Sequence record: OR062527
Direction: 5' to 3' (one strand)
Source: Escherichia phage vB_EcoM_11B_SA_NWU
Length of the DNA stretch: 64,000 bases
Shown: one piece after another, positions 1 through 64,000 of the stretch
How positions within the stretch are numbered: position 1 is the stretch's first letter
Layout: every line of letters starts with the position of its first letter
Program-made: the position numbers and the translations under genes
Notes under the pieces: generated by a model
Databases searched by the model: none
The model's input: the letters and a program-made list of their open reading frames with translations, nothing else
What the model was told of the DNA's origin: nothing

Positions 1-2178
1 TTAGGCCGCAAGGGCCTTCATAGTTTTAGCGATTTGGGAAACTTCATCATCACTTAAAGAGTTGCGATAACCGATGAAGTCGGAAACAATACGGAATTTC
101 TTGGTAAACTCAGCAACCATTTTATCACTGTTTTTTGAAGCATTACGTGATAATTCATCAAAAAGATTAGTTACTGTCCAGATGTCATGACCGATGGTAT
201 CTTTTCCACCGTTGAAATATACACCCTGTAATGAACTAACCATATTAGCGAGTCGTGTATATTCTTCAGAAACTTCATCTACACTGAAGTACTTCATCAT
301 AAAATCTAGTTCAGGATACTTAATAATTTTATCAATATATCGTTTAGCTGAACTTGAATAACCTACATACTTATCATAATCTACATCATCAAAAGCATCT
401 ACATATAAATCACGCAGAGTTTCAAAAATACACTGGCATTGACCAAGTTCTTTTACCTTTTTCTGCAAAAGCGGACGAATAACATAAAATTCATTAATGC
501 CAATAAGATTCGCCATACGAGTCAAAATACTCGTAGATGGATGACAAAGCGATGTAGTACCATCCATAGAGAAAATATCAGAACGATGCATGTATGCTAC
601 ATAACCAGTAATTTCATCTGCTTCTGACGTAAGTGTAAACAATTCCTCTTTTTCCCAGCGACCATCTTTAATTTCAAACTTAAACGCAGTAGCAGCTTTA
701 GGACGAGGAGCTTTACTTTTAACTGCCTTCGGAATATAACTTTTAACTAAATCTTCAATTTCTGACAAATAATGAATGTTAACTTCATCACTTTCAAACA
801 TTGCCATAATATCAGGGAGTAAATCAATCTGCGATTCTACTTCCGGATTAATAAACAGAAGACGCTCATTGTGATGAATATTCAAAGTGTTATTAAATTC
901 ACTATCATCTAATGCACGTGCTAATCCACGGACAATATTAACACGATTTTTAATATTATCAATAACAATATTAATTTTTGTCGTATTAATACCAAACAGA
1001 CGATAACTTGATGCAACGGCTGAAGTTTCATGACTTTGCTTAATGCGTTTCAGTCGAGGGTCAAGATTTACTTCATACACAACTCCTGCATTACATAACT
1101 TACTGTCAGGTTCAAACATGCTCTGCATCTTTTTATATGACAGATTTTTAGTCGTGAATTTGACTGAATTACTAATCATATAATCTCGAGCAGAATACCC
1201 CATCTTCATCAATTCACGATATGTGTGACGGGGAGATGTAGATTCTTTAAATCGTTTTACATCTTCATTAAATGCTTTCTCACTAAGCTCTTTAACTCGT
1301 TCAATAATATTTTTACGAGTACGATCATCCAATGAAAGAGCTTCACGTGATGGAGCAATATCAAGTGAACCCATTGGAAACTTAATGTAATTCACTTCAT
1401 TGCGAATGCTTAGCCAGTTACGGTCTCTAATAACACCATCGATAGGATAAACGATACCGCCGTAGATAGCATATAATCCACCACGATCAGGCCAGTATCT
1501 TTCTGGATTTACACCGTAATAATCATCAAAATCCGGAAAATAATCAATTTCACGGTCAAGACCATTAATAATAGCCAAATCTTTGAACGGTCGCATGATA
1601 TAAGAAACTTCATAAGCAAAGTTTCTAAAGTCTTTTTCTTCAACTGGAACTACGATTTCAATACCAGTTTTATCATTTGGACCCATTTCTTTTACGAATG
1701 TAGGTTTAATTTGTGGACCATCACCATCCATGTAAGCTACATAACCACGAATTTCACCTTTATGATATGAAGTAATACTAAATGTATCAGTATAACTAAA
1801 CGGAGATTTAGAACCTAAACCAAATCCGCCAATGAAATCGTTAGATTCAGCCTTAGATGAACTAAAGTATGAATTATACAACCCAGGAGAATTATCATCG
1901 CCTTGAATATCAAAATCACTCATGCCCGGACCAAAATCTCGGCAAACAAATCGCGGATCTAATCGTCCTGGAACTTGAATGATAAATTTTTCAGGATTTC
2001 CATTGAGAGCATGGGCATCAATCATGTTGGTAATCAATTCACGGACTACTGCGCGAATCTTGTTTGTATACAAATCAGATGACAGAATTTTAAATACTTT
2101 AGGAGATGCTGTGATGCTAAATGCTTTTGATTTAGAACCATTACCAAGAATTGTTTCTTTTTCGGTGGTGATAATCAT
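1..2178 (-). CDS. rIIA: rIIA protein (725 aa; stop codon at positions 1-3)
   Basis: 725-aa minus-strand ORF; length and N-terminus [14 protein letters not shown] match T4 rIIA as recalled; first gene of the T4 map. Confidence 0.9.
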
Positions 2179-2188
2179 AATTTCCTCA

Positions 2189-2392
2189 TTAATTCATATT
2201 ACGCTTAATAACTTCAGCAACTTCTAGTAGTTCATCTTTAGTTGCGGTATCGGATTGAATTTTATCTCTAATATCCTTAAAGCGGTTTTTAAATTCTTCT
2301 GCTTCTCCCATATCGAAAAAGCGTTGAATGATTCTATATTCTCGATGAACTGCTTTATCAAAAAGTTCTAAATTTACTCTATATGATTTCAT
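2189..2392 (-). CDS. rIIA.1-like small protein (67 aa)
   Basis: Small ORF immediately upstream of rIIA on the same strand; early promoter just upstream. Confidence 0.6.
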
Positions 2393-2416
2393 TTCAATAT
2401 CCTCATTTGCCCAATT

Positions 2417-2448
2417 AATTGTACCACATCCTTGTGGTAAAGTAAACT
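2417..2448 (-). promoter_or_regulatory. T4-type early promoter (GTTTAC, 17 bp, TGgTACAAT)
   Basis: Minus strand reads GTTTACTTTACCACAAGGATGTGGTACAAT; upstream of rIIA.1. Confidence 0.55.
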
Positions 2449-4267
2449 ACTGGCTCATCCATTCTTTACGAAGGTCAGCATTATCTCCCATGAGCATTTC
2501 AAAAAGTTCTTTCCAATTCTCAGGAAGTTTAACAACATCATATACTGGATTTTGAATCATTTCACGGTATTCAGATTTTTCCAAAGAGCCAAGTCCTTTA
2601 ATATAACGGATGCTATGTTTAGGTAGAGCATCTTTGGCACTCTCATATTCAGCGACTGTATAAAACCATTCTTGTTTTTTACCAACCTGAGCGATGATTA
2701 CAGGAGTTTTGACGAAGCGAATTCTTCCTTGTTCAAACAGTTCTGGCCAATTACTAAAAAATCCGAGCAGAGAAGGATAAATGCTTCCTAGACCATCGTG
2801 GTCAGCATCGGTCATAATAGCAATATTATGATAATTCAAGTTTTCGGCTTTTTCACCAAGAACTAATCCAGTGATTGCGCAAATATCAAACAGTTCTTTA
2901 TTTTTAAGCATATCAGCATATGACATACCCCAACTGTTGAGAACTTTACCACGTAATGGATAACCACCATGAAGTTCTTTATCACGAACATCAATAAGAT
3001 ATCCGATAGCAGAATCACCCTCAGTTAAGAACAATGTAGTATCAGCATCTTTACCGCAAAGATTCGCTTTAATGTGTTTATGAACCTTAGCTTTAGAAGC
3101 TTTTTTAGCTGCTTTAGTTTCTGCTGCTTTTTCTGCCGCCAATTTACGAGCCAAGGCAGCTTCAATAATTGGCATTAAAATTGCTTCATTATTTAAAATA
3201 GCGCGTGAAATCTTTTTAGCATCAAGCTGAATATGACTACGAATTTCACCAAATGGAGAAGTCAAACGCTCTTTAGTTTGAGAATCAAATCGCATGTTTT
3301 TCATATCACGAACAAACATGACGATAGTCAAACATTCTTTAACACGTGCTTTAGTTACATCAATTTTGAACTTACGTTTGATTTGTGGAATAAGGTCTTC
3401 ACAAATATCATCCATAACACAGTCAATGTGATGACCACCATTCTTAGTATGAATGTTATTGACGTATGTTAATTGACGAAAACCATCCGGTGAACGACCA
3501 ACCGCAATAGAACAATTTTCTTGCTCTTGAACGATAGCATGTTCATCATATTGGCGTGCATATTTCTTAAAATTACCCTGAACTTTTTTACCATTAAAGG
3601 TAAATTGAATATCAGGATAAACAACAGCAAGTGTCTGGAGACGATCTAATGTAATGTCAAGATAAACCTGAGATAGCTCATTAGTTTCAAATGACATAAA
3701 ATCGGGAATGAAAGTAACACGAGTTCCTTTCCATTTTCCTGGAATAGTTTCCCATGATTTATTTTCCATGCCATTTGAACAACGAACTACAATATTATTT
3801 TGACCATCGCCAGTTTCACCAACAAACATCACAGAAAAAATGTTTGTCAAACTAGAACCAACACCATTCATACCACCAGTGACGCGTTCTTTATCATCAC
3901 CAAAGTTACCACCAGCTTTTGGAATAGTCCAGGCAGCAACAGGACCAGGAATTTCTTCACCAGTAGGTGTTTTAACCATCGCTTGTGGAATTCCGCGACC
4001 GTTATCTTCAACTGTTACTTGATTGTTTTTAATAGTAACATTAATTTTATTTGCGAATTTAAACTTAGTACGAATACCTTCATCTACTGAGTTATCGATA
4101 ATTTCATCAATAAGCTTAACAAGACCAGGTACATACTGAACACTTTCCCATTTACCAAACAGAAAGCGCTCATGCGTTTCATTAGCTGAAGAGCCAATAT
4201 ACATGCCGCTACGCTTTTTGATATGTTCAATATCGCTCAGAATTTTAATTTCATTCTTAATCATCAC
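2447..4267 (-). CDS. 39: DNA topoisomerase II large subunit, single uninterrupted ORF covering T4 gp39 plus gp60 regions (606 aa)
   Basis: GyrB-like ATPase N-terminus and Toprim-like C-terminus (TDADHDG) in one reading frame; no mobA insertion and no bypass gap. Confidence 0.9.
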   Translation of the reverse strand: MMIKNEIKILSDIEHIKKRSGMYIGSSANETHERFLFGKWESVQYVPGLVKLIDEIIDNSVDEGIRTKFKFANKINVTIKNNQVTVEDNGRGIPQAMVKTPTGEEIPGPVAAWTIPKAGGNFGDDKERVTGGMNGVGSSLTNIFSVMFVGETGDGQNNIVVRCSNGMENKSWETIPGKWKGTRVTFIPDFMSFETNELSQVYLDITLDRLQTLAVVYPDIQFTFNGKKVQGNFKKYARQYDEHAIVQEQENCSIAVGRSPDGFRQLTYVNNIHTKNGGHHIDCVMDDICEDLIPQIKRKFKIDVTKARVKECLTIVMFVRDMKNMRFDSQTKERLTSPFGEIRSHIQLDAKKISRAILNNEAILMPIIEAALARKLAAEKAAETKAAKKASKAKVHKHIKANLCGKDADTTLFLTEGDSAIGYLIDVRDKELHGGYPLRGKVLNSWGMSYADMLKNKELFDICAITGLVLGEKAENLNYHNIAIMTDADHDGLGSIYPSLLGFFSNWPELFEQGRIRFVKTPVIIAQVGKKQEWFYTVAEYESAKDALPKHSIRYIKGLGSLEKSEYREMIQNPVYDVVKLPENWKELFEMLMGDNADLRKEWMSQ

Positions 4268-4319
4268 TTATCCTCGTTTGGTTTCGGGAATATTATACTC
4301 CGGTAATCATAAAGCTAAA

Positions 4320-4339
4320 GGCCCGAAGGCCTTTTATTT
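4320..4339 (-). other. intercistronic UUCG-tetraloop hairpin (GGCC-UUCG-GGCC on the transcript)
   Basis: Directly after the lipoprotein stop and about 50 nt before the gene 39 ATG; T-run on the plus side. Confidence 0.5.
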
Positions 4340-4603
4340 AAAACGGATAGTCGAATCCTTGAAGAATAGACCAGAACATACTGTTCCTTCTACTTTCTGC
4401 CCGGTAGGTCCAATAGCACGAAATCCAGTATGTTGGAAATCATTTTCAGAGCAACCGAACCAATTATATCCAGTGATTTCAATATTCGTAAAACCACTTG
4501 AAGACAAAACTCTAGTTGCGTTATCAACATCAGTACATCCTGCTAAAGACACCACTAATACTAATGCTGCGATAGAACGATTAATATATTTCATAGTTTT
4601 CAC
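4334..4603 (-). CDS. small lipoprotein (89 aa)
   Basis: Signal peptide with lipobox LAGC; start overlaps upstream stop. Confidence 0.6.
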   Translation of the reverse strand: MKTMKYINRSIAALVLVVSLAGCTDVDNATRVLSSSGFTNIEITGYNWFGCSENDFQHTGFRAIGPTGQKVEGTVCSGLFFKDSTIRFK

Positions 4604-4974
4604 TTAAATTTAATGGCTTGAAGAAGACTGATAATTCTCAAGCGACTTCCTTCATCTTTAACTGTAAAAGAAAGAGGGTCACCAGATTTCATAGTGATAG
4701 TGCATTCAAAATCAAAATTTTCGGAAACTTCTTCGAAGAAGTCAAATTCTTCATCATAAATTAGAACTTCACTCCGCAGACTGTGAAGAATTTTTCCAGC
4801 ATTTCTGCTAGTTGCTGTACTAATCATTGTAACGTTATTACCTTTCATATCTTCAACGATAAATTCGCTTGTAGATATTACGGCATTAATAGAACCATTC
4901 CTATTACTAGCAGAAAGTAGATATTTCTTTTCTTCGCCTTCGCGAATACGATATTTCTTACCGATTTTAAACAT
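4600..4974 (-). CDS. hypothetical protein (124 aa)
   Basis: Minus-strand ORF tiling between neighbours; ATG adjacent to upstream stop. Confidence 0.55.
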   Translation of the reverse strand: MFKIGKKYRIREGEEKKYLLSASNRNGSINAVISTSEFIVEDMKGNNVTMISTATSRNAGKILHSLRSEVLIYDEEFDFFEEVSENFDFECTITMKSGDPLSFTVKDEGSRLRIISLLQAIKFK

Positions 4975-4976
4975 AA

Positions 4977-5153
4977 TTACCCTTTAAGTAAGTCGTAAAA
5001 TCCACCATTCACATGCTTAGGAGCAGAAGTCCGACGAGTAGACAAACGATGGCATTTAGGGCAAACATCATTTTCTCGTTCAGAAATCTTTTTAATTTTT
5101 TCATATTCATGCCCGCAATCTTCGGATTGGCATTTATAATCATACATTGGCAT
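4977..5153 (-). CDS. zinc-ribbon protein, FmdB-like (58 aa, below the ORF-track cut-off)
   Basis: Hand-translated MPMYDYKCQSEDCGHEYE...CPKCH with two CxxC pairs; AAGGAA Shine-Dalgarno 6 nt upstream of ATG. Confidence 0.5.
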   Translation of the reverse strand: MPMYDYKCQSEDCGHEYEKIKKISERENDVCPKCHRLSTRRTSAPKHVNGGFYDLLKG

Positions 5154-5155
5154 AA

Positions 5156-5581
5156 TTATTCCTTAAAATGTGCTTTCAGCATCTGATACAAAGACCATGC
5201 CTGTTCATTATTTTCAATAGTAACTTTCATGACCGGGAATTCTGTGAAATCTTCTATTTGTTCTTGCTCTTTCTCTTCCTGCTCTTGCTCTTCGGCTGCC
5301 TGGTATGGATTTTCCACTTCATCAAAGAACGCAGCTTCACTCGTTGAAAGCCAGATAAAATCTTCATCCAAAATATCTTTACCAGAAGATAACGCCAATT
5401 TTCCACTAGATGTCACAATTTTAGTAGGACGACCAAGATAGTCAATATCTGTAACTCTAAAAGGTTCCATACCAAGACGACGTGCATAAATTCCATTTTC
5501 AGTATGGTCCTTGATAAAATTTTCTTGAGCTTGTTTATTTTTAAATTGATACCATTTATTAACTTCAAATTTAGTAGCCAT
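5156..5581 (-). CDS. goF-like protein by position and length (141 aa)
   Basis: Synteny with the T4 39-goF-cef interval; 141 aa; acidic C-terminal tail. Confidence 0.5.
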
Positions 5582-5796
5582 TAATAAGTTTCCTTCCAGT
5601 AAGTTGTGCCATCTTCAGTAATTTCACGGAATACACCATAAATTGGTTGTTTATCACCGACTTTCTCATACACATAAACTGAAGTCAGGTGAGTAAACTT
5701 AACGGTATGTTCCTTTTGAACCACTACCAAATCTGGATCAAATAATACATCTTCAAATTCGTCATTAGTGCAATTCTGAACAATTTTACGTTTCAT
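5581..5796 (-). CDS. cef-like small protein by position (71 aa)
   Basis: 71-aa ORF in the T4 cef position; stop overlaps downstream start. Confidence 0.45.
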
Positions 5797-5809
5797 TACA
5801 ATTTCCTCA

Positions 5810-6091
5810 TTAATTGAACAGTGGAGCGATGCGTTTCAGAAGAGTATCAGCACCTTTAGCGAATTTTACATCATGAAAAACAGTTTCTTCTTCCGTTACA
5901 ACACGAGCTTTAATGTTTTCACAATCCCAATTTTTGCGAACAATCTTCAAAAGCTGCAGTAAATCTTTACATTCAGCAATATCGATAACACATCCACGAG
6001 AATCTTCCATTATCGCACGATAACCGTAAGCCATACCATAATCGTTGAAAGATTGCTCGATGATAATTAAGTTTTCCATTTTATTCTCCAA
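5810..6091 (-). CDS. hypothetical protein (93 aa)
   Basis: Minus-strand ORF; candidate promoter/hairpin region immediately upstream. Confidence 0.55.
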   Translation of the reverse strand: MENKMENLIIIEQSFNDYGMAYGYRAIMEDSRGCVIDIAECKDLLQLLKIVRKNWDCENIKARVVTEEETVFHDVKFAKGADTLLKRIAPLFN

Positions 6092-6103
6092 GTTGTTTTC
6101 TGT

Positions 6104-6146
6104 ATCAGTAGTTGATATTGATATAGTACCATAATCAACTACTGAT
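6104..6146 (-). promoter_or_regulatory. 13-bp perfect inverted repeat flanking a -10-like TGGTACTATAT loop
   Basis: ATCAGTAGTTGAT (17 bp) ATCAACTACTGAT in the intergenic gap. Confidence 0.5.
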
Positions 6147-6186
6147 GTATATAGTTTTATGAAAAAATTTTAAACTTTATGCAAAT

Positions 6187-6606
6187 TTATGCTAAAGCTG
6201 CTTCGCACCATTTTTTAATTTGGAATTCAGGAACTACCATGAACTGGCCTGCAAAAACAATATTGTAGAGCTTGACACCATCTTCTACCCAACGGTCCGA
6301 AATAAAACCAGCGACTTGATTCGTTGTCCATGGAGTTCCATCTGTTGCCGCCGCAATTGTGAATTTATGGTCTTTTACAACTAAAACTGAAGAACAAAGT
6401 TTCCATTTAAATGCGCTTTCTTCTGGCTCAATGAACTGACTTGAGACATAACCAATGTTACCATCAGCGTCACGAACTTTAACCTCGTTACGACCAAAAA
6501 CTGGATCACTTACAGAAAGAACTTCAACCAGCTTTCCTGCAACTTTAGAACGAGAAGCAACGGATACATATACGTAATCACCAGTAGAGAGATTTACAAT
6601 ATTCAT
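6187..6606 (-). CDS. tandem paralog 1 of 3 (139 aa), MotB-region family
   Basis: Shares C-terminal motif GFIxDxW(V/I)EDGxxLYN(I/V)VFxGxF with the next two ORFs. Confidence 0.6.
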   Translation of the reverse strand: MNIVNLSTGDYVYVSVASRSKVAGKLVEVLSVSDPVFGRNEVKVRDADGNIGYVSSQFIEPEESAFKWKLCSSVLVVKDHKFTIAAATDGTPWTTNQVAGFISDRWVEDGVKLYNIVFAGQFMVVPEFQIKKWCEAALA

Positions 6607-6615
6607 AATAATTCC

Positions 6616-7089
6616 TTAAGCTTTACGAGGAGAAGCATAACGAGTGATTTCAGATTCTTCAACAACCCGGAAGTCACCTAAAAATACAATATTGTATAGC
6701 TTTTTACCGTCTTCAATCCATTGGTCTGTGATGAAGCCACACATCCTATCAGTTTTACTTGGACCAGCGAAATCATCAATATAATCGAATTCTTCATCAG
6801 TTACAAATTCAACGCCTTTGCACAACGCCCATTTAAATTGTGCATTAGACTCAGTGGATTCAACATCTTCAACAGAAGCAAAATGAGAGCTAACACGAGT
6901 TTCCAGAAATTTAGGACTTACGTAAGCGTACTGAGTTTCAGTTTTTCCAGAACTAGGAATGATTCGAACTTTAATTTCTTTAACACGACCAGTACCATTA
7001 GTACGAAGTCCTACCACTTCAACTAGACGACCTGCAGCTTTAGAACGAGATGCAGACGATACACGCTTAATTTCACCGATAGTAATCAT
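6616..7089 (-). CDS. tandem paralog 2 of 3 (157 aa)
   Basis: Same conserved C-terminal motif (GFITDQWIEDGKKLYNIVF). Confidence 0.6.
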   Translation of the reverse strand: MITIGEIKRVSSASRSKAAGRLVEVVGLRTNGTGRVKEIKVRIIPSSGKTETQYAYVSPKFLETRVSSHFASVEDVESTESNAQFKWALCKGVEFVTDEEFDYIDDFAGPSKTDRMCGFITDQWIEDGKKLYNIVFLGDFRVVEESEITRYASPRKA

Positions 7090-7128
7090 AATTTTTCTCT
7101 CTTGGTTAATAAGATTTATTCTCCATGA

Positions 7129-7161
7129 GAGCCATTATAACAGGCTCTCTATAAAGTAAAC
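7129..7161 (-). promoter_or_regulatory. T4-type early promoter (GTTTAC, TATAAT)
   Basis: Minus strand GTTTACTTTATAGAGAGCCTGTTATAATGG; -10 lies between GAGAGCC/GGCTCTC inverted repeats. Confidence 0.55.
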
Positions 7162-7671
7162 TTAATTAAGGATATTAATTACTGCACTGCGTGGAACTAC
7201 ACTAAAATCACCTGCATGAACAACGTTCAGAAGTTCAACACCATCTTCAAGCCACTGATCAGTTACCCAACCACTTACTGGACCAGCAAATGGTCGACGA
7301 ATTGAAACAGCTTTACACAACAAGTCAGTAGGCTCGATAGGCTTAACCAGAGTACCGTACATGCAAGCAATGTCCATATCAAAGTGGAGACCAGTGCTAA
7401 CAGGTGCTTCTTCAATCAACAATTCGAAATCTTGTTCTGTAATATAGACCGTAGATATTGTACCATATAAGTTTTTAATTCTTAAGAATGATACAGATGG
7501 AGCTGTGGCAGTTGATGCAAAAATAGGACCAGCATTTACAATAGTGAAACCTTTACCTTGGGTAACACCAATAAGCTCGCAAAACTTACTATAAGAACCA
7601 TTATTTGCTTCAAACCAGTTTACTTGCTTTTCGTCTTTCAGGATGTAAGTAGCTGTAGTACTGATATTCAT
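7162..7671 (-). CDS. tandem paralog 3 of 3 (169 aa)
   Basis: Same C-terminal motif (GWVTDQWLEDGVELLNVVH); early promoter just downstream at 7129-7161. Confidence 0.6.
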   Translation of the reverse strand: MNISTTATYILKDEKQVNWFEANNGSYSKFCELIGVTQGKGFTIVNAGPIFASTATAPSVSFLRIKNLYGTISTVYITEQDFELLIEEAPVSTGLHFDMDIACMYGTLVKPIEPTDLLCKAVSIRRPFAGPVSGWVTDQWLEDGVELLNVVHAGDFSVVPRSAVINILN

Positions 7672-7683
7672 GATGTTTTCCCC

Positions 7684-8187
7684 TTAATCTAAGGTAATAA
7701 AGCCTTTTAATTCGGCATGTGACTTGCGGAACATTACTTGGTGACCGCCAATGATAACTTGGTCATCAGGTACTTCGTATACAGCGAGATAAAATCCTTT
7801 AGAAGCTAATTCTTCACGCTCTTCTCGTGTGAACCATCTCATCATATCATATTCACTAACAAAAGCAAAATGATAAAGAGCTATAAACCATCCTGGAATA
7901 TAGTGATCTACGCCTACATATTCTTCTTTCTCAAATTTAGTGTTAATTGCTATATTAGCATTTTTAACTAATAATTTGTCTTCATGCGGCACAGGAATTC
8001 TTTTATTATCATTACTATGATGCATAAAATTAGGTCTGTCATAACCTACGTGTAATAACCACTCTTCGCTCCATGAATCTATTATACTCCTGTATGGCGT
8101 TATTTGAACACAAAGATCTCGACGTATTGTTATAGCATCTTCATAATTAAGAATACTAAATGATGATTCAACACGATAAATTTTCAT
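7684..8187 (-). CDS. hypothetical protein (167 aa; start moved to internal Met)
   Basis: The first 13 codons of the track ORF run through the early promoter at 8212-8244; internal ATG at 8187 has a GAGGA Shine-Dalgarno. Confidence 0.5.
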   Translation of the reverse strand: MKIYRVESSFSILNYEDAITIRRDLCVQITPYRSIIDSWSEEWLLHVGYDRPNFMHHSNDNKRIPVPHEDKLLVKNANIAINTKFEKEEYVGVDHYIPGWFIALYHFAFVSEYDMMRWFTREEREELASKGFYLAVYEVPDDQVIIGGHQVMFRKSHAELKGFITLD

Positions 8188-8211
8188 TTTATTATCCTCA
8201 GTAGCTATGGT

Positions 8212-8244
8212 GTTATAGTACCACAACTAACCGAGGAAGTAAAC
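8212..8244 (-). promoter_or_regulatory. T4-type early promoter
   Basis: GTTTAC, 17 bp spacer, TGGTACTAT. Confidence 0.55.
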
Positions 8245-8249
8245 AACTT

Positions 8250-8933
8250 TTATCGTTTTGTTGGAAGAGACAGAGGATCGCATTCTTCCTCTGACGGAGC
8301 GTCTTCTAGACCCATAGCATAGCGCAAAGCATACTTCATCATCAGGATGTCTTTCGCACAGTCATGAATAGAATCATGCGCAACGAATCCATCTAAAGTT
8401 CCTTTTGGAAGAGGACACGTGGTCATATCACGAACAAGGAGAAGTGCTTCAATTCTGGTACGAATATCACGCTGATTCCAGAATTTACACGGTTCTAACT
8501 TAAATGTATCAAGCTCATTCTCGGAAACGCCGTTAAGACGTTGAATATCGCGAATGAGATCGACTAAAATTGGAAAATCAAACGACATTCCACGGCACCA
8601 GCCTTGAGATTTCCAAGGATCGATATTATGCGCATTGATGTAATCATTAAATTTTGCAATACCATCGATAGTGCTTACATCTTCATCTGATGGCGCAATA
8701 TTTTTTCGAGCTTCAGAAGATTGATTCTTCCACCATTCGATAGTGCTTTTAGTAAAAAGACGATGTCCTTTTTGGCTTTTTAAATCAAATTTGATTTTAA
8801 TGCCACGTGAAACTAATTCATCAAATGTTTCAACGACTTCTGGATTAGGGTCAAAAGCAATTACAGCCAAATCAATAACAGCTGCTTTTTCACCGCTTCC
8901 CATTGTTTCAAAATCTATAATAAAATCAAACAT
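8250..8933 (-). CDS. dexA: exonuclease A (227 aa), DEDD 3'-5' exonuclease
   Basis: N-terminal IIDFETMG exonuclease motif; length 227 aa as in T4 DexA; synteny. Confidence 0.85.
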   Translation of the reverse strand: MFDFIIDFETMGSGEKAAVIDLAVIAFDPNPEVVETFDELVSRGIKIKFDLKSQKGHRLFTKSTIEWWKNQSSEARKNIAPSDEDVSTIDGIAKFNDYINAHNIDPWKSQGWCRGMSFDFPILVDLIRDIQRLNGVSENELDTFKLEPCKFWNQRDIRTRIEALLLVRDMTTCPLPKGTLDGFVAHDSIHDCAKDILMMKYALRYAMGLEDAPSEEECDPLSLPTKR

Positions 8934-9175
8934 TAAATTTTCCTTGCTAAATCGCGAATTTGACCTACAATATAATCTTGGATATAAACTTTATTAATAG
9001 GCTCATCAATAAATTTTGCCATAGATTCAATATCTTTTTGTATCTCTTCAAGACTGTATACTATCTTTAAAGCCTTTTCGCGAACAGTAACATTATCAGG
9101 TCCTGAATTTTCTTCAATGACAACTTTAACATTTGCCATAAGAGATTTAAACTGATACCAACTTAATTCAATCAT
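8933..9175 (-). CDS. small protein (about 80 aa), dexA.x-like
   Basis: Internal ATG overlaps the upstream stop in an ATGATTGA arrangement. Confidence 0.45.
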   Translation of the reverse strand: MIELSWYQFKSLMANVKVVIEENSGPDNVTVREKALKIVYSLEEIQKDIESMAKFIDEPINKVYIQDYIVGQIRDLARKI

Positions 9176-9428
9176 TAATAACCGCCTTATAAAGATGGTT
9201 AATTTCACCCAAAATATAATCACTGATTGTGACAGTTTTCACTTCGCCGCAAAAGAATTCTAACGCAATCAAATCTCGTTCAATTTCTTCCAATTGAAGC
9301 ATCAACTTGCCCGATTTAATTTTTACATTTGTACGATTTTTACTATAAGCTATTTCATAAATTTCGCTCACTTTATCTTGAAGTAGATAAAACTGATCTT
9401 TAGTTATTTCCACGAATAGCTTCCTCAA
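9168..9428 (-). CDS. small protein (86 aa)
   Basis: Minus-strand ORF tiling between dexA and dda. Confidence 0.5.
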   Translation of the reverse strand: MRKLFVEITKDQFYLLQDKVSEIYEIAYSKNRTNVKIKSGKLMLQLEEIERDLIALEFFCGEVKTVTISDYILGEINHLYKAVIND

Positions 9429-9660
9429 ATTTAATTAGTAATTTACAAACACTTTCATCTAGTGTAATTACCGTATCTGTATTACTATGATATGATTGTT
9501 TTTCAATTCGTTTAATTGCTAGTATAGTATCACTTATAAGATAAAGCTTATTAAGGAGCTCAGCTCCTGTTACCATAACATTAAGATTATCTTGCTTATT
9601 AGTATGCTTCCTTATACCATCTATTAGACGATTTAAATATTTTGAATTGATGTTAATCAT
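9400..9660 (-). CDS. small protein (86 aa)
   Basis: Minus-strand ORF tiling between dexA and dda. Confidence 0.5.
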   Translation of the reverse strand: MININSKYLNRLIDGIRKHTNKQDNLNVMVTGAELLNKLYLISDTILAIKRIEKQSYHSNTDTVITLDESVCKLLIKFEEAIRGNN

Positions 9661-9666
9661 ATAGCC

Positions 9667-10986
9667 TCACACATAAAACACATCATAACGACCACGGGTG
9701 ACACCAACATAAAGAAGTTGTTGAGCTAATTCAGCATCTGCATAATGAATACAAGGCGTATAGATGAAAGCACGGTCTACAGACATACCCTGTGCTTTAT
9801 GGAATGTTGATGCAGGAAGTGCTTTCACTTTACTAAACTGTGATTTAGCATCCCAAAAATCACTCCATGGAGCTTTTCCACCCTTATTCCAATTTTTATA
9901 AGTTTCTGCTGTTTTACCTAAAAATAAGTTAAACTTATACAGCTCTTCATCAGATGAAATTATTTTAATCTTTTCACGATAATATTCATCATCGCCGTAA
10001 GTTTCTACTGTTAAATCCCAATGACGAATTAAGTATTCTCCAGAAACACCACGAGCTTTAACAAAGGTTGATGTATACTCTGCTTCTATAATACGAACTA
10101 ACTGCCCGTTATTAAAAATAATTTCTGACACAGGTTTTCCATCAATTTTATATGTTTTAATTAATGGTTCCTGCATTACAATAATTTCACCGACAATAAA
10201 ATCTTTATCAGTTTCAAAAATCTTTTTACGAATAATATTGTTTAACTTGTCAACGGATTTATTCGTAAATGCCATTACGCGATTTTCAAACAAATCATCT
10301 AATGATTTTACGATTGAAAAATAATTTACCATAAAATCGCGTAAAGCGGTATCACCAGTAAATCCACGTACTCCATGCCCGTCAACAACTTTATCATAAA
10401 TCCACTTACCGTTGCGAACATCAGTAGCTACATCAATAATAGGAGCATTACTGCGTTTAACTTCAGTGAGTTCACACTGATAAAAATCTTTGTGTGTAAA
10501 GAATGGACTGATATAAGCAGTGTTTTCTCCTGGGTCAACAGGTCTAATTTGCTTATTATCGCCTATTCCAATTATAGTACACCAAGGTGGAATGGTTGAA
10601 AGCAGAATTTTAAATAGCTTTCTATCATACATTGACACTTCGTCGCAGATTAATACTCTACATTTAGCTAAATCTGGTACTTCCTTCTGTTCAAAAAGGA
10701 CATTTTCTTCATATGTTACAGGGTTAATTTTAAGAATACTATGAATAGTACTTGCTTCTTTCCCTGATAGTTTTGAAAGAATCTTTTTAGCTGCATGCGT
10801 AGGAGCTGCTAAAATAATGCCAGTTTCGCCTGTAGATATTAGGGCTTCAATGATGAACTTAGTAAGAGTAGTCTTACCAGTACCGGCAGGTCCATTAATA
10901 GTTACATGATGTTTCTTTTCTTTAATAGCCTTCATAACAGTGTCAAAGGCATTTTTCTGGCCTTCGGTCAAATCATCAAATGTCAT
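9667..10986 (-). CDS. dda: Dda DNA helicase (439 aa), SF1
   Basis: Walker A GPAGTGKT; length 439 aa as in T4 Dda; synteny. Confidence 0.9.
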   Translation of the reverse strand: MTFDDLTEGQKNAFDTVMKAIKEKKHHVTINGPAGTGKTTLTKFIIEALISTGETGIILAAPTHAAKKILSKLSGKEASTIHSILKINPVTYEENVLFEQKEVPDLAKCRVLICDEVSMYDRKLFKILLSTIPPWCTIIGIGDNKQIRPVDPGENTAYISPFFTHKDFYQCELTEVKRSNAPIIDVATDVRNGKWIYDKVVDGHGVRGFTGDTALRDFMVNYFSIVKSLDDLFENRVMAFTNKSVDKLNNIIRKKIFETDKDFIVGEIIVMQEPLIKTYKIDGKPVSEIIFNNGQLVRIIEAEYTSTFVKARGVSGEYLIRHWDLTVETYGDDEYYREKIKIISSDEELYKFNLFLGKTAETYKNWNKGGKAPWSDFWDAKSQFSKVKALPASTFHKAQGMSVDRAFIYTPCIHYADAELAQQLLYVGVTRGRYDVFYV

Positions 10987-11294
10987 CGTAAATTCCCTGC
11001 AATTGGTATACTAACAATACGCCCAGTATCTAAAATTCGCTGATATAATCTTTGCGTCTCTACATCAGGCTTAACATGTTTAACTTCTATTTTATTAAAC
11101 CAAAACTTGCGTGGAGTCTCAACTAGTCTTGGAATTCCCATACCTAAAGCTAGTCGATACTGTTCTTTGAGCGTAGTAAATACTCTATCAGCAATCTCCC
11201 TTTCAAAAAATATAGCAGGACGATGTTCATCAAGCGGAACTGGCGCAGTAAATCCGTCTTTGTCCCTATAAACTATTGCATACACATAAAACAT
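10983..11294 (-). CDS. dda.1-like hypothetical protein (103 aa)
   Basis: ORF overlapping the dda start by 4 nt. Confidence 0.55.
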   Translation of the reverse strand: MFYVYAIVYRDKDGFTAPVPLDEHRPAIFFEREIADRVFTTLKEQYRLALGMGIPRLVETPRKFWFNKIEVKHVKPDVETQRLYQRILDTGRIVSIPIAGNLR

Positions 11295-11295
11295 A

Positions 11296-12051
11296 TTATC
11301 CTCGGATAAGTTTAAAAATTGAACAATTTAGCGGATATCCTCTTTTCAATTTAAGTTTATCAATAAAAGACAAGTTTTGATACCGCTCTACACCTTGAAT
11401 AATTTTATCACACATATCATATTGCATTTCTGCTTCTGACAACTTTTTCACAATTTTCCAATCCGAGCCTTTAAGAATAACGTTCAGTTTAGCAACTTCA
11501 GCGCCTTCTGCTATGCGAGAACCATCAATACGTGCTTTAAGTGCTATAATCCTTAGCTTAATGTCAGAGGTCTGTTTTGATTTAGAAAGCTGAGAAATGT
11601 GTTCAATTCGGTTTTCACGTTTTTTCTGTATAGCTTTAATTTGATTATAAGTCTTTTTGATTTTAGCCCATTTCTTTTCATCTAAATTTAGTTTATGAAC
11701 TTTTTTCGCAGATGAACGACCAATTCGCAACGCGAATAAATTACGCTTTTCAATCAACTCCTCTAAAGTATAATCAGAACGAAACGTATTATACTTTTTC
11801 TTTACTGCAATAACATTCCCTTTAATATATCCAACGTTATTATCAAAACGTTCTAACGATAATTTCTCGCCTTCAATACGATTATCAAAAGGTTCTCCCG
11901 AGTAAGCACAAACTTTTTGATCTAAAATGTTCTTAATGTAATTGAAGTCTAAGTTAAAATCTTTAGAACGTCTTTTTGCAGATGCCTGAGTATGCTCTAA
12001 ACGACGTTTAATTTTACGAATTTGGTTATTAGACATATTATGCATTTTCAT
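11296..12051 (-). CDS. Srd-like lysine-rich protein by position (251 aa)
   Basis: 251-aa ORF in the T4 srd position between dda.1 and modA; own early promoter at 12079-12115. Confidence 0.45.
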   Translation of the reverse strand: MKMHNMSNNQIRKIKRRLEHTQASAKRRSKDFNLDFNYIKNILDQKVCAYSGEPFDNRIEGEKLSLERFDNNVGYIKGNVIAVKKKYNTFRSDYTLEELIEKRNLFALRIGRSSAKKVHKLNLDEKKWAKIKKTYNQIKAIQKKRENRIEHISQLSKSKQTSDIKLRIIALKARIDGSRIAEGAEVAKLNVILKGSDWKIVKKLSEAEMQYDMCDKIIQGVERYQNLSFIDKLKLKRGYPLNCSIFKLIRG

Positions 12052-12078
12052 ATTTTCTCACATCTTACGGACGGTTGA

Positions 12079-12115
12079 CTACTATACTATAACATTTTTA
12101 CCTTAGCCTGTAAAC
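12079..12115 (-). promoter_or_regulatory. T4-type early promoter upstream of the srd-like gene
   Basis: GTTTACAGGCTAAGGTAAAAATGTTATAGTAT. Confidence 0.5.
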
Positions 12116-12172
12116 AACTTTATGTAAAAATGCTTTAAAAATTTCATGGTATAATGAATCTAAGTCCTTCCA

Positions 12173-12775
12173 TTATAGATTAAATCCTTCAAAATCAAGA
12201 GTATAGATAGTGTATGTTGAATACTTTTTATACTCATATCTATCTGCAATTCTAAATACACTTCCAGCTGGTATCATTACTTCTTGTTCATCTGAAACTA
12301 ATTACATATTACGATAGCGATGGCTATCCGGAAACTTAAAGCTTGGATTGTATTCTTTACAGCGTAGAGCTTTTATAGCATACTCCTGGAAATTGAATAC
12401 CATAGGAGCTTTGAATTCAAAAATAACTTGTGTGTTATACTCTAAACCGGAAGCAAAATGTAGAGCTATATTTTTATCATATGAAGCTGATACTACTTTA
12501 TCAAATGTAATAATATCAATTCCTTGATTTAACACCTGCTTAGTCTCAGCTGGAACACCTCTCCAAAGAGGTTTATCGTTTGGTTCCAAACGAGATTTGA
12601 TTATTTCATTTAACCAAGTATGGTCATCTGGCTTATTAGTAATACAATGAATTAAAAGTTCAATTTCGGATAAATTAAACCCTTCAGAAAGTAATTCTTC
12701 ACGAATAGAAGCACGCACCGATGCATCCATTGATTTGATTTTAAAATCATTTAATTGCATTACTGAGTATTTCAT
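12173..12775 (-). pseudogene. modA: modA ADP-ribosyltransferase interrupted by an in-frame TAA (157-aa product; catalytic motif lies after the stop)
   Basis: ORF stops at TAA 12302-12304; the same frame continues LVSDEQEVMIPAGSVFRIADRY... for 42 codons, giving 200 codons in total; compare modB HEQEWMVPIG. Confidence 0.6.
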
Positions 12776-13407
12776 TCAACTACCTCAATATCATAAACTT
12801 TAAATGTTCCAAATGAATCATGCAATTTTTCTTTTGAAATAGAAGTTATTTTATACTTTCCAATTGGAACCATCCATTCTTGTTCATGTACAATCATCAT
12901 TAAGTTATCAGTGCGTTCTGAATCTAATCCATCAGTATCTTCATATGTATACTTGAACTCAGTATTTGGAGAAGAAAGTATAATATCGCTGATATGGTCA
13001 GAGTAATTAAAAGCTTTATCAGTTTTTAATCGAAATATTGTTTCAGTGAAATATTCAGCATAAGAAAAAGAGCATGCTGTATGCAAACTAGTAGTAAATG
13101 AATCTACCCTGTTCGTTGAAAACACTTCTCCAACTTGTAAATCTTTAATGAGTTCTTTTGTTGATTTTGATATACCACGATATAACTGATAAGGCGATTT
13201 AGTTAAATGCTTTTTAACGATTTTATTCAACTGCCGATGAAGAGCTTCATTCTTTTTAGCTTCCATACATTGCCAAAGAATTGACTGCTCGAAGTCAGTA
13301 AATTTTTCACAGACCTTTTTATACATATCATATTGAAAATCAACGCTTTCAGCTTTTATAGATAACTGTTCAACATCTGCTGGATTAATAATCATGATAG
13401 CCTCCAT
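12772..13407 (-). CDS. modB: ModB ADP-ribosyltransferase (211 aa)
   Basis: ART motifs: Arg (YRGISK), STS-like (SFTTSL) and E-x-E (HEQEWMVP); early promoter at 13420-13451; synteny. Confidence 0.7.
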   Translation of the reverse strand: MEAIMIINPADVEQLSIKAESVDFQYDMYKKVCEKFTDFEQSILWQCMEAKKNEALHRQLNKIVKKHLTKSPYQLYRGISKSTKELIKDLQVGEVFSTNRVDSFTTSLHTACSFSYAEYFTETIFRLKTDKAFNYSDHISDIILSSPNTEFKYTYEDTDGLDSERTDNLMMIVHEQEWMVPIGKYKITSISKEKLHDSFGTFKVYDIEVVE

Positions 13408-13419
13408 ATACTTCAGAAG

Positions 13420-13451
13420 CTATCATATCATTGTTAAGAAGGAAAGTAAAC
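13420..13451 (-). promoter_or_regulatory. T4-type early promoter upstream of modB
   Basis: GTTTAC, 17 bp spacer, ATATGAT. Confidence 0.5.
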
Positions 13452-13462
13452 AACTTTTTGAA

Positions 13463-13645
13463 TTATTTTGCCCAGGGAGCCCAAGGCGGAGGGTCAAGAT
13501 GGTATGAAGCTAGTTCTTCTAGAAGAGCATCTGGGGCTTCAATTCCATAATTCTGTAATACTATACGGTACTCTTTCTTATAATCACTAGAATCATTCTG
13601 GATATTCGTAGAATGATTATCTTCTAACATCTCAAATAAATCCAT
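13463..13645 (-). CDS. small acidic protein (60 aa)
   Basis: Minus-strand ORF downstream of an early promoter. Confidence 0.45.
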   Translation of the reverse strand: MDLFEMLEDNHSTNIQNDSSDYKKEYRIVLQNYGIEAPDALLEELASYHLDPPPWAPWAK

Positions 13646-13653
13646 ATTAATTC

Positions 13654-14124
13654 CTAGCGATAAAAACCAAAATGACGATTAGCTTCAACAATCTTTCTTT
13701 CTTCTTCGGACATTCTCCAACGTAGTCCAACATCAAAATGAGCCCAGACCATCTTAACAAATGCATTTATGTCTTTAATATCTTCAATAATGAATGTTTT
13801 ACTTTTAGAAGGTTGACTAGCTAATTTAACTTTATCATCTTCAAACAGGTCAAAAAGACCATATTCATGAGCTCTTTTATAGCCTTTAATAGTTAAAGCT
13901 TCAGAAGAAGAAAACGGTGAATCAGTATTATGCAAAATATCTTCAGTATGCTTTATAATTAAAATAACATTTTCTGGATATTTTCTTTCTTTTATATCTT
14001 TAATTAAACTATCCGGATTTTCTGCTAAAGGAATAATTAATGAGCAATTTTTATCAAGTGTATTTACTGATTTACCTTCTTTAGACATAAATCCTATTGA
14101 ATACAGTTTTGCTACTTCAATCAT
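13654..14124 (-). CDS. hypothetical protein (156 aa)
   Basis: Minus-strand ORF; start overlaps the upstream micro-ORF stop. Confidence 0.55.
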
Positions 14125-14281
14125 GTGATTTCCTTTTGCCTACTAATGGACCATCAGGAATTTTGTTTTCCTGGATATATTTCTCATTTTCTTCCATCAT
14201 TTTACTGCCAATTTTAAGAAGCAAATCCAAGGCTTCATTTGCTTTAGCCTTTGCCTCTTCTAACGTCATATCTTTGGTCAT
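14117..14281 (-). CDS. micro-ORF (54 aa), translationally coupled on both sides
   Basis: Hand-translated [21 protein letters not shown]...; ATGA overlap with the upstream stop and 8-nt overlap with the downstream ATG. Confidence 0.4.
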
Positions 14282-14481
14282 GATTTATCCCCATAGATGT
14301 CTCTCATCAATTTAAGCGCTGAGCGTTCTAATTTCTTTTCTTTCTCAGCGCTAATCATTGATTTCATCCATTCTTCTGATTCGTTCTGCATTTCTTTATT
14401 TGCTTGTTCAACCCAACCATCATCAATATACATTGAGTTTGGTCTATTGAACCATTCAAGCATTTTCTTCAGAACTTTCAT
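14278..14481 (-). CDS. small protein (67 aa)
   Basis: Minus-strand ORF. Confidence 0.5.
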
Positions 14482-14953
14482 TTGTTTTACCTAAAACGAT
14501 AGTATGGACACCGTCAAATTCATGAATTTTTAGCAAATTTGGATTTAAACTATTCCATACAGAAGAAATAAAGTATGATAAAGCATCTTCACTCGCAATT
14601 ATAAACTTATTTCCTTTATCTATTTTCCAACTATATACTGAATCATACGAATAGAAAGATAAAGGTTTATCATTATATTGTTCTGCGCTAACATTAATGT
14701 ATTCGGATTTAGTAAATGCTTCAATTGCTCTAAACGGAATATTTGGTACAGTTTCAATAATACCAATCTTTTTAAGTTTTATTTCAGCATCTTCAGGAAC
14801 TGGCATTGAAACGAAATTTTCTACGAGATACATTGGGTCACAATAACCCTTATCAATCATTACTGCTACGGTAATTGGAACGTCTTTAACAAACGACATA
14901 CTATTACTGTTAATATACATTTCAAACAAAATTGCTTCCATAATTTTCCTCAA
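14456..14953 (-). CDS. hypothetical protein (165 aa)
   Basis: Minus-strand ORF. Confidence 0.55.
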
Positions 14954-15288
14954 TCACAAGATGTAGATGAACAACTAGAATCACAAGAACTTCCACATGA
15001 ATCTCCCGTCCACACATGAACAGGAACATTTGTATCATATGAATCAGAACTAGACTGTGTATTCTGTGTGTTAGATGATGCAGTAGGTACTGACCAACGC
15101 CAAGGATTTTTATAATATTCTTGGGCTTCTTCATAAGTCATAGTAACTGCTTCTACTGTTCCATCTCCCATATAAACATATTCAACTACAGTTAAAGGAA
15201 GATAGTCATTTGAAATCGGAACTACACCTTCTCCCGGAGTTGTAGAGAAAAAATCTAACAGACTTTTAAACCAATTAAAAATAAACAT
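14950..15288 (-). CDS. hypothetical protein with Cys/Ser-rich C-terminus (112 aa)
   Basis: Minus-strand ORF; C-terminus [18 protein letters not shown]. Confidence 0.5.
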
Positions 15289-15494
15289 TACAAAAAGCCT
15301 CTCTTAAATTCAACTTGTTTCTCACCATAATCATATCGAATCTCTGCATTAAATTCGACAGAACCATCTGCGTACATCATAAATGAATGCACAACAACTT
15401 CTGTAGACCATGGCTGTAGTTCATATTTCTTCATTACATGTCGTGAAATGATAATATCTAAATCTTCATTTGGTTTAATCCAACGATTTAACAT
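15288..15494 (-). CDS. small protein (68 aa)
   Basis: Minus-strand ORF upstream-adjacent to the previous gene. Confidence 0.5.
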   Translation of the reverse strand: MLNRWIKPNEDLDIIISRHVMKKYELQPWSTEVVVHSFMMYADGSVEFNAEIRYDYGEKQVEFKRGFL

Positions 15495-15560
15495 AGTGCT
15501 CTCCTCTATAAGATAATTCTATTATACCATACTCGTTTTGATATGTAAACCATTTAAATG

Positions 15561-15583
15561 AAAAAGGACTCCCGAAGGAGTCC
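15561..15583 (-). terminator. rho-independent terminator after soc (GGACUCC-UUCG-GGAGUCC then U5)
   Basis: 7-bp GC-rich stem, UUCG loop, UUUUUC on the minus-strand transcript. Confidence 0.65.
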
Positions 15584-15590
15584 TTAAATT

Positions 15591-15827
15591 TTAACCACCT
15601 ATTTCTGTAGGTGTAAACATTGCAGCATTTTTAGTTTTCCAAGTCGCTGCATCGGAAACTACATCAGAATAAGCTGCTTTTTCTGACGGAAAGATTTGAT
15701 AATGAGAATCTGCAATACGATGTTCATTTGAATATACATCAAATGCTACAGAAACTTCCATACCTTTAACTTCTTTGCCTTCACCCGCTGGATGAGTAAA
15801 GGTCTTGATGTTAACGAAACCACCCAT
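15591..15827 (-). CDS. soc: small outer capsid protein Soc (78 aa)
   Basis: Close match to T4 Soc as recalled (VNIKTF...VSVAF...HYQ.FPSEKAAYS); TATAAATA late promoter upstream; terminator downstream. Confidence 0.85.
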   Translation of the reverse strand: MGGFVNIKTFTHPAGEGKEVKGMEVSVAFDVYSNEHRIADSHYQIFPSEKAAYSDVVSDAATWKTKNAAMFTPTEIGG

Positions 15828-15858
15828 AATAAACTCCTTTATTGTTTAATTACAGGTG

Positions 15859-15866
15859 TATTTATA
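15859..15866 (-). promoter_or_regulatory. late promoter -10 element TATAAATA upstream of soc
   Basis: Exact TATAAATA on the minus strand about 31 nt before the soc ATG. Confidence 0.65.
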
Positions 15867-15868
15867 AC

Positions 15869-16009
15869 TTACAATTTAGCTGCTTTCCAGAGTTGTTCAA
15901 TAATCTCTTGGTCTATTTCTTTAGTTATTTCATTACGTAATAAGGCAGTAAGGGCTTTCGCCCTTTTCTTATTCAACTTTTTGAGCTGACGCTTATTTAA
16001 ACGAGCCAT
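15869..16009 (-). CDS. basic micro-ORF (46 aa), soc.x-like
   Basis: Hand-translated MARLNKRQLKKLNKKRAKALTALL...; its ATG overlaps the gene 56 stop (TAATG); GAGGT Shine-Dalgarno. Confidence 0.45.
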   Translation of the reverse strand: MARLNKRQLKKLNKKRAKALTALLRNEITKEIDQEIIEQLWKAAKL

Positions 16010-16527
16010 TAATAACCTCGGTCTTGACGAGCGAAGTTTTCGGCATTTTTCAGATAATAAAGTTTAAAGATTTCTTCAGCTGACATTCCAAGAGCAATAA
16101 ATTTATTCATAAAAAAGTGAAACTGATCAATTAGTTCAAATTTAATTTCAAGCTGATCTTCGGGAGATAAATCTTGAATTTTCTTGGATTGCATTTCGGA
16201 ATAACGTTTCTTCCAAGGTTTCCATACAGCAGAAGCTTCTTTTTCACCATTACTCATACCACCGAGAGAAGTATATAGCTCGCGAGTTTCGTCTGCGATA
16301 TAATCGTCTTGGTTTCGCAGCCAAGCAAGAACTTCTCCTGCAGTTTCAAGTGAATCAGGATGACGATTTGTTTCTGGTTTATCATTAGCCAAACGAATCT
16401 GTAAATGCCGCTGCATATCAAGCATAACCTGCAGTGGGTCAATATTGTGCATAATATTCTCAGCATATGCACGATTTGCTTTATCAACGCCTTCGATCAA
16501 ATGAGCACATTCATTAAAGTGAGCCAT
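16009..16527 (-). CDS. 56: dCTP pyrophosphatase gp56 (about 172 aa; start at internal Met, not the 203-aa track ORF)
   Basis: Sequence from MAHFNECAHL onward matches T4 gp56 as recalled; AAGGAAA Shine-Dalgarno 7 nt before this ATG; MotA-type middle promoter upstream. Confidence 0.85.
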   Translation of the reverse strand: MAHFNECAHLIEGVDKANRAYAENIMHNIDPLQVMLDMQRHLQIRLANDKPETNRHPDSLETAGEVLAWLRNQDDYIADETRELYTSLGGMSNGEKEASAVWKPWKKRYSEMQSKKIQDLSPEDQLEIKFELIDQFHFFMNKFIALGMSAEEIFKLYYLKNAENFARQDRGY

Positions 16528-16561
16528 TATTTTTCCTTTCAATTCATGGGTTAGTAGATTA

Positions 16562-16585
16562 ATTATACAATAAATATATAAAGCA
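16562..16585 (-). promoter_or_regulatory. MotA-dependent middle promoter for gene 56 (TTGCTTTA, 11 bp, TATAAT)
   Basis: MotA box and -10 with canonical spacing about 35 nt upstream of the gene 56 ATG. Confidence 0.6.
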
Positions 16586-16598
16586 ATAAGGAGGACAT

Positions 16599-16799
16599 AT
16601 GGTACAAAAATTAATGGCACTTGTTAATGCCATAAAAGGTAATAAAAAACGTATAGCTTTTACTATTTCTGCTATGGTAGGAATTTTACTCTGGAACTTT
16701 ATTCTATCACCAATTGCAATTGCGCATGGTGTTAATATTCCAGTAGTTACTCTTGATACATTCGTAGATTTAGCATTTGCTTTAGTTGGGTTAATTTAA
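16599..16799 (+). CDS. small hydrophobic membrane protein (66 aa) on the opposite strand, convergent with gene 61
   Basis: Only plus-strand ORF filling an otherwise gene-free gap (16528-16795); AAGGAGG Shine-Dalgarno 4 nt before ATG; two predicted transmembrane segments. Confidence 0.45.
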   Translation: MVQKLMALVNAIKGNKKRIAFTISAMVGILLWNFILSPIAIAHGVNIPVVTLDTFVDLAFALVGLI

Positions 16800-17824
16800 A
16801 TCTTAGCATATTTAGATAGCCGCATTTTAGCCATCAACCCCTGGGCAATATTATTTTTCATATATTCCATAATTTGTTCAGGGGTTGCACCTTCCTTTCT
16901 AATCATATCATTAACATCTTTTGATTTCCAGGGAGATTTATCCCAAAACATAACCCTTTCTCCTGCATCAACTAATTTAGTCATTCGCTTAATAGTGTCA
17001 GGATGACGAGGTTCATTATCTAAGACCCACACACGCCTATCTTTAAATGGAACAACTTCTAGGTCTAATTGACCGCCCGTAATAGCTATACCATTTTCAA
17101 TAAAAAGTGAATCTATAGGTCCTTCTAGAACATATACATCGCCATCTTTAACTCGTTCGACTCCATATATTTTTGTTGCCTCAGGATAAGCTTTAATGGT
17201 GATATATTTTTGAGGAGCATCTTTCTTTAATGCACGTCCTTGAAAAGACTCAGCTTTTCCATTAGCATTATAAATTGGAATAACAAGACGAGGCTCAGAA
17301 ATTTCCTTTTTGTATGTTCCCGGTGCTATGCTATTAACTAATTTAGGCCATTCGGTTGTAAACCAAAGATATTTCCATTTATCCTTTGGAATACAACGAG
17401 CTTTTACATATTTTATAATTGGATGGTCTTCCGCCAGTTTATCTAATCTAACACATGACGGAAGAGATTTAATTATTTTCTTCTCAGGTTGTTTAGGAAG
17501 TTCTTTAGGTTTTTCTACTGGACGACTTTTACCTTTTTCTTTTCTTATTTCAAAGATATACTCACGATATAAATCAGGTTCAAACTCCTTTAAATATATT
17601 CCGATTGGTGCGTGATAGTTACAGTTATAACAATGAATATTTCCTTCATTATTATCACCATAATACCATCCACGAGCTTTATTCTGATCGGTTTTTGAAT
17701 CTCCACAAACGGGGCATCTAAACCGCAATTTAAAAGTTGAACTATTATTTACTTGTGTGAATTTAGGTAAATGAGCCAATGCACGATACGCAAACTCATT
17801 ATCAATCCAAGGTATTGATGACAT
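16796..17824 (-). CDS. 61: DNA primase gp61 (342 aa)
   Basis: Zinc-finger CPVCGD...CYNC; length 342 aa as in T4 gp61; adjacent to the 41 region. Confidence 0.9.
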   Translation of the reverse strand: MSSIPWIDNEFAYRALAHLPKFTQVNNSSTFKLRFRCPVCGDSKTDQNKARGWYYGDNNEGNIHCYNCNYHAPIGIYLKEFEPDLYREYIFEIRKEKGKSRPVEKPKELPKQPEKKIIKSLPSCVRLDKLAEDHPIIKYVKARCIPKDKWKYLWFTTEWPKLVNSIAPGTYKKEISEPRLVIPIYNANGKAESFQGRALKKDAPQKYITIKAYPEATKIYGVERVKDGDVYVLEGPIDSLFIENGIAITGGQLDLEVVPFKDRRVWVLDNEPRHPDTIKRMTKLVDAGERVMFWDKSPWKSKDVNDMIRKEGATPEQIMEYMKNNIAQGLMAKMRLSKYAKI

Positions 17825-17826
17825 TT

Positions 17827-17991
17827 TTACTCTTCTTTTTCTTTAGATTCCTCTTTTTTCTTTTTAGGAATCTGTTCAGGACCTTTATTTACTACAGCCC
17901 CTGACGTTGTTCCAGTAGAGATATTTTCAGGATTACCACCTGAATCTCCAGCGACCATATCTTCTTTAATAAATTCTTTATATGTTTTCAT
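17827..17991 (-). CDS. micro-ORF (54 aa) with capsid-targeting-sequence-like N-terminus MKTYKEFIKE and Lys/Glu-rich tail
   Basis: Hand-translated; AGAGGT Shine-Dalgarno; N-terminus resembles the internal-protein CTS MKTYQEFIAE. Confidence 0.45.
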   Translation of the reverse strand: MKTYKEFIKEDMVAGDSGGNPENISTGTTSGAVVNKGPEQIPKKKKEESKEKEE

Positions 17992-18036
17992 ATTAACCTC
18001 TATTCATAAAAGCATTAAAAATTTGGTCATCAATAG
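17989..18036. repeat. direct repeat copy 1 (about 48 bp, roughly 94% identical to copy 2)
   Basis: catattaacct(c/t)tattcataaaagcattaaaaatttg...caataga spans the 61.1-like C-terminus, stop, ribosome-binding site and next ATG. Confidence 0.7.
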
Positions 18037-18349
18037 ATGGCGCAGTAATATTTTCTGCATCATTTAGCAAATCATTAATTTCATCAGATAGCATAACACA
18101 TGTACCTTTATTTCCTGTAATTGTTACTGCACAATTACGAACGTTTTCTTTATCAAATTTTAGGTTAATATTTTCGTAGTGAAAATCCTTTAATGCCGAA
18201 TATATCTTTAAAATGAAATTGTCTTTTACTACAATAAACCCAACCTCACTATTAAAACGCGGTTCATGGAAACTGTAATAAACCTTTTCATCTATAAAAT
18301 CGTATGAAATTTTTTCCATTTTTAAATATGAAAATTCAGAACTATACAT
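17993..18349 (-). CDS. 61.1-like protein (118 aa)
   Basis: Minus-strand ORF; C-terminal 14 codons and the downstream junction duplicated at the end of the next gene. Confidence 0.55.
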   Translation of the reverse strand: MYSSEFSYLKMEKISYDFIDEKVYYSFHEPRFNSEVGFIVVKDNFILKIYSALKDFHYENINLKFDKENVRNCAVTITGNKGTCVMLSDEINDLLNDAENITAPSIDDQIFNAFMNRG

Positions 18350-18394
18350 ATTAACCTTTATTCATAAAAGCATTAAAAATTTGATCGTCAATAG
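18347..18394. repeat. direct repeat copy 2
   Basis: Same junction module at the 61.2-like C-terminus. Confidence 0.7.
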
Positions 18395-18983
18395 AAACTT
18401 TTACTTTAGGCTGTTCTTCAAACGGTAATTCATATCCACATATTACAATTTTGTGATCGATACCAAAATACACAGAAGCAATATTATTAATATTATTTTC
18501 AGTGAAATCTAAATCAACATCAATATCTTTTTGACTAACGCTCAAAGGATAATTAATACGAATAATTCGATTATCTTTAACAAAGATTCCACCGACATAC
18601 TCTGTGCTGCGTTTAAAGTTTACACGTTTCCTAAATGAAAAATATTCAGGTTCTTTATGGGCTCGACTCATAGGACTTAAAGTGTATTCCGAATATGAAA
18701 TATCAAATCCTACACCTTCAATATGAGCCAAAGTGTCATGATTAAACCAATTATAATCGTATGCCAAATCCATTAAATTGTAATATGTGAAAGGCACCGG
18801 ATTAACATCATATGTTGTACCTTTAAAATCTGCCCAGGCAACGATTTCGTTATCTTTAACAATTACAAAAATTGTGCCAATAAGATATCCACGGTTATTT
18901 TCATCAGGCGTTATATTATAACATTGTGCATCAGGAAATTTACCGTATTTAAACGGTGGATTTTTGTGCATATAATAAATCAT
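18351..18983 (-). CDS. 61.2-like protein (210 aa); position of T4 anti-DarT factor AdfA
   Basis: Synteny between 61 and sp; C-terminus IDDQIFNAFMNKG shared with the 61.1-like ORF. Confidence 0.5.
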   Translation of the reverse strand: MIYYMHKNPPFKYGKFPDAQCYNITPDENNRGYLIGTIFVIVKDNEIVAWADFKGTTYDVNPVPFTYYNLMDLAYDYNWFNHDTLAHIEGVGFDISYSEYTLSPMSRAHKEPEYFSFRKRVNFKRSTEYVGGIFVKDNRIIRINYPLSVSQKDIDVDLDFTENNINNIASVYFGIDHKIVICGYELPFEEQPKVKVSIDDQIFNAFMNKG

Positions 18984-18984
18984 A

Positions 18985-19278
18985 TTATTCGCCTGTGATT
19001 TCGGTTACGATATTTTTGTTATTAAAGTTTTTATCGCAATACAGAACATAATTATACTGCATTACTCCACCAGATTTAAGCTGTTTTTGCACTTCGGCTT
19101 TCATTTCAGGACGATCGCGCTCAACAATATTCATAATATCTGCTTCAATCTGGGTTTCAACCTCAGTCTGATCTGCAGTCATAGACCATTCACACAAATC
19201 TTTATCATAACCTGCCATAGCAGGCTGAGCAGCACAAGAAGCTAAAGCAAAAATTGTAGCAAAGATAAATTTTTTCAT
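18985..19278 (-). CDS. sp: Spackle periplasmic protein (97 aa)
   Basis: Signal peptide MKKFIFATIFALASCAAQPAMA; 97 aa; synteny with T4 61.3/sp; early promoter upstream. Confidence 0.8.
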   Translation of the reverse strand: MKKFIFATIFALASCAAQPAMAGYDKDLCEWSMTADQTEVETQIEADIMNIVERDRPEMKAEVQKQLKSGGVMQYNYVLYCDKNFNNKNIVTEITGE

Positions 19279-19299
19279 GATAATCTCCTCAGTAGTTTA

Positions 19300-19336
19300 T
19301 GTTTATATAGTATCTCAATTTCCAACAAAAGTAAAC
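19300..19336 (-). promoter_or_regulatory. T4-type early promoter upstream of sp
   Basis: GTTTACTTTTGTTGGAAATTGAGATACTAT. Confidence 0.55.
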
Positions 19337-19338
19337 AG

Positions 19339-19596
19339 TTATTTTAAAACTTCTGCGTAATCACATGTTACAAACTGTTTCTCTAGCTTGGCGATTTTAC
19401 GAAAGTATCTTTTACATTGACGAATCTGTCGCTTAGTAGGGCGCACAGCAAACTTAATAAATTCCACTCGACCAAATGGAGGACTTTCTTCTGTTGGAAT
19501 ATCTAACACCAATTCCCACGTATCTGCAATAAGTGCTTTGAATTGAGTATTTTTTCTGACACTATACGGAGTAGGCTTAAATAAAACTATATGCAT
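19339..19596 (-). CDS. 61.4-like small basic protein (85 aa; TifA position)
   Basis: Internal ATG 1 nt after the dmd stop with a GAGGA Shine-Dalgarno; adjacent to dmd as T4 61.4. Confidence 0.5.
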   Translation of the reverse strand: MHIVLFKPTPYSVRKNTQFKALIADTWELVLDIPTEESPPFGRVEFIKFAVRPTKRQIRQCKRYFRKIAKLEKQFVTCDYAEVLK

Positions 19597-19597
19597 A

Positions 19598-19780
19598 TTA
19601 TCCTCGGCAATCTGCTTCACACACTTTCTTGTCATCAATGAAAGCTTTAACTAATGCTTTATTAACTTCAGCATATTGAGTAGTAGCCCATTGAACGTCA
19701 TCTTTCATCATTGTGGTTTCTTTAGTAAACATGCTTTCATTCTTAAACCACCCCATAAAAACTACCTTTACCAATTCCAT
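19598..19780 (-). CDS. dmd: Dmd antitoxin (discriminator of mRNA degradation), 60 aa
   Basis: 60-aa sequence MELVKVVFMGWFKNESMFTKE... matches T4 Dmd (61.5) as recalled; early promoter upstream. Confidence 0.85.
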   Translation of the reverse strand: MELVKVVFMGWFKNESMFTKETTMMKDDVQWATTQYAEVNKALVKAFIDDKKVCEADCRG

Positions 19781-19804
19781 AACAATCTCCTCATTTAACC
19801 AACA

Positions 19805-19839
19805 AGACTACTATACCATAGTCTTGTCAGCTTGTAAAC
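19805..19839 (-). promoter_or_regulatory. T4-type early promoter upstream of dmd
   Basis: GTTTACAAGCTGACAAGACTATGGTATAGT; -10 between CAAGACTA/TAGTCTTG inverted repeats. Confidence 0.55.
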
Positions 19840-21266
19840 TAAAATTTTAATTCATTTGCCAAAGCATCTAACTGAGCTCGAGCTGATTCGTTTCTTTGAT
19901 AGCGATTCTGTTCAGCCTGAATCTGTTGTGAACCTGCTACTTCACTCACTTCAGTTGGAGTAGAATCTTGTTCAATTTCTACCCATTTCTGATTTCCTTT
20001 TTGAACACCCATCAAAAACTTATTCCACTTATTCTTATCACCATATCGTGATTTGATTTGCTTAATGAGTTGTTGTTCAGCAGCTGCTAACTCTTCAGTT
20101 TCAATGACCGCAAGCATAAAATCAGCTGTTGCTGGAAGACCAGCAGATTCTGCGATATCACTCATGTTAACATCAGAAGAGTCCCAAGCTTGTTTACCAA
20201 CCTGTGCTGCAGTCCAAAGAACAGTTTCGGTTTCAACAGCCAGAGCACGTAATTCCTCTGCAATAGCTTTAACAGTTGTGTAACTATTTTCTGAATAAAC
20301 TCTAATGCGGCAAGATTTACAAATACCTAGATAGTCGACAATAATAATTGTTGGAACAAAATTCTTTTTGAGCTTCAATTCATTCAAGAGAGACCTGAAT
20401 GTGTTAGCATCTGCCCCACCAGTGGGATACTGTTTAACGATTAAACGACCGAGGGTAGATTTCTCACGCCATTTTTCCATTTTTCCTTTATACTCAGCGT
20501 AAGAAATATGTCCATCATCAATATCATCAAGAGAAACATCGAGCATATTAGCATCAATACGTTTAGCGCAGACTTCTTCTGCCATTTCCATAGAGATATA
20601 AAGAACGTTATGACCAAGCTGCAAATAATCTGCTGCTAATGAACAAAGTCCTAATGATTTACCAACGTTAACGCCAGCCATTAAAACGTTCAGTGTTCCT
20701 GTCTCAGCTCCGCCTTTAGTAATTTTGTTTAGAATTCTGAGTTTAAATGGAACTTTACGAGCTTTATTCATATAAGATAGCCAGCGTGCTTCATAGTCAT
20801 CCATCCAATCATGACCAACGTAGCTATCAAATGAAATTGATAATGCTTGACGCATGATGTCAGGAATAGCACCAACATCCGGCATTTTCTTATTTCGTTT
20901 TTCTGGAGGAAGCTCAGCATTAGTTTGAATTTCAATTATTTTAGACGTAGCATTAAACATCGCCCTTTGCTGAACATATTTTTCTGTTTCTTTTACTAAC
21001 CAGCTGTGGTCTTCTGGAGAATCAGCCAGTTTTGAAATAAGTGTTTTTACACCAGAATATTCTGTTTCAGTAAATGAACTATTTTCTAATGCAACATTTA
21101 ACGCATTAATAGATGGAACGCTATGATACTCATTAACATGAGATTTAATTAATTTGAATGTATTTTTAGCTGGACCACTTTCAAAATATTCTGAATCCAT
21201 ATATGGCCAAACTTTTGAAAAATAAGCTTGATCAAATATGAGATGAGAAAGAATAATTTCTACCAC
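19839..21266 (-). CDS. 41: replicative DNA helicase gp41 (475 aa)
   Basis: DnaB-family Walker A GVNVGKS; 475 aa; N-terminus MVEIILSHLIFDQAYF matches T4 gp41 as recalled. Confidence 0.9.
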   Translation of the reverse strand: MVEIILSHLIFDQAYFSKVWPYMDSEYFESGPAKNTFKLIKSHVNEYHSVPSINALNVALENSSFTETEYSGVKTLISKLADSPEDHSWLVKETEKYVQQRAMFNATSKIIEIQTNAELPPEKRNKKMPDVGAIPDIMRQALSISFDSYVGHDWMDDYEARWLSYMNKARKVPFKLRILNKITKGGAETGTLNVLMAGVNVGKSLGLCSLAADYLQLGHNVLYISMEMAEEVCAKRIDANMLDVSLDDIDDGHISYAEYKGKMEKWREKSTLGRLIVKQYPTGGADANTFRSLLNELKLKKNFVPTIIIVDYLGICKSCRIRVYSENSYTTVKAIAEELRALAVETETVLWTAAQVGKQAWDSSDVNMSDIAESAGLPATADFMLAVIETEELAAAEQQLIKQIKSRYGDKNKWNKFLMGVQKGNQKWVEIEQDSTPTEVSEVAGSQQIQAEQNRYQRNESARAQLDALANELKF

Positions 21267-21275
21267 ACTTACTCC

Positions 21276-21638
21276 TTAAAAGAATTTAAACTTTTTCTTT
21301 GACCTTTTATTAAATGCATCTTGTAGTTGCATTGTAATACATTTTTCTACATGAGGAGCTAACTCAGCTTTTCTTTCTTGGTCAAGAACAGCAAAGTCCA
21401 TTACGACTTTTCCATCAACCCAATCTAATTTTGTCACATACACAATGTGTGTAGAACCATCTTCTAGTTTAATGACAATCTCCTGGATAACATTTTCCAT
21501 GGCAGATTTAATTATCTTAAGAGATTCATTAAAAAGACGTTCTTTTCTTTCTTCTTCCCCCTCCGAAGAGGGGGATTCATCGATAATTTCTAGATCTAAA
21601 TCTAAATCATCTTTATTCATTAAATTCTTCCATATCAC
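21276..21638 (-). CDS. gene 40-like protein by position (120 aa)
   Basis: ORF between uvsX and 41 as in T4; start overlaps the uvsX 3' end. Confidence 0.45.
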   Translation of the reverse strand: MIWKNLMNKDDLDLDLEIIDESPSSEGEEERKERLFNESLKIIKSAMENVIQEIVIKLEDGSTHIVYVTKLDWVDGKVVMDFAVLDQERKAELAPHVEKCITMQLQDAFNKRSKKKFKFF

Positions 21639-22794
21639 TTAACTGCTCGAGGTCAGTTTCTAAATCAGCGGCTGATTTACTTTTACTTTCTGGAGATTTA
21701 AATTTTTCAACCTTTGAGTTAATCAATTCATCAACTTCAGCTTCAACAATTTCATTACTATCAATAGCACCTAATTGATAAGCACGTTTAATAGCATCTC
21801 GGAATGGTTGATGCTTAAATAAAGGACCCCAGAATGTAGTGCAATTGGTATCTTTTGCACGCCAAGATTTTTCTTCGCGAATCATCTCGCCGGTTTCTTC
21901 GTCAAGAAATTCACGAGCATACCAACCATTCTTAGGTTTTACTACAAATCCTAATTCTAGAGCCATATCTAACAATCCAGAATAAGGATCGATACCACCG
22001 TCAAATTTAACATCAATAAAGAATTTACTTTTTTCTTTAACGGTACGAGATTTTTCTACATTTAGAACAAATTGATACCCCTGAAGATCAGAACCATCTT
22101 TAATCTGACGTTTACCGATAATGAATACAGTATCAGCCGAATACATTACGCCTGTACCGCCTGTCATCACGGTTTTACTAAACATTTCAATTGTTTCAAT
22201 TGTATGGTTAACCGCAACGCATGGAATATTTTTAATGCTAAAGTAAGGAGTAACAATACGGAATAATGACTTCAGTGATTTAGCACGAGTCATATCTGCC
22301 ACAGATTTTTCATTCAAGGCATCTTCAGTTTCTTTCTTAGAAGCCATATTACCGATTGAGTCGATGAATACAATAACTTTTTCACCGCGCTCAATAGCTT
22401 CAAGCTGATTCACCATATCAATTTTCAGCTGTTCAACTGACTGAATTGGCGTATGAATTACTCGTTCCGGGTCAACTCCCATGGATCGCAAATAAGCTGG
22501 AGTAATACCAAATTCGCTATCATAGAATAGACAAACCGCGTCAGGATATTTGTTCAAATACGCCGCAACCATAGTCAAAGACATATTTGATTTAAAGTGC
22601 TTAGAAGGCCCTGCGAAAATAGTTAAACCAGACTGCATTCCACCATCAATCGCACCTGAAATAGCGATATTAAGCATTGGGATTTTTGTACGGATTACAT
22701 CCTTTTCATTAAAGAATTTAGATGTAGTCAGTTCAGCAGTCATTTTAGAAGTGGAAGCTTTAATCAAACGGGATTTTAAATCTGCAATAGACAT
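21613..22794 (-). CDS. uvsX: UvsX recombinase (393 aa), RecA-like
   Basis: RecA fold motifs (GPSKHFKS); near-identity to T4 UvsX as recalled; synteny. Confidence 0.9.
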   Translation of the reverse strand: MSIADLKSRLIKASTSKMTAELTTSKFFNEKDVIRTKIPMLNIAISGAIDGGMQSGLTIFAGPSKHFKSNMSLTMVAAYLNKYPDAVCLFYDSEFGITPAYLRSMGVDPERVIHTPIQSVEQLKIDMVNQLEAIERGEKVIVFIDSIGNMASKKETEDALNEKSVADMTRAKSLKSLFRIVTPYFSIKNIPCVAVNHTIETIEMFSKTVMTGGTGVMYSADTVFIIGKRQIKDGSDLQGYQFVLNVEKSRTVKEKSKFFIDVKFDGGIDPYSGLLDMALELGFVVKPKNGWYAREFLDEETGEMIREEKSWRAKDTNCTTFWGPLFKHQPFRDAIKRAYQLGAIDSNEIVEAEVDELINSKVEKFKSPESKSKSAADLETDLEQLSDMEEFNE

Positions 22795-22871
22795 TCATTT
22801 TTTCCATAGGCATCATTATATTTTCCTCACTGGTTAAAGATAGAGTAATTATAACACAATAAATTTAGGCA

Positions 22872-23720
22872 TTAATCAACTGCTATTGGATGAATAGCAT
22901 TAAACTTATGAAATGCTTCTGATTTTTCTTTACGTGAAACACACATGCGAAGAACCTTTAATGGCTCGTCTTCTTCACCCAACGATTTTCGTTTTTCAAT
23001 ATTAGAAGTTTTCCAACGAGCTTGCTCTGGAAACTCTCTATTGATTTGCTCAAGCGCTCTATTATGTTTAGAATTACTACGAATTGAACTGCACCCTCCA
23101 GGAGCTTGTGCTTTTCCAGATACAACCAGATATTTGAACAAGGCCAAATGCGGATAACCTTGATTAATTAAATTGAGAAATGCATACATATCTTCGCACA
23201 AATCAATTTTTCCATACCCAATTTGTTCTGTCGTAAGTTTTCCGAGGTCATACCATGTATTCGTGAATCCATATGAATTTTCACGATAATTACCCCAAGA
23301 TGAAGTAATTTTAAAAATAGGTAGACGAGCATGACCATGATAATACCCGCAATCCATGGCATCCTCAACATATTGAATCAATTCATAGAACTGTTCACGA
23401 GTTAATTGATTAATTTTATCTACACAACGACGATCATCTCTTTTTCGCATTGAGCTCATACGAATAGTAGTATCATCGTCAATCATCCAGATTCGTTGAC
23501 CTGCATACATATCAGTAATTGCTTTACGAGTACCGGCAATTCCGTTTACATCATCAGGAATAGTTATAATTTTAGCTCTAGACCCATAGGCATCATAATA
23601 AGCTTTTTCTTCATGTTCACGCACTACAATATGGGGTTCATAATCAGTCGGAAACATATCAAGGGCAGAAACTGCCCCGACACGCTGATAACTTGGAATT
23701 ACGAATTGAATCATTTCCAC
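22872..23720 (-). CDS. GT-A-type glycosyltransferase (282 aa) in the T4 beta-gt position; candidate beta-glucosyl-HMC-alpha-glucosyltransferase
   Basis: DxD motif (WMIDDDTTI); does not resemble the 351-aa T4 beta-gt as recalled; located between uvsX and 42. Confidence 0.5.
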   Translation of the reverse strand: MEMIQFVIPSYQRVGAVSALDMFPTDYEPHIVVREHEEKAYYDAYGSRAKIITIPDDVNGIAGTRKAITDMYAGQRIWMIDDDTTIRMSSMRKRDDRRCVDKINQLTREQFYELIQYVEDAMDCGYYHGHARLPIFKITSSWGNYRENSYGFTNTWYDLGKLTTEQIGYGKIDLCEDMYAFLNLINQGYPHLALFKYLVVSGKAQAPGGCSSIRSNSKHNRALEQINREFPEQARWKTSNIEKRKSLGEEDEPLKVLRMCVSRKEKSEAFHKFNAIHPIAVD

Positions 23721-24451
23721 TCACCGTTATAATCTTTTTTCGCAATATGAGTTTCGCCAGTATTCCACCAATGGTCAACCAAATAAAAATGGCGGGAATA
23801 CACATGAAGACTTCCGACATTCCATATAATAGAACCTGCTTTATACTGACGAGTTGAATCACCTGCATTCAAATCAGATACTAATTTATCTAGTACGTAT
23901 TTTTGCCATGCATAATCATTACGGAATCCGAAGACCACGTCATTTGAACGCATGTTTACTACTGCATTGACTTTCTTATCACGAATCAAGTACTGTACTG
24001 TATTCGTACACATGAAATCTGACATACCATCTTTACGATAGTCAAACTGCATGGATGGGCGAGTATAAATCATGATACCACGCCGAGAATCAGGATTTTG
24101 ACCAAGTTCAAATAAACACATATCATACTGGGCATAGTTATCTTCTGACCAGATGGCCCAACCATAATTCGAGTTAATTTCGCCTTTAGAAGATGCTACC
24201 TGCTGCCAAATCTTTGGTGTTTCACCTGGAATATCTTTAACAAACAAGCTCTTAGATTTATACCATTCAAGTTCACGCTGAATGTATTCATCATTAAGAG
24301 CGCCAAAAATAAACGGTTCATCTGCTACAAATGATGCGCCAATAATTTCAATAGTTTTAACGCCAGTTTTATCAACTACGAAATCTTTTTCTTTTAATGC
24401 AAGCCCCAAATGAAGACGGATTTCTTCAACTGTCATAGAGTCACTAATCAT
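23711..24451 (-). CDS. 42: dCMP hydroxymethylase gp42 (246 aa)
   Basis: Thymidylate-synthase-like fold; 246 aa as in T4 gp42; synteny. Confidence 0.9.
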   Translation of the reverse strand: MISDSMTVEEIRLHLGLALKEKDFVVDKTGVKTIEIIGASFVADEPFIFGALNDEYIQRELEWYKSKSLFVKDIPGETPKIWQQVASSKGEINSNYGWAIWSEDNYAQYDMCLFELGQNPDSRRGIMIYTRPSMQFDYRKDGMSDFMCTNTVQYLIRDKKVNAVVNMRSNDVVFGFRNDYAWQKYVLDKLVSDLNAGDSTRQYKAGSIIWNVGSLHVYSRHFYLVDHWWNTGETHIAKKDYNGEWK

Positions 24452-24458
24452 TTAAACC

Positions 24459-24608
24459 TCAATTGATACATTCATATTTAACTTGTAACAGTAATAAACC
24501 CCAACCTAAAATAATAGTTGGAATCATAAGAGGAACCGTTACACTATAGTATATACTTATTATAACCATCAAGATTAAAAGCAACACTGCTATAATTTTG
24601 CTTTTCAT
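24459..24608 (-). CDS. micro membrane protein (49 aa)
   Basis: Hand-translated MKSKIIAVLLLILMVIISIYY...; ATGA overlap with the imm stop. Confidence 0.4.
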   Translation of the reverse strand: MKSKIIAVLLLILMVIISIYYSVTVPLMIPTIILGWGLLLLQVKYECIN

Positions 24609-24856
24609 TCCTTCTCTCTGATGATAATTACCTGATTTGGCTGTGCAGACTTTTTGGTTTCACCTGCAATTGACCAAATAAATGTAATAAACCAACCAAT
24701 GATTGACCAGTTAAACAGTAAAGACGTGAAAAAGATTCCTACTGTTGATTTAGACCCACGCATCAAGGCGATGAAGCACGGAAGCATGTATATAATAATA
24801 GCCAACACGCCTGAAACTAAAACCATAAAAATTGAACCTGCTACTAAAGTTTCCAT
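24605..24856 (-). CDS. imm: Imm superinfection immunity membrane protein (83 aa)
   Basis: 83-aa two-TM protein in the T4 imm position between 42 and 43. Confidence 0.8.
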   Translation of the reverse strand: METLVAGSIFMVLVSGVLAIIIYMLPCFIALMRGSKSTVGIFFTSLLFNWSIIGWFITFIWSIAGETKKSAQPNQVIIIREKE

Positions 24857-24862
24857 GTTTCC

Positions 24863-25243
24863 TCACTTAGTCAAATTTTTTACACATGAATTATAAGAAT
24901 TCACTACATACTCCATCGGAGCATTTTTACCAGTACGCCATTGGTAATTATTAGCCCAATTAGCCCAAAGTTCGGCACAGTAGTTTTCAATTTTTTCTTC
25001 GCGTGTAATTACATCTGAATTACGATATGCTTGAGCAGATTCATCTGGACGAATAGCTTCGTCAAAATTCGCCTGCATTTGTTCTACTGTCTGTTTTGGA
25101 GCTTCTTTATAACACTTGACGTTAGGATTATAAAATTTGCTTGAACAGTTTACAATTTTTCCTACATCAGACTGATTTACTACCGGTCCTTGAGCTACAC
25201 AACCAGTAAGACCCAATGCAATAACCAAAATAGCAATTTTCAT
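24863..25243 (-). CDS. imm.1-like lipoprotein (126 aa; start at internal Met)
   Basis: Lipobox LTGC after MKIAILVIALG; GGAGAA Shine-Dalgarno; the track N-terminal extension reads through promoter DNA. Confidence 0.6.
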   Translation of the reverse strand: MKIAILVIALGLTGCVAQGPVVNQSDVGKIVNCSSKFYNPNVKCYKEAPKQTVEQMQANFDEAIRPDESAQAYRNSDVITREEKIENYCAELWANWANNYQWRTGKNAPMEYVVNSYNSCVKNLTK

Positions 25244-25265
25244 TTCATTCTCCAAATTTGTATTG

Positions 25266-25298
25266 GTTGATAGTTGTATAGTACCACAGAGGAACAGT
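25266..25298. repeat. 33-bp dispersed repeat copy 1 (promoter module gttgatagttgtatagtaccacagaggaacagt)
   Basis: Identical to 50526-50558; shorter relatives at 52447-52468 and 56434-56458. Confidence 0.7.
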
Positions 25299-25305
25299 GG
25301 ACCTA
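25271..25305 (-). promoter_or_regulatory. early promoter module (TGTGGTACTATACAACTATC) upstream of imm.1-like gene
   Basis: Shares a 33-bp identical block with the promoter at 50526-50558. Confidence 0.5.
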
Positions 25306-25349
25306 GAATCATCTATTTTTCCTAAGTATAGATTTATATTACTTGTATG

Positions 25350-25370
25350 AAAAAGGGACCCGGAGGTCCC
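25350..25370 (-). terminator. terminator-like hairpin after gene 43 (GGGACC-UCCG-GGUCCC then U5)
   Basis: Hairpin followed by UUUUUC on the minus strand. Confidence 0.6.
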
Positions 25371-25383
25371 TAGATTTATTCTA

Positions 25384-28080
25384 TCAGCCAAACAGGAAGT
25401 CTAACGAAGCTTTTTCCTCATAGTCCATACCTGCCGATTCACACATGCCCGCAAGCGGTTTAACAAACGATTTTTGAAACAAAGTTGAGTAGTCAATCCA
25501 AGACAGTACGTCAGAACGAATTTCTTTTGGAAGTTCCGTACCCGATGGCCAAGCAATGCACTTATCACCAAATGGATTTCCTTCACGTAATGGAAGAACC
25601 ATTACCTTATTTCCATCCAAAATTGGAGCTACACCTAAACCGTTAACAGCTCGACGATAAGTTAGTACACCACGAATATGGAATGGACATTTAAATCCTG
25701 GCCAACCTTTATCATCATATTTCGCTATATCGTTCGCAGTTTTTACTTCAGCAATAACTTTATAGTCAAGTTGACGATATTCTTTCTCAAAGTTCTTGTA
25801 GTATTCTTGGACAGACTCTTCACCTTCCTGAAGAATACGACGAATACTTTCTTCGAGAGCTTCTTGCACTGCTTTTGGTGTTGAACTCTGTTGAGTTTCC
25901 ATACCCATGATTTTTAGATGCGGTTCAGCAAATCGCTTATCTTCCATATCATAAACGTTCAGAGCATAACGTTTTTTCGCTTTCCAAAATCCACCGACAC
26001 CCTTTGAACCAAGTGGAGGGCAAGAAATAGCTTCACGGTCCATATGCATCAGATGCTCGCGGTTATTCATATAATCACATAACTCACGATATGCAACATC
26101 AATCATAGGTTCCATCTTTTTCTTACCAAACTGATTCATGAATTCAACTAAATCATTTTGTTCTTTAAAGCGATCAAGACCTACTTTTTCAATAACTTTA
26201 TCTACACAAACGTATACCGAATCAGTATCACCTGCTGCGATGAAATCTTCACTATTAGTTCCACACACTTTATTTAGATACTCATTAATTTTACGAGCAA
26301 TCCACTGAATACCGACTTGACCAAAAATTGTAATAGCAGTAGCATTTCGCAAATCATAGTAGCGGAAATGAATATTACCAAGAGCACCGTAAAGGCTGTT
26401 AATAAGAATTTTACGGTTCAGCTGATTTGTATTAGCAAGTGTAGCCGCTTTTTCACATTCTTCAATCAAACTATTAAGAACAGATTCGGTGTAATTCGAT
26501 AGTTCATTTAAGAAATCATCACTGAACTTAACATATCGTTCAACTTCAGGTTTAGTTGAACAAGACCCTGCGCCTTTCATAATAATCTTTTTAATAGCTT
26601 CGGCATTCATTTCTTCAGCGAACATTTTCTTTTTCCAATCTTTACGTTGGAAAAATACTTTAGCGATTTCCTTTGGAATGATACCTTCTTGATGCTTATC
26701 ATACATCCATCCATTCGGAGAACAAGAATATTCATCACTTGGCTTAGGAGCAGTTCCTGCGATATATTCATGAATTGGATGAACTTTAAACTGTCCACGA
26801 ATAGTTTCAGGACTAATGTTAACCTGACGAATAATGCTCGGATACAGAGACGTCAAGTCAAAACTCATAATATATCGACGAGCAATTGGTTTAGGTTCAA
26901 ATACGAATGCACCCGGAAAACTCTGTTTAACGTGCGAACCTTGTTGAGGAATAACCTTATGTTCACCTTTCAATGAGTTAAAAATAATAGCATCCCAGGT
27001 TTTAATAGGACTCATTACACCGGAAAAAGGCATTTTAGCGTAATAAGACATACTTAAAACTAGATCGATAAACCCGCGAATTTTATCAATTGCTTGAACT
27101 GATTCTACGTCAATGATGTTATAACTAATGTATCGTTGATGATTAGTCTCACGAAGTTTATTAATAGGACCGTCGTATGGTAATTTACCTTTTTTGGTTT
27201 CATGTTGAGCAACTGATTCCAAAGAGAATGACGGCAAATTAGTAAATGCGAATTTCTTATACAAATCTAAATAATCAAGAATAGATACGCCATCAATAGA
27301 ATAAATTTCTTTGCTACCGTACATATTTTGAATTAGTTTAGATTTTACTCGACCGATTGGAGAGAAGCGTTTCATACTACGTTCACCGAGAACCATTTTA
27401 ACGCGATTCATGATATACGGAACGTCAAACCCCTCAATATTCCAACCAGTAAAAATAGCAGGCCGTTTCTGTTCCCAGAGATTAATATATTCCATGAGCA
27501 TATCACGCTCATTATCGAATGGCATATAAATTACTCGGTCAAGAATTTCTTGAGGAACTTCATCACCACCTTCACAGTCAAGCTTAGCAGCTAACTTTGC
27601 ATCCCATTTTGATACTGAACCGTACATTGAATTCAAAAGGTCGAAAACATAAAAACGATCATCAATCGAATCGTAATGAGTGATAGCATCAATTTCATAT
27701 TCAGCTTTCATTGGGTCAGGAAATTTATCACCAGTAACCTCAATGTCACAGTTAGCTACACGAACAAATTTTCGGTCATAAACAATTTCTGAACCGTATG
27801 TATCACTGATATAAGCGAGTTTAAAATCGTTCATACCGAGAGCTTCGAGACCGATGTCTTCCATTCGTTTCATCCAATCTCGAGCATCTTTCATTGATGG
27901 AAATTTTTGAGGAGCGCAGTTTTTACCATAGATGTCTTTGTACTTTGACTCTTCCTTACAATGCCTAAACATAGTTGGAAGATATTCTACTTCACGAGTA
28001 CGTTCCTTTCCATTTTCATCAATATAACGCTCAACAATGTTATTTCCGACTGTTTCAATAGAGATATAAAATTCTTTCAT
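25384..28080 (-). CDS. 43: DNA polymerase gp43 (898 aa), family B
   Basis: 898 aa; exonuclease and polymerase motifs (DTDS); translational operator hairpin upstream. Confidence 0.95.
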   Translation of the reverse strand: MKEFYISIETVGNNIVERYIDENGKERTREVEYLPTMFRHCKEESKYKDIYGKNCAPQKFPSMKDARDWMKRMEDIGLEALGMNDFKLAYISDTYGSEIVYDRKFVRVANCDIEVTGDKFPDPMKAEYEIDAITHYDSIDDRFYVFDLLNSMYGSVSKWDAKLAAKLDCEGGDEVPQEILDRVIYMPFDNERDMLMEYINLWEQKRPAIFTGWNIEGFDVPYIMNRVKMVLGERSMKRFSPIGRVKSKLIQNMYGSKEIYSIDGVSILDYLDLYKKFAFTNLPSFSLESVAQHETKKGKLPYDGPINKLRETNHQRYISYNIIDVESVQAIDKIRGFIDLVLSMSYYAKMPFSGVMSPIKTWDAIIFNSLKGEHKVIPQQGSHVKQSFPGAFVFEPKPIARRYIMSFDLTSLYPSIIRQVNISPETIRGQFKVHPIHEYIAGTAPKPSDEYSCSPNGWMYDKHQEGIIPKEIAKVFFQRKDWKKKMFAEEMNAEAIKKIIMKGAGSCSTKPEVERYVKFSDDFLNELSNYTESVLNSLIEECEKAATLANTNQLNRKILINSLYGALGNIHFRYYDLRNATAITIFGQVGIQWIARKINEYLNKVCGTNSEDFIAAGDTDSVYVCVDKVIEKVGLDRFKEQNDLVEFMNQFGKKKMEPMIDVAYRELCDYMNNREHLMHMDREAISCPPLGSKGVGGFWKAKKRYALNVYDMEDKRFAEPHLKIMGMETQQSSTPKAVQEALEESIRRILQEGEESVQEYYKNFEKEYRQLDYKVIAEVKTANDIAKYDDKGWPGFKCPFHIRGVLTYRRAVNGLGVAPILDGNKVMVLPLREGNPFGDKCIAWPSGTELPKEIRSDVLSWIDYSTLFQKSFVKPLAGMCESAGMDYEEKASLDFLFG

Positions 28081-28098
28081 AGATATTCCTTAGTTTAT

Positions 28099-28117
28099 AG
28101 CCCGAGTTATTAGGCTC
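28099..28117 (-). promoter_or_regulatory. gene 43 translational operator hairpin
   Basis: Minus strand GAGCCUAAUAACUCGGGCU followed by AAGGAA and the gene 43 ATG, as recalled for the T4 gp43 autoregulatory operator. Confidence 0.6.
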
Positions 28118-28140
28118 TTGATATATTATACTCCAAATAA

Positions 28141-28154
28141 GGGGCCGAAGCCCC
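28141..28154 (-). other. intercistronic UUCG-tetraloop hairpin upstream of the gene 43 operator
   Basis: GGGGC-UUCG-GCCCC. Confidence 0.5.
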
Positions 28155-28158
28155 TTGC

Positions 28159-28380
28159 TTAAATTAATACCAGTTGTCGGTGAAAAATTGTTAATCCATC
28201 TGCATTAATTGACTTAACCACTGCGGTAAAGTGTTTTTGTTCTGGGTGAACTAATTTTTGAAATTCTACCTGAAATTTTAGTTGGAGGTTTTCTGGTAAA
28301 TCAAAAAGTGTTTCTGTTGCAGAAAGATTATATTTTTCTTTAAGAGACGCCATGTATTCTTGCGGAGTTATAGCAGTCAT
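28159..28380 (-). CDS. small protein (73 aa) between regA and 43, coupled to the regA stop
   Basis: ATG 1 nt after the regA stop (TAAT ATG); sequence MTAITPQEYMASLKEKYNL... Confidence 0.45.
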   Translation of the reverse strand: MTAITPQEYMASLKEKYNLSATETLFDLPENLQLKFQVEFQKLVHPEQKHFTAVVKSINADGLTIFHRQLVLI

Positions 28381-28381
28381 A

Positions 28382-28750
28382 TTAATTACCAATCGTATAT
28401 TTAGGAACGAGTTTCCATTCATGTTTTTGTTTAAAAGAAATAACTCGGAAGTTATTAGTTAAATCTTTCATAAAAGTTCTTTGACCAGGAACGATTTCAA
28501 TCAGTCCCCAATCTTCTAGCAGCCATGCAATCGAATCACGACGAACTTCATCTTCTTCTGTCATTTCAACTTGACGACCATCCATACGAAGCATTTCTTT
28601 AAAATGAACGATATAGTATAGTCCTTTTTTCTGAAGAATATGACAGGACTGATACAGAACTTTATCTTTATTATTAGCAATTCCCATACGAGTCAAAGTT
28701 TCTTTTACTTTCAGAAAATCTTCAGGTTTTTTAAGAGTAATTTCAATCAT
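28382..28750 (-). CDS. regA: RegA translational repressor (122 aa)
   Basis: 122-aa sequence matches T4 RegA as recalled (MIEITLKKPEDFLKVKETLTRMG...). Confidence 0.9.
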   Translation of the reverse strand: MIEITLKKPEDFLKVKETLTRMGIANNKDKVLYQSCHILQKKGLYYIVHFKEMLRMDGRQVEMTEEDEVRRDSIAWLLEDWGLIEIVPGQRTFMKDLTNNFRVISFKQKHEWKLVPKYTIGN

Positions 28751-28751
28751 T

Positions 28752-29315
28752 TTACCATTCCAATGCTAGTTTTTTGAGTTGTTTCTGTTCTTTTACGTTC
28801 TTAGTCACTTCTTTCAAAAAATCATCCGTGACTAAACCTTTTAGTTCTTTTAATACTAAAGGAAGTTTTCCATTTTTAGTAAGAATTGATTTATAGTTAA
28901 TTGCATCATTTGTATTAACTTGATACCGCTTAGCAAGTAACTTAATAATCAATACTTCGGTAGAATCTTCAACTAGTTTTGCCCATTTACCATATCTTTT
29001 ACCACGAGGAACTGCAGCCATTAGATAATTAAAATGAGCTTCATCACTTAAGCCTGATCCAATTAAATTCATAGCATATACAGCTGGCATGCACTCTGGA
29101 AATTGTGATAATGCATTTTCAACCATGAATTTTGAATAATCTTTTTGAGCAATAGAGCATTTAGTTTTATTATTAATAGCTCCAATTATTTCAAAAAATT
29201 CATTTTCAGCTTTTTCTTTAAAAGTATCAGCAGCAGATTGGACAGCTGTCCAATCTTTAGAATACCAAGCAACTTGATGCTCGTTTAATTGAATATCATC
29301 TTCAAATAAGCTCAT
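28752..29315 (-). CDS. 62: clamp loader subunit gp62 (187 aa)
   Basis: 187 aa; synteny regA-62-44-45. Confidence 0.9.
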
Positions 29316-29316
29316 A

Positions 29317-30276
29317 TCACTTCCACTGCATTTCGCATGCTAATTGAATGAAAAGATAAGCTAGATGCAATTCAGTATTAGCTGCAATACCATGATACTG
29401 ATTATTTTCGCCGACAATTTCGTACATACGAATAATACTCTGTGGTGTTACACGTGAATAGATTTCTTCGGCAAGTTTACCCACGAACCACGAATAATCG
29501 GCTGCATATTTTGGTGCTAAAGCTCTGAGTTGTTTAACATCTTTATTTTTGAGAGACTCAAGAACATCATCAATAGCACCACGATCGTTAGTAACCAGTG
29601 ATAAAATACCAGCATCCAAAACACCTTTAGATGAATAACTATCGAGCTCGCCAATAGTTTTACGAAAATCAGGAAAATTCTTTTTAACCAAAGCTGCTAC
29701 AACTTTCATATCAGCTATAGCAATACCTTCATGTTTACAGATTTCAGTCAATCGACGAATCATCTGCTTCATCATTTCAATTTTATCTTCATCGGTCGGT
29801 TGACCGAACGTAATAACTCGGCAGCGTGACTGAAGTGGTTTAATAATACCATCAATATTGTTAGCAGTAATAATAATACTGCAGTTTGAACTATAAGCTT
29901 CCATAAAGGAACGAAGATGTCGCTGAGATTCTGCTAAACCTGAGCGGTCAAATTCATCAATAACGATTACTTTTTGACGACCATCAAATGAAGCTGCACT
30001 CGCAAAATTAGTTAAAGGACCACGAACGAAATCAATTTTACAGTCTGATCCATTTACAAACATCATATCAGCATTTACATCATGACACAATGCTTTTGCT
30101 ACAGTTGTTTTACCTGTTCCTGGAGAAGGAGAATGAAGAATAATATGTGGAATCTTACCTTTACTTGTAATAGATTTAAAGGTTTCTTTATCAAAGGCGG
30201 GAAGAATACATTCATCGATAGTAGATGGACGATATTTCTGTTCAAGAATGTGTTCTTTTTCATTTACGGTAATCAT
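29317..30276 (-). CDS. 44: clamp loader ATPase gp44 (319 aa; start at second in-frame ATG)
   Basis: AAA+ Walker A GTGKTT; GAGGAAA Shine-Dalgarno before the ATG at 30276; 319 aa as in T4. Confidence 0.9.
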
Positions 30277-30310
30277 AATTTCCTCATTCAAGTTTTAGTG
30301 TAAATTATAA

Positions 30311-30324
30311 AGGGCCGAAGCCCT
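30311..30324 (-). other. intercistronic UUCG-tetraloop hairpin between genes 45 and 44
   Basis: AGGGC-UUCG-GCCCU followed by a U-rich stretch. Confidence 0.5.
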
Positions 30325-30327
30325 CTA

Positions 30328-31014
30328 TTAAAAATCGTGGGTAGAATCAGCTTCAAGAGCTACTACATAATTCGCATGTTCACCTTCAAATTTAGCAGCA
30401 CCTTGTTTACCTTTTGCCCAGAGCAGAAGTTTATAATTTCCTGGTTGCATTTTCATATTTGCCATATTGATAATGAAATTAAATGTATTTTCACCATCAT
30501 AATCACCAAGAGTCAAAGAATATTTAACACGGGTCAGAGCAGAATCTTCTACTTTATTAAAACCGTTAATTACGATTTTACCTTCTTTTACCGTGATAGC
30601 AATTGTATCAATTTGCAGACCACGAGATACACGCAACAGTTGTTGAAGGTCTTCAGCTTTAATTTCAGTAACAACAGATGCTACCGGGAATGGAATTGGT
30701 TTATTAGGAGCAACTACTGTACTCGGATCGGCTGCTGGCCAAAAAATTGTTGAACGAGCATCAGCAATTTTAATATTTCCATCTTCTGACTGGGAAATTT
30801 CTGCATCATCATTAACTAGAGACAGAATACCGAGAAAACCGTTCAAATCGTAAATTGCTACATCAAAATCAATAACGTCAGAAATATTTGCTTCCGCATA
30901 AGTTGTACCATTAACTGCGCGAGTCATAATAAATTGACCGGATTTAAGCATAATGCCAGAATTAATAGTAGCGAAATTTTTAAGCAGAGCAGTAGTATCT
31001 TTAGACAGTTTCAT
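30328..31014 (-). CDS. 45: sliding clamp gp45 (228 aa)
   Basis: 228 aa; synteny; MotA-box middle promoter upstream. Confidence 0.9.
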   Translation of the reverse strand: MKLSKDTTALLKNFATINSGIMLKSGQFIMTRAVNGTTYAEANISDVIDFDVAIYDLNGFLGILSLVNDDAEISQSEDGNIKIADARSTIFWPAADPSTVVAPNKPIPFPVASVVTEIKAEDLQQLLRVSRGLQIDTIAITVKEGKIVINGFNKVEDSALTRVKYSLTLGDYDGENTFNFIINMANMKMQPGNYKLLLWAKGKQGAAKFEGEHANYVVALEADSTHDF

Positions 31015-31043
31015 GTAATTTCCTTCAATTCAAATGAGATTTA

Positions 31044-31068
31044 ATTTTATAACTAATTTAATAAAGCA
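31044..31068 (-). promoter_or_regulatory. MotA-dependent middle promoter for gene 45 (TTGCTTTA, 12 bp, TAAAAT)
   Basis: MotA box with -10 at the proper spacing upstream of gene 45. Confidence 0.55.
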
Positions 31069-31069
31069 A

Positions 31070-31459
31070 TTAACGATTAAAATCAGCCGCAATTGTTTCC
31101 GCAACAATTTGAGCAGCAACAATTAGACGTTCATCTGCATTACCACAATAATCATCTTCAAGGCGTTCACCACATGAAGTCATAATAAATTTAGCACCGG
31201 CGTTTAGGGATTCTGTAGTATGTTTGCGCATTAGTTCAATCCATTTATTACTTACTTCACGATCGATAGCTTCATAATACGCATGACGAGCAGGTGCAGA
31301 TTTAATTTTGTTCTGAATAACTTCCATTGCGTTATCAGAAAGAGACAAAACCCATGCTCGACGAATTTTATTTTGGTTTTGTGGATTTGATTCAGAACGC
31401 ACGTGTTTTGGCTGAATATCTTTTACGTCAACAGTATAATTCACAGTAATTTTAGTCAT
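31070..31459 (-). CDS. rpbA: RNA polymerase binding protein RpbA (129 aa)
   Basis: 129-aa ORF immediately upstream of 45 as in T4. Confidence 0.75.
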
Positions 31460-31468
31460 AATACACCT

Positions 31469-31657
31469 TTAGTCATAATAATCAGTAACAGTCCAAGCTT
31501 CATTTCTATTGGACATTATTTTTGTATATTCTGCTTTAAATGCATTCCTGAGCATAGATTCAGTAACTATATGCTCTTCATTAGAAAAATTATTTCTCAG
31601 AATATATCGTTTTATTTCAGGAAAAGTTAATAGATGCTGTCCAGTTGAATATTCCAT
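31469..31657 (-). CDS. 45.2-like small protein (62 aa)
   Basis: Small ORF between 46 and rpbA. Confidence 0.5.
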   Translation of the reverse strand: MEYSTGQHLLTFPEIKRYILRNNFSNEEHIVTESMLRNAFKAEYTKIMSNRNEAWTVTDYYD

Positions 31658-31712
31658 GTTTTTCCTCCATAGAGATTATACTCTAATAAATTAAAGCATA
31701 ATCTCTTATAAA

Positions 31713-33395
31713 TTAAACCATTACAGTAAATCGACCAACTTTCTTCATTTGAAGATGCTGACCGTATGCTTGTGGGTCATGGTCTCTATGCGAAATAACA
31801 AAAACATTAGTATTTTTTAAACTATCTAAAATAGTTGAAATAGCTTTTACACCTTCAACGTCGGTCGCTGAATCAAAAACTTCGTCAAGAATTAACGTGT
31901 TTATTTTAACACCTGAAACTTTTTCAGCAATATCACGCCAAGTAAATAAAAGAGCAATATCAATTCGCGCTTTTTCACCTTGACTGAATGAAGCATAACT
32001 AAAATCTTCACGACCACGGGATTTAATTGTCTCATTAAATTCTTCATCTAATGTAAACACATAATCCGCTTCCATTATTTTAAGATAATGGTTAATCTGC
32101 TTATTAAATAATGGAATGTACTTTTTAATAATAGCACCTTTAATACCAGAATCTTTGAGCATATCAGTCAAAATTCCTCGGTGGTATTTTTCCATTACTA
32201 AATTAGTTTTTGTCTTAACAATTTTATCAAGTTCTTCTTGAAGCAGTGCTATTTCATCAGCATGGTCAATAAACTCAGAAGATGCTTTTTCTATAGCTGC
32301 TTTAACTTTTTTAGCTTTATCTACTGTCGTGATTAGAGATTGCTTTTTATTGCGAATATCATTTGCCAACGACTGCTGGGTTTTAATATTATCTCGGTAT
32401 TCATCAACAAGAACTTTTAAATTATCACGGTGTGTTGAAAGCTGTTCAAACGAATGCGTGCATTCAGAAACTTTATCTTTAATTTTAGAAACAACTTTAT
32501 CACCGGAACTCAATTGTGACAAACAGGTTGGACATAATCCACCTTCGTGATACATATTAATGACTTTATTATACGAGTCAATTTTTGATTTAATTAAAAC
32601 TGCTTCTTGACCGATTTTATTAAATGCATCAGTCGGGTCTTCGTCTAAAACAATATTAACTAATCTTTCATTAGCTTCTTCTATTTCCGATTTTAGCGTT
32701 CTAGCTTCTTTTGCCAAATCATCATACATATTTTGCAGACGAGTAAGATTGTCACCCGTTAATTTTTTCTGGCGTTCAACGTTATCATTATATATTTTAA
32801 TTTGTTGGATAATACTATCTTTTTTAACATCAAGCACTTGGTTTTGTGAATTTAATTCACGTATTAGTGCTTTATTAAGCTTATCCATTTCAGCTAATGT
32901 TCCTACCTCAAGCAGGTCTTCCACAAGCTTTCTTCGCGCAGGGGTCGACAAACCCATGAAAGGGGTATACCCTGCTGTACCAAGGACAACAATCTGCTTG
33001 AAACTGGCATATGACATTCCGATAAGCTGTTCAAATTCTGCTTGGAAATCTTTACTGCTGGCAGATTCATTAAGACGTGTACCGTTAACGGTGATTTCGA
33101 AAACGTTTGGTTTTTGTCCTCTTTTGATATAGTACTTTTTCTCATCATATTCCATCCACAGTTCAACTAAAAGTTCTTTCTTATTTGTGCTGTTTATTAA
33201 TTGACCTTTCTTTACATCACGAAATGGCTTACCAAAAAGCCCAAATGTGATGGCTTCTAACATAGTAGACTTACCACCGCCATTTCGTCCAGTAATAAGA
33301 GTTTTTTGAACCTTATCTAATTGAATGTCAATAGGATTTCCACCTACTGACATTATATTTTGATACCTAACTCGGTTTAGTTTAAAATTTTTCAC
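31713..33395 (-). CDS. 46: recombination nuclease subunit gp46 (560 aa), Rad50/SbcC-like
   Basis: Walker A GRNGGGKST, coiled-coil middle, CPTC zinc hook; 560 aa. Confidence 0.9.
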   Translation of the reverse strand: MKNFKLNRVRYQNIMSVGGNPIDIQLDKVQKTLITGRNGGGKSTMLEAITFGLFGKPFRDVKKGQLINSTNKKELLVELWMEYDEKKYYIKRGQKPNVFEITVNGTRLNESASSKDFQAEFEQLIGMSYASFKQIVVLGTAGYTPFMGLSTPARRKLVEDLLEVGTLAEMDKLNKALIRELNSQNQVLDVKKDSIIQQIKIYNDNVERQKKLTGDNLTRLQNMYDDLAKEARTLKSEIEEANERLVNIVLDEDPTDAFNKIGQEAVLIKSKIDSYNKVINMYHEGGLCPTCLSQLSSGDKVVSKIKDKVSECTHSFEQLSTHRDNLKVLVDEYRDNIKTQQSLANDIRNKKQSLITTVDKAKKVKAAIEKASSEFIDHADEIALLQEELDKIVKTKTNLVMEKYHRGILTDMLKDSGIKGAIIKKYIPLFNKQINHYLKIMEADYVFTLDEEFNETIKSRGREDFSYASFSQGEKARIDIALLFTWRDIAEKVSGVKINTLILDEVFDSATDVEGVKAISTILDSLKNTNVFVISHRDHDPQAYGQHLQMKKVGRFTVMV

Positions 33396-33655
33396 AAAAG
33401 ATTCCTTTTAATGTATCTTTTAGACCATTCTATCATATCATCATAATCTAAAAAGTATTCATCAAATTCAGCCATGCAAACAACGCCTTGTGCTGCTTTT
33501 GATGTGATATAAATTATTCCAACATATCTAGAATCTTCTTCGGTATAATCAATATTTGCTATGAATTCATCATTAATGTCAAATGTCGAAAACTTCACAG
33601 TATGCATCCTTAATACAAGATACAGCCATATCTTGTAATGATTTAGGTGTGTCAT
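33392..33655 (-). CDS. 46.1-like small protein (87 aa; start uncertain)
   Basis: ORF between 47 and 46; overlaps its upstream neighbour. Confidence 0.45.
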   Translation of the reverse strand: MTHLNHYKIWLYLVLRMHTVKFSTFDINDEFIANIDYTEEDSRYVGIIYITSKAAQGVVCMAEFDEYFLDYDDMIEWSKRYIKRNLL

Positions 33656-33842
33656 TATCTAAAATGTTGAAGTTAAAAGATACGGCCCAGTCAGTGCAGA
33701 CCGTTACCTTTTTAATACAATTATCTTCAACCTCTAACGGTTCAAACCAATATTCAATAATTTCTTTATGACCAATATCATCTTTTACTTCGCATTCAAA
33801 ATGCTGACTCATCATAACATTTTTAAATTCATCAAAAGTCAT
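33579..33842 (-). CDS. 46.2-like small protein (87 aa)
   Basis: ORF between 47 and 46. Confidence 0.45.
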   Translation of the reverse strand: MTFDEFKNVMMSQHFECEVKDDIGHKEIIEYWFEPLEVEDNCIKKVTVCTDWAVSFNFNILDNDTPKSLQDMAVSCIKDAYCEVFDI

Positions 33843-34858
33843 TGTGTTGCCTCTACATATAACTGATTTGCATATTGAATAAGTGCTTCGCGATCAGAAT
33901 CAGTGATGTCTGGAATTGCATTAATGTATTCTTCCATCAATGTCTGAAGAGATTGAACTTCAACTTCTTCACTATCATCTGACTCGACAGAGTTATCAAT
34001 CTTTGACACAACTCGTAATGAATGCACAACTTTTTCTAGTTCAGATTCGAACTTCGTTAGATTTTTGTCTACTTCAGTTACTATAACACGTACTGATAGA
34101 TTTGTAAAATCTTTATAGTCAATTTTTCCTTTAAATGGATAATGAATTCTACGATGCCAGGTAGTATTGTTTGGAATAAATTCCATTCGTTCTGTTTCTG
34201 TATCAAACATCCAGAACCCACGAGGGTCATTCTCGTCACCTGCAGTTAGTGTCCATGGTGTCCCAATATATCTGACGTTAGCAGCCTCAGAGATAGTATG
34301 GAAGTGACCAGACCACACTTCTTTATAAGTCTTAAGGAAATCAGGTTCAAGACCATGAGATTTCATTCCTTTATAAAAATAAAATCCGTTCAGTTCCCAG
34401 TGACCAACGCAAAAAGAAGCAGATGAAGTTTTGATGTGTTCAAGAATTTCACCAGTATTTTCTTCACACATCCAAGGAATTAAATCAATTAAACATCCGT
34501 CAAAATCTACTGTAGTAGGCTTATCATACACTTTAACATTAGGATATTTAGCCAAAAGCTCAGTAGAGGCATTTGGAGTTAAAGTATTTTTAAAGTGCAT
34601 ATCATGGTTTCCTACAACAGTATGTAGGGTAATACCAGCATCATCAAGCATTTGAACTATTTCACGAGCAAACTCCATAGTTTTATGCGTGATTGCTTTT
34701 CGCACATCAAAAATATCGCCGTATTGAATCCAGGTAGTAATTCCATTTTTCTTAGAATATTCTATTGCTTGTTTAATTCCATCCAACTGAATGGATTGAA
34801 CCCACTCATCATCGGCTTTAACACCTAAATGCCAATCACCTAAATTTAAAATTTTCAT
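33839..34858 (-). CDS. 47: recombination nuclease subunit gp47 (339 aa), Mre11/SbcD-like
   Basis: Calcineurin-like phosphoesterase motifs (GDWHLG, GNHD); 339 aa. Confidence 0.9.
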   Translation of the reverse strand: MKILNLGDWHLGVKADDEWVQSIQLDGIKQAIEYSKKNGITTWIQYGDIFDVRKAITHKTMEFAREIVQMLDDAGITLHTVVGNHDMHFKNTLTPNASTELLAKYPNVKVYDKPTTVDFDGCLIDLIPWMCEENTGEILEHIKTSSASFCVGHWELNGFYFYKGMKSHGLEPDFLKTYKEVWSGHFHTISEAANVRYIGTPWTLTAGDENDPRGFWMFDTETERMEFIPNNTTWHRRIHYPFKGKIDYKDFTNLSVRVIVTEVDKNLTKFESELEKVVHSLRVVSKIDNSVESDDSEEVEVQSLQTLMEEYINAIPDITDSDREALIQYANQLYVEATQ

Positions 34859-34995
34859 ATATCAAGAACCGTCATTGAAATGCAAAATAAAATTATTGAA
34901 ATAAACCCATCTGATGTGCTAAAGAACCCAATCCAACATGCTCTAGTGAATAGATAAAATGCAAGAAAAAGTATCACATATCCAAGAAATATCAT
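34855..34995 (-). CDS. micro membrane protein (46 aa), 47.1-like
   Basis: Hand-translated MIFLGYVILFLAFYLF...; ATGA overlap with the gene 47 start. Confidence 0.4.
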   Translation of the reverse strand: MIFLGYVILFLAFYLFTRACWIGFFSTSDGFISIILFCISMTVLDI

Positions 34996-35020
34996 TATAT
35001 CAAACTCCGTATAAAGCTAA

Positions 35021-35034
35021 AGGGCCGAAGCCCT
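35021..35034 (-). other. UUCG-tetraloop hairpin overlapping the alpha-gt stop codon
   Basis: AGGGC-UUCG-GCCCU. Confidence 0.5.
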
Positions 35035-36237
35035 TTATTTTGTAATAATGTCAAACTGTTCTTTAAAGCAGAAGCTTGAATCTTGATGCTGATACAAAAA
35101 TTCATAAGCTTTTTCGCGTTCGCGGTCATAAAGAGTTCGGTCAGATGACAGTTCTTTAATACGTTCAAATGTTGATTCCATGTCATTTTCATCAAACCAA
35201 ATGATACCGCTATCATGCGAGGTCAAAGGAGTATTATCAACACGGAATTTTAAATTTTCGCCAGTAGATTTCCAAAATACCGGAATTGTTCCACATGCAC
35301 CAAGCTCGAGATGAGTATATTCTAAAGAACGTTGTAGATATTTTTTATCTAATTTACTCAGCTGATAACCAAATCCGGATTTACTCATACGTTCAAGCAT
35401 TTCGCTATTTACATAACGGTCGAGAATTTGCGTTGGCAAATTAGGAGCAATTTTAATTTGGTCTACTTGATGAAGACGATAATACTCGTATGGAATTCCT
35501 TTTTCTTTAATAGGAATGAACGCTGGAGAACGTTCCAGACCTTCCATAATAGTACTCAATCCTGCAGGTTTAAGATGTTTTTCATGAAAATCAAACATCT
35601 GATAAAAGCCTTTCCATGTAGTCGTACGACCAATCCAACGGTTGACATTCATATTAATTTCAGAAACATCTTTCCAGTAGGTTGATCGAACCTTCGCAAT
35701 ATCCATAGGAGGTTGAAAGTTATATACTGTCGGTGCTTCTTCAATATCATCAAACAGAGAAACTGTTTCTGGATACCATTCTTTCATCAGAACTTTATTA
35801 AAATCACCATTATCAGAATGACTGAAAATAACATCAGCTCGACGAACAGTTTCTTCTAATCCCAAATTTCGGCGCAAAGAAAGAGAAGAATGGTCATGTT
35901 GATAAACTACAACACGAACAGAAGGTTTAATGTTATCAATAATTTTTTTATAGTTATTAATAGTGTCTTCTTCAACCGAAGTAGCAGGAACTGAATTGAT
36001 AATTAGAATATCACAATCATTTACCAGCTTAAGTGTTTTATCGTATTCTTTTGCCAATAAAACCGGAATTGAAAATGATTTATAATCATGCGCACAATTA
36101 CGAGTAAATGATTTATCTTTAGCATAAACCAAAGTTACTTCATGACCATTTTTAATAAACCAATCACGTTGCTCAAGAGAAAATTTAGTTACACCACAAC
36201 CTTCAAGACCTCGAGCCATAAAAATACATACTTTCAT
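35035..36237 (-). CDS. a-gt: DNA alpha-glucosyltransferase (400 aa)
   Basis: 400 aa; near-identity to T4 alpha-gt as recalled (CIFMARGLEGCGVTKFSLEQRDWF); MotA-box promoter upstream. Confidence 0.9.
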   Translation of the reverse strand: MKVCIFMARGLEGCGVTKFSLEQRDWFIKNGHEVTLVYAKDKSFTRNCAHDYKSFSIPVLLAKEYDKTLKLVNDCDILIINSVPATSVEEDTINNYKKIIDNIKPSVRVVVYQHDHSSLSLRRNLGLEETVRRADVIFSHSDNGDFNKVLMKEWYPETVSLFDDIEEAPTVYNFQPPMDIAKVRSTYWKDVSEINMNVNRWIGRTTTWKGFYQMFDFHEKHLKPAGLSTIMEGLERSPAFIPIKEKGIPYEYYRLHQVDQIKIAPNLPTQILDRYVNSEMLERMSKSGFGYQLSKLDKKYLQRSLEYTHLELGACGTIPVFWKSTGENLKFRVDNTPLTSHDSGIIWFDENDMESTFERIKELSSDRTLYDREREKAYEFLYQHQDSSFCFKEQFDIITK

Positions 36238-36261
36238 TTAATATCCTCTTTGTTTTGGTTT

Positions 36262-36285
36262 ATTTTACCAAAAATTTATAAAGCA
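36262..36285 (-). promoter_or_regulatory. MotA-dependent middle promoter for alpha-gt (TGCTTTA, 11 bp, TAAAAT)
   Basis: MotA box with -10 about 25 nt upstream of the alpha-gt ATG. Confidence 0.5.
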
Positions 36286-36290
36286 ATATA

Positions 36291-36304
36291 GGAGCCGAAG
36301 CTCC
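36291..36304 (-). other. UUCG-tetraloop hairpin upstream of the alpha-gt middle promoter
   Basis: GGAGC-UUCG-GCUCC. Confidence 0.5.
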
Positions 36305-36474
36305 TATCCGCATAATACGCCATACAGAGGCTCGTTAGAACTTTTAAATTTTATGCGCTTATATGTTATAGTTCCTTCTGCTTTAGCTTTATCATGAGAC
36401 TCTTTAAAGCGTCTCATCATTTCCTCTTTAGAGGAACGAATTTTATTATCTATTTCAGAAGTCTGGGTGTTCAT
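36304..36474 (-). CDS. micro-ORF (56 aa), weak support
   Basis: Hand-translated MNTQTSEIDNKIRSSKEEMMRRFKE...; weak ribosome-binding site. Confidence 0.3.
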   Translation of the reverse strand: MNTQTSEIDNKIRSSKEEMMRRFKESHDKAKAEGTITYKRIKFKSSNEPLYGVLCG

Positions 36475-36477
36475 CTT

Positions 36478-36684
36478 TCATAACTGCCACCATTTTTTGA
36501 CTTGATAAGAATCAACCCACACTTTCATATTAGGGTCTGCTCTTACAATAGGAGGATTAACTTCTTTAATTGAACTATCATGGTATTCTTTTTCAGAAAT
36601 TTTCACACAAAGATGACCATTCAAAGATTCAGTAAATCCTGCATTAATTTTAAGACGCTTGAATTTTACGTGTGTAAGCATCAA
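36478..36684 (-). CDS. small protein (68 aa)
   Basis: Minus-strand ORF. Confidence 0.5.
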   Translation of the reverse strand: MMLTHVKFKRLKINAGFTESLNGHLCVKISEKEYHDSSIKEVNPPIVRADPNMKVWVDSYQVKKWWQL

Positions 36685-36967
36685 TCATATCCTCAATCTG
36701 CGATCTAGTAGTCTTCCAAAGAATACTGATGAGTTCATCGTTATATGGCTGTTTTAGAATATCCCGACTTTTCTTGATAGCATATTCGTATTGAGCAAAA
36801 TTATTGTTTTCAGCTGCGATCTGGGCGTGCTTATAAAGACGATTCAGTTCGCGTTTGTTTTTAGACAATAACTTATTTGCTTTTCTTTCTGCTTCAAGAC
36901 GGTTCTTTTCTTCAATAGAAGAAATAAGCTTTTCCACTTCATCATTAATTTCGGGTTTATCAGTCAT
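36650..36967 (-). CDS. small coiled-coil protein (105 aa)
   Basis: Minus-strand ORF. Confidence 0.5.
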   Translation of the reverse strand: MTDKPEINDEVEKLISSIEEKNRLEAERKANKLLSKNKRELNRLYKHAQIAAENNNFAQYEYAIKKSRDILKQPYNDELISILWKTTRSQIEDMIDAYTRKIQAS

Positions 36968-36968
36968 A

Positions 36969-37187
36969 TTATTTCTCTAGTATAAAATAAAAATCATCAT
37001 CTGTTAAATGATACCGATAGTTTAATTCTACACCATTAGATTTAAAAGCGGTATCATACGGATTTTCTGGATCAATATCAATGTCAAGAGCTAAAACTTC
37101 CCTAAGATACATTTTAAGTAAATAGGGAATAGCTTCAACTTCAGGTATTTCTTCCAAGAATCCGGAGAGGTTAATCGTTAGCCTCAT
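36969..37187 (-). CDS. small acidic protein (72 aa)
   Basis: Minus-strand ORF; overlaps the 55 stop. Confidence 0.5.
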
Positions 37188-37728
37188 ATAAAAAATCCAA
37201 ACTAGGAGAATCGTCTACAACACTTTTCTTTTCAGCCCCCGGTGTTCTATAGGTTGATTCTTCGTAATGCGTCATTTTATCGTAGATGTCTTGAATAAAA
37301 GTTTCATCTACTAACGCAACCATATCGTCGTCACGGCTGTCATAGACATTGTGAACGAAGTAACTATATTTCTTTGCAACTTCCTTACGTTCTTTTTTAA
37401 TACGTTGGACGAATGCATTAAAACAAGCTTGAGTTATATATGCATGTGGGTTTTTATATTTCGTTTCATCAAAATTATGAAGCCCCTTAATAGAAGCTTC
37501 TATACCATCTGCAATCATTTCTTGTTTCCAAGACTGGGTGTATCCTGAAAAGTTGAAACGTTTAGATAAGCCTTCTGCAATAAGCATAATGGCTAATCCG
37601 ATAGTATCATTCTGACGAACTACTTTATTTGGGTCTTTATTATTTGCTAATTCTGTTTTCCAATCAATAATAGCTTGTAAAAGCTCTTTATTGTTTACGT
37701 AATTATATTTAGGCTTAGTTTCTGACAT
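37171..37728 (-). CDS. 55: late sigma factor gp55 (185 aa; start at second Met)
   Basis: Sequence from [23 protein letters not shown] matches T4 gp55 as recalled. Confidence 0.9.
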
Positions 37729-37806
37729 TTTCACCTCTTAGCTCAATTCATAGATCTATTATATCATAATATTTGAAGACCTATCTTAAAGCACAGAGGA
37801 TATCAG

Positions 37807-38076
37807 TTATCTAAGTAAACAGTATGCTTGGAACACTTTCTCCATCATCTTTTTAAATTCATGAATATCTATATAATGACTAGTTAAATCAGCATGATAT
37901 AAAAAGTCTAAAAACTTTTCATGAGTGCTAACATATTCACTTTCATTTAATTCAGAAACATGACTTTCCCAATATCCAACACCAGTCTTATTTGGGAAAA
38001 ATGAAATTTTCATGTATTGGTCAACATAGAAAATGCCATAATTTTCAATAGTAATAGAAATATTAATAAATTTCAT
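37807..38076 (-). CDS. 55.x-like small protein (89 aa)
   Basis: Minus-strand ORF. Confidence 0.5.
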   Translation of the reverse strand: MKFINISITIENYGIFYVDQYMKISFFPNKTGVGYWESHVSELNESEYVSTHEKFLDFLYHADLTSHYIDIHEFKKMMEKVFQAYCLLR

Positions 38077-38288
38077 GCATTCATCAACTTAGCCGCTCCA
38101 AGAGCTGCATCTAGTGAATCAAATTGGTCAACATATTCAATCAATTCGCCGTAATTGGCATATAACCACCATTGGCTAAATTCATACTCAAGGATGAATC
38201 CGTTTCCTTCAATTTGAGTTAAACCAATGCCATTTGTATTTACTTCATATCCAGCAAGACGCAAATCGTTAATAAGAGCTTCGTTCAT
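38073..38288 (-). CDS. small acidic protein (71 aa)
   Basis: Minus-strand ORF; 4-nt overlap with its neighbour. Confidence 0.5.
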   Translation of the reverse strand: MNEALINDLRLAGYEVNTNGIGLTQIEGNGFILEYEFSQWWLYANYGELIEYVDQFDSLDAALGAAKLMNA

Positions 38289-38290
38289 AA

Positions 38291-38617
38291 TTATACCTTA
38301 GTAATTTTCAGGTCTGCAAATTTTTTCTTGCGTTGATTTTTCATACGACGAATAGTTTTATCGGAAATTTCATGCTTTTGATAAGCTTTAGATTCTACAC
38401 CAAAAGCTTTAACATCAAATTCTGACAAGATATATTGAACCAACAATTCACGGACAGTATTGCGTCCAATCTTCTGATCATTCTGTTTCATCGTCTGATG
38501 AAGCTCTTTTTCCCATTTATCCAAAATTTGAGGAGTTACAATATCGCCTTTTTCTAGCAAAGAAACTACTTTATCATATGCGTAAGAATTAATGACGTTT
38601 TTAATTTGAATAGTCAT
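38291..38617 (-). CDS. small basic protein (108 aa)
   Basis: Minus-strand ORF; UUCG hairpin upstream. Confidence 0.5.
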   Translation of the reverse strand: MTIQIKNVINSYAYDKVVSLLEKGDIVTPQILDKWEKELHQTMKQNDQKIGRNTVRELLVQYILSEFDVKAFGVESKAYQKHEISDKTIRRMKNQRKKKFADLKITKV

Positions 38618-38650
38618 ACATTATCCTCAATTACGTTAAAATTTTATTAT

Positions 38651-38669
38651 CCAAAAAGGGCCGAAGCCC
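38651..38669 (-). terminator. terminator-like UUCG hairpin followed by a U-run
   Basis: AGGGC-UUCG-GCCCU then UUUUUGG on the minus strand. Confidence 0.6.
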
Positions 38670-38870
38670 TTAGCTAAACTTTTTGGCACCCTTCCAGCCT
38701 TCGTACATCATTGCAGCTGATATTAATATTGCTCCTGCGCATTTTGAATATTTGTGATTCCAAAACCAGTTCAGAAAAACTTCGTCATCAATACCTTGGG
38801 CTATCATATTTTCAAAGAACTGACGACGAGCTTCAGCAATTCGTTGTGATAATTTAGATTCAGGATTCAT
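38670..38870 (-). CDS. small protein (66 aa)
   Basis: Minus-strand ORF followed by a terminator-like hairpin. Confidence 0.5.
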   Translation of the reverse strand: MNPESKLSQRIAEARRQFFENMIAQGIDDEVFLNWFWNHKYSKCAGAILISAAMMYEGWKGAKKFS

Positions 38871-39002
38871 TTAAATTTTCCAGTTACCGTTTTCATCAAT
38901 GAATTTAATCCAGTCATTTACTGACCACTTGGTCGTATCGCCTTTTGGAGCAATATTTAAAGTGTATAATCCTTGTTTAAAAAGCATGCGTTTGATATTC
39001 AT
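38871..39002 (-). CDS. micro-ORF (43 aa; start moved to internal Met)
   Basis: GAGGAAA Shine-Dalgarno before the internal ATG; the upstream track extension overlaps its neighbour. Confidence 0.4.
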   Translation of the reverse strand: MNIKRMLFKQGLYTLNIAPKGDTTKWSVNDWIKFIDENGNWKI

Positions 39003-39009
39003 ATTTTCC

Positions 39010-39303
39010 TCAGCTGTAACGATAGCACTCGTTTGATTTACGCTTAGCAACTCGTTGAGAAGTATTGTAATCAAAATCATCGTCAATGTAAACTGATTTT
39101 TTCAACTTTCTTACTTCACCACGTAATTGACGATTTAACTCATCTTTAACTTCTGAATCAATGCCTTTCATTCTACGCCATTTATCAGAGCGAAAAATGT
39201 TTTCAACCATATCTTTATGACTTACACCATCAGGAGCTTTACGCTTTCCGAAATAGTCATAATCACGTACTTTTAAATCTTTACGACGATATGTTTTACC
39301 CAT
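39010..39303 (-). CDS. basic protein (97 aa; start at internal Met)
   Basis: ATGGGTAA overlap with the upstream micro-ORF stop. Confidence 0.45.
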   Translation of the reverse strand: MGKTYRRKDLKVRDYDYFGKRKAPDGVSHKDMVENIFRSDKWRRMKGIDSEVKDELNRQLRGEVRKLKKSVYIDDDFDYNTSQRVAKRKSNECYRYS

Positions 39304-39472
39304 GGAGTTTAATTTCCTTAGCAACTGAACTAAATACAGCACGGTCACAAATCATGTGTTTGTTCCATTTAAGTACAGTATAATGAACATCTAGATCATC
39401 TACTGCTGTAACAATAACAATATGTCCGTTAACACGATAATACTGATCCTTTTTAATCTCTTTATCAACCAT
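39296..39472 (-). CDS. micro-ORF (58 aa)
   Basis: Hand-translated MVDKEIKKDQYYRVNGHIVIV...; TGAGGA Shine-Dalgarno; early promoter at 39500-39532. Confidence 0.45.
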   Translation of the reverse strand: MVDKEIKKDQYYRVNGHIVIVTAVDDLDVHYTVLKWNKHMICDRAVFSSVAKEIKLHG

Positions 39473-39499
39473 ATCAAATCCTCAAAGGCAATTCATATG

Positions 39500-39532
39500 T
39501 TAATAATACCACAGTTTGAACTTCTTGTAAAC
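39500..39532 (-). promoter_or_regulatory. T4-type early promoter
   Basis: GTTTACAAGAAGTTCAAACTGTGGTATTAT. Confidence 0.5.
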
Positions 39533-39600
39533 AACTTTGTGAAAATTATTTTAGGGAACGATAAGAAGGGAACGATAGCTTAGAATGGTAATATACAGAA

Positions 39601-39627
39601 TGCGAGAAAGAAAGGCCCAGAGGGCCC
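39601..39627 (-). terminator. terminator-like hairpin after the NrdH-like gene
   Basis: GGCCC-UCU-GGGCC then UUUCUUUCU on the minus strand. Confidence 0.55.
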
Positions 39628-39630
39628 GTC

Positions 39631-39954
39631 TTAGTCTTCTATGATATCTCTATCATATCCAAGTGAAATGAGAGTTTCTTTGAAGTGTTTAATGTTCTTT
39701 TGTCTAGAATCATTGATGAAAATGACTGGATAACGAATGTTAAGAGATGTGAATCCAGCGCGTTTAGCAAGAGATACAATCAGTGGACGATCATACTCAA
39801 TCTTACCATTATTTGTAAGAACTTTATAGAAAGTAAAAGGAGCATTGAGCTCCTTTAGAAGTTTTGTAACTGATTGACATCCAGGACAACGACCTACTTC
39901 ATCTGGAATTCCATAGACTTCAATCTTATTCTTTAAGTTCGAGTTTTGTTCCAC
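39631..39954 (-). CDS. nrdH: glutaredoxin/NrdH-like redoxin (about 107 aa; start codon uncertain, possibly GTG)
   Basis: CPGC redox motif after KIEVYGIP; located beside nrdG/nrdD; the track N-terminal extension is implausible. Confidence 0.45.
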   Translation of the reverse strand: MEQNSNLKNKIEVYGIPDEVGRCPGCQSVTKLLKELNAPFTFYKVLTNNGKIEYDRPLIVSLAKRAGFTSLNIRYPVIFINDSRQKNIKHFKETLISLGYDRDIIED

Positions 39955-40237
39955 GAGAAATAATTCCTTGGTAAGCCCAATAAGGAGGATTAACAGAATC
40001 CTCACCAGAGTTTTCTTCAGGAAAATAAACCTGGATAACGAAGCCGGATTCATCAAAGGTAAAATAAACCGTAGGCAGTTCACCTAACAAATCGGCACGA
40101 GCGTTGATTTCTTCGAGGTCTTGTTCACGTCCAGCCCAGAAGCTTGGGTTCAGACTACATTCATAGAAATAATAGTCATTACCGAACATATCAAAACCAT
40201 TCCAACTCTCTACTACATACCGCTCAAAACTAATCAT
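39926..40237 (-). CDS. hypothetical acidic protein (103 aa)
   Basis: Minus-strand ORF. Confidence 0.5.
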   Translation of the reverse strand: MISFERYVVESWNGFDMFGNDYYFYECSLNPSFWAGREQDLEEINARADLLGELPTVYFTFDESGFVIQVYFPEENSGEDSVNPPYWAYQGIISRGTKLELKE

Positions 40238-40239
40238 AA

Positions 40240-40455
40240 TTAATCCTTTTTATCAAGAACCGCATTCAGCTTGTTAGTAATTTTATCCAGACGCTCATTG
40301 AACTCACTAGAAGATAAGCCCTTTTCTGGAGAAATTAAACTAATCACGAAAAATACAACAATAAAAGGAATAAGAAAAATAGCTCCAACTGCCATAAACA
40401 GAAAGAACGTTACAGTTGTAAGAAAATCAGCTAAACCTTTACGAAATTTATACAT
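40240..40455 (-). CDS. small membrane protein (71 aa)
   Basis: Two hydrophobic segments. Confidence 0.5.
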   Translation of the reverse strand: MYKFRKGLADFLTTVTFFLFMAVGAIFLIPFIVVFFVISLISPEKGLSSSEFNERLDKITNKLNAVLDKKD

Positions 40456-40570
40456 ATTTTACCCTTAATTGATTAACCAAGCATTAATAAGCACTAAACT
40501 ATATTGCGAATAAAATTCTGGACCAAAATGAAAAATCATATCATTTATAGTGTCCATAATATAATTCAAT

Positions 40571-41041
40571 TTAATCATGTTTCCACACCCCATCGGTATT
40601 TGACCAAAGTCGCTGATTATCTGATCCTCGCCACAGCTTTTTAGTCGGAAGATTTTTCTCATACTTCCCATCAATAATAACATCAACATATTTAAGCATT
40701 TCTAGTTGTTTAATATCTTCAAACTTATATCCTGTCCACAACCAAATGCTTTTATTGGGATAAAGATTTTTTACTGTTTGAACCACAGAGTGAATCACGT
40801 CTCTGTTATCAGGATAAAGAGGGTCACCTCCGGTTATAGTTAATCCTTCTATATAATCATTATTCAAACATTCAATCAATTGTTCTAGTGTTTCACCAGT
40901 AAATGGAATACCATTTCTAGCATTCCATGTTGATTTATTATAACACCCTTCGCATTTATGCAAACAACCTGTAACGAAAAGAACGGCCCTGCATCCAGGG
41001 CCATTCACAAAATCGCAAGGATAAAATCTATCATAATTCAT
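40571..41041 (-). CDS. nrdG: anaerobic ribonucleotide reductase activating protein NrdG (156 aa), radical SAM
   Basis: CxxxCxxC cluster (CLHKCEGC); 156 aa; directly downstream of nrdD. Confidence 0.9.
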   Translation of the reverse strand: MNYDRFYPCDFVNGPGCRAVLFVTGCLHKCEGCYNKSTWNARNGIPFTGETLEQLIECLNNDYIEGLTITGGDPLYPDNRDVIHSVVQTVKNLYPNKSIWLWTGYKFEDIKQLEMLKYVDVIIDGKYEKNLPTKKLWRGSDNQRLWSNTDGVWKHD

Positions 41042-42855
41042 TGGTGTTTAACCCTATGCATGATTTCTTTATTTTTACCGAGATTAAATCCGCGTTCGTT
41101 CGGATTTCCAAGATAACCGCATGTTCTTCTTATTGTATTCATCTTTTTAGGATCAGTTTCTCCACAAATAGAACAAACAAATCCGTTTTCAGTAGGAGTC
41201 ATTTCATGTGTACTTCCGCATGTAAAACATTTATCTACTGGCATGTTAACACCAAAATAATCTAAATGTTGTGCAGCATAATCCCATACAGCCTCAAGAC
41301 CTTTTAAGTTATTTTTCATATCAGGAAGTTCAACATAAGAAATGTGACCACCTGTCGCAATGAAATGATATGGTGCTTCGCGAGAAATCTTTTCAAACGG
41401 GGTGATATTTTCTTCTACTGAAACGTGGAAACTGTTAGTGTACCAGCCTTTATCAGTAACATCCTTTACACTTCCATATTTTTCGGTATCAAGTTTACAG
41501 AAGCGATAACAAAGGTTTTCAGCAGGTGTAGAATACAAGCTAAAAGCAAAACCGGTTCTTTCAGTCCACTGCTTAAGACGAGCATTCATTTTAGTTAAAA
41601 TTTCTTGTCCAATATCACGACCGACAAGAATATTCAATTCGTGAATACCAATGTATCCTAGGGACACTGAACTTCTGCCGTTTTTAAATAACTCAATTAT
41701 ATCGTCATCATGTTTAAGACGAACCCCGAATGCACCTTCTTGATAAAGAATAGGAGCAACAGTAGCTTTAACTCCTTTTAAGGAACTAATTCTACACATC
41801 AAAGCTTCAAAACATAAATCCATTCGTTCATTGAATAATTCAGCAAATTTCTGTTCATTGAACTGTGTTCCAATATAAGAATCTAACGCAATACGAGGAA
41901 GATTCAGTGTTACAACACCAAGATTATTACGTCCATCAAGAATTTCATTACCAGTCGAATCTTTCCATACGCTCAAGAAACTACGACATCCCATTGGAGA
42001 AACAGGAATAGATGAGCCGGTGATAGCTTTATTGTTCTTAGCTGAAATAATATCAGGATACATTCTTTTGCTTGCGCACTCTAGAGCAAGCTGCTTAATA
42101 TCATAGTTCGGATCGTCTTTGTAAAGATTAACACCTTCTTCAACGAACATAACGAGCTTAGGAAAAATAGGAGTTATCCCATCACGACCGAGACCTTTAA
42201 TGCGATTTTTCAGAATTGCTTTCTGAATCATTCGTTCAGTCCAGTCAGTTCCCGTACCAAATGTAATTGTTACAAAAGGCGTTTGTCCGTTTGAACTAAA
42301 GAGAGTATTTACTTCATATTCATAAGCTTGGAATGCATCGTATACGTCTTTTTCTGTTTTAGATTGGGCATAATTCAACGCATCAGCGATTTGCCATTTT
42401 TCTGCATCCTCAATATGTTTTGCATAGGTGCGTTTAACATAAGGAGAAAGTACTTTATCTACATTCGCAAAAGTCGTTCCGCCATATTGATGAGAAGCAA
42501 CTTGTGCAGTAATTTGTGCCATAATTGCAGTAGCAACACCGATTGATTTAGGAGTTTCAATCTGTGCATTGCCGAGCTTAAATCCGTTTTCAAGCATTCC
42601 TTTTAAATCTACTAAACAGCAATTAGTAAATGGAAGAGCAGGGGAATAATCAATATCATGGAAATGAATAATTCCGCTTTCATGCGCTTTCATAATAAAA
42701 GACGGGACCATATTTTTGGCAATGTGCTTAGACACAATACCAGCCATAAGGTCCCGTTGAGTTGGAAAAACACGAGAATCTTTATTAGCATTCTCGTTCA
42801 AAAGGTCTTTATTAGTTTTATGAATCAATCCTTCAATTTCTTTTTCAATTGTCAT
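41038..42855 (-). CDS. nrdD: anaerobic ribonucleotide reductase NrdD (605 aa), uninterrupted
   Basis: Glycyl-radical motif RTCGYLG near the C-terminus; single continuous 605-codon ORF (no intron). Confidence 0.9.
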   Translation of the reverse strand: MTIEKEIEGLIHKTNKDLLNENANKDSRVFPTQRDLMAGIVSKHIAKNMVPSFIMKAHESGIIHFHDIDYSPALPFTNCCLVDLKGMLENGFKLGNAQIETPKSIGVATAIMAQITAQVASHQYGGTTFANVDKVLSPYVKRTYAKHIEDAEKWQIADALNYAQSKTEKDVYDAFQAYEYEVNTLFSSNGQTPFVTITFGTGTDWTERMIQKAILKNRIKGLGRDGITPIFPKLVMFVEEGVNLYKDDPNYDIKQLALECASKRMYPDIISAKNNKAITGSSIPVSPMGCRSFLSVWKDSTGNEILDGRNNLGVVTLNLPRIALDSYIGTQFNEQKFAELFNERMDLCFEALMCRISSLKGVKATVAPILYQEGAFGVRLKHDDDIIELFKNGRSSVSLGYIGIHELNILVGRDIGQEILTKMNARLKQWTERTGFAFSLYSTPAENLCYRFCKLDTEKYGSVKDVTDKGWYTNSFHVSVEENITPFEKISREAPYHFIATGGHISYVELPDMKNNLKGLEAVWDYAAQHLDYFGVNMPVDKCFTCGSTHEMTPTENGFVCSICGETDPKKMNTIRRTCGYLGNPNERGFNLGKNKEIMHRVKHQ

Positions 42856-43325
42856 TTTAAACTCTTTCTAAGCTGCTTCTTAAATGAAGCTATTAATTGT
42901 GTTTTAGTGTCAGATTCATTATATTCAAATCCTCTTTGAAGCATCTCAGCCATCATTTCCTCTTTTCCTAAACGAGAAAATTCCTTTGATTTATCTCCAA
43001 CGAAGTTAGGGTGAATATTATTTTGGGTGTAATCGGATTTTAAATAAGTAAGTAAATTTTCTAACCATTCAAGATAATCAACACCTTGTCCCTTTAAGCC
43101 AGAACGATTAAATTTATGCTTCATTTGACCTTCTGCGGCATTGCAGAGATTACAAAGCAATCCACGCACCTTTCCTGCTTTTGGTCCATTTAATTCATGG
43201 TCATGGTCGAGGTGATTAGCTTGAACGTCAGGATTTAGTTCTCGTTGGCAAATTAAGCATTTACCATTTTGTGCATTATAAAATTTTTGTTTTTCTTCTT
43301 TGTATAATTTGCCAGTCAATAACAT
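42852..43325 (-). CDS. 49: endonuclease VII gp49 (157 aa)
   Basis: Zinc-binding CLICQ...HLDHDH...CNLCN motifs; 157 aa. Confidence 0.9.
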   Translation of the reverse strand: MLLTGKLYKEEKQKFYNAQNGKCLICQRELNPDVQANHLDHDHELNGPKAGKVRGLLCNLCNAAEGQMKHKFNRSGLKGQGVDYLEWLENLLTYLKSDYTQNNIHPNFVGDKSKEFSRLGKEEMMAEMLQRGFEYNESDTKTQLIASFKKQLRKSLK

Positions 43326-43374
43326 AATAAAATCCTTACCTTAAATAGATAAGGGTATTTATTATTTTCAAGTA

Positions 43375-43839
43375 TTAAAATGCTCGGTCAGAAAAAGAAA
43401 TTTGAGTTTCAAGCCATTCAATATATTCTGCCGCAGCTTGCATCAAATTTCCTTCGTAATCATCAATATCTTTTTTCAACGCCGATTTAGCTAATGCGTA
43501 TGAAATACGTTCACCTTGAAAACCGGCTTTAGGCTTCTGAACAACTTGATTAGTTCGCTCTACAACTTCTTCAATTTCGCCATTTTCGACTGATTCAGTA
43601 TTCCACAAACACCAATACGTAATTGGCTTATCGTAGATGTTAATAATCTTTCCATCAGAAAGTTCAATTTCAATAATTCCAGTATCAGGTTCTATATCAT
43701 CTTCACATTCTTTTGCAAGTTCACGAACTTTAAAGACAGTACCTGCACTAAGTTCCGGCCAGTAATTACACAGCCCTGTATCAGCACGATTAATTCTAAA
43801 CCACTTATCTACTGTAATCATGTCCCATCTCCATATCAA
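43375..43839 (-). CDS. pin-region protein (about 150 aa; start at Met1 or Met7)
   Basis: ORF upstream of 49, in the position of T4 pin. Confidence 0.4.
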   Translation of the reverse strand: MIWRWDMITVDKWFRINRADTGLCNYWPELSAGTVFKVRELAKECEDDIEPDTGIIEIELSDGKIINIYDKPITYWCLWNTESVENGEIEEVVERTNQVVQKPKAGFQGERISYALAKSALKKDIDDYEGNLMQAAAEYIEWLETQISFSDRAF

Positions 43840-43960
43840 TTAAGTCATTTATCGTTGGTTCATTATACACCGTTTCTTCATCAGTGTAAACCGGTTCTTC
43901 CGGCTCTGGCTCTACAGTTTCCCATCTAGCCGCCCACCAAGGTTTTATAGCGTAATCCAT
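43805..43960 (-). CDS. acidic micro-ORF (51 aa) in a locally GC-rich stretch, weak support
   Basis: Hand-translated MDYAIKPWWAARWETVEPEPEEP...; overlaps both neighbours. Confidence 0.3.
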   Translation of the reverse strand: MDYAIKPWWAARWETVEPEPEEPVYTDEETVYNEPTINDLIDMEMGHDYSR

Positions 43961-44265
43961 TCTCGTACTATCTGAGTTACTACACGTTCCCGGGGCTCGA
44001 CTAGTTCAACAGTCGGAACTGCATAATACCAGTCAGAATGGTAAGAACCCGAACGGCATTCATTTACGGAAACATGTACGTTATGTTTTGGACTAAAATA
44101 AACACACTGACGATATTGGCATTTACCATCTTGCACCCAGTCTTCTATTTCGACAGGTTTAAGATAATCGGAAAAATCGAAATCATAGTTTTCTGAAAAT
44201 GCATCATGGTCTTCAATGATTTCACTCAGAACTGCATCAACATCTAATTTATTTTCAATAGTCAT
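43945..44265 (-). CDS. hypothetical protein (106 aa)
   Basis: Minus-strand ORF. Confidence 0.5.
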   Translation of the reverse strand: MTIENKLDVDAVLSEIIEDHDAFSENYDFDFSDYLKPVEIEDWVQDGKCQYRQCVYFSPKHNVHVSVNECRSGSYHSDWYYAVPTVELVEPRERVVTQIVREWITL

Positions 44266-44275
44266 TTTTCACCAA

Positions 44276-44485
44276 TTAATTTCGCAATTTATTAAGTTCT
44301 TCATAATCAATCCAGGATTCTAATCCTGATGGCAAATCAGATTCAATTTCCCAAAGAAGTTCTTCAATTTTATGAAGACGATCTAGTTCTTCAGCAGGAA
44401 TAGTAACCATTGACGGAGCTCTTGCTACATTAATATCGTAAATCATATTTACCCCAGTTTGACCATACAATCGCCGTATTTCCAC
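44276..44485 (-). CDS. small protein (69 aa)
   Basis: Minus-strand ORF. Confidence 0.5.
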   Translation of the reverse strand: MEIRRLYGQTGVNMIYDINVARAPSMVTIPAEELDRLHKIEELLWEIESDLPSGLESWIDYEELNKLRN

Positions 44486-44664
44486 TTAGAAATAGACTTT
44501 TCACCGTTAGAATAATAAACTTCAAGTTTAGCACGATTATTTTTAATTTGAATAACCTTTGCTGTCATCAAAGTTCCATACCCATAATAAACTGCAACTT
44601 CATCACCTACATATACCGCGCTTCCGCGGTAATCGTGAATATAGTCAGTTCCTTCGAGCATCAT
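44449..44664 (-). CDS. small protein (71 aa)
   Basis: Minus-strand ORF. Confidence 0.5.
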   Translation of the reverse strand: MMLEGTDYIHDYRGSAVYVGDEVAVYYGYGTLMTAKVIQIKNNRAKLEVYYSNGEKSISKWKYGDCMVKLG

Positions 44665-44924
44665 TTAAAATATTCTCGCAGTTGGTCAAATCCACCAATA
44701 TGACTTCCATCAGGAGCAAATACTTGTGGCATTGTCAAACCAATTTGAGTATCACGGCCTAGTTTAGTCAGAAGCTCAGCGATTTTTTCATCATCAAAAA
44801 CACCTTTTTCCGGCATAATGTTGATAAATTCAAACGGCTGTTTCTTCACGGTCAAAAGACGTTTTGCATTATCACAATACACACATTTATGGATGTTGCT
44901 ATCATAACCATATACTTTAAACAT
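44661..44924 (-). CDS. nrdC: thioredoxin/glutaredoxin NrdC (87 aa)
   Basis: CVYC active site; 87 aa as T4 NrdC. Confidence 0.85.
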   Translation of the reverse strand: MFKVYGYDSNIHKCVYCDNAKRLLTVKKQPFEFINIMPEKGVFDDEKIAELLTKLGRDTQIGLTMPQVFAPDGSHIGGFDQLREYFK

Positions 44925-44925
44925 A

Positions 44926-45204
44926 TTATTCCTTAATTCCTAGTACTTGTTTAAAAGTCTCGTCGTAATCAAGACTTTGGCCCGTTTGTTCTTTATGTTT
45001 GTATATAATATCACTTACTTCTGATAGCATATTTTTATATGAACGAGTTAAAGCAGATTTAAGCACGCTGTATCTATCAGGAAATTTACCATGTTCATTA
45101 TAATAAGCTATTGCTAATTCACGGACTGCCTTTTCAGCAGCCTCCATATATTCTTTACGCTTGGTCATTTTAATCCAAAATATTATTAGGCATTGGTTGA
45201 ACAC
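44926..45204 (-). CDS. nrdC.1-like protein (92 aa)
   Basis: Minus-strand ORF. Confidence 0.5.
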
Positions 45205-45559
45205 TCACAAGTTCTTTAAAGAACTCAGTAGAGTCAGGCAATTTAACCATTTCCGGAGCATGCTTACTGAATTTATGTTTACATTGACGGCATTTATATT
45301 CAAGCTCTGGTTTACGCCAGTTAATCAATTGAACTTGTTCAGTACCGCATTCAGGGCAATTAGGAACGTTTTTAGAAGCTCTTTCACGTCGTTCAACCAT
45401 AGCCATAATAGCATCCCATGCTGGAGGTTTAAAATCTAAATCGTCGCAGCCGTGAATCTTTCCACGCATTTCCAAATCGTCTTCTTCACCAGCCATAATA
45501 ATTTTAATTAGACTAGAATTACTTGAAGCTGCAATGTCTTCTAATAAACGCTTTTTCAT
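45170..45559 (-). CDS. nrdC.2-like zinc-ribbon protein (129 aa)
   Basis: CPECG...CRQCKH motifs. Confidence 0.5.
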
Positions 45560-46485
45560 TTCAATACCTCAATAGCATTACGTAAACCATTTGCTTTTGC
45601 ATTAAGAGCTTTTAACAATTTGGTGTGTTCTGCAATTTGGGCTTCAACTTCAATCAAACGGGCATTGAGATATTCACGTTCTTCACTCAAATTATCAACC
45701 TTTTCTACTTTAGGCTCTTTTACAACTGTCTTATATGTATTAGGGTTCTTCAGTTTAATTAGAATGCGTGAACTGTATAACATTGAACCATTATCTTCGG
45801 TTTCGTCATACATTTCCACTACGTCCATAATTTTTAACATCATGCGGAGTTTATAAGACAACGAACGAATAGTTTTGTTGTGCTTATTAATTTCTTTAGC
45901 TGTCATGGTGCCAAGATTACGTGAGTAATAATAAGGAACCTGGATATTAATTAATACTGATGAACCACCTGGCTTGTGTGTTACTTCATCAGCAATAACC
46001 CAGTCCTTAACATGAACTGTATTTGTACGGTCATCGCCCGCGGTAAATAGTTTGCGAGCATGCTTAAAAAGCATATTCACTTGGTCATTGAATTGACAAG
46101 CAAATTTATCAGCAAATTTAGTTTCAGGAATGGTAGAAAACCAATCAGCCAAATGAGTCTTTTTAACATCATTAACAATAGTAAATTCAACAAAATCGGT
46201 TATAGATGTCTCAGATTTAATGAAGCTCGGCTTCATAAAGTTTTTAATGTTCTCATGAGCTACAGTAGAAGATAACATACGAGAACGTTTAAACCATTCA
46301 AGCAAATTGCCTAACGAATGAGAATAAGCGTTTTGAGTATCTTTACAGATATGATTTTCCTGACCAACATATTGAAGGAAATCACGAAGAATATTATTGA
46401 TTACTGCTCTGTGCCCGATCTGATAATTACGGTGTTTAGTAATAAGACTGTCAAAATAATCAATATAATGTTTACGAGTTTTCAT
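45556..46485 (-). CDS. nrdC-block protein with C-terminal coiled coil (309 aa)
   Basis: First of four consecutive 300-340 aa ORFs with coiled-coil tails. Confidence 0.6.
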   Translation of the reverse strand: MKTRKHYIDYFDSLITKHRNYQIGHRAVINNILRDFLQYVGQENHICKDTQNAYSHSLGNLLEWFKRSRMLSSTVAHENIKNFMKPSFIKSETSITDFVEFTIVNDVKKTHLADWFSTIPETKFADKFACQFNDQVNMLFKHARKLFTAGDDRTNTVHVKDWVIADEVTHKPGGSSVLINIQVPYYYSRNLGTMTAKEINKHNKTIRSLSYKLRMMLKIMDVVEMYDETEDNGSMLYSSRILIKLKNPNTYKTVVKEPKVEKVDNLSEEREYLNARLIEVEAQIAEHTKLLKALNAKANGLRNAIEVLK

Positions 46486-46539
46486 GTTCTTCTCACTTGG
46501 TTAATGATTTATACTCCGAGCCATCCTTGGCTTTAAATT

Positions 46540-47538
46540 TTACTTAATTAACTGTAAAGCCTGTTCTAAACGATCAAGACGATTAACAGATTCTTCCCAA
46601 ATCCTTTTAGCCTGCTCATATTCTTTCTGCGCTTTATTAGAAATTTCTAGAACTTCTTTATAAGCTTTTTCTAATGCAATAACTTCTGGACGAATTTCTA
46701 CCGGTTCAGGTGAATCATCAAGATTATTCATTAGTTCCTCAAGGGTAGTTTCTTCTTTAGGAGTATTCACAATTTCCTCACATTTTTGTTGATAAATTTC
46801 TTTATCAGTAGGTGAATAAGCACATTTCACTTCACGAAGACTAATTACAATTTTATATCCTTCCCATCCGCATATATTCTTAAAAGGATATGTATGAATA
46901 TTTTCTACTGTTTCCATACAAAGTAATGCAGTCTCTAACTGACGAGTTATAGTGCTAGCAATTGAGAAAAATTTATTAATATTCTTTTGGTTAGCGTTTG
47001 GTGTAAAAAATCCATAATTCACAAAAATAGCTACTTTATTTTCATCAAGCTCATATTCTTTTACGATAATCATATCAGAAGCCAAAGGATGAATTTGACG
47101 ATAATCGCCATAACATAATTTAGAAGCTGATTTTAGAATTTGTCCTTTGAAAAGTCTGAAATTACTAATCCAACGGCGAGTAAAAATATTCTCAGGGTCT
47201 TCTTTATTAAGATGATAAGAATTAACATCACCGAACCAATTATATCCTACTACATCTTTGGTTCGTTTAATTTCTTTCCCAAAATTACCAAGAATATCCC
47301 GATTAACCAAATATGAAAGAAGACGAGACTCTTTAAAGGTTTTCTTGATAACATCTTTATCTACACGGCTAGAAATTTTACGAATTTCATGAATAAATTT
47401 AGCAGAAGAAACAATACTTGCATCAACACTATTGAGCCACTGATTGATAATAGAAAGAACGCTATTTTGGCCAAACATCGGTATAGCTTTATCATCAATA
47501 ACTCTATTGAATGATTTAATATATTCGTTGCGAGTCAT
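46540..47538 (-). CDS. nrdC-block protein with C-terminal coiled coil (about 332 aa; start at Met11)
   Basis: GAGGAG Shine-Dalgarno before the ATG at 47538; Met1 lies inside the promoter at 47566-47596. Confidence 0.55.
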   Translation of the reverse strand: MTRNEYIKSFNRVIDDKAIPMFGQNSVLSIINQWLNSVDASIVSSAKFIHEIRKISSRVDKDVIKKTFKESRLLSYLVNRDILGNFGKEIKRTKDVVGYNWFGDVNSYHLNKEDPENIFTRRWISNFRLFKGQILKSASKLCYGDYRQIHPLASDMIIVKEYELDENKVAIFVNYGFFTPNANQKNINKFFSIASTITRQLETALLCMETVENIHTYPFKNICGWEGYKIVISLREVKCAYSPTDKEIYQQKCEEIVNTPKEETTLEELMNNLDDSPEPVEIRPEVIALEKAYKEVLEISNKAQKEYEQAKRIWEESVNRLDRLEQALQLIK

Positions 47539-47565
47539 ATTAATCTCCTCAGTAGAAAGTAAGAA

Positions 47566-47596
47566 CATTATACCACATCCTTGTGGCGAAGTAAAC
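47566..47596 (-). promoter_or_regulatory. T4-type early promoter, near-copy of the one at 2417-2448
   Basis: GTTTACTTCGCCACAAGGATGTGGTATAAT; shares CCACAAGGATGTGGTA with the rIIA.1 promoter. Confidence 0.55.
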
Positions 47597-48615
47597 TAGT
47601 TTAGTGCATTTAGTGCGTTGTTCAATTTAGAACGTTGCTTCGTGAGATTTTTTACTTTTTCTTGAGCTTTTTCTAGCATCTTTTCAGCTTCTAACGCTTC
47701 ATTAGTTGCTTTAACGAGTTCATCATCTACTGCCTTGATAGACTTCTCAATCGCATCCGCGTGCCATTTTTCAACAGGTTTAAGACTAGGATTTTCAACA
47801 GGAAGAAAATTCACTTTATTAAATTTCCATGCATCTTTATTACCTGAACTATACATCCAAAATTTAGGATCGTTTGATGAGCAATTAGATAAATTTAAGT
47901 TATCTTGTACTTCCTGCTTTTTCTCTTGCGTGACTTCGTCTTTTCTCAAAAAATCATATTTAAATGAAACGATCATATCAAGTTCATATGTTGTTGTATG
48001 TTCCCAATTTCGCTCAAAACGAGGTAAAATCTTAGATTGAACAGCAGCAACAACATCCATATACTTAAATGCTTCTGTCAGCTGTGATTTAAGACATTCA
48101 CAAATTGAACGAGAATTTTTAGTATTAGGTTTAAAGCTAATTCGTGCAGTTCTATTATTTTCTTTAGATGGTCTTACTTCCATTTGAAGAGTATAACCAT
48201 CAAATTTCAGATTCTTTAAGTTAATATCAGAACCTTTTAATCGACTAGCAGTAGACAAAATTTGCTTTAATTGTTTACGGAATAGAGCAATAAATCTCCA
48301 TTCAAGACGATAATGATTTGGATTAAAAAATCCTGTTGATAAATCAACCTTACTCTGACCAACGCCTTGAACAAATAGAGGATTTTTATAATCAATAGTT
48401 TTACAGAAATCGGTGAGCTGCTCACGAGCAGTCATTTGTGTAATATATCCCGCTTTACTAAAATGACGTAACCATTCACTGCTATTCATATACTTAAAGT
48501 GAATGGAACTATTAACTCTATCAGGGTCTAAATTATTTTGGCACAAAAATGTCATAACATTACGGGTATAGCTGGCATTACGAACCATATCTTCAATTTG
48601 AGAACGAGTTTTCAT
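47596..48615 (-). CDS. nrdC-block protein with C-terminal coiled coil (339 aa)
   Basis: N-terminus MKTRSQ resembles that of the 309-aa ORF (MKTRKH). Confidence 0.6.
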   Translation of the reverse strand: MKTRSQIEDMVRNASYTRNVMTFLCQNNLDPDRVNSSIHFKYMNSSEWLRHFSKAGYITQMTAREQLTDFCKTIDYKNPLFVQGVGQSKVDLSTGFFNPNHYRLEWRFIALFRKQLKQILSTASRLKGSDINLKNLKFDGYTLQMEVRPSKENNRTARISFKPNTKNSRSICECLKSQLTEAFKYMDVVAAVQSKILPRFERNWEHTTTYELDMIVSFKYDFLRKDEVTQEKKQEVQDNLNLSNCSSNDPKFWMYSSGNKDAWKFNKVNFLPVENPSLKPVEKWHADAIEKSIKAVDDELVKATNEALEAEKMLEKAQEKVKNLTKQRSKLNNALNALN

Positions 48616-48623
48616 GGTGTTCC

Positions 48624-49532
48624 TTAAGATTTAAGTAAATCAACAATTTTAATTAATTTTTCACGCTCAGATTTAGCTTTACTACTCAATCCAGATAGTC
48701 TGAAAATTTCATCGTCATACTGTTGAATAGAAATATTCAGCTCTTCAATTTGCTTATTAAAATAATCAATTTGCTCAGAATGTTTTTCATTACTGCGAAC
48801 TGGTACAGGTTTTGTAGGCAATTTAGTTAAACTGGATTCATCCGGGCGATAAATTAAAATACAACTTGAACCAATCGGGCATTTAGCACCAGACACATAT
48901 TCTAATGTTCCGGCTTCTTTTAAAACTTCAAAAGCTAAACAGAGATGATGCCCCATATTAACATAATCTGTAGAGCGAGCTCTGACGTAATAATCATCTC
49001 CGCGAATACTAAATTTAAAGCATTTAAGGTCTTCTGTATTATTGGTCTTAAAAATCATTTGTTTATCTAGACCTTTAGCTAATCGAGCGCCTAATGCTAA
49101 TAATCGTCGTTGATTTTCCCACAAATCTGCGATCATTTGGTCAAATGATAATTTCGGCATTAGTCGACCGTAAAGATCATAGCCTTTATTATAATTGCGA
49201 AGAATTTCACTCGCGTTAATACGAGACAACGCTCCAATTTTATTAAGGGCTTTCATGATGCGATTAGATAAACCCATTCCAGACCCGTTTGTTCGTTGTA
49301 AATGTTTATCTAATCCAAACCCAATATCAACTTTAAATTTATCTAAAATTTCAGCATGAACATCTCTGTCAATAACATTCAAATCCAAAGTTGGGTTAAA
49401 TCTATGAAAAAATTTATCTGGCTCTCCACGACGAAGTACAGTCCATTCATTCAATTTTTTATTAACTAAAGATTTAATTACTGCATTGACATTATTAATT
49501 ACTACTGACATATTTTCCTCACTCAATTTCAA
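48624..49532 (-). CDS. nrdC-block protein with C-terminal coiled coil (302 aa)
   Basis: Minus-strand ORF. Confidence 0.6.
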   Translation of the reverse strand: MKLSEENMSVVINNVNAVIKSLVNKKLNEWTVLRRGEPDKFFHRFNPTLDLNVIDRDVHAEILDKFKVDIGFGLDKHLQRTNGSGMGLSNRIMKALNKIGALSRINASEILRNYNKGYDLYGRLMPKLSFDQMIADLWENQRRLLALGARLAKGLDKQMIFKTNNTEDLKCFKFSIRGDDYYVRARSTDYVNMGHHLCLAFEVLKEAGTLEYVSGAKCPIGSSCILIYRPDESSLTKLPTKPVPVRSNEKHSEQIDYFNKQIEELNISIQQYDDEIFRLSGLSSKAKSEREKLIKIVDLLKS

Positions 49533-49926
49533 TTTTACTAAATACGCAGAATATGATGGAAAAGACTATATAAGCACCGCATACAGATTGAACTAATACC
49601 ATTCCAAAGAACCAAACAATATTATCAAACAATGTCTGTTTTACGTCGAAAGGACGTAAACTTACAGTAATATTATCACCTTTTTCTATTGAAGAATACA
49701 TCTCTGGTGAAATATATTCGCTAAATCTATAACCGTCTTTGAGTTCATACACAGCAATAAACGATAAACTAGACCCCTTTCCTTGAGTTCCTGTGATAGT
49801 ATTAACTACAGTAACATCATAATCTTTATAATGCATATAATCATTAATTGCGTAATAACCATATGCAATTACTACACATAAACAACATATCAATAAATTC
49901 AATCTTTTAATTATCAACTGTTTCAT
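49519..49926 (-). CDS. membrane protein (135 aa)
   Basis: N- and C-terminal hydrophobic helices. Confidence 0.55.
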   Translation of the reverse strand: MKQLIIKRLNLLICCLCVVIAYGYYAINDYMHYKDYDVTVVNTITGTQGKGSSLSFIAVYELKDGYRFSEYISPEMYSSIEKGDNITVSLRPFDVKQTLFDNIVWFFGMVLVQSVCGAYIVFSIIFCVFSKIEIE

Positions 49927-49981
49927 AATAATCTCAATTAAAAGGGCTTAGAACCATTATACCATCCTTGGTATAAAGCGG

Positions 49982-50509
49982 TTATGCGAGTACCGTCTTT
50001 AACCGTTCTTCAAACTTCCGAAGAGTATTCTGGCGTTCAGCTCTTTGCTTTTTGTAAGTTTCAATACGCTCTGAAATGAGAGTGTATCGTTCATTTACTG
50101 ATTCTTTCATAAAATCAGGAATTTCACGAGAAGCTTTAATCTCGTCAAATTTATCAATAACAGCTTGCTCTTCAGCAATTAAGTTATCATACATTAAAAT
50201 ATCTTTCTTGATGAACTCAATATCTTCTTGAGTTACACGAGATAATTTAGATGCTTTATCCTTTTTGTACTGTTCGTTAGTATCACGAGACCAGTGTAAT
50301 GTACGATTTTTATTCGTATTCTTGTAAATTTCTACAATACCAATCTCATCAATAATAACGATCCAATTCCAGCGAGATTTGTAAATTTGTCCTCCATCAA
50401 CAGTGATTTCACCTCCGATTGAGATGTCATTAAAGAACTTGCTTTGTGCTTCAGATTTAAATTTACCATCATTGTAATTTACCAAGTTGAAAATATCTTT
50501 AGCATTCAT
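49982..50509 (-). CDS. coiled-coil protein (about 175 aa; start at internal Met)
   Basis: GGAGG Shine-Dalgarno before the ATG at 50509; the track N-terminus reads through promoter DNA. Confidence 0.55.
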   Translation of the reverse strand: MNAKDIFNLVNYNDGKFKSEAQSKFFNDISIGGEITVDGGQIYKSRWNWIVIIDEIGIVEIYKNTNKNRTLHWSRDTNEQYKKDKASKLSRVTQEDIEFIKKDILMYDNLIAEEQAVIDKFDEIKASREIPDFMKESVNERYTLISERIETYKKQRAERQNTLRKFEERLKTVLA

Positions 50510-50525
50510 TTTCTGTTCCTCCGTA

Positions 50526-50558
50526 GTTGATAGTTGTATAGTACCACAGAGGAACAGT
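50526..50558. repeat. 33-bp dispersed repeat copy 2
   Basis: Identical to 25266-25298. Confidence 0.7.
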
Positions 50559-50567
50559 CTTGTAAAC
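50531..50567 (-). promoter_or_regulatory. T4-type early promoter
   Basis: GTTTACAAGACTGTTCCTCTGTGGTACTATAC. Confidence 0.55.
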
Positions 50568-50569
50568 AA

Positions 50570-50884
50570 CTAAAAGAAACTTCTTTCACAATTTTTTCCA
50601 CTGAACCAGGCGCTCACTGCTTTCTTAGTCTCAGGAGCAGTGTTATCCATAAACCATTCAAAGGCAGCCTTTTTATGATTCTGGAGGGCTTCTCGGGCTT
50701 TAATCTGCTCACGGTCTATTAACACTAACACATGAGCCTTTCTTGTCACCATGGGCTTCTTATGATTTTTTGAATACTCCCAGTCATTTGTCCATCGCAT
50801 CGTTGTTGCGAACTGGAATACAGCTTCTTTAATTTTAGTTTCGTAAATTTCACGAGCCTTTGAGTATAACATTACTACCTCCAT
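50570..50884 (-). CDS. small basic protein (104 aa)
   Basis: Minus-strand ORF. Confidence 0.5.
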   Translation of the reverse strand: MEVVMLYSKAREIYETKIKEAVFQFATTMRWTNDWEYSKNHKKPMVTRKAHVLVLIDREQIKAREALQNHKKAAFEWFMDNTAPETKKAVSAWFSGKNCERSFF

Positions 50885-50975
50885 TCACCAGTTTAATTCT
50901 AGTCATCTTTTTAATGGCAGTCCATATAATCTATTTTTTGAACTGCCTTTTTGTCTTAGAAGGCCTCTTATGAAT

Positions 50976-51944
50976 TTATTTCAGAAGAGTAACCTCAGCG
51001 ATTTCTTCCCAACCGTTTTTGTCGGTCATAATAAAGTCAGCAAGATAAAGAGCAGTACGCAGTGAAACATTGCGTAAACGATTAACATTGACTTTCATCC
51101 ATGATAATGCTTTATAAGTTTCTTCATCAGAAAGACCGCGCTTTTGCATCATGTCAGTTGAAAGAATAACATCTTCAACCCTGACCATAATTTCTTCATT
51201 AGTGTGAACACCCAAATCCAAATAAACCGAGCGGGACACTAATGCTTGTAAATGTGGAGCAAGTTTAGTACCACGGTCTAATTCGCGGTCAATGTCAACG
51301 TTTGTGATAAAAACAATCGTTCCTTTAAATTCAAACTCACGCTCAATACCTTTTTCTTCTAAGTAAGAAGATGCAGTGCTCCAGCAGACTTTACGGGTCT
51401 CTCCAGTGTCCAGAGCAGCTTTTAGAAGATTAAGAATGTCCATATCAGAGAAAACATCCACATCATCAATCAAAAGGACAGAATTCTCTTCACGATTATT
51501 CCAAAGCTGCTCATAAAGACCAATACCAGAGATTTTACCATTAATGCTTTTATATTCAATGTATCCAATATCATTTGCTTTATTTAAAGCTTTATCTAAA
51601 GAATATGTTTTACCAATACCTGCCGCACCAGAGATAATTAATGAACGAATGTTTCCGTTAATAATACCATTCGTCATCATTCCCATAACATTAAATCTTT
51701 TATTAATGCGGGTTTTCATATCTTCATATGATTCTTTAACTTCTTCAACTTTTACACCATCATATGAAATATCTGACTTGTAAACCCAAACACCGCGACG
51801 TTTACCGTCAATTTCAACAAAAACTTTACCATCTCCTTGTGCATCTACCGGAGCATTATCTGGGAACCATTCGCCTAAGAGCTCAAAAGTTCCAGAGATT
51901 TCTTTACCGAAGTAGATACCCTTATTGATAGTTACAGTTTTCAT
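50976..51944 (-). CDS. P-loop ATPase, AAA-like (about 322 aa; start at Met7)
   Basis: Walker A GAAGIGKT and Walker B LLIDDVD; GGAG Shine-Dalgarno before the ATG at 51944. Confidence 0.6.
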   Translation of the reverse strand: MKTVTINKGIYFGKEISGTFELLGEWFPDNAPVDAQGDGKVFVEIDGKRRGVWVYKSDISYDGVKVEEVKESYEDMKTRINKRFNVMGMMTNGIINGNIRSLIISGAAGIGKTYSLDKALNKANDIGYIEYKSINGKISGIGLYEQLWNNREENSVLLIDDVDVFSDMDILNLLKAALDTGETRKVCWSTASSYLEEKGIEREFEFKGTIVFITNVDIDRELDRGTKLAPHLQALVSRSVYLDLGVHTNEEIMVRVEDVILSTDMMQKRGLSDEETYKALSWMKVNVNRLRNVSLRTALYLADFIMTDKNGWEEIAEVTLLK

Positions 51945-51974
51945 TTTATTCTCCAATTTCACATTTGTTTTGAT

Positions 51975-52010
51975 AGGGTAATAGTATCACACTACTACCC
52001 TACTGTAAAC
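51975..52010 (-). promoter_or_regulatory. T4-type early promoter upstream of the AAA-like ATPase gene
   Basis: GTTTACAGTAGGGTAGTAGTGTGATACTAT; flanked by AGGGTA/TACCCT inverted repeats. Confidence 0.5.
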
Positions 52011-52013
52011 AAT

Positions 52014-52277
52014 TTATTTTATTGTTCGCCAAATTTTTACTGCTTCACGACGAGATACTTCTATAGCTCCAAGTTCTACAGCTTTTTGGCGTCGTCGAGC
52101 ATGTAAGTCATAATGTTTAATGCGTTTATCTTGAAACCAAGAACGTTTCATTCCTATTGCTTCTGCTATTTCATGGAGCTCTTCAATATCTCCATCAGTG
52201 AACATATGACAATTTTTAGTTGGATGACCGCGAAGTTTCCATCCATGATTCATTAAAACATCTACGTAAACTGTCAT
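52014..52277 (-). CDS. DUF4031-like small protein (87 aa)
   Basis: Pattern MTVYVD...HMF...ELH...IG..R.WFQ...HYDL...A...GA recalled as typical of the DUF4031 family. Confidence 0.5.
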   Translation of the reverse strand: MTVYVDVLMNHGWKLRGHPTKNCHMFTDGDIEELHEIAEAIGMKRSWFQDKRIKHYDLHARRRQKAVELGAIEVSRREAVKIWRTIK

Positions 52278-52423
52278 TGATTCTGCTCCAAATATGTTTC
52301 TATAATTTTCTGGGCGAGATAAACTGCGTTATCTTCAGTTGCATCTTCTAAGAAACTTTCAAAACACTCTGAAATTTCTTCTGTGTCAATCAACTTTTTT
52401 ACTTCAATTGGTGTAATTTTCAT
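52274..52423 (-). CDS. acidic micro-ORF (49 aa), weak support
   Basis: Hand-translated MKITPIEVKKLIDTEEISE...; ATGA overlap with the downstream start. Confidence 0.35.
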   Translation of the reverse strand: MKITPIEVKKLIDTEEISECFESFLEDATEDNAVYLAQKIIETYLEQNQ

Positions 52424-52480
52424 TTTGTTTTCCGTTTATGTGTTTGTTTTGATAGTTGTATAGTACCATAAAATTTTGAA

Positions 52481-52506
52481 ATAAAAAAGGGAGCCCGAAG
52501 GCTCCC
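52481..52506 (-). terminator. rho-independent terminator after the nucleotidyltransferase-like gene
   Basis: GGGAGCC-UUCG-GGCUCCC then UUUUUUAU. Confidence 0.7.
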
Positions 52507-52508
52507 TA

Positions 52509-53522
52509 TCATTTATAATAACTTCGATGGTTTTCAAGATAGACCTTCTCAAGGAAGTCATCCCAGAAACCCATGTCTACTTTTTGTTGCATACCGTTCT
52601 TAGAAGCTTCAGTAGATGCTGCTTCTACTTGATCGACCACATCTTCCAAAAACTCTTGAACTGTTTTAAATGGATGTTTACCCAACTTCACGTCGAGAAT
52701 AAATGGAGCATCTTTGAGTGGATAGACCAAGTCGCCAGTTTTGTAAATTTCCAATAGTTGAAGTCCACCACGACAAGCATGACTCAGAGCTTTCCAGTCA
52801 ATGCCTTCATTCGCTTCAGCCTTACGAGCACGTTCGCCGTATTCAGCATCTAATTTGTTCAGTGACTGCTTAAGCTCAATAATAGAAAGCGTTGTCTGAT
52901 ATTTACGACCCAACACAGTGTAGAACGTTTGTGGACCTGTTTTCTCATGATTATGGAATACCCATTCACAGAATTCATTCTCTGGAAGACGATGCTTAAT
53001 ATCTTCAACCTTGGTACGACGCAAGTGGTCTGGAATACCTTCTTGATAGTCAACCCATTGCTCAGGGATTTGATTAACTACTTTCAATACATCGCGTAAT
53101 GCTGCCAAACGAGAACCCTTGACACCGTATTTAGAAGCTTGCTTGCGAACATATCCTAAATAGGATTTCATATTAGTCGTATAGAAACGAGAGCGGTTGT
53201 CTTGAATAAACTTCCACACATCAGGCAAATCAGATTTAACCACTAGTTCAGGTGGAGTGTGAAGCATATCCAATGCTACAGTTTCACCATCTGCTGCTAA
53301 TTTAAAGAAATACTTAAGACTGTATAGTTCATGGTCAATATCATCTTTAGTGTTTTTAGATGATGTGTTGTTGGTGTTTTTACTCATGTGCTCTTTGACA
53401 TTTCCGATAAGAATATCGCGAGCAGGAGGAACAAAGATTTCTTTAAAATCTACATCAGATTCTGGGGTAGAAGTTCCATAAAGATGACTACCAAAATAGC
53501 TTTTCATTACTGTTTTCATCAT
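52509..53522 (-). CDS. Pol-beta-superfamily minimal nucleotidyltransferase-like protein (337 aa)
   Basis: N-terminal GSHLYGTSTPESDVDF (GS-x11-DxD) motif; strong terminator downstream. Confidence 0.55.
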   Translation of the reverse strand: MMKTVMKSYFGSHLYGTSTPESDVDFKEIFVPPARDILIGNVKEHMSKNTNNTSSKNTKDDIDHELYSLKYFFKLAADGETVALDMLHTPPELVVKSDLPDVWKFIQDNRSRFYTTNMKSYLGYVRKQASKYGVKGSRLAALRDVLKVVNQIPEQWVDYQEGIPDHLRRTKVEDIKHRLPENEFCEWVFHNHEKTGPQTFYTVLGRKYQTTLSIIELKQSLNKLDAEYGERARKAEANEGIDWKALSHACRGGLQLLEIYKTGDLVYPLKDAPFILDVKLGKHPFKTVQEFLEDVVDQVEAASTEASKNGMQQKVDMGFWDDFLEKVYLENHRSYYK

Positions 53523-53980
53523 TCAGCCTTATATTCAATAACAGGACATACTTTAGCTTTACGAGCTTTTAAAAATTCAACGATAACCGATTTCTTGGGT
53601 TGAATAGGAGGTAAACCTTTATTTTTCCTATCAATGTTTTCTACGTGTAAAGCATAATCCTTTTTCCATTTATAATCTTTATATTTTTCACGCAAATGTA
53701 CAGGAATAACAAATAAACCAATAATAAGTAAAACAACCAAAAGCGCAAGTATAAATGCCGATGGAAGAAGAGTCCATAAACTACCGAAAATAAGCCAACG
53801 CTGTAGGCTTTCTGTACAAATAATTGTTAGCCCTACGAGTATAGCACATCCAAAAATAGAAACGAAAAATGTAGGAATAGCAATAGACCAAAAATATGCG
53901 CATAGTGTCTTAGGTCGTTGCCATTCATCGTTAAACAATTTGAATAATTTATAGTGCCAAGAGTTTTCATTAATAATCAT
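53519..53980 (-). CDS. membrane protein (153 aa)
   Basis: Multiple hydrophobic helices. Confidence 0.55.
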   Translation of the reverse strand: MIINENSWHYKLFKLFNDEWQRPKTLCAYFWSIAIPTFFVSIFGCAILVGLTIICTESLQRWLIFGSLWTLLPSAFILALLVVLLIIGLFVIPVHLREKYKDYKWKKDYALHVENIDRKNKGLPPIQPKKSVIVEFLKARKAKVCPVIEYKAE

Positions 53981-53982
53981 AA

Positions 53983-54504
53983 TTATCCTTTCATTGAAGG
54001 CGTAACGGTTGTTAAATATTTAATCATAGCTTCAGCTTCTGATTTTGATAATGAAATTTCTTCATTGTTTTGACGAATAGAAATAAAATCCGGATGACGG
54101 TCACCACCAGCTTTTAAAACACACATATAAGTATCAACTTCGCCTTCAATATTTGAAATGATTGAAGCAGTTCCACATGAATGCGGTTTTTGATAAATCA
54201 ATACAGCTTTTCTTCCACCGTTTGATTGTTCATAGGCTTTTAATACATCAAGCAAATCAGTTCTTTTATCAATAGCTAAAATGTTATTTTCATCTTCAAT
54301 GTTAAATCCTTCGGATACTTCATAAAGCGTTACCCATAAATCACCAATGTCAATAACAGCATTTACTTTTCCACGGCTTTCAAGAGTATGACAAATTTTC
54401 TTGATTTCGTCATAACTCATTTTAATAATATCATCTCCTTGACTAAGAAAGATGTCATTTTTAAATTCAACACGAATTAAACCACTTCCACTTGAAATAA
54501 ACAT
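53983..54504 (-). CDS. tandem paralog A (173 aa)
   Basis: C-terminus SEAEAMIKYLTTVTPSMKG resembles that of the next ORF. Confidence 0.55.
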   Translation of the reverse strand: MFISSGSGLIRVEFKNDIFLSQGDDIIKMSYDEIKKICHTLESRGKVNAVIDIGDLWVTLYEVSEGFNIEDENNILAIDKRTDLLDVLKAYEQSNGGRKAVLIYQKPHSCGTASIISNIEGEVDTYMCVLKAGGDRHPDFISIRQNNEEISLSKSEAEAMIKYLTTVTPSMKG

Positions 54505-54510
54505 ATTTCC

Positions 54511-55065
54511 TCACTTTGAAATCATAGTTGGAATGACAGAATCAAGATAAGTCTTTAGCGCAATAGCTTCGTCTTTGGTAAATGTGACAATATGCGATCG
54601 AAAATCATCAATTTGACGAATAGTTAAGACATCACCATCTTCATAGCATTTTGATACGTTTAAAACAGTTTCATCATTCTGATTGCGAGCGTTAATAATA
54701 ATAGCATTGCAATTTTTGAGCCATTTTAAACTATGTTTTCTTTCATTAGAATAATAAAAATATTTAATCTTATCTATAAAACTATCCCAATGGATAACTG
54801 ATAAACACATTGACTCACTTTTAATATTAAATCCTGGGCATGAAGAATAAAAATGAATTTTGTGCTCATCATTGATGCTTACTATTTTATCAGTATAAGG
54901 ATATTCAATTTGGGTTAAATGAATGATTTCACTAGGCGTAAAATATAGCATATCGTCTTCTTGTGTCAAACGATACATATTATTTACTTTTTCTATAGCT
55001 AATTCACCAAAAAGCGGACTAACTTCTAATACTAATCGTTTCATATTAATCCTTTTTATTGGCAT
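54511..55065 (-). CDS. tandem paralog B (184 aa)
   Basis: C-terminus KDEAIALKTYLDSVIPTMISK resembles that of the previous ORF. Confidence 0.55.
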   Translation of the reverse strand: MPIKRINMKRLVLEVSPLFGELAIEKVNNMYRLTQEDDMLYFTPSEIIHLTQIEYPYTDKIVSINDEHKIHFYSSCPGFNIKSESMCLSVIHWDSFIDKIKYFYYSNERKHSLKWLKNCNAIIINARNQNDETVLNVSKCYEDGDVLTIRQIDDFRSHIVTFTKDEAIALKTYLDSVIPTMISK

Positions 55066-55324
55066 GAATTTTTTCTAAAATTTTAGAGTATTCCTTTGTA
55101 TCAGATTTACGTACAATTGATACGCTATAAGGCATACTATCAGTGTCTTTTATAAAGCGTTCCAAATGACACTCTAACAAAATTTCTGGGTTATAAATCG
55201 TGTACATCAAATTACCTGTTGCTCCACGATATTGACAGATTTCTACTGATTGAGCATCATTCCACAATTTTGTTAAGACTAAATCACCTACTTCTAATTT
55301 AGGAAAGCCCATGTTATTCACCAA
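55046..55324 (-). CDS. small protein (92 aa)
   Basis: Minus-strand ORF. Confidence 0.5.
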   Translation of the reverse strand: MVNNMGFPKLEVGDLVLTKLWNDAQSVEICQYRGATGNLMYTIYNPEILLECHLERFIKDTDSMPYSVSIVRKSDTKEYSKILEKIHANKKD

Positions 55325-55499
55325 TTAAAGTTTCAATATAAGAATCAAGATTTACTTTAGCTTCTTCCATAAGAGTTTTGTATTTAATCTTGTTGGCATG
55401 TCCGGAGAAAGCTGATTCATCAATAATTGTTGATGTATGAACAGCTTTACTATAAGTCTCAATTAATTCTCTTAATTTAAAAGCCTGCTCACTTGTCAT
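55314..55499 (-). CDS. small helical acidic protein (61 aa)
   Basis: MTSEQAFKLRELIE...; TAATG overlap with the upstream micro-ORF. Confidence 0.5.
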   Translation of the reverse strand: MTSEQAFKLRELIETYSKAVHTSTIIDESAFSGHANKIKYKTLMEEAKVNLDSYIETLIGE

Positions 55500-55603
55500 T
55501 ACATACTCCTTTGAATAATATCAATAATGTTGTTCACCAGATTATAAGTAAACATTGGGTAATTATATTGAATCATCACATACACAACAAACAAAACTTT
55601 CAT
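55499..55603 (-). CDS. hydrophobic micro-ORF (34 aa) with strong Shine-Dalgarno
   Basis: Hand-translated MKVLFVVYVMIQYNYPMFTYNLVNNIIDIIQRSM; AAGGAG 7 nt upstream; downstream of the early promoter at 55625-55661. Confidence 0.4.
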   Translation of the reverse strand: MKVLFVVYVMIQYNYPMFTYNLVNNIIDIIQRSM

Positions 55604-55624
55604 TCTCTTCTCCTTGGCAGTTGA

Positions 55625-55661
55625 CAAGATTACTATACCATAACCTTGCCAACTTGTAAAC
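55625..55661 (-). promoter_or_regulatory. T4-type early promoter
   Basis: GTTTACAAGTTGGCAAGGTTATGGTATAGT. Confidence 0.5.
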
Positions 55662-55663
55662 CG

Positions 55664-55837
55664 TTAAATGTTGTTTTCAATAAAATTTTGAAGCTTTGTG
55701 TGAGCATCAACCATGATTTTCATTTCTTCTTTGGCGAAAGCTGTACCTCTTTCCCGAGCAGAATACTCATAGTCAGAAACTGCATTAGCATATTCTTCAA
55801 TTAGCTTCATTAAAAACATCTGCTTTTCAGTTTTCAT
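55664..55837 (-). CDS. micro-ORF (57 aa)
   Basis: Hand-translated MKTEKQMFLMKLIEEYANAV...; AGGTGG Shine-Dalgarno. Confidence 0.45.
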   Translation of the reverse strand: MKTEKQMFLMKLIEEYANAVSDYEYSARERGTAFAKEEMKIMVDAHTKLQNFIENNI

Positions 55838-56021
55838 TATTCCACCTAATCATTTCAAGATATTGAACTAACTTAGCTTTAGATTTATCCAAATCCCTTT
55901 TAGCTGTTTCTATACCATCGTATGAATATCCTTCGCAATGCTCAACTGCTAATTGGTATGAATCTATTTCAATATCACGTGCTAATTTAATGATTTTTTC
56001 AAACTGTTCACGTGTCAGCAT
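55827..56021 (-). CDS. small helical acidic protein (64 aa)
   Basis: MLTREQFEKIIKLARDIE... Confidence 0.5.
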   Translation of the reverse strand: MLTREQFEKIIKLARDIEIDSYQLAVEHCEGYSYDGIETAKRDLDKSKAKLVQYLEMIRWNNEN

Positions 56022-56023
56022 AC

Positions 56024-56227
56024 TTAAACTCTCGTATTATGATCGATAATTTCATCAAGAAACATATCTAAAGCTTCTACAGCATTATCAACTTTATCTT
56101 CAAGTTCATCAATACCTTTATTCGCAATACCTGACGAAAACCAAGCAAAGTCGCTAAGTTCCTCATCTGCTTTACGAATTAAAGCTACCAATTCTTTAAT
56201 CTTATCCGCTTGTTCTACACTAATCAT
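56024..56227 (-). CDS. small helical acidic protein (67 aa; start at internal Met)
   Basis: [19 protein letters not shown]...; TAATG overlap with the upstream stop. Confidence 0.45.
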   Translation of the reverse strand: MISVEQADKIKELVALIRKADEELSDFAWFSSGIANKGIDELEDKVDNAVEALDMFLDEIIDHNTRV

Positions 56228-56415
56228 TATTCCACCACATATGAAAGAGAGAATATTGCACACGCCATGTGAGTTGCAGCTTCATCACACATGTTATAAC
56301 GTTTCTTAAGAAATTCTACAAGTTCTTCACTAGTAATTTCATCCATGTCGACGAAAAAATCGCCATTAATGATGACAAAAATATTTCCTTCTTGATTGAG
56401 TGCTTCAATTTTCAT
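56227..56415 (-). CDS. small protein (62 aa; start at internal Met)
   Basis: GAGGAG Shine-Dalgarno; the track extension reads through the promoter at 56438-56473. Confidence 0.5.
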
Positions 56416-56437
56416 GATGTTCTCCTCTTTATCTGAT

Positions 56438-56473
56438 AGTTGTATAGTACCACAGCTCAAACGGAAAGTAAAC
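56438..56473 (-). promoter_or_regulatory. T4-type early promoter
   Basis: GTTTACTTTCCGTTTGAGCTGTGGTACTATAC. Confidence 0.5.
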
Positions 56474-56482
56474 CGGTAAAAT

Positions 56483-56506
56483 GAAAAAAGTCTCCCGAAG
56501 GAGACT
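56483..56506 (-). terminator. rho-independent terminator after rI.-1
   Basis: AGUCUCC-UUCG-GGAGACU then UUUUUUCAUUUU. Confidence 0.7.
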
Positions 56507-56510
56507 AATG

Positions 56511-56897
56511 TTATTCGAGGGAAAGAAGATATTTGCTCTGGTAAAACATCCCAGTAATATCATCTATCGTGCTTTGAATGGCCGGAGGCATTTCTTTATA
56601 AATGCTGTTAGATTGGTCTAGTATGTGATCAATCATTTTAATTGTGTCGGTAGGAAGTTTACTGGCATCTGGAATAGAAGGCGTGTATTTTCTACCAGAA
56701 TACCCCAAATATTGCTCACCAAATTTGTCAATCAAATCTGGCAACTCAGAAAAAATAAAATCGTATGCTTTGTGTCTGGCATAACTTTTAGTTTCAAAAT
56801 GTGCAGAATGAAAATAAGCTTGTGCAGCCATTAATAAACCTAAGTATTCATCTGCCTTCGAAGGTTTTCCACTTTGTGAAAAGTCGCTGAATTTCAT
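56511..56897 (-). CDS. rI.-1-like protein (128 aa)
   Basis: ORF immediately downstream of rI; terminator follows. Confidence 0.55.
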
Positions 56898-57187
56898 TCA
56901 GTCTCCAATTTAATGTTCATAATTCTAGCGTATGATTGTGCCATCTCCGCACCTCGTTCTATACATTCAAAATCAGAAGAGCACGGGTCATTTTTATAGG
57001 TCGTTCTCATAAAACTATAGAATTGTTCAGACGATTCTACGCTTTTATTTTCAAAAAGCATATAAACATGTCTAATACCAGATTCCATAAATTTATCAAA
57101 ATGAGGATCGACATTCGCTTCAATTGGTGGAGATAAAGCAAACGCTAATCCTAGCATGGCAAATAGTGCCGTTGCTTTTAAGGCCAT
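56894..57187 (-). CDS. rI: RI lysis inhibition regulator (97 aa)
   Basis: 97 aa with N-terminal signal-anchor; sequence matches T4 RI as recalled. Confidence 0.85.
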   Translation of the reverse strand: MALKATALFAMLGLAFALSPPIEANVDPHFDKFMESGIRHVYMLFENKSVESSEQFYSFMRTTYKNDPCSSDFECIERGAEMAQSYARIMNIKLETE

Positions 57188-57199
57188 AAAGGCCTCCTA

Positions 57200-57412
57200 T
57201 CATTTTTGTCCTGTATTTACTTTATGCCGATGCACGGCCTTAACTTTATCAAGGTATTTTTCAAAATTTCGCAATCTGGTATAGTCTGCCGGAGATTGGT
57301 TGAGTGATACTTCTCGACGCAAAGCTGAAATGATATTTCCAACTTCTCTACGAATTTCATCTAATTGAAGCACAGTAAGATTGCGAAGTTGCTTTTCAGT
57401 TAATTGTAGCAT
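57200..57412 (-). CDS. rI.1-like small protein (70 aa)
   Basis: Minus-strand ORF between tk and rI. Confidence 0.55.
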
Positions 57413-57454
57413 ATATACCCCTTTAGTTAGATAAACCTATTTATAACTTTTGCA

Positions 57455-58036
57455 CTAACCGAGCTTTTTAGTTAATTCATTCCAATGTTTTCTGCACAAA
57501 GAAACATAAATTTCATCACCAATACAGATTTGATTACCTTCTTTAACTGGTGTTCCATCTTCCATTAATCGAGCTGTCATAATCGCTTTTTTGCCGCAAT
57601 GACAAACTGCCTTTAGTTCAATAAGTTTATCTGCAATCGCTAAAAGTTCTTTAGAACCTTCGAATAATTTTCCAGCGAAATCAGTTCTTAATCCATAAGC
57701 CATAACAGGAACATTATATGTATCAACAATTCGGCTTAATTGGTGCACCTGTTCAGTTTTTAAAAACTGAGCTTCATCCACAAATACGCAATGAATATCT
57801 TTTTGTGCTTCAGCCCATTTATAGAACTCGAAAATATCCATATCATCTGTAATAATATTCGCTTCCTGCTTAATTCCAATGCGAGAAACGACTTCACAGA
57901 CAGAATCGCGAGTATCAATAGCAGGCTTAAGAACTAATACACCCATTCCACGTTCTTTATAATTATGCGCAGCAGTCAAAAGAGAAGCAGATTTTCCAGC
58001 ATTCATTGCTGCATAAGTAAAAATTAAACTCGCCAT
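57455..58036 (-). CDS. tk: thymidine kinase (193 aa)
   Basis: P-loop NAGKSASL; zinc ribbon CHCG...CRKH; 193 aa. Confidence 0.9.
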   Translation of the reverse strand: MASLIFTYAAMNAGKSASLLTAAHNYKERGMGVLVLKPAIDTRDSVCEVVSRIGIKQEANIITDDMDIFEFYKWAEAQKDIHCVFVDEAQFLKTEQVHQLSRIVDTYNVPVMAYGLRTDFAGKLFEGSKELLAIADKLIELKAVCHCGKKAIMTARLMEDGTPVKEGNQICIGDEIYVSLCRKHWNELTKKLG

Positions 58037-58037
58037 C

Positions 58038-58226
58038 TTAGTCCTTAGTTAAATTTTCTAAATATGTTTCTAAATCATTTTCAGCTTTATCGATAGATTT
58101 TACTAATTCGTAATATGTTTCGGCATCTCCATAATCTGAAGCCGCTTCAAAAGATAAATCTCGTTCTAAACTAATAATTTCACCAACTAAAAATAATATT
58201 TCATTCTTTTCTTCGCGAGTAATCAT
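58038..58226 (-). CDS. small helical acidic protein (62 aa)
   Basis: MITREEKNEILFLVGEII... Confidence 0.5.
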   Translation of the reverse strand: MITREEKNEILFLVGEIISLERDLSFEAASDYGDAETYYELVKSIDKAENDLETYLENLTKD

Positions 58227-58408
58227 AAGGAATTTATATAATCAATAAGTTCTTGTTCTTTATTATCGAATTCTTTAGAAAGTTCTTCGTACTCGTTTGC
58301 ACTAAAAGGACCGCATTCATTACAAACTTTTTCCAATTCACTATTTTTATCCATAACTTCGTGGATAAGAGAAAAGAGTTTGTCTTTTTGTTCTTTACTT
58401 AGGCTCAT
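58223..58408 (-). CDS. small helical acidic protein (61 aa)
   Basis: MSLSKEQKDKLFSLIHEV... Confidence 0.5.
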   Translation of the reverse strand: MSLSKEQKDKLFSLIHEVMDKNSELEKVCNECGPFSANEYEELSKEFDNKEQELIDYINSL

Positions 58409-58578
58409 ATATTAATTTCCAGAAGTTTTAAAATAATTCGCTTTTGCTTAAATATTTCCATAGTTAAATGATCAGTATCTTTTTGACCAATTCCAATGGC
58501 AAAACCTTTATTAGCAGCGAGTTCAATTAAATTATCAAGTTCACGTGACACTTCATATTGTAACTCAGAACTATTCAT
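58405..58578 (-). CDS. micro-ORF (57 aa)
   Basis: Hand-translated MNSSELQYEVSRELDNLIELAANKGF...; ATGA overlaps at both ends. Confidence 0.45.
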   Translation of the reverse strand: MNSSELQYEVSRELDNLIELAANKGFAIGIGQKDTDHLTMEIFKQKRIILKLLEINI

Positions 58579-58802
58579 TTCGGTTTTCCTTCTTTAACGA
58601 AATCTGGATAAGGATAAAATCCTGAATAAAATCCTTCACCTTTATGATTGATGCATCCTTTATTAGAACAATAGCACCAATAATCAAAATCACAAGTCAT
58701 TTCATCATTACATAAAGCAAAGACAACTGGCCATTCACACTTTTCACAATGGACATTTTTAAGAATACTAGTTTGGCTCATAACCATGTAACCTTTAAGC
58801 AA
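58575..58802 (-). CDS. cysteine-rich small protein (75 aa)
   Basis: Ten Cys/His residues (CEKCE...CNDEMTCDFDYWCYCSNKGCINH). Confidence 0.5.
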   Translation of the reverse strand: MLKGYMVMSQTSILKNVHCEKCEWPVVFALCNDEMTCDFDYWCYCSNKGCINHKGEGFYSGFYPYPDFVKEGKPK

Positions 58803-58990
58803 TATTCTTCTACGTGCTGTTTACGACCTTTCTTATCAATAAAGGTATATTCAACGAATGTTCCAATGTAGTCTTTATCTACATCATGTGGACTATTAAT
58901 TGGGCATTTAGTACGGCAAATGCGTTCCCATTGACGAATAATTACTGCTTTGTTTTTAGGATCAAACGGATGCGGGTAATGTACTTTCAT
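58778..58990 (-). CDS. small protein (70 aa)
   Basis: Minus-strand ORF. Confidence 0.45.
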   Translation of the reverse strand: MKVHYPHPFDPKNKAVIIRQWERICRTKCPINSPHDVDKDYIGTFVEYTFIDKKGRKQHVEEYCLKVTWL

Positions 58991-59441
58991 AATCCACCAC
59001 TATTAAATCAATATCAGGAGTAAACATGTCAATTAATTTAGAAACCTTATCCCAATCACCGCCAGCAATACCACAACCTATGCGTGGAATGTAAATTACT
59101 GGTTTAAACAAAAGGGTTTCTGCCTGTAGATTTAATTCTATCATACAGTTTACTAAAGCACCATAATCAAGATTAGGACCCGGTTCGTATTGCGTATACA
59201 AATTATAGCACATACTAAATCCTGTAGGATTATGTTTAAAAACAATAGACATATCGCCTAATTTATCACGAGAACCGTATTCGGTTGTGGTCTTATCTAT
59301 TTCTAAAATTTTAGGATAGGCCCTTGCTAATTGACCAGCTACGCCGCTGCCCATCGTATGAAAACAATTACACCCGTGCGCAATAATATTACCTTCAAGA
59401 AAGAGGGCGACAATATCGCCCTTGATATATTTTACAATCAT
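58962..59441 (-). CDS. macro-domain-like protein (159 aa), putative ADP-ribose binding or hydrolysing
   Basis: GDIVA...NIIAHGCNCF..MGSGVAGQL and IPRIGCGIAGG motifs parallel the macro-domain GDIT...AIVNAAN..GGGV / IGTG signatures. Confidence 0.5.
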   Translation of the reverse strand: MIVKYIKGDIVALFLEGNIIAHGCNCFHTMGSGVAGQLARAYPKILEIDKTTTEYGSRDKLGDMSIVFKHNPTGFSMCYNLYTQYEPGPNLDYGALVNCMIELNLQAETLLFKPVIYIPRIGCGIAGGDWDKVSKLIDMFTPDIDLIVVDYESTLPASV

Positions 59442-59785
59442 CTAGTACTCAATCCTCGATTATAAGAATCTACTAAACGGTCAACCATTGAACGGCACGC
59501 GGCTTTGTCTTTTTCCTCCGCAACTGAGCATTCCAAGGTATTCCACTTTTTAGCATATCGTTTTAATAATGTATCGTTTTTGTATCTGCTTGTTTTATCT
59601 CTTTCTCCGTCTTTATATGCATATATTAATTTCTGCGCAAATTCAGCTTGGCATGCTTTATTTTTCCCGCAATAATCCGCTGCAGTACGGTTTACATACT
59701 CTCTAATTTCAGTATATGATGTATCTGCTAACGCAGAAGCAGAAATTGAAATTAATCCTATACATAAAACCAAAATTTTAGTCAT
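59438..59785 (-). CDS. secreted Cys-containing protein (115 aa)
   Basis: N-terminal signal peptide MTKILVLCIGLISISASALA. Confidence 0.55.
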   Translation of the reverse strand: MTKILVLCIGLISISASALADTSYTEIREYVNRTAADYCGKNKACQAEFAQKLIYAYKDGERDKTSRYKNDTLLKRYAKKWNTLECSVAEEKDKAACRSMVDRLVDSYNRGLSTR

Positions 59786-60323
59786 TTACTATTTCCAAAA
59801 GTTTATTATTTTTAAGGTAATTAGCCTTTTCTAGGACTTCAGAAGCATATTTAGAACCTGCTTTAACATTCCATCCCGAATTATAAGAGGATATCGCTTT
59901 TCTTATATCGCCCTTATGTATATTTAACCAATAAGAAAGTTCAATGTACGCCCAGGAAGCTGAATTGGACCGTTTATTCAACATTCTTTTTATTTCAGCA
60001 TCGGTCATATTATAACCAAGTTCCTTAACTCTTGCTCGCATAGTAGGCAAATAATTTTGGAACATTCCGTAAGCGTGATGCTTTGGTTTAGATTTTAAAT
60101 TAACTCCGCCAGAGCTTTCTTGCCATAAAATAGCAGCCATTATATGACCTAATCCACTCTTATGAACATTTTGGTGTGTTTTATATTTTCCATCCTTAGA
60201 AAACTGTTCCCCGAATTGATACGCGTAACGCATGTTATCGAGTTGGACATTACTGAAAGTATGCTCGGAGCTATGTGCCATCATTGAAATGGCCAATAGA
60301 CCAGCGAGTAGTGCTTTTCTCAT
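59778..60323 (-). CDS. secreted SLT-domain lytic transglycosylase-like protein (181 aa)
   Basis: Signal peptide plus SLT motifs (LWQESSGG, YGMFQ, SSYNSGW). Confidence 0.65.
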   Translation of the reverse strand: MRKALLAGLLAISMMAHSSEHTFSNVQLDNMRYAYQFGEQFSKDGKYKTHQNVHKSGLGHIMAAILWQESSGGVNLKSKPKHHAYGMFQNYLPTMRARVKELGYNMTDAEIKRMLNKRSNSASWAYIELSYWLNIHKGDIRKAISSYNSGWNVKAGSKYASEVLEKANYLKNNKLLEIVND

Positions 60324-60330
60324 GCTTACC

Positions 60331-60792
60331 TCATTGAGTTTTAATTACTGCTTTAGAAGCCTTTCCTGGTAAACGACGACTGTTGATAATTGCCATCCTA
60401 CATTGAAGTGACGGGTCTTTAAACTTCTCATTAGGTTTACAAACCGTAAATCCAAGCCAAAGATTTCCATCTGTGATTTCTAAACGTCCAGGACGATATT
60501 CAACCCCATCAATAAAATCCTCGTCAATGTCAGGACGCGGAGGCATACTCAGGAATTCATTAACTTCTAAAACATGGTCTTTTATTTTATGGAATAATTC
60601 AAAAACATATGTCTCATCAATCTCCCGTTGAATTGCACGATCAAGAAGATGTTGAGAATATTTTAGATGAAACGATGAGACTCCTGCTGCTTTTGATGCC
60701 TCACGAATCTCATTGTTAATTTGACGAAACTCCGACTCAAAATGACGACGAAGCTTATTTCGACGGATAAAAACTTCTGTATTGATAGTCAT
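60331..60792 (-). CDS. regB: RegB sequence-specific endoribonuclease (153 aa)
   Basis: 153 aa; sequence matches T4 RegB as recalled; early promoter at 60816-60849. Confidence 0.9.
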   Translation of the reverse strand: MTINTEVFIRRNKLRRHFESEFRQINNEIREASKAAGVSSFHLKYSQHLLDRAIQREIDETYVFELFHKIKDHVLEVNEFLSMPPRPDIDEDFIDGVEYRPGRLEITDGNLWLGFTVCKPNEKFKDPSLQCRMAIINSRRLPGKASKAVIKTQ

Positions 60793-60815
60793 GTTGTTCT
60801 CCTCTTAACTGATAG

Positions 60816-60849
60816 AAAAATTATACCACAGTCAAGAGGAAAAGTAAAC
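60816..60849 (-). promoter_or_regulatory. T4-type early promoter upstream of regB
   Basis: GTTTACTTTTCCTCTTGACTGTGGTATAAT. Confidence 0.55.
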
Positions 60850-60851
60850 AG

Positions 60852-61172
60852 TTATTCTTTAAATCTAATCAATTTATTCATAGACTTTGAAACTTCTGCA
60901 CGAACCTCATGTAAGTTTTTAAGCTGTTCAAGACGCTGCTCATAGTAAGCAATTTCGTCTTCTTCAAGACAGTCCTGCGAATCTTCTTTAAGATAACGTG
61001 CATAGTCCTGGAAAGCTTTACGGACTACTTCCTGGAAGTCATCAAGACTTTGAATTTTCTTAGGAGCGGCAGATACACGACGAGGTGCAGTATAATACTC
61101 ATAACCAAACCCTGCGCTTAATTGAGCCATTAGTATTTTTCCTCTGGTTGGAACACTGCACGACAAGCCCAC
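60852..61172 (-). CDS. vs.x-region protein (106 aa)
   Basis: Minus-strand ORF. Confidence 0.5.
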
Positions 61173-61411
61173 ATACTGGCTTCTTTGAGTTTCGTTTTAG
61201 CAATAGTTAACTGATCGAGGCTTTCAGCATAATTCTTCGCGAAATCACAGTCTTCGCAATTATCTAGTGCTTCCCAGAATTCATCGTATAAAGCGTCAAA
61301 GATAAGTCCTAAACGAACTTCAGCGTCTTTAATAGCATTCACTTTACCGATTTTCTCTTCAGTATGTGGTTTATAACCTTTAATATCTTCAATCATATTT
61401 GACTTCCTCAC
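61130..61411 (-). CDS. vs.x-region small protein (93 aa)
   Basis: Minus-strand ORF in the region where T4 carries vs.4 (Acb2); identity not established. Confidence 0.45.
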
Positions 61412-61610
61412 CAGTACCTAAATCATATTCAACTAAACGAATAGGTTCATGAATGCCATATTCTTGAACAGAAATTTCTGTCGTAGGATAAATTCCATCA
61501 ATATCCCCCATATTCCATGCTTCATTAAATTGTTGCTCACCTGAATTACTAAACCACTCAGTGAAAGCATTTAGTACATCTTCAGAACCTTCAATAATTA
61601 TCTTTGCCAT
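61389..61610 (-). CDS. small acidic protein (73 aa)
   Basis: Minus-strand ORF. Confidence 0.5.
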   Translation of the reverse strand: MAKIIIEGSEDVLNAFTEWFSNSGEQQFNEAWNMGDIDGIYPTTEISVQEYGIHEPIRLVEYDLGTGEEVKYD

Positions 61611-61972
61611 TACAAACTCTCGGTAAAGGTACGAGCGATAACGTCGCGCTGCTGTTCCGGAGTCAGAGAGTTAAAGCGAACTGCATAACCGGATACACGG
61701 ATGGTCAGCTGCGGATATTTTTCCGGATGCTTAACTGCATCTTCCAGAGTTTCACGACGCAGAACGTTAACGTTCAGGTGTTGACCACCTTCAATTTTAA
61801 CTGTAGGCTGTGGCTCAATTTCAATTTCACGGGCATGCAAACCATAGAAAATTTCTGGGTCTACAAAAGAGTCCTCTTTAAAAGTTTTAGAAACGATAAT
61901 TCGTGCTTGAATACCATCTTCAAAATAAATAGTACCTTTGTGTGTGCCTTCAAGAATTTGATATGCTTTCAT
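61610..61972 (-). CDS. GrcA/YfiD-like autonomous glycyl-radical cofactor protein (120 aa), chimeric
   Basis: C-terminal about 66 aa ([18 protein letters not shown]...[31 protein letters not shown]) carries the glycyl-radical motif and is GC-rich; the N-terminal half is AT-rich. Confidence 0.75.
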
Positions 61973-61978
61973 ATAACC

Positions 61979-62308
61979 TCAATTAGAAAATAAATTTATC
62001 CAAGATTGTTCTTTAATTAAAAACGGCTCAGAATCATATGCCATTAAACTTTGAGTAATTAATCCTTTAAATGGTCCATCAATAAATTCCATTGTAAAAT
62101 ATGGAATTTTATTCATTAACCGTGCATTAGGAGCAGTGCATAAAACTCTGCATCCTTTGAATACACCTTTTTGTAATTTGTATTGCTTGGGATAAAATTC
62201 ACTCAAAATATCACTGTTTGCCAAAATTTCAAAATGATTCACCAACTTATTTTTAATAGTTTTTGGCGAAAAATAAAGATATTCAAAAAGCTGCGCATCT
62301 GTCATCAT
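61979..62308 (-). CDS. hypothetical protein (about 109 aa; start at internal Met), coupled to the upstream P-loop gene
   Basis: ATGA overlap with the stop of the 62305-62844 gene. Confidence 0.45.
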   Translation of the reverse strand: MMTDAQLFEYLYFSPKTIKNKLVNHFEILANSDILSEFYPKQYKLQKGVFKGCRVLCTAPNARLMNKIPYFTMEFIDGPFKGLITQSLMAYDSEPFLIKEQSWINLFSN

Positions 62309-62844
62309 TGCATTCCGATTACGAAAAACTGTGGACGAGTAATACCACCAATGCAACATTTACTATTGCAGCAGTAGTGTACAGTGTCCATATGGGCGCT
62401 ATAAATCTTATCCATATCAGGAGATTTAACAGGCTCATCAATTATATACAAAATTCGCGAAAGCGATAAACCTATGAACTTGCTTCCTTTATTACCAATA
62501 AAACTGCGCACAGAATCAGTAAATAAACGAAAACGTATATCATCATTAGAATAACGCGAAAATTCCTTTTTAATGTTATCTGCAGAAATTTTAGCGTAAG
62601 CTGAAGTATTAGAAAGAACAATAACTGTTCCGCCATCATACAGCCAATTAGCAGCAAAGTTAGTCACAGCAACTGATTTTCCGGATTGGCGACCACCGTC
62701 AAGTCGAAGAGTGCAATACTGTTTGAGTAAGTCTTCAAATGGCGGGATATAATCGTTTTTACAAATTTCTTCTACTCTAGCATCAGAATGGTGTGTAAAA
62801 GCATTCATCAGGGATAGATAAGGACCAGTCAAAAATGTTCTCAT
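62305..62844 (-). CDS. P-loop NTPase-like protein (about 179 aa; start at internal Met)
   Basis: Walker A-like GGRQSGKS and Walker B-like YIIDEP; GAGAGA ribosome-binding site; GC-rich structured leader upstream. Confidence 0.5.
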   Translation of the reverse strand: MRTFLTGPYLSLMNAFTHHSDARVEEICKNDYIPPFEDLLKQYCTLRLDGGRQSGKSVAVTNFAANWLYDGGTVIVLSNTSAYAKISADNIKKEFSRYSNDDIRFRLFTDSVRSFIGNKGSKFIGLSLSRILYIIDEPVKSPDMDKIYSAHMDTVHYCCNSKCCIGGITRPQFFVIGMQ

Positions 62845-62979
62845 TTTATTCTCTCTAGATTTGGGCCATTCCATGGCGCATGAATTGTCCATTCCTGCAT
62901 TTACCCATTACCGCACTCAGGCTCGACCTTATCACAGGTTGGCGGGAATACCTCAAATGAGGCTCAGGTTGTTCCCATG

Positions 62980-63453
62980 TTATTTAAATGATTTGACGTA
63001 CTGAACAGAACCTTTACTATTCACAAAGGCAATTTTACCGTTTTTGTTATACATTGTGGCAGTACGTTGATAGCCATAAGTTTGTTTACCAGATTGATAA
63101 CCAACTAATGCAAAATTATCTTCACCCATTTTATTCTGTTTAGCGCGAATGCGTTCATGACCGTGAGCCATAAGAACCTTAGCATCACCAGTTGCAATGG
63201 ATCTACGAGTTTTTTCATCTTCAACTGTATTAACAAAGTCGTCAAATGAATCAAATTTAGCATGAGATTTATTATACAGTTTTCCATCTACTGCATAATT
63301 ATATCCCTGTACATCCATCTCAACTTCTGTACCATCATCCAATACAGCAGTGATTTTCTGTCCTTTTTTAAATTTCAAAAGATCAGTAAAAGATTCAGCA
63401 ATAATTTGAGAATTAATAGCTGCTTCAGTAATAAATTCTTGATATGTTTTCAT
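62980..63453 (-). CDS. capsid internal protein (IPIII-like, 157 aa) with capsid-targeting sequence
   Basis: N-terminus MKTYQEFITE matches the internal-protein CTS; immediately upstream of e as ipIII is in T4. Confidence 0.7.
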   Translation of the reverse strand: MKTYQEFITEAAINSQIIAESFTDLLKFKKGQKITAVLDDGTEVEMDVQGYNYAVDGKLYNKSHAKFDSFDDFVNTVEDEKTRRSIATGDAKVLMAHGHERIRAKQNKMGEDNFALVGYQSGKQTYGYQRTATMYNKNGKIAFVNSKGSVQYVKSFK

Positions 63454-63508
63454 GTGTATCCTTTAAATGTAAATATTTTAATTAATAATTTATCTCTTCA
63501 AATAACTG

Positions 63509-63543
63509 TGAATATACTATCACAATTCTAGGAGAAAGTAAAT
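63509..63543 (-). promoter_or_regulatory. early-type promoter upstream of the internal-protein gene
   Basis: ATTTACTTTCTCCTAGAATTGTGATAGTAT. Confidence 0.45.
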
Positions 63544-63547
63544 AACT

Positions 63548-64000
<453 letters not shown>

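Follow-up and report, generated by a model that had tools for sequence, protein, structure and literature searches.

Tandem AdfA-family genes of T4-like phages share a conserved 3' end that probably doubles as a recombination substrate

Introduction

In lambdoid phages, short conserved sequences at gene boundaries have been proposed to guide the exchange of the modules that flank them. Most of these sequences are non-coding and join one functional module to another; they are not the shared C-terminus of one paralogous family.

T4-type phages carry mobile regulatory cassettes called PeSLs (Arbiol et al., 2010, PMC2839356; PMC4122927). PeSLs are intergenic elements of about 100 bp that combine a sigma-70 early promoter with a terminator stem-loop, and they are dispersed in hyperplastic regions. 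They bear expression signals for the next gene, and where one phage has a gene between two such cassettes, a close relative may have just one cassette in its place. Additionally, T4 has been shown experimentally to delete and tandemly amplify DNA at chance homologies of 6-10 bp under laboratory selection, and the repeat-bounded deletions and amplifications leave one copy of the repeat (Srikant et al., 2022, PMC9391042). One site of these events, dmd-tifA, lies less than 2 kb from the repeat described here. The slot between sp and gene 61, which holds this repeat, lies in a region that has been proposed as an anti-toxin-antitoxin (anti-TA) island (PMC9391042).

The closest described protein is AdfA (anti-DarT factor A; gp61.2 of T4 and RB69, Pfam PF23813). 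At RB69 position 164 of this protein, the histidine of T4 enables neutralization of DarT1, whereas the arginine of RB69 blocks it (R164H), and phage T2 is said to 'naturally lack' an adfA homologue (PMC11257639). Here we describe a T4-like locus in which a full-length adfA gene is followed by a shorter gene that shares its C-terminal domain, its tail and its slot but has no N-terminal domain, and in which the ends of both genes form a direct repeat.

Results

The locus belongs to a T4-like phage of the genus Tequatrovirus, whose genome has its best match in phage JK1 (99.2%); 664 phage records match. We refer to the whole stretch of DNA that was analysed, 64,000 nucleotides, as the window. On the minus strand the genes follow in the order 41 (helicase), dmd, 61.4 (tifA), sp, a 210-aa gene, a 118-aa gene, 61.1 and 61 (primase) (Table 1). 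Locus comparisons place the AdfA family between sp and gene 61 in Tevenvirinae, and this is where the two genes of the window are found.

Table 1. Positions of the genes, repeat copies and sequence motifs considered in this study, in window coordinates.
Feature	Position	Strand	Remarks
sp (Spackle)	18985..19278	-	upstream border of the variable slot; Pfam T4_Spackle, E 3.5e-45
adfA (T4 gene 61.2, anti-DarT factor A), 210 aa	18351..18983	-	Pfam PF23813
118-aa short AdfA paralogue ('B')	17993..18349	-	phrog_4122; RB32ORF033c-like
gene 61.1, 54 aa	17827..17991	-	true 61.1 orthologue; phrog_1823; translationally coupled to the upstream gene
gene 61 (DNA primase)	16796..17824	-	conserved downstream anchor
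repeat copy 1	17989..18037	-	last 14 codons of the 118-aa gene (SIDDQIFNAFMNRG), TAA, GAGG, ATG of 61.1
repeat copy 2	18347..18395	-	last 14 codons of adfA (SIDDQIFNAFMNKG), TAA, weaker AAGG, ATG of the 118-aa gene
358-bp indel unit (short-gene body plus one repeat copy)	18038..18395	-	17989-18346 is equivalent; missing from T4-type genomes
putative MotA-type middle-promoter-like motif in copy 1	17990..18016	-	AATGCTTTT, 12 nt, TAATAT
putative promoter-like motif in copy 2	18348..18374	-	identical to that in copy 1
early-promoter-like repeats	19802-19839, 55624-55661, 8207-8244, 56436-56473		
early-promoter-like repeats	2418-2449, 47567-47598, 15545-15580, 56468-56503		

The 210-aa protein is a full-length AdfA. 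It matches PF23813 from position 1 to 211 of 211 (461.7 bits, E 3.2e-139), has the full two-domain architecture of the family (about 208-216 aa), and is 81% identical to the RB69 protein and 73% identical to that of T4. The allele is a mosaic, with an RB69-like N-terminal half and a T4-like C-terminal half. Position 164 is occupied by Asn (NNINNIAS), and Asn also stands at the aligned position of the 118-aa protein; judged from this alignment, both proteins lack the His that enables DarT1 neutralization. A PDB sequence search with AdfA returned nothing relevant (best E 0.35), and a Foldseek search of the AdfA model against the PDB gave no match at E <= 0.001, with TM-scores below 0.25.

A first-pass annotation of the window had described two 48-bp segments, roughly 94% identical and about 358 bp apart, each covering the last codons of a gene, its stop, the ribosome-binding site and the next ATG. 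A repeat search of the window bears this description out: it found a two-copy direct repeat of 49 nt, with 46/49 identical positions (94%) and a start-to-start distance of 358. Read on the minus strand, the copies are TCTATTGATGACCAAATTTTTAATGCTTTTATGAATAGAGGTTAATATG and TCTATTGACGATCAAATTTTTAATGCTTTTATGAATAAAGGTTAATATG. Both hold the 14 codons for SIDDQIFNAFMN[R/K]G and the stop codon TAA. A single base then separates the stop from the ATG that opens the following gene, and a Shine-Dalgarno sequence lies 5 nt upstream of that ATG. The three differing nucleotides change GAT GAC of copy 1 into GAC GAT in copy 2, which is synonymous, and AGA into AAA, which exchanges R for K. A degenerate back-translation of DDQIFNAFM, allowing up to three mismatches, has exactly two sites in the 64 kb, and 100 shuffles expect 0.00. 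The first-pass annotation had named an assembly artefact as the result that would undo its finding. Both an artefact and chance similarity are already refuted, by the shuffles and by 157 independently sequenced phage genome records that contain the contiguous two-copy arrangement.

In two-gene phages of two genera, the copy at the internal junction (window 18347-18359, minus strand; loci L029, L031, L009 and L053) usually has a weakened Shine-Dalgarno sequence or altered last codons (AAAGGT, AGAGAT, or a TAG stop), and the copy that adjoins the conserved downstream gene retains GAGGT. Such a weakened internal junction might adjust how strongly the short gene is expressed, or reduce the identity of the repeats. 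At L040 (3370-3390), where the short paralogue is divergent, its tail is followed by two tandem copies of the 9-mer AGAGGCTAA (AGAGGCTAAAGAGGCTAA), a minor slip at the same junction.

The identity of the genes on either side of the repeat needs correction. The label '61.1-like' was wrong, the gene names having been shifted by one: the real 61.1 is the 54-aa gene whose ATG ends copy 1. The two proteins that share the tail had also been called otherwise unrelated, yet they are paralogues. BLASTP aligns them with 37% identity over 106 aa (E 6e-11). The 118-aa protein scores 31.9 bits against Pfam AdfA, above the curated cut-off of 27 bits, at profile positions 113-211 only, and the two PHROGs concerned, phrog_3781 and phrog_4122, both families of unknown function, cross-match over the domain. 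The short protein corresponds to roughly residues 63-210 of AdfA; it lacks the N-terminal domain and consists of one domain plus the tail. Because the two proteins are paralogues, the shared tail is the best-conserved part of a shared domain and not a graft.

The 118-aa ORF has no counterpart in T4. Between orthologues its dN/dS is 0.09-0.33, which indicates purifying selection, and AlphaFold2 predicts a compact domain of beta-sheet plus helices (pLDDT 82.7); we therefore regard the short gene as real. It appears to be undescribed, as does the 145-aa 'type C' gene considered below. In Shigella phage ESh36 (L033, 1501-1856; a record labelled UNVERIFIED), a frameshift in the short gene puts its tail out of frame; the gene is a pseudogene there, or the sequence contains an error.

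The tail is retained throughout the family. When 1.84 billion representative proteins were searched exhaustively with HMMER, only five real AdfA-family clusters emerged, all from T4-like phages and with their genes directly after sp. All five keep DDQIFNAFM, ending in DDQIFNAFM(N/K)RG, even cluster P0011, whose body is barely recognisable (E 1.4e-4). Two further candidates, P0009 and P0010, are giant repetitive eukaryotic proteins and were rejected as summed low-complexity matches; word-indexed homologue searches found close relatives only. In a sample anchored on Spackle, and thus independent of the tail, sp is followed directly by one tail-bearing gene or by two in 16 of 19 IMG/VR loci, and the three loci that have none are the most divergent. 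The tail itself served as the query through which some of the tails were collected, but the Spackle-anchored and HMM-based samples agree with them. Contigs of about 170 kb hold one or two copies of the tail, located in the sp-61 locus wherever the context was read.

Across AdfA, the short paralogue and type C, which represent three PHROG families and several genera, DDQIFNAFM is invariant within the consensus (S/V/T)(I/V)DDQIFNAFM(N/K)(R/K)(G/D). The DNA that encodes it varies silently between lineages (GAT/GAC, CAA/CAG, ATT/ATA, GCT/GCC/GCA, TTT/TTC and AGA/CGA) and the peptide is unchanged; thus, selection acts on the protein. The last codons serve the following gene as well, since (A/C)GA GGT TAA N ATG also provides its Shine-Dalgarno sequence and stop-start coupling. 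In the AlphaFold2 models of both proteins, the tail is predicted with low confidence (pLDDT about 50-55) as a short helix that sits outside the confident core, behind a disordered linker of variable length. These models are compatible with a tethered interaction motif; the low pLDDT may simply reflect the shallow alignments of 11-12 sequences.

Relatives were also compared for other cargo between the same junctions, as the first-pass annotation had suggested, and such cargo is present in other genera. In Gaprivervirus and related phages, the sp-61 slot is occupied by the type C gene (145 aa, phrog_8539). In profile-profile alignment (hhalign), type C aligns with the AdfA family over the 16-residue tail only, and in PHROGs over the last 28 residues. 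Type C is the evidence in favour of the first-pass proposal that unrelated genes share one tail through recombination at a junction cassette, in which case the tail would be a scar of that event. The idea of unrelated bodies with a common tail may indeed hold literally in the type C genera, going by these profiles. However, the pair in the window is homologous over about 100 residues, remote homology of the type C body is possible given how shallow its profile is (Neff 1.09), and the peptide is kept while its silent sites drift, unlike a neutral scar. We consider this origin of the tail very improbable.

The gene after the last tail varies by genus: it is 61.1 in Tequatrovirus, a 65-aa gene beginning MTTAICTGSK in RB69-like phages (L028, 2653-3336) and a 73-aa gene beginning MFVLTQFSK in Gaprivervirus-like phages (L045-L055). 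The junction is therefore conserved while both its neighbours vary.

Among public phage genomes the AdfA family occurs in three arrangements, each of them common. Both genes are contiguous, as in the window, in the 157 records mentioned above. The short gene alone is found in 141 records, which an AdfA query matches at less than 60% identity. Full-length adfA in any arrangement is found in 486 records; 143 of these are RB69-like records with another downstream gene, which leaves about 186 adfA-only Tequatrovirus records (486 − 143 − 157). These counts were not taken from junction-spanning blastn, in which alignments joined pieces across the inserted gene at T4-type and T2-type junctions. The short gene lies downstream of all three adfA allele types, the T4-like, the RB33-like and the RB69-like mosaic of the window.

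The adfA-only and two-gene arrangements differ by exactly one repeat unit. The sole adfA/61.1 junction of T4 is the copy-1 form of the 49-mer, base for base, with adfA and 61.1 on either side; T4 is therefore the window minus one 358-bp repeat unit. Phages EC.W13-3 (both genes) and KRT47 (adfA only) differ by a single 358-nt gap that is located in the repeat; the aligned flanks, of 882 nt and 960 nt, are 98.8% and 99.3% identical, respectively. In another genus, L053 (type C, B, next gene) and L054 (type C, next gene) differ by a 361-nt gap between the two tails. In both genera, one copy is left at the junction. The claim of module shuffling made in the first-pass annotation can be kept in so far as the repeat delimits a module that is present in some relatives and absent from others; it fails in so far as the tail, at least in this pair, was not grafted onto foreign bodies.

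In T2, the short gene stands alone after sp as the sole family member. The sp/B junctions of T2-type phages keep TAGAGGTTAGT. This match to the final codons of a tail suggests, from the sequence of the junctions, that adfA was deleted from a two-gene ancestor. The spacer at these junctions, TTAGAGGTTAGT (L027, 2061-2072, which is T2; also L008 and L034), resembles a last-codon remnant of an AdfA-type tail. A clean microhomology deletion at the T2 sp/B junction was rejected, as there are three extra bases compared with a TGAATA-mediated join.

The similarity of the two tails could have two sources, selection and exchange between the copies. In the window pair, the body (78 codons) is 44.9% identical in nucleotides and 33% identical in amino acids, and uses the same codon at 8 of 26 identical residues. 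The tail (14 codons) is 92.9% identical in nucleotides and 13/14 in amino acids, and uses the same codon at 10 of 12 identical residues. The contrast in codon identity between tail and body is significant (Fisher P = 0.0045), for this one pair with only 12 tail codons. If selection alone were at work, the need for the peptide and the ribosome-binding site, together with T4 codon bias, would explain the likeness, and the indels would have arisen and spread by other routes, without the repeat. The invariance of the peptide in three PHROG families and several genera amid silent variation fits this explanation. Codon usage alone predicts 6.7 of the 12 same codons in the tail, compared with 10 observed (P = 0.04). 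Additionally, the two tails of Gaprivervirus phage EAWsc9, counted over the tails, share 6/10 codons at identical residues and show no silent-site excess; homogenization is therefore not general. What speaks against selection alone is the contrast between tail and body, the exact placement of the indel boundaries within the repeat, both in two genera and between phages that are otherwise nearly identical, and the fact that T4 recombines at far shorter homologies (PMC9391042). We think it unlikely that selection is the whole explanation.

Two loci give hints of conversion, each at few sites. The repeats of ESh36 are identical across the 3' 43 nt and otherwise differ by one silent change in a Ser codon, and at L002 copy-specific variants are shuffled between the repeat copies. 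The single tail of L054 counts against recombination between the copies: it is of the upstream type along its full length, and the crossover would therefore have to fall in the last 7 nt.

The repeat also contains a promoter-like motif, which raises the possibility of a regulatory cassette: a MotA-dependent middle promoter in the tail, analogous to the early promoter and terminator of the mobile PeSLs. Phage Lutter has both copies annotated as 27-nt promoters, an annotation that is probably pattern-based. Compared with the MotA box (a/t)(a/t)(a/t)TGCTTtA (PMC1524935), the motif agrees at 8/9 positions and has a 12-nt spacer and a TAnnnT -10 (TAATAT). The relaxed pattern has 10 matches in the window compared with 2.9 in shuffles, and the topology of the indels fits the PeSL model (PMC2839356). 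However, the strict pattern fails, and silent changes disrupt the GCTT core in RB69 (TGCATT, through GCA) and in Gaprivervirus type C (TGCCTT, through GCC), so the box is not conserved among relatives that encode MotA. The last base of the -10 immediately precedes the G of the next ATG; transcription would therefore begin within the following gene, and the RNA would lack the ribosome-binding site of that gene. The T4 RefSeq and GenBank records have no promoter feature at this junction, and we found no experimental mapping of a middle promoter there in the literature. None of 20 sigma-70 promoter-like sites in 16700-20000 falls in either repeat copy, and the repeat holds no stem-loop and no terminator-like site. 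A regulatory cassette of this kind seems quite improbable to us. An explanation by RNA structure was dropped, since the folds of the two junctions (z-scores -1.65 and -0.02) were no better than shuffles; an Rfam search of the repeat gave no credible match.

Several other features of the window and of related loci were observed. Dispersed repeat families of 32-71 nt resemble, on the minus strand, T4 early promoters (GTTTAC ... TATAGT; Table 1), and some are followed by GC-rich hairpins (CTCCTTCGGGAG), forming PeSL-like cassettes across the window. A 157-aa ORF (62980-63453, minus strand) begins with MKTYQEFITE, and 61.1 begins with MKTYKEFIKE; the first 31 nt of this ORF are 90% identical to the start of 61.1 (17961-17991), which makes it a second shared gene end, this time N-terminal. 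In an IMG/VR phage (L048, 4331-5521), the gene for primase seems to be split and is preceded by an additional ORF of 176 aa, and at L037 (871-1491) an HNH endonuclease gene lies between gene 41 and dmd. These two cases may be insertions of mobile elements near the anti-toxin island.

Discussion

We found that the 49-nt repeat is the shared 3' end of two neighbouring AdfA-family paralogues. Our preferred explanation, which we hold to be likely, is that these tandem paralogues have a conserved 3' end that doubles as a recombination substrate in the anti-toxin island.

The repeat is the 3' end that every AdfA-family member retains, and it has two parts. The first part is the C-terminal peptide, a predicted short helix on a flexible linker of variable length that is kept by purifying selection. 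The second part, AGA GGT TAA T ATG, doubles as the Shine-Dalgarno sequence and the stop-start coupling of the next gene. Once present in two copies, 358 bp apart and 94-100% alike, this end offers homology on which recombination may act. We propose that the copies cross over or undergo gene conversion, which would delete or re-insert the short gene and so give rise to the adfA-only and two-gene arrangements; the same events would keep the tails more alike at silent sites than the bodies. As T4 recombines at 6-10 bp, the 49-bp repeat is a plausible hotspot. The repeat, the paralogy, the conservation of the tail, the three arrangements and their exact boundaries are observations; that the repeat is actually used as a crossover site is what we infer. 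It is also conceivable that indel alleles could spread by crossovers in flanking genes during co-infection, the repeat taking no part. The same holds for the order in which the arrangements arose, by loss or by gain, and for whatever role the tail or the short gene may have.

The resemblance to PeSLs is in the topology and in the cargo of signals: here, too, a gene lies between two short elements in one phage and a close relative has a single element, and the element bears expression signals for the next gene. Unlike PeSLs, the 49-nt repeat is mostly coding, carries a ribosome-binding site and a start codon instead of a sigma-70-like early promoter, has no stem-loop, and is confined to one locus, with two copies in 64 kb instead of many dispersed ones. 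As in the short-homology events of T4, one copy of the repeat is left behind. Those events used chance homologies under laboratory selection, whereas here the homology is 49 bp long, is selected for its peptide, and bounds standing natural polymorphisms. The feature is a variant of the known module shuffling and accessory-gene dynamics of T4. As a sequence feature alone, tandem paralogues with a conserved end are not very surprising.

A bolder reading is that the sp-61 slot is a plug-in site, in which distinct anti-toxin effector bodies (AdfA, the short paralogue and the unrelated-looking type C) carry one tethered C-terminal helix that docks them to a shared partner or gives them some other common address. 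The tail DNA, joined to the ribosome-binding site and ATG of the next gene, would at once be the linker by which cassettes are swapped, stacked or dropped. We regard this as rather unlikely. If it were true, the short paralogue and type C would be undescribed counter-defence factors, and the T2-type phages (141 genomes), which are said to be without adfA, would have a family member after all.

Few phage inhibitors of toxin-antitoxin defence are known, and AdfA is among them. An overlooked second member of its family in the same island, in about 298 sequenced phages, is a concrete candidate counter-defence gene, and type C is a third candidate in other genera. The invariant, apparently tethered tail offers a small testable element for how AdfA-family proteins work. 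Last, a selected coding motif that doubles as a recombination handle would extend the picture of PeSLs and microhomology in the reshuffling of accessory genes in T4-type phages.

Follow-up and report, generated by a model that had tools for sequence, protein, structure and literature searches.

Phage T4 encodes segA and a 351-aa beta-glucosyltransferase (b-gt) in the interval between uvsX and gene 42. The question addressed here is what occupies this interval in Escherichia phage vB_EcoM_11B_SA_NWU, of which a stretch of 64,000 nucleotides (record OR062527, the window) was analyzed, and which sugars the product would be expected to place on the phage DNA. A sequence-only reading had proposed a GT-A glycosyltransferase of 282 aa in the position of T4 b-gt, unlike the T4 enzyme, that together with a conserved alpha-gt would produce a T2/T6-type pattern with gentiobiose; its description of the T4 interval was correct, with segA to be added. 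The features of the window bearing on the question are as follows.

22872..23714, minus strand: coding sequence of ba-gt (Pfam TAGT), 280 aa followed by a TAA stop, from the open reading frame, PF20691, PHROG 842 and identity to RB3 and T6.
23711..23714, minus strand: ATGA start/stop overlap of ba-gt and gene 42, read directly, with the same start annotated in RB3, T2, Solly, CP and BGP.
21613-22794: uvsX, downstream of ba-gt; PF21134 and RecA matches, 90.5% identical to T4 UvsX.
23711..24451, minus strand: gene 42, upstream of ba-gt; dCMP hydroxymethylase, source of hydroxymethyl-dCMP and so of hmC in DNA; PF00303, 96.7% identity to T4 gp42.
35035..36237, minus strand: alpha-gt (a-gt), 400 aa, makes the alpha-glucosyl-hmC acceptor for ba-gt; PF11440 AGT at 785 bits over profile positions 1-354 of 355, PHROG 2888.
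16009..16527, minus strand: gene 56, dCTPase/dCDPase, excludes unmodified C from phage DNA; colinear with the annotated Bas38 CDS at ~95% nucleotide identity.

The open reading frame on the minus strand extends over 22872..23720 and contains 282 codons when counted from a GTG. Inspection of the sequence revealed an ATG at 23714-23712 that forms an ATGA overlap with the gene 42 stop codon TGA (23713-23711) and is preceded at a few bases by GGTGA, a Shine-Dalgarno-like sequence. The corresponding ATG is the annotated start in RB3, T2, Solly, CP, BGP and Bas38 (843 nt, 280 aa plus stop). These results point to a protein that most likely has 280 aa rather than 282, so that the open reading frame and its position between uvsX and gene 42 stand as first described and the length does not. 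The sequence reads ...GGTGAGTGGAAATGATTCAA.... The ATGA overlap suggests co-transcription of ba-gt with gene 42 and, possibly, translational coupling to the dCMP hydroxymethylase gene. The G+C content (0.34-0.38) and strand skew of ba-gt run on unbroken from the flanks. The chance of a 282-codon open frame was estimated by us at ~1.5e-9 per start position for ~36% G+C, although a chance origin is irrelevant since homologues exist in 474 phage records. A promoter and terminator scan of 22600-24700 gave counts at shuffle expectation (12 vs 9.7 and 1 vs 1.0, respectively), and the single terminator-like hairpin was disregarded, being inside coding sequence. The 77-nt stretch that separates ba-gt from uvsX showed no RNA structure on folding (z = 0.28). 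The minus strand of this spacer contains TGCCTAA, 11 nt and TATAAT with an extended -10 at 22848-22871 (TGTTATAAT), an element left out by the simple sigma-70 scan as it has no -35 element. In terms of the MotA-box consensus, the element resembles a middle promoter of the T4 type that might serve uvsX.

The 474 records matched ba-gt by megablast at 90% nucleotide identity or above; nearly all are Tequatrovirus, with Escherichia, Shigella, Yersinia, Salmonella and Citrobacter as hosts, and many annotate the gene as beta-glucosyl-HMC-alpha-glucosyltransferase. A tblastn search added ~200 records of T4-like phages of Klebsiella, Enterobacter and Salmonella at 60-80% identity. Over its 280 aa, the product has 100% identity with the RB3 enzyme and 98% identity with that of T6, differs from that of T2 by three substitutions (98.9%), and differs from those of Solly and CP by one (I101V) and two substitutions, respectively, all conservative. 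The PHROG match was phrog_842, 'beta-glucosyl-HMC-alpha-glucosyltransferase' (E 2.4e-89), and this match together with the identity to the T6, T2 and RB3 proteins marks the gene as an orthologue of T2/T6 ba-gt, located as expected between uvsX and gene 42 of a Tequatrovirus genome. The Pfam family PF20691 (TAGT) was matched over profile positions 2-205 of 205 with a full-model score of 38.2 bits, above the curated gathering threshold of 27.5. NCBIfam and PADLOC gave no match for the protein. The conserved alpha-gt reported at 35035-36237 is real, lies on the minus strand and contains a full-length PF11440 domain. Given the observed sequence identity and synteny, the fold class, the conserved motifs and the presence of alpha-gt, and with function and product taken from the literature, the gene is very probably the T2/T6-type ba-gt (also called g-gt or TAGT) acting in a pathway that leads from gp42 through alpha-gt and ba-gt to gentiobiosyl-hmC.

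The expectation that the protein would not resemble T4 beta-gt was confirmed, and a homologue of the T4 enzyme was rejected: the best BLASTP E value between the window protein and T4 b-gt was 3.4. T4 b-gt belongs to PF09198 (325 bits), a family that the window protein does not match, whereas PF20691 includes both the window protein and its T6 counterpart. Neither b-gt nor segA of T4 was found by tblastn in the 64-kb window (best E 1.3 and 4.8), which thus contains an intact alpha-gt and no T4-type beta-gt. These comparisons indicate that the slot between uvsX and gene 42 is filled by a non-homologous replacement and not by a diverged orthologue of T4 beta-gt. The two enzymes share the slot, the UDP-glucose donor, the beta linkage and the modification of hmC DNA; they differ in family, in fold (GT-B for T4 b-gt, PDB 1JG7 as cited in PMC13216743, and GT-A here) and in acceptor, which is the hydroxyl of hmC for T4 b-gt and the 6-OH of alpha-glucosyl-hmC for ba-gt. 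The location of TAGT where T4 has beta-GT was stated by the authors for the Durham Tequatrovirus phages (PMC13390438). The usual Tequatrovirus arrangement is alpha-GT plus TAGT, and the T4-style alpha and beta pair occurs in only 6 of 753 glucosyltransferase-encoding genomes (PMC13216743); therefore, the window represents the norm and not the exception. Publications already describe the gene and its product as well as the fold class and the synteny with T4 beta-gt, and such an enzyme is ordinary for these phages.

Mobile endonuclease genes have a hot spot in the interval from uvsX to gene 42. In T4, segA adjoins b-gt (L003:4571-5236), and in BASEL phage Bas38 a putative homing endonuclease has inserted precisely at the junction of ba-gt and gene 42 (L004:20803-21444). 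The window has neither segA nor the Bas38-type insert at 23711-23716, and the ATGA overlap is kept. Many Tequatrovirus genomes match the 24-kb stretch around ba-gt at 96-97.6% identity, and the window is colinear with Bas38. Three segments (6184-6897, 7336-7675 and 43946-44288) gave no or weak (~70%) nucleotide matches to Bas38, to which the window is elsewhere ~95% identical; presumably, they are T-even hyperplastic regions.

An AlphaFold2 model computed from a 9-sequence alignment had a pTM of 0.75 and a mean pLDDT of 73. The pLDDT was 85-94 over the N-terminal half of alternating strands and helices, and confidence was low for residues 130-140, 191-211 and 241-249, with values below 50 for 191-211. 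A Foldseek search of the PDB with the model returned only GT-A glycosyltransferases (WrtF, K4CP, AvpGT, TarP, TarS and RmlT) and sugar nucleotidyltransferases that share this fold, with E values of ~1e-4 to 1e-3 and modest TM-scores of 0.3-0.45 (0.35-0.45 to solved GT-A enzymes). Since only GT-A-fold structures were returned, the GT-A label given from sequence is confirmed, in agreement with the assignment of T6 TAGT by AF3 as GT-A and sister to GT2 (PMC13216743). The model consists of the single Rossmann-like nucleotide-diphospho-sugar transferase fold of this class, and the DxD motif follows the fourth beta-strand, D79-D81 coming directly after strand E74-77. Sequence searches of the PDB with the single protein, a 9-sequence profile or a 150-sequence profile gave no significant match to a solved structure; matches to polycystin and TLR4 (E ~0.1-1) are due to chance. 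The only meaningful weak profile match was AvpGT (E 0.13-0.25), a GT2 beta-1,3-glucosyltransferase also returned by the fold search, with IPSYQR aligned to IPTYNR, GIAGTR to GPSGAR and WMLDDD to AFLDDD. Compared with GT2-type GT-A enzymes (BcsA 9fmv, K4CP 2z86, TarP 6h1j, AvpGT 9jma and SpsA 1h7l), to which the window protein has 7-16% sequence identity, ba-gt is a small soluble single domain that has glucosylated duplex DNA as acceptor and a family-specific GGCxxxR motif.

The wider TAGT family became visible by an exhaustive profile search, which gave 2,167 cluster representatives at E <= 0.001; a less exhaustive homologue search had given just 11 relatives. Conservation was evaluated on 153 aligned full-length members, whose median identity to the window protein is 23%, and was confirmed by MAFFT. 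R11 is Arg in 151 of the 151 members aligned at this position. Conservation in the 153-member alignment was 93% for R63; 99%, 100% and 95% for D79, D80 and D81; 79% for E174 and 100% for D175; 99% for G186; and 99%, 100%, 85% and 98% for G206, G207, C208 and R212. The window protein has the complete family-invariant set of R11, R63, D79, D80, D81, D175, G186, G206, G207 and R212, including the motif WMIDDDTTI that had been recognized at the outset, whose DDD codons are at 23472-23480. The conserved motifs were located as follows.

23682..23699, minus strand: I6-P7-S8-Y9-Q10-R11, loop after strand beta-1, putative nucleotide-sugar binding motif equivalent to GT2 IPTYNR.
23472..23480, minus strand: D79-D80-D81, DxD-type motif where strand E74-77 ends, putative metal/UDP-diphosphate ligands, aligning to AvpGT LDDDD.
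23190..23195, minus strand: E174-D175, with D175 the candidate catalytic base, ~95 residues past the DxD at the start of helix 174-184.
23079..23099, minus strand: G206-G207-C208-S-S-I-R212, family-specific motif, modelled within a loop of low confidence.

Since no TAGT with a solved structure was detectable by sequence search of the PDB, we infer the roles of these residues from the fold and from their conservation. Conservation, spacing and established knowledge of GT2 enzymes make D175 a candidate general base, the counterpart of the GT2 'ED/TED' base, and the G206-R212 motif might, speculatively, bind the acceptor, either DNA or the glucosyl group. The hydroxymethyl source of the TAGT family is typically a TET/JBP dioxygenase acting on DNA, whereas here it is gp42, acting on dCMP before replication; the gene adjoining ba-gt encodes this dCMP hydroxymethylase and not TET. 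The T-even members are known exceptions to the TET/JBP association (PMC13216743), which thus is no strict mark of the family. The acceptor of ba-gt is also set apart, being a sugar already on the base, whereas for the family otherwise it is the hydroxymethyl base itself.

The proposed pathway would begin with the production of hydroxymethyl-dCMP by gp42. After replication, alpha-gt would place an alpha-linked glucose on hmC in DNA, and ba-gt would transfer a glucose from UDP-glucose to the 6-OH of this first glucose in beta-1,6 linkage, yielding gentiobiosyl-hmC. In ba-gt, the IPSYxR loop and R63 would hold the nucleotide, D79-D80-D81 would bind a divalent metal and the diphosphate, and D175 as general base would activate the acceptor hydroxyl for an inverting single displacement from alpha-UDP-Glc to the beta product. 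The conversion of an alpha-linked donor to a beta product fits a GT2-like fold. T6 deleted for ba-gt contains only alpha-glucosyl-hmC, and its DNA is degradable by Brig1 in vitro and the phage more sensitive in vivo (PMC11078745). BapA releases glucose from DNA of T6 deleted for g-gt and not from wild-type T6 DNA (bioRxiv 10.64898/2026.02.25.707755). By LC-MS, DNA of Durham Tequatrovirus phages contains 5hmdC together with its alpha-glucosyl and alpha-gentiobiosyl derivatives but not the beta-glucosyl one, with ~1/3 5hmC and ~2/3 gentiobiosyl-hmC in Solly and CP (PMC13390438). The T2/T6-type gentiobiose pattern suggested by the sequence-only reading is supported by the 98-100% identity to the T6, T2 and RB3 enzymes and by alpha-gt. 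The predicted composition for the phage of the window is ~1/3 free hmC and ~2/3 gentiobiosyl-hmC with little alpha-monoglucosyl-hmC, which would be T6/Solly-like and not T2-like, since the invariant residues are all kept and the protein is 0-2 residues from the enzymes of phages with ~2/3 gentiobiosyl-hmC. The prediction is quantitatively soft because phages whose genes are very similar differ in the mono- to diglucosyl ratio, the gentiobiosyl share being ~5% in T2, ~40% in the BGP group and ~70% in Solly and T6. The BGP group has hmC, alpha-glucosyl and gentiobiosyl forms at 1:2:2. The BGP protein (L008:7199-8041) has six substitutions relative to the window protein (I50V, M89I, R95K, C97R, A202S and Q203H), and A202S and Q203H adjoin the invariant G206-G207 motif.

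The gene itself is known, and the comparison of alleles is the only mildly novel thread of the analysis. The ba-gt genes of T2, T6 and RB3 (ba-gt, ggt or g-gt; YP_010067197.1; PHROG 842) share with that of the window the position between uvsX and gene 42, the ATGA overlap and the alpha-gt partner. In RefSeq T6 (NC_054907 = AP018814; L002:2735-2745) one GAT is missing from GATGATGAT encoding D79-D81, which leaves GATGAT, whereas the window keeps all three Asp codons at 23472-23480. The deletion is unique to RefSeq T6 among 473 phage records, T6 MH550421 having all three codons, and may be a stock mutation or the result of slippage or an assembly error. The RefSeq T6 protein YP_010067197.1 was the family reference and the AF3 model in PMC13216743. 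T6 MH550421 has a CAG to TAG amber at codon 10 (L005:745-747), absent from the equivalent window position 23685-23687, and its ba-gt is annotated from Met20 (261 aa), so that strand beta-1 and IPSYxR would be lost. Thus, both public T6 genomes carry a lesion in the gene behind the gentiobiosyl-hmC that is a hallmark of T6. All seven T2 records (e.g. MH751506, L007:4096-4098) and SV76 have R11H, a CGT to CAT change equivalent to window position 23682-23684, where the window encodes Arg. The exact 81-nt T2 segment was found only in T2 and SV76 (8 of 461 records); 31-mers requiring CAT at codon 11 gave no match in two other common sequence contexts, with 49 records for the CGT control. Among the records tested, His11 is therefore confined to T2 and SV76. 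The gentiobiosyl-hmC content of T2 (~5%) and T6 (~72%) is a difference known for 60 years, for which no published explanation was found in the literature searched; a contingency-locus preprint does not apply, its subject being agt and not ba-gt. The invariance of R11 in the family makes R11H a candidate cause of the low gentiobiosyl content of T2. Comparison with the fully intact allele of the window makes it conceivable, though less likely than not, that point lesions, natural or from the laboratory, at invariant residues of ba-gt set the mono- to diglucosyl ratio of T-even phages and that the T2-T6 difference perhaps derives from R11H. If so, the phage of the window would have a high-gentiobiose phenotype.

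The same alleles bear on the explanation that the window encodes a weak or inactive ba-gt, as T2 apparently does, which would leave the DNA mainly alpha-monoglucosylated with a few percent of gentiobiosyl-hmC. The T2 protein differs at only three residues and yet T2 has the classically low content, and the lesions in both T6 records show that growth in the laboratory does not require the gene. However, the window protein has none of these lesions, with R11 not replaced by His, DDD intact and no premature stop, and it is identical to that of RB3 and one or two conservative residues from those of Solly and CP, for which ~2/3 gentiobiosyl-hmC was measured; a weak allele is accordingly unlikely in this phage.

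Occupation of the genomic slot of T4 beta-gt is consistent with a functional replacement of that enzyme which adds a single beta-glucose straight to free hmC, and TAGT homologues are also found with beta-GT or alone (PMC13216743), so that acceptor specificity may vary within the family. Against such an activity, Durham Tequatrovirus phages with the gene have no detectable beta-glucosyl-hmC and still ~1/3 naked hmC (PMC13390438), and T6 lacking the gene keeps alpha-glucosyl-hmC and loses just the second sugar (PMC11078745; bioRxiv 10.64898/2026.02.25.707755), results that make it highly improbable. Use of a donor sugar different from glucose, or formation of a linkage that is not beta-1,6, is the least probable of the alternatives: the 2,167 TAGT cluster representatives are mostly uncharacterised and arabinose is used instead in related phages (PMC13390438; PMC13216743), but an enzyme 98-100% identical to those of phages in which gentiobiose was chemically identified is very unlikely to have switched donor or linkage. 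The reading of the gene as T2/T6-type ba-gt is thus preferred.

For the window, the identity of ba-gt matters as annotation in that it predicts gentiobiosyl-hmC and not the alpha/beta monoglucosyl mixture of T4. The predicted modification bears on host range versus sugar-specific defences. Gentiobiosyl-hmC is uncut by Brig1 in vitro and yields no glucose to BapA (PMC11078745; bioRxiv 10.64898/2026.02.25.707755), and it remains a target of GmrSD- and BrxU-type enzymes. The sugar pattern is also relevant to the choice of therapeutic Tequatrovirus phages and to the cutting and sequencing of their DNA.

Follow-up and report, generated by a model that had tools for sequence, protein, structure and literature searches.

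RNA repair was discovered in T4. The enzymes closest to the one considered here form the RlaP family, members of which, Pseudomonas PfRlaP and PaRlaP, have been shown to extend RNA at its 3'-OH by 1-2 NMP, favouring the 5' half of tRNA (Carruthers, Fatma and Huang, bioRxiv 10.64898/2025.12.29.696909, preprint). The same preprint assigns T4 NrdC.11 to SSN cluster 5 of PF10127, points out that a 3'-OH product fits ligases that join to a 5'-phosphate, the T4 enzymes among them, and only proposes a biological role for RlaP. Phage RlaP had been predicted to restore nucleotides prior to ligation (Iyer et al. 2021), and a repair role of NrdC.11/RlaP is already predicted in print (Burroughs and Aravind 2016, as cited in later papers; Carruthers et al. 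2025). As for small mobile units, PeSL (promoter-early stem-loop) cassettes have been described in the hyperplastic regions of T4-type genomes (Arbiol 2010; Comeau 2014; PMC2839356, PMC4122927).

The window analysed here is the whole 64,000-nucleotide stretch of Escherichia phage vB_EcoM_11B_SA_NWU (record OR062527), which comes from a T4-like (Tequatrovirus) genome. A reading of this DNA made from its sequence only had grouped a nucleotidyltransferase, an ATPase and a DUF4031-like protein into one functional cluster with a possible role in nucleotide signalling. The three ORFs are indeed present at positions 50976 to 53522, all on the minus strand, and the domain calls were right: the nucleotidyltransferase is of the Pol-beta type and retains its acidic triad, the ATPase has a P-loop, and the third product is a DUF4031 protein. 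With many Tequatrovirus genomes the region shares 96-97% identity, and it matches nrdC.10 and nrdC.11 of T4. The features of the locus are as follows:

50976..51944, minus strand: NrdC.10 ortholog, AAA+ ATPase, 322 aa from its probable start (open frame to a GTG at 51962, 328 aa; phrog_1250, AF2, Foldseek)
51938..51989, no strand: direct repeat copy 1, 52 nt, running from the promoter -10 through the leader to the start codon (repeat family D1)
51981..52009, minus strand: T4 early-type promoter-like site (G)TTTACA-17-TGaTACTAT, ahead of nrdC.10 (sequence match)
52014..52277, minus strand: DUF4031 (PF13223) protein, 87 aa (Pfam, phrog_4887)
52274..52423, minus strand: acidic ORF, 49 aa, phrog_6888 (ORF list, profile match)
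52417..52468, no strand: direct repeat copy 2, 52 nt, upstream of the 49-aa ORF (repeat family D1)
52488..52507, minus strand: intrinsic terminator with an 8-bp GC-rich stem, a UUCG loop and a U tract (-17.7 kcal/mol, z -3.7)
52509..53522, minus strand: NrdC.11 ortholog, RlaP-family (PF10127) Pol-beta nucleotidyltransferase, 337 aa (Pfam, phrog_388, T4 annotation, AF2)
53519..53980, minus strand: predicted membrane protein, 153 aa, phrog_944 (ORF list, profile match)

These are known T4-type phage genes lying side by side. Rather probably, they represent three independent accessory elements in a hyperplastic part of the genome and not one system, the nucleotidyltransferase being one that would add NMPs to broken RNA ends. 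The window contributes no new kind of system, the repair prediction for NrdC.11 being already in print. No protein of the locus had a match in NCBIfam, PADLOC returned none either, and no tRNA gene was found in the window. A widespread misannotation was also observed, nrdC.10 and nrdC.11 being labelled 'thioredoxin' in many GenBank records.

Terminator, promoters and the ORF49-DUF4031 cassette

The strong terminator that had been attributed to the cluster is present, but it directly follows the stop codon of the nucleotidyltransferase gene and so lies inside the presumed cluster, dividing it; T4 carries the identical element. Likewise, of the early promoters claimed for the cluster, a good site was found ahead of the ATPase gene only; the nucleotidyltransferase gene lacks one. 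The predicted nrdC.10 promoter overlaps a short inverted repeat (TAGGGTA...TACCCTA), and an equivalent promoter occurs in T4 between nrdC.11 and nrdC.10. At its other end, nrdC.11 begins with an ATG that overlaps the stop of the 153-aa membrane-protein gene lying upstream, and the nucleotidyltransferase gene is therefore the last gene of that upstream transcription unit; in T4, the slot of the membrane-protein gene is occupied by the homing endonuclease gene mobD.

The genes thus do not form one operon, split as they are by the terminator and by the early-type promoter. Together with the separation of NrdC.10 from NrdC.11 in many phages and with DUF4031 being an indel absent from T4, this arrangement speaks against a functional cluster. 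What looks like a cluster of three genes results from a mobile cassette lying within a conserved gene order.

The first gene of that cassette is the acidic 49-aa ORF (12 D/E vs. 4 K), the stop codon of which overlaps the start of the DUF4031 gene (ATGA). This small ORF had gone unmentioned in the sequence-only reading. The DUF4031 protein matches PF13223 at 74.4 bits (cutoff 25.6, E 9e-21), which bears out its earlier assignment, and residues D6, H24, H55 and D57 are invariant in the DUF4031 alignment. Its homologs amount to 3172 cluster representatives at E<=1e-3, and PDB searches with the protein returned nothing significant. For the scan of DUF4031 loci, the narrower alignment was used, since the diverse one was too divergent. 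The 49-aa ORF precedes DUF4031 in nine of the ten viral loci carrying the latter, even at 38-45% identity. Among 80 bacterial loci, no conserved DUF4031 operon was found, the only recurrent partner being DUF5131 (10 loci), and ten longer DUF4031 proteins included one fusion, to DUF1643.

According to an annotation comparison, the cassette is absent from T4; in Klebsiella-type phages it lies elsewhere. DUF4031 occurs at two different positions across phages. In the present genome, the two copies of the 52-nt repeat (73% identity) are 479 nt apart and flank the 479-bp cassette. The configuration is that of a PeSL-flanked indel: ahead of the cassette come the terminator and what remains of a promoter, behind it a complete promoter, and the 52-nt direct repeat occurs on both sides. 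Of the promoter before the 49-aa ORF, the extended -10 (TGgTACTAT) alone is left, the -35 segment present in T4 being deleted. The 49-aa ORF and DUF4031 probably form a mobile two-gene unit, which recombination at repeated PeSL-like promoter/terminator motifs would have placed after the terminator of nrdC.11 and ahead of the promoter of nrdC.10.

NrdC.10 and its linkage to NrdC.11

The translation start of NrdC.10 is probably the ATG at 51944, judging from the GGAG six bases upstream, which gives a protein of 322 aa vs. 328 aa from the GTG. The Walker A and B motifs reported earlier (GAAGIGKT and LLIDDVD) are present, and the AF2 model (pLDDT 90.6) shows a genuine AAA+ fold, lid domain included. 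In the 328-aa numbering, the protein consists of an N-terminal beta domain (9-67) followed by Walker A (112-119) and Walker B (163-169); sensor 1 (N221), an SRS/SRC-like arginine (R244) and the lid arginines R297 and R302 could also be placed. In the NrdC.10 alignment, K118, D166/D167, N221, R244 and R297/R302 are invariant. The match to phrog_1250 is very strong (E 1e-166), and many phages have proteins 99-100% identical to it.

Foldseek searches with the model returned Hda, RuvB, RFC/Rad24, ORC/Cdc6 and Lon at ~1e-5, with an AAA+ probability of 1.0 vs. Hda, RuvB, RFC and ORC. At the sequence level, the Pfam AAA_14, AAA_22 and nSTAND matches were all below the gathering score, PDB searches gave nothing significant (the weak profile matches being Cdc6 and RFC4 only), and the N-terminal domain scanned alone against Pfam (E<=10) drew no meaningful match. 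The family seems to be restricted to phages.

Concerning linkage, NrdC.11 was found in 1518 phage records, NrdC.10 in 1311 and DUF4031 in 334. Of 80 diverse viral loci with the nucleotidyltransferase, only 31 have NrdC.10 at most 6 kb from it, across a gap of 41-2318 bp, and in all 31 the NrdC.10 shares at least 61% identity with that of the window. Outside the T-even-like and Acinetobacter phages, the two are unlinked, as in Vibrio, Klebsiella jumbo, RB43 and SP27 phages; phage F86 possesses both genes, but separately.

From Tequatrovirus to Acinetobacter phage Ac42, and in the 31 linked loci, nrdC.11 is followed by nrdC.10 on the same strand, and the conservation of this order across Tevenvirinae and Acinetobacter phages could reflect a functional pair, in which the AAA+ protein would remodel or deliver an RNA or protein substrate to the nucleotidyltransferase. 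Consistent with this, one phage contig of 158 kb has an AAA_5 ATPase, unrelated to NrdC.10, just upstream of its RlaP homolog. Such a pair is nonetheless unlikely: the linked loci all come from lineages sharing the general T4-type gene order, and the gap between the two genes is a slot of variable length that contains a terminator and a promoter. Moreover, the nucleotidyltransferase occurs without a nearby NrdC.10 in RB43, KPN8 and 49 of the 80 loci. Vibrio phages and SP27 possess NrdC.10 with no nearby nucleotidyltransferase, its neighbours there being genes for RNR, topoisomerase, dUTPase, clamp loader or helicase. The AAA_5 ATPase (locus L095) was separately compared with NrdC.10, and a relationship between them was ruled out (hhalign probability 0.5%).

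On the preferred reading of independent accessory elements, NrdC.10 would be a stand-alone AAA+ ATPase with its own early promoter. In other phages, it is found among replication and nucleotide-metabolism genes.

NrdC.11, an RlaP-family nucleotidyltransferase

Sequence comparison identifies the 337-aa protein as the T4 NrdC.11 (NP_049709) ortholog and as a member of the RlaP family. It is ~97% identical to the cluster containing the T2 and T4 proteins (P0001), and it matches PF10127 (RlaP, RNA-ligase-associated Pol-beta nucleotidyltransferase) over residues 7-136 (44.1 bits, cutoff 23, E 2.6e-11) and phrog_388 'nucleotidyltransferase' (E 2e-136). Homologs in 470 Tequatrovirus-type records have 95-99% identity, and PF10127 is already annotated on almost all of the 240 NrdC.11 homologs among the matches listed. 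The catalytic residues are G11 S12, D23, D25 and D61/D63, each of these six positions being conserved in at least 90% of the 133 sequences aligned; the C-terminal part holds the conserved motif DWKAxSHAxR. The peptide GSHLYGTSTPESDVDF, on which the earlier assignment was based, is present, although its spacing is GS-x10-DxD and not x11.

The label 'minimal' given to this enzyme does not suit a protein of 337 aa with three modules in its AlphaFold model. This model (AF2, pLDDT 89) comprises the nucleotidyltransferase domain, a beta-rich insert (~155-209) and a C-terminal helical domain, and its fold neighbours are HalB, 3c18, KNTase and HEPN proteins. As modelled, the fold is KNTase/HEPN-like and not cGAS-like, which is a contribution of the present analysis. 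Single-sequence and profile searches of the PDB gave nothing significant; scanned alone against Pfam (E<=10), the beta-rich insert gave nothing meaningful, and neither did the C-terminal 130 residues, for which PF10127 was not retrieved either.

Neither an RNA ligase nor a Pnkp gene was found near nrdC.11 in the window, and in T4, pseT, rnlA and rnlB are located 50-80 kb from nrdC.11. Relatives of the phage clade have such neighbours: RtcB is directly upstream in one (P0239), and in another (P0185), the RNA-repair HAD phosphatase HAD_SAK_2 overlaps the start while an ATP-dependent ligase and a metallophosphoesterase are found downstream. Two further RlaP-clade genes have a Pnkp phosphatase domain directly upstream (L174) or a full Pnkp 1.3 kb downstream (L175). 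RNA-repair neighbours were present at only four of the ~56 non-T4-type loci inspected, most neighbours there being unrelated to repair (NUDIX/NAMPT, C5-methylase, UvrD helicase). The adjacency of phage RlaP-clade members to RtcB, Pnkp or HAD_SAK_2 is context evidence that is new here.

From family and context, we infer the substrate and the biological role of NrdC.11. Its most likely activity, given its sequence family, would be to extend broken RNA at its 3'-OH end by one or two NMPs without the use of a template, the preferred substrate presumably being the 5' half of a tRNA cleaved within its anticodon loop. During infection by a T4-type phage, Pnkp would remove the 2',3'-cyclic phosphate, NrdC.11 would then act, and Rnl1 or Rnl2 would seal the ends. 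The phage might in this way replace nucleotides excised by 'smart' anticodon nucleases, e.g. RloC.

A more specialised proposal holds that the phage RlaP clade, with its beta-rich insert and HEPN-like domain, is a dedicated counter-defence enzyme and more than a plain repairer of tRNA ends. It would either rebuild the wobble nucleotide removed by RloC-type anticodon nucleases, allowing T4 Pnkp and Rnl1 to complete the repair, or make HalB-like oligonucleotides or AMPylate host HEPN RNases, in either case perhaps aided by the NrdC.10 AAA+ protein. We regard this proposal as decidedly improbable; if the rebuilding of the wobble nucleotide were true, NrdC.11 would fill the place of a missing third component in the classic pathway by which T4 repairs tRNA.

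A further idea is that NrdC.11 behaves like Hailong HalB or the MNT antitoxins, either producing an oligonucleotide, possibly protein-primed, that misleads a sensor or channel of the host as a decoy, or AMPylating and thereby neutralising a HEPN-type RNase toxin of the host. This is very unlikely, since the likeness is at the fold level only (13-15% identity), the NrdC.11 family profile does not match the HalB and MNT sequences in the PDB, and the sequence family is RlaP, where an extension of RNA by 1-2 nt was seen with the members assayed and relatives lie beside RtcB or Pnkp. The MNT of a HEPN-MNT module was considered as a candidate identity and rejected: such an MNT is a single domain of ~100-150 aa with a separate HEPN gene, while NrdC.11 has 337 aa, three modules and no adjacent HEPN gene. 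In structural comparisons of the model, the HEPN-like helical domain is fused to NrdC.11 itself.

The suggestion that the enzyme makes or sequesters a nucleotide signal, as a CD-NTase/cGAS-like enzyme or sponge that would join the ATPase and DUF4031 in a module directed against CBASS, Thoeris or Pycsar, draws on the generic GS...DxD Pol-beta motif with its intact acidic triad and on the location in an accessory, deletable region of a T4-type genome, but is extremely improbable, the enzyme belonging to the RNA-repair-linked RlaP family (PF10127). Against the CD-NTase, SMODS and Mab-21 models, PADLOC gave no match at E<=0.01 and Pfam gave RlaP only, so that no CD-NTase or CBASS model was matched. 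Structure prediction, proposed for separating CD-NTase-like from MNT-like folds, gave KNTase, HalB and HEPN-type neighbours, with no cGAS/OAS-type fold among the nearest. Nor was any effector operon or signalling context found at the locus, the neighbours being the membrane protein, the acidic ORF, DUF4031 and the AAA+ ATPase, with the terminator and promoter in between. In essence, then, the homology of the enzyme is to a known family of nucleotidyltransferases that serves another purpose, which tells against the signalling idea; its catalytic triad is intact.

Comparison with known systems

CD-NTases (cGAS/DncV-like, CBASS) have only the generic GS...DxD Pol-beta signature in common with NrdC.11; they differ in the C-terminal domain, and no model match, structural neighbour, effector or signalling context connects the two. 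Hailong HalB (PDB 9dbh) is a host defence protein of ~217 aa which makes tyrosine-primed oligo-dA and has the HalA channel as its partner; it has no sequence-level similarity to NrdC.11, and the present locus has no HalA-like partner. Kanamycin nucleotidyltransferase/ANT(4'), LinB and the uncharacterised 3c18 (nucleotidyltransferase plus HEPN-like helical domain) are fold neighbours with only 8-14% identity and no sequence-family tie to NrdC.11; kanamycin nucleotidyltransferase/ANT(4') and LinB nucleotidylate antibiotics.

For NrdC.10, the clamp-loader, initiator and RuvB-type AAA+ ATPases share Walker A and B, sensor 1, the SRC-like arginine and the lid domain, whereas its N-terminal beta domain is family-specific. 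As for the cassette, it resembles PeSL cassettes in that a terminator stem-loop and an early promoter flank a small-ORF indel and that the promoter/leader sequence is duplicated on either side of the insert; it differs in that one promoter copy is without its -35 part, and recombination is here deduced from sequence.

The RlaP family differs from NrdC.11 in that the phage clade is ~90 residues longer than the Pfam model, with the beta-rich insert (~155-209) and a C-terminal half outside PF10127, and in that nrdC.11 of T4-type genomes is not beside RNA ligase or Pnkp genes. On the other hand, both have the Pol-beta catalytic motif and the three conserved carboxylates, and a few phage-clade relatives adjoin RtcB or Pnkp as do bacterial RlaP genes. 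In the PfRlaP crystal structure, an N-terminal nucleotidyltransferase domain and a C-terminal helical domain form a cleft; the NrdC.11 model has a domain of either kind, which may correspond to these. NrdC.11 is a candidate third enzyme of T4 RNA repair, which would restore the losses caused by 'smart' anticodon nucleases before ligation.

The nrdC.10/nrdC.11 segment and its transcription signals

This region corresponds to the nrdC.10/nrdC.11 segment known from T4-like phages; between the two genes, a mobile cassette has been inserted. The window has a G+C content of about 35% and carries nearly all its genes on the minus strand. Segment 50976-53522 matches more than 100 Tequatrovirus genomes over its full length with 96-97% identity, and the same pattern of Tequatrovirus matches extends over the surrounding 20 kb. 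In T4 (NC_000866), the counterparts are nrdC.10 and nrdC.11, with nrdC.9 on one side and mobD, a homing endonuclease gene, on the other. The three ORFs described by the sequence-only reading are present and their domain calls hold, including the DUF4031 match, but a fourth ORF, of 49 aa, had been overlooked.

Features of the nrdC.11/nrdC.10 region
53519-53980, minus strand: predicted membrane protein of 153 aa (phrog_944), whose stop codon overlaps the nrdC.11 start
52509-53522, minus strand: nucleotidyltransferase (NTase) of 337 aa, ortholog of T4 NrdC.11
52274-52423, minus strand: strongly acidic 49-aa ORF (phrog_6888), net charge about -8, whose stop overlaps the DUF4031 start
52014-52277, minus strand: DUF4031 protein of 87 aa (Pfam DUF4031, E 9e-21)
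50976-51944, minus strand: AAA+ ATPase, ortholog of T4 NrdC.10
51938-51989 and 52417-52468: 52-nt direct repeat around the cassette (73% identity; 479 nt apart)

The claim that a cluster of NTase, ATPase and DUF4031 genes has its own early promoters and a strong terminator is only partly right, since such signals divide these genes rather than unite them. Directly behind the NTase stop codon lies a strong terminator (8-bp GC stem, UUCG loop and U tract; -17.7 kcal/mol, z -3.7), while nrdC.10 is preceded by a good T4-early-type promoter (GTTTACA-17-TGaTACTAT). With a terminator and a promoter between the genes, the proposed cluster is therefore cut in two. The 153-aa gene ends where the NTase begins, in an ATGA overlap, which makes the NTase the final gene of that upstream unit, without a separate promoter. 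In T4, the 114-bp nrdC.11/nrdC.10 spacer consists of the same terminator followed by a promoter of this type, and nothing else.

The position upstream of nrdC.11 that holds the gene for the phrog_944 membrane protein in the present phage is occupied in T4 by mobD, an HNH homing endonuclease gene. As for annotation, many phage genomes in GenBank label the nrdC.10 and nrdC.11 orthologs "thioredoxin"; no thioredoxin similarity was found in either protein, and the label seems to have been propagated from the nrdC.x gene names.

The nucleotidyltransferase and its predicted role in RNA repair

The NTase belongs to the RlaP family (Pfam PF10127, "RNA repair pathway DNA polymerase beta family"), scoring 44.1 bits (cutoff 23) over residues 7-136, and matches phrog_388 "nucleotidyltransferase" (E 2e-136). 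Homologs were found by tblastn in 1518 phage records, identity falling to about 29% in Vibrio phages; protein searches gave 2909 and 533 matches, and PF10127 is already annotated on nearly all of the 240 listed. The motif peptide GSHLYGTSTPESDVDF is present, with a GS-x10-DxD spacing, one residue shorter than the x11 first proposed. In a 133-sequence alignment, conservation reaches at least 90% at G11, S12, D23, D25, D61 and D63, so the catalytic acidic triad is intact; the C-terminal residues G229, R231, K244, H248, A249, R251 and P268 are invariant.

An AlphaFold2 model built on this alignment was confident (pLDDT 89.1). Its NTase domain is followed by a beta-rich insert (about 155-209) and then by a C-terminal domain made of helices (214-336). 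A Foldseek search of the PDB returned weak matches only (E about 4e-3), to 3c18, ANT(4')/KNTase, Hailong HalB, MNT, Tam41 and Cid1/TUT7; cGAS, DncV, OAS and CD-NTases are absent from both lists of structural neighbours. This answers the fold question of the sequence-only reading: the modelled architecture is KNTase-like, joining an NTase and a helical domain of HEPN-like type in one protein, and not CD-NTase-like. The suggestion that the enzyme makes or sequesters a nucleotide signal is not supported: it is an RlaP-family protein, its model shows no CD-NTase-type fold, and it matched nothing in PADLOC, which includes CBASS cyclase models.

Concerning the beta-rich insert, it lies outside the PF10127 coverage, is shortened in some members of the phage clade (KPN8) and has weak Foldseek matches to 3b77, a bacterial protein with a PH-like domain. 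A role in substrate recognition, particular to the phage clade, is conceivable for this insert.

Two Pseudomonas RlaP enzymes from RtcB operons were characterised by Carruthers, Fatma and Huang (bioRxiv 10.64898/2025.12.29.696909). RNA is their sole substrate type and a 3'-OH is required; one or two NMPs are added, preferentially to the 5' half of an anticodon-cleaved tRNA mimic, and the 3'-OH product is compatible with 5'-phosphate ligases. The crystal structure has a cleft between the NTase and helical domains. These authors proposed that RlaP refills nucleotides cut out by "smart" ribotoxins (e.g. RloC) ahead of ligation, and assigned T4 NrdC.11 to cluster 5 of the PF10127 similarity network, its function being called unknown (same source). 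The same prediction was made for jumbo phages by Iyer et al. (2021), who noted that the RlaP distribution parallels that of RNA ligases (PMC7824862).

For the NTase, the mechanism with most support is of the RlaP type: it would add nucleotides at broken RNA 3' ends, within phage tRNA repair, an activity that is, for the phage clade, a published prediction. Contigs carrying phage-clade members 30-40% identical to the NTase were inspected. On a 221-kb scaffold, an RtcB gene lies immediately upstream of the RlaP homolog; on a 370-kb contig, the gene overlapping the RlaP start encodes a phosphatase of the HAD_SAK_2 "Swiss Army Knife RNA repair" type, with an ATP-dependent ligase and a metallophosphoesterase within the following 4 kb. 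A Pnkp phosphatase domain (E 5.5e-45) is encoded immediately upstream in IMG/VR locus L174, and a full Pnkp (kinase and HAD) 1.3 kb downstream in L175. These four loci support an RNA-repair role, as a minority among about 56 non-T4-type loci inspected, the remainder having mixed neighbours (NUDIX/NAMPT, C5-methylase, UvrD helicase, ProQ-C-like protein). T4 itself has pseT (Pnkp), rnlA (Rnl1) and rnlB (Rnl2), but distant from nrdC.11. T4 stays viable when the stretch from nrdC.11 to mobD.3 is missing (PMC9825161), in keeping with a role that is conditional and specific to certain hosts.

A gene for a phage ProQ C-terminal-like domain (PF24203, E 1.7e-20) was also observed directly upstream of the RlaP homolog in six of the 49 loci without NrdC.10 (L118:5588-5992 and five other IMG/VR loci), a possible further RNA-related association.

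The AAA+ ATPase and its linkage to nrdC.11

The most likely start of the ATPase is the ATG at 51944, which has GGAG six bases upstream and coincides with the beginning of the PHROG and tblastn alignments. The family has orthologs in 1311 phage records; judged by a word-indexed search with 293 matches, it looks restricted to phages. The GAAGIGKT and LLIDDVD motifs are present, and the invariant residues are K118 (Walker A), D166/D167 (Walker B), N221 (sensor 1), R244 (SRS motif) and R297 and R302 (lid); the SRS motif with R244 resembles the SRC arginine finger of clamp loaders. In the AF2 model (pLDDT 90.6), a beta domain at the N-terminus accompanies the AAA+ core and lid; Foldseek gave matches (about 1e-5) to Hda, RuvB, RFC/Rad24, ORC/Cdc6, Lon and dynein AAA modules. 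Profile matches to Cdc6 and RFC4 are weak, and those to PHROG clamp-loader families reach E 1e-4. Given these motifs, model and matches, NrdC.10 is a genuine AAA+ protein; it was recorded as AAA-like in 2006 (PMC1524935).

The order nrdC.11 then nrdC.10, with zero to three small genes between, is found in Tequatrovirus and Acinetobacter phage Ac42. RB43 and the Klebsiella jumbo phage KPN8 have the NTase with no NrdC.10 nearby; in the Vibrio phages phi-ST2 and F86, the NTase is located elsewhere, F86 having both proteins, separated. NrdC.10 occurs with no NTase nearby in jumbo phage SP27 and in the Vibrio phages D485 and D533, lying next to ribonucleotide reductase and topoisomerase genes in D485 and to dUTPase, clamp-loader and helicase genes in D533. 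Among 80 diverse NTase-centred IMG/VR loci, NrdC.10 lies within 6 kb in 31 and is absent from the other 49. In all 31 it is at least 61% identical to the present NrdC.10, with a gap of 41-2318 bp; the linkage is therefore limited to lineages with the general T4 gene order, the spacer being a variable slot. Taken with the terminator/promoter pair, this leaves the functional cluster without support.

The gene for an AAA_5 (dynein/MoxR-type) ATPase (L095:4554-5660), on a phage contig of 158 kb, is separated by one small gene from an RlaP homolog downstream; the ATPase was rejected as a NrdC.10 homolog (hhalign probability 0.5%).

The DUF4031 cassette

DUF4031 was found in only 334 phage records and is not present in T4. 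It occurs in 10 of the 80 viral loci, five times directly upstream of nrdC.10 and five times about 2 kb downstream. The acidic ORF directly precedes it in nine of these ten, even where only 38-45% identical, so both genes travel together; the translationally coupled pair is found at 52014-52423 and in loci L124, L129, L131, L132, L141, L142, L147, L149 and L151. They may form a two-component module, e.g. an enzyme with its regulator or mimic. The DUF4031 family counts 3172 cluster representatives, with D6, H24, H55 and D57 invariant and C23 near-invariant (DUF4031 alignment A7), a pattern that hints at a small site for metal binding or catalysis. No conserved operon was found across 80 bacterial DUF4031 loci, ten of which have DUF5131 (phage Gp37/Gp68) as a same-strand neighbour, and a fusion to DUF1643 was seen in one (P0419) of the ten longer DUF4031 proteins that were scanned. 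Nothing connects DUF4031 with the NTase. Four mycobacterial loci (e.g. L080:5651-7816) have a 721-aa ADP-ribosyltransferase-domain protein near DUF4031.

In the closely related phage ACG-C40, a gene for a ModB-like RNA polymerase ADP-ribosyltransferase (L002:4073-4558) sits in the nrdC.11/nrdC.10 slot; because this slot thus also holds another gene, the spacer is an accessory-gene insertion hotspot. The 52-nt repeat around the cassette covers the promoter -10, leader and start codon, and its upstream copy has lost the -35 segment found in T4. The bracketing repeats can be read as the signature of promoter-early stem-loop (PeSL) recombination, reported for T4-type hyperplastic regions (PMC2839356, PMC4122927). 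The nrdC.10 early promoter (51981-52009) also overlaps a 7-bp inverted repeat, TAGGGTA...TACCCTA, spanning the spacer and -10, which resembles the stem-loop component of PeSL motifs.

Follow-up and report, generated by a model that had tools for sequence, protein, structure and literature searches.

The open reading frame at positions 58962..59441 of a 64,000-nt stretch of Escherichia phage vB_EcoM_11B_SA_NWU (record OR062527; the whole stretch analysed is called the window) encodes a macrodomain protein of the ALC1/TARG1-like class. On sequence grounds, the phage is T4-like (Tequatrovirus) and the gene is tk.4, also known as adfM. Its product is probably a stand-alone macrodomain ADP-ribosylglycohydrolase, which would undo the marks that DarT2 places on thymidine and would thereby neutralise the DarTG2 defence. 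The macro fold, the residues of the pocket, the position of tk.4 and the substitution of a glutamine for the catalytic lysine are established in the present analysis. That tk.4 is needed in the presence of DarTG2 has been shown in a single preprint, which concerns only the T4 allele (59% identical), and is presumed to hold for the window allele as well.

The ORF list gives an ATG-initiated frame of 159 residues on the minus strand. All the strings that the initial annotation had quoted as a macro signature are found in it, far beyond chance: GDIVA (residues 8-12), NIIAHGCNCF (18-27), MGSGVAGQL (30-38) and IPRIGCGIAGG (118-128). The gene overlaps both of its neighbours:

58962..59441, minus strand: coding sequence of tk.4 (adfM), assigned from the ORF, the Pfam Macro match, the AlphaFold2 model, Foldseek and the T4 tk.4 slot
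59438..59441, minus strand: ATGA overlap of the tk.4 start with the vs stop, from the ORF coordinates and the sequence
58962..58990, minus strand: 29-nt overlap of the 3' end of tk.4 with the start of tk.3 (DUF7202), from the ORF coordinates and the comparison with T4

The overlap between vs and tk.4 is also 4 nt long in T4, whereas the T4 overlap between tk.4 and tk.3 measures 4 nt as compared with 29 nt in the window. The ATGA overlap suggests that tk.4 is translationally coupled to vs within the co-directional regB-vs.1-vs-tk.4-tk.3 string. The order of the genes in the window (tk, tk.1, tk.2, two extra ORFs, tk.3, tk.4, vs, vs.1, regB) matches that of T4 (NC_000866; tk, tk.1, tk.2, tk.3, tk.4, vs, vs.1, regB), and tk.4 occupies the slot between vs and tk.3 that is conserved in Tevenvirinae genomes. 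Many Tequatrovirus (T4-like) genomes share 96-97% identity with positions 57400-61200. Over its final 24 kb, the window has the same level of identity (96-97%) to RB14, PYps55T and other phages, and no identical record was present. An insertion of about 376 bp relative to T4 separates tk.2 from tk.3 (window ~58400..58775) and carries the two extra ORFs:

58405..58578 and 58575..58802, both minus strand: the two small ORFs of the insertion, from the ORF list

One of these encodes 57 residues without a Pfam hit. The other encodes 75 residues matching PF23895, 'Phage zinc binding domain' (E=3.4e-29).

A scan of 57300-62500 for promoters and terminators returned 18 sites as compared with 20.5 +/- 5.1 in shuffled sequence, that is, no excess, so the scan provides no independent evidence on the timing of tk.4 expression. 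The only notable site is a strong sigma-70-like match (TTTACT-17-TG-TATAAT; 60820..60848, minus strand) directly upstream of regB. With the reservation that the scan did not exceed chance overall, it is plausibly an early promoter of the regB-vs.1-vs-tk.4 string. A perfect inverted repeat with an 8-bp stem, AGGGCGATATTGTCGCCCT (59404..59422), falls within codons 7-13 (KGDIVAL) in the 5' part of tk.4 and was flagged by the terminator scan on both strands. This hairpin may be merely a consequence of codon usage.

The protein is 59% identical to T4 Tk.4 over 155 residues (E=3e-71), so that 64 of the 155 positions differ; the homology extends over the full length of T4 Tk.4 and the active-site residues are kept. 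The 50 N-terminal residues, which contain the HGCNCFHTMGSGVAGQL motif, are 86% identical to those of T4 Tk.4, and residues 51-155 are 42-48% identical. The two proteins have in common the slot between vs and tk.3, the size, the fold family, the HGCNCFHTMGSGVAGQL motif and the NLYTQ motif. The window allele differs from T4 Tk.4 in a C-terminal extension of four residues, in the 29-nt overlap with tk.3 and in its glycine loop, which reads GCGIAGGDW as compared with GAGIGKGNW in T4.

That the protein is a macrodomain is supported by independent profile and structure comparisons. The Pfam Macro model (PF01661) is matched with E=3.7e-8 and 33.8 bits, above the curated gathering cut-off of 22 bits, over profile positions 2-117 of 118, and PHROG 335, which bears the label 'phosphatase', is matched with E=4.8e-71. 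A collection of 5.8 billion proteins contains 803 homologues, and many of the best 120 carry a precomputed PF01661 assignment. The AlphaFold2 model, calculated from an alignment of 75 of these 803 homologues, has a mean pLDDT of 94.1 and a pTM of 0.89 and displays the alternating strands and helices of the three-layer alpha/beta/alpha macro fold; the only disordered part is residues 156-159, the four that are additional to T4. The first 20 matches of this model in the PDB according to Foldseek are all macrodomains, with a probability of 1.00 and TM values of 0.66-0.82. TARG1, the DarG macrodomains of Thermus (Taq) and Mycobacterium (Mtb), yeast Poa1p, Bacteroides BT1257, Streptomyces SCO6735 and Thermosipho DarTG are found with a probability of 1.00 each, and the coronavirus Mac1 domains follow far behind the TARG1/DarG group. 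A profile search of the PDB agrees with this order: BT1257 (4.8e-20), TARG1 (5e-17), SCO6735 (8.3e-16), Poa1p (9.7e-15) and DarG (3.2e-12) are followed by the coronavirus and alphavirus macrodomains (Mac1) at only about 2e-3.

These sequence-profile and fold matches place the tk.4 product in the ALC1/TARG1-like class, its closest relatives being found there rather than among the MacroD, PARG or viral Mac1 classes. The initial annotation had called the protein macro-domain-like and had named structure prediction and a profile search as the means of checking the call; AlphaFold2, Foldseek and Pfam all confirm it. The macro or phosphatase annotation as such is already known, as the gene is so labelled in many phage records.

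Three segments of the putative active site are listed here with the alignments from which they were assigned:

59367..59378, minus strand: HGCN motif, H22-G23-C24-N25, from the invariant columns and the hhalign alignment to the DarG profile
59190..59195, minus strand: codons of T83-Q84, from the profile alignment to TARG1 and the hhalign alignment to the DarG/PhiKZ profile
59058..59078, minus strand: glycine-rich phosphate-binding loop, G122-G128 (GCGIAGG), from conservation and the alignment to TARG1 and DarG

Among the 75 homologues, T4-type alleles included, H22, G23, N25, C26, G33, A35, D49, N80, Y82, Q84, P119, G122, G124 and W130 are invariant, and G127 and G128 are conserved in at least 90%. 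The hhalign comparison of the Tk.4 family with a profile made of the Taq and Mtb DarG segments and PhiKZ gp104 has a probability of 98.8%. It pairs TQYEPG with TKKHWR, and N25, Q84 and P87 lie opposite DarG N22, K80 and W83, respectively. The spacing of H22 and N25 matches that of H24 and N27 in SCO6735. In the profile alignment to TARG1, Q84 is opposite the lysine of 'ITKK', which is K84. The loop is aligned with GCGLDRL of TARG1 and GAGNGGL of DarG, with A126 opposite TARG1 D125. The catalytic dyad K84/D125 of TARG1 is thus represented by Q84/A126 in Tk.4.

As judged from these profile alignments to TARG1 and DarG, and from the published equivalence of SCO6735 Gln85 with their catalytic lysines, the Tk.4 family is devoid of the catalytic lysine and has the invariant Gln84 in its place. 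The combination of a glutamine at the catalytic-lysine position with His-x-x-Asn, as in SCO6735, is found in Tk.4 by way of the TARG1 and DarG alignments, and BT1257, the best sequence match, has a glutamine at that position as well. Mutational data are available for both kinds of site. In DarG, K80A abolishes the activity and N22A, second in its effect, reduces it strongly. In SCO6735, where Gln85 is the site of the catalytic lysine, Q85A and Q85E are both inactive, and Asn27 is needed, N27S strongly reducing the activity.

The function of tk.4 in T4 has been addressed genetically. When a T4 transposon library was grown on a DarTG2 host (HIDEN-SEQ), tk.4 was the sole significant hit, and a clean knockout of tk.4 makes T4 sensitive to DarTG2 (bioRxiv 10.1101/2025.11.20.689424, November 2025). 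The authors of that preprint renamed the gene adfM, for anti-DarT factor macrodomain, pointed out that its product resembles in structure the DarG macrodomain of M. tuberculosis, and proposed removal of ADP-ribose from DNA as its activity (bioRxiv 10.1101/2025.11.20.689424). A further factor had been predicted because T4 lacking adfA and adfN remains resistant to DarTG2. AdfA and the NADAR protein AdfN counter DarTG1, and both AdfA and AdfB bind the toxin. The searchable literature yielded no paper other than the bioRxiv preprint that joins tk.4 and DarTG2, nor any report in which a Tk.4 protein had been assayed biochemically. The initial annotation had suggested that the protein may counter DarT-type toxins and that a phage knockout should be tried on DarTG-carrying hosts; the library and the knockout of the 59%-identical T4 orthologue bear out this role, and both the hypothesis and the experiment are already in the literature for T4. 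The anti-DarTG2 role is thus known for T4, and what is new here, by way of refinement, is the allele cassette, the glutamine-type site and the split between the lineages of Tk.4 and PhiKZ AdfM.

By combining the genetic data on T4 with the structural comparisons, it is possible to propose how the window protein would act. The tk.4 product would be made from the co-directional regB-vs.1-vs-tk.4 string and would bind ADP-ribose in a pocket lined by G8-D9, H22-N25, G31-Q37, T83-Q84 and the G122-G128 loop. Its target would be the ADP-ribose that the host DarT2 puts on thymidine in single-stranded phage DNA, at TNTC motifs, and the bond to be cut would be the one joining N3 of the thymidine to the distal ribose. 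The catalysis would follow the route proposed for SCO6735, which is independent of lysine and mediated by a water molecule that the glutamine positions. The template could then be replicated again, and the abortive-infection defence exerted by DarTG2 would be neutralised.

Several observations lower the confidence in this mechanism: the genetics come from a single preprint, the window allele differs from the T4 allele at 64 positions, the product is acidic (pI 4.9), and counterparts of the lysines K34 and K89, which help SCO6735 to bind DNA, are apparently absent, as estimated from a simple offset and not from an alignment. A stand-alone homologue from Pelagimonas, the one bacterial homologue examined, is 39% identical and has no DarT nearby, so that the family does not appear to be intrinsically tied to DarT. 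The range of substrates of Tk.4 might also be wider, since TARG1-like macrodomains remove uracil-linked ADP-ribose from RNA as well.

The closest characterised relatives are DarG, TARG1 and SCO6735, each of which takes ADP-ribose off thymidine in DNA. Human TARG1/OARD1 (PDB 4J5R) is the best Foldseek hit of the Tk.4 model (E=1.5e-9, TM 0.72-0.82) and removes both thymine- and uracil-linked ADP-ribose. SCO6735 of Streptomyces coelicolor (PDB 5E3B) resembles Tk.4 in that it stands alone, has a glutamine in place of the catalytic lysine and contains His-x-x-Asn, although the two are only about 23% identical and SCO6735 is encoded by a bacterial chromosomal gene rather than by a phage. On DNA, it releases thymidine-linked ADP-ribose by hydrolysis at a higher rate than either DarG or TARG1, and it protects Streptomyces from DarT.

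The DarG macrodomain of DarTG2 (PDB 5M31, 5M3I) has the fold, the asparagine and the glycine-rich loop in common with Tk.4, and acts on the class of substrate that T4 Tk.4 counters genetically. It differs in having K80 and W83 (TKxHW) and a C-terminal DarT-binding domain, whereas Tk.4 has TQYEP and is without that domain. The macrodomain portions of the PADLOC and NCBIfam (NF048014) DarG models match Tk.4 with E ~1e-7, the scores being 28 bits for PADLOC DarG and 29 bits, as compared with a cut-off of 250, for NF048014, of which positions 2-142 of 338 are covered. The genes beside tk.4 in the window are vs and tk.3, and no DarT gene is among them. Membership of the DarG family was rejected, as the score lies far below the family cut-off and the protein has neither the TKxHW lysine nor the C-terminal domain nor an adjacent DarT.

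A second phage protein named AdfM has been characterised biochemically:

NC_004629, 12518..13006: PhiKZ gp104, a DarG-type macrodomain

In vitro, PhiKZ gp104 strips a TNTC oligonucleotide of the ADP-ribose installed by DarT2 (Cell Rep 2026, PMC13309987) and rescues the toxicity of DarT2 (PMC13309987), which indicates that the macrodomain strategy of a phage works biochemically. Like T4 Tk.4, it is a stand-alone phage macrodomain that counters DarT2. It is 23% identical to Tk.4, however, and keeps the lysine of the DarG-type FPTKxxW motif (FPTKDNW). It matches Mtb DarG with E=9.4e-25 and the PADLOC DarG model with 133 bits, as compared with 28 bits for the window protein and 36 bits for T4 Tk.4. 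The low identity, the lysine in place of the glutamine and the DarG scores assign the two AdfM proteins to distinct macrodomain lineages with different predicted catalytic residues, lysine in PhiKZ AdfM and glutamine in T4 AdfM.

Removal of thymidine-linked ADP-ribose is not the only activity to be considered for a protein of this fold. Tk.4 might be a small-molecule enzyme, either an ADP-ribose-1''-phosphate phosphatase resembling Poa1p or an O-acetyl-ADP-ribose deacetylase, whose role would be to clear the by-products of RNA repair or soluble immune signals derived from ADP-ribose. Poa1p is matched in fold, and in sequence with E=2.7e-9 over residues 3-78, and H22 and T29 lie opposite H23 and S30, two of the three Poa1p-type residues (H23, S30 and F152) and the positions replaced by alanine in two Poa1p structures (H23A, S30A), if a chain offset of three residues is assumed. 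T4 Tk.4 is annotated as 'phosphatase; contains A1pp phosphatase motif', PHROG uses the same word, and a comparative-genomics argument is compatible with such an enzyme. The 'phosphatase' label is, however, based on a motif, and the Poa1p match concerns mainly the N-terminal half of the protein, being strong only over residues 3-91. Weak in vitro activity as an Appr1p phosphatase is displayed by many macrodomains whose role lies elsewhere. A small-molecule enzyme would moreover leave the DarTG2-specific phenotype, the sole phenotype known for tk.4, unexplained, and we consider it improbable.

It is distinctly improbable, too, that Tk.4 blocks DarT2 mainly by binding to it, as a mimic of the antitoxin, or that it is a non-catalytic reader of ADP-ribose. 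Such a mode of action would agree with the absence of the catalytic lysine from Tk.4, with the inhibition of DarT in vitro by the catalytically dead SCO6735 Q85A, and with AdfA and AdfB, the other phage anti-DarT factors, which work through binding of the toxin. Tk.4 does not, however, contain the C-terminal DarT-binding domain of DarG, and the His, Asn and Gln that SCO6735 needs for catalysis are invariant in the 75 tk.4 homologues, and this invariance speaks for an enzymatic site that has been conserved.

The initial annotation had also considered a role of the protein in reversing or tuning the modifications made by the phage itself, on the premise that the phage carries ModA and ModB. This premise holds for modB, which is intact, and fails for modA, which is interrupted by a stop codon:

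12772..13407: modB, just upstream of modA, intact, 96% identical to T4 ModB
12170..12775, minus strand: modA, from the comparison with T4, with a stop codon at 12302-12304

The alt gene is outside the 64-kb window. Neither ModA nor ModB has a Pfam hit, and both were identified by comparison with T4. The in-frame TAA of modA is codon 158, where T4 has a glutamate (NM-E-LVSDEQEV), so that the product ends ahead of the EQE stretch; downstream of the stop, the frame stays open up to its usual end. An exact 26-mer of modA is present in 0 IMG/VR contigs in the TAA form and in 6 contigs in the GAA form, so that the stop looks private to the window genome, whether it is a nonsense mutation of natural or laboratory origin or a sequencing error.

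The presence of a macrodomain and of ADP-ribosyltransferases in the same genome, with modB intact, and the shared direction of tk.4, regB and vs within one gene string might suggest that Tk.4 reverses or tunes the ADP-ribosylation of host proteins by Alt, ModA and ModB, or the RNAylation by ModB. This is a very remote prospect, as modA is interrupted while tk.4 is intact, the phenotype of tk.4 in T4 was specific to DarTG2 hosts, and the substrates of TARG1-class macrodomains are Glu/Asp esters and thymine and uracil bases. Alt, ModA and ModB modify arginine, a linkage that is reversed by hydrolases of the ARH/DraG fold, and arginine-linked ADP-ribose is not a known substrate of TARG1-class macrodomains. 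The reversal of ModA and ModB marks was rejected, having found no support, the chemistry of the linkage being wrong for the class and modA being interrupted in this genome.

Removal of the DarT2 mark from thymidine is retained as the probable function of the window protein. The divergence from T4 coincides with the body of tk.4:

58950..59422: cassette divergent from T4, from the MAFFT sliding identity to NC_000866

Within about 58950-59422, the body of tk.4, the DNA identity to T4 per 50 nt is 38-82%, whereas the flanks (tk to tk.3 and vs to regB) show 88-100% per 50 nt and are about 97% identical. Relative to T4, tk.4 looks like a gene-sized cassette. The window-type allele (a protein at least 90% identical) is found in at least 318 phage records and the T4-type allele, defined in the same way, in at least 224, besides intermediate classes; tk.4 homologues in general occur in about 2,770 phage records from many host genera. 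T-even genomes that are near-identical elsewhere carry tk.4 alleles about 40% apart at the protein level. The island of low identity together with two or more common classes of allele suggests a cassette-like exchange of tk.4 among T-even-like phages. In one deposit, OL964745.1 ('Escherichia phage T4'), the tk.4 homologue matches in two pieces at 53148-53544, over which two 'macro domain-containing protein' features are annotated, suggesting that the gene is frameshifted or split in that record.

A tentative and rather doubtful extension of these observations is that the tk.4 slot might hold a swap-in cassette under arms-race selection, the alleles of which, using a lysine-free, glutamine-based chemistry unlike that of DarG and PhiKZ AdfM, would be specialised for different host ADP-ribosylating systems. 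If they are so specialised, the candidate targets are different variants of DarT2, uracil-linked ADP-ribose on RNA and other transferases.

The T-even phages stack their counter-measures against the ADP-ribosylation of DNA, AdfA and AdfN being directed against DarTG1 and Tk.4/AdfM against DarTG2, as has been published for T4. The name 'AdfM' now spans two unrelated lineages of macrodomains, that of Tk.4 with a putative catalytic glutamine and that of PhiKZ gp104 with a lysine. The occurrence of divergent tk.4 alleles in genomes that are otherwise near-identical matters for predicting the resistance of therapeutic and model phages to the variants of DarTG.
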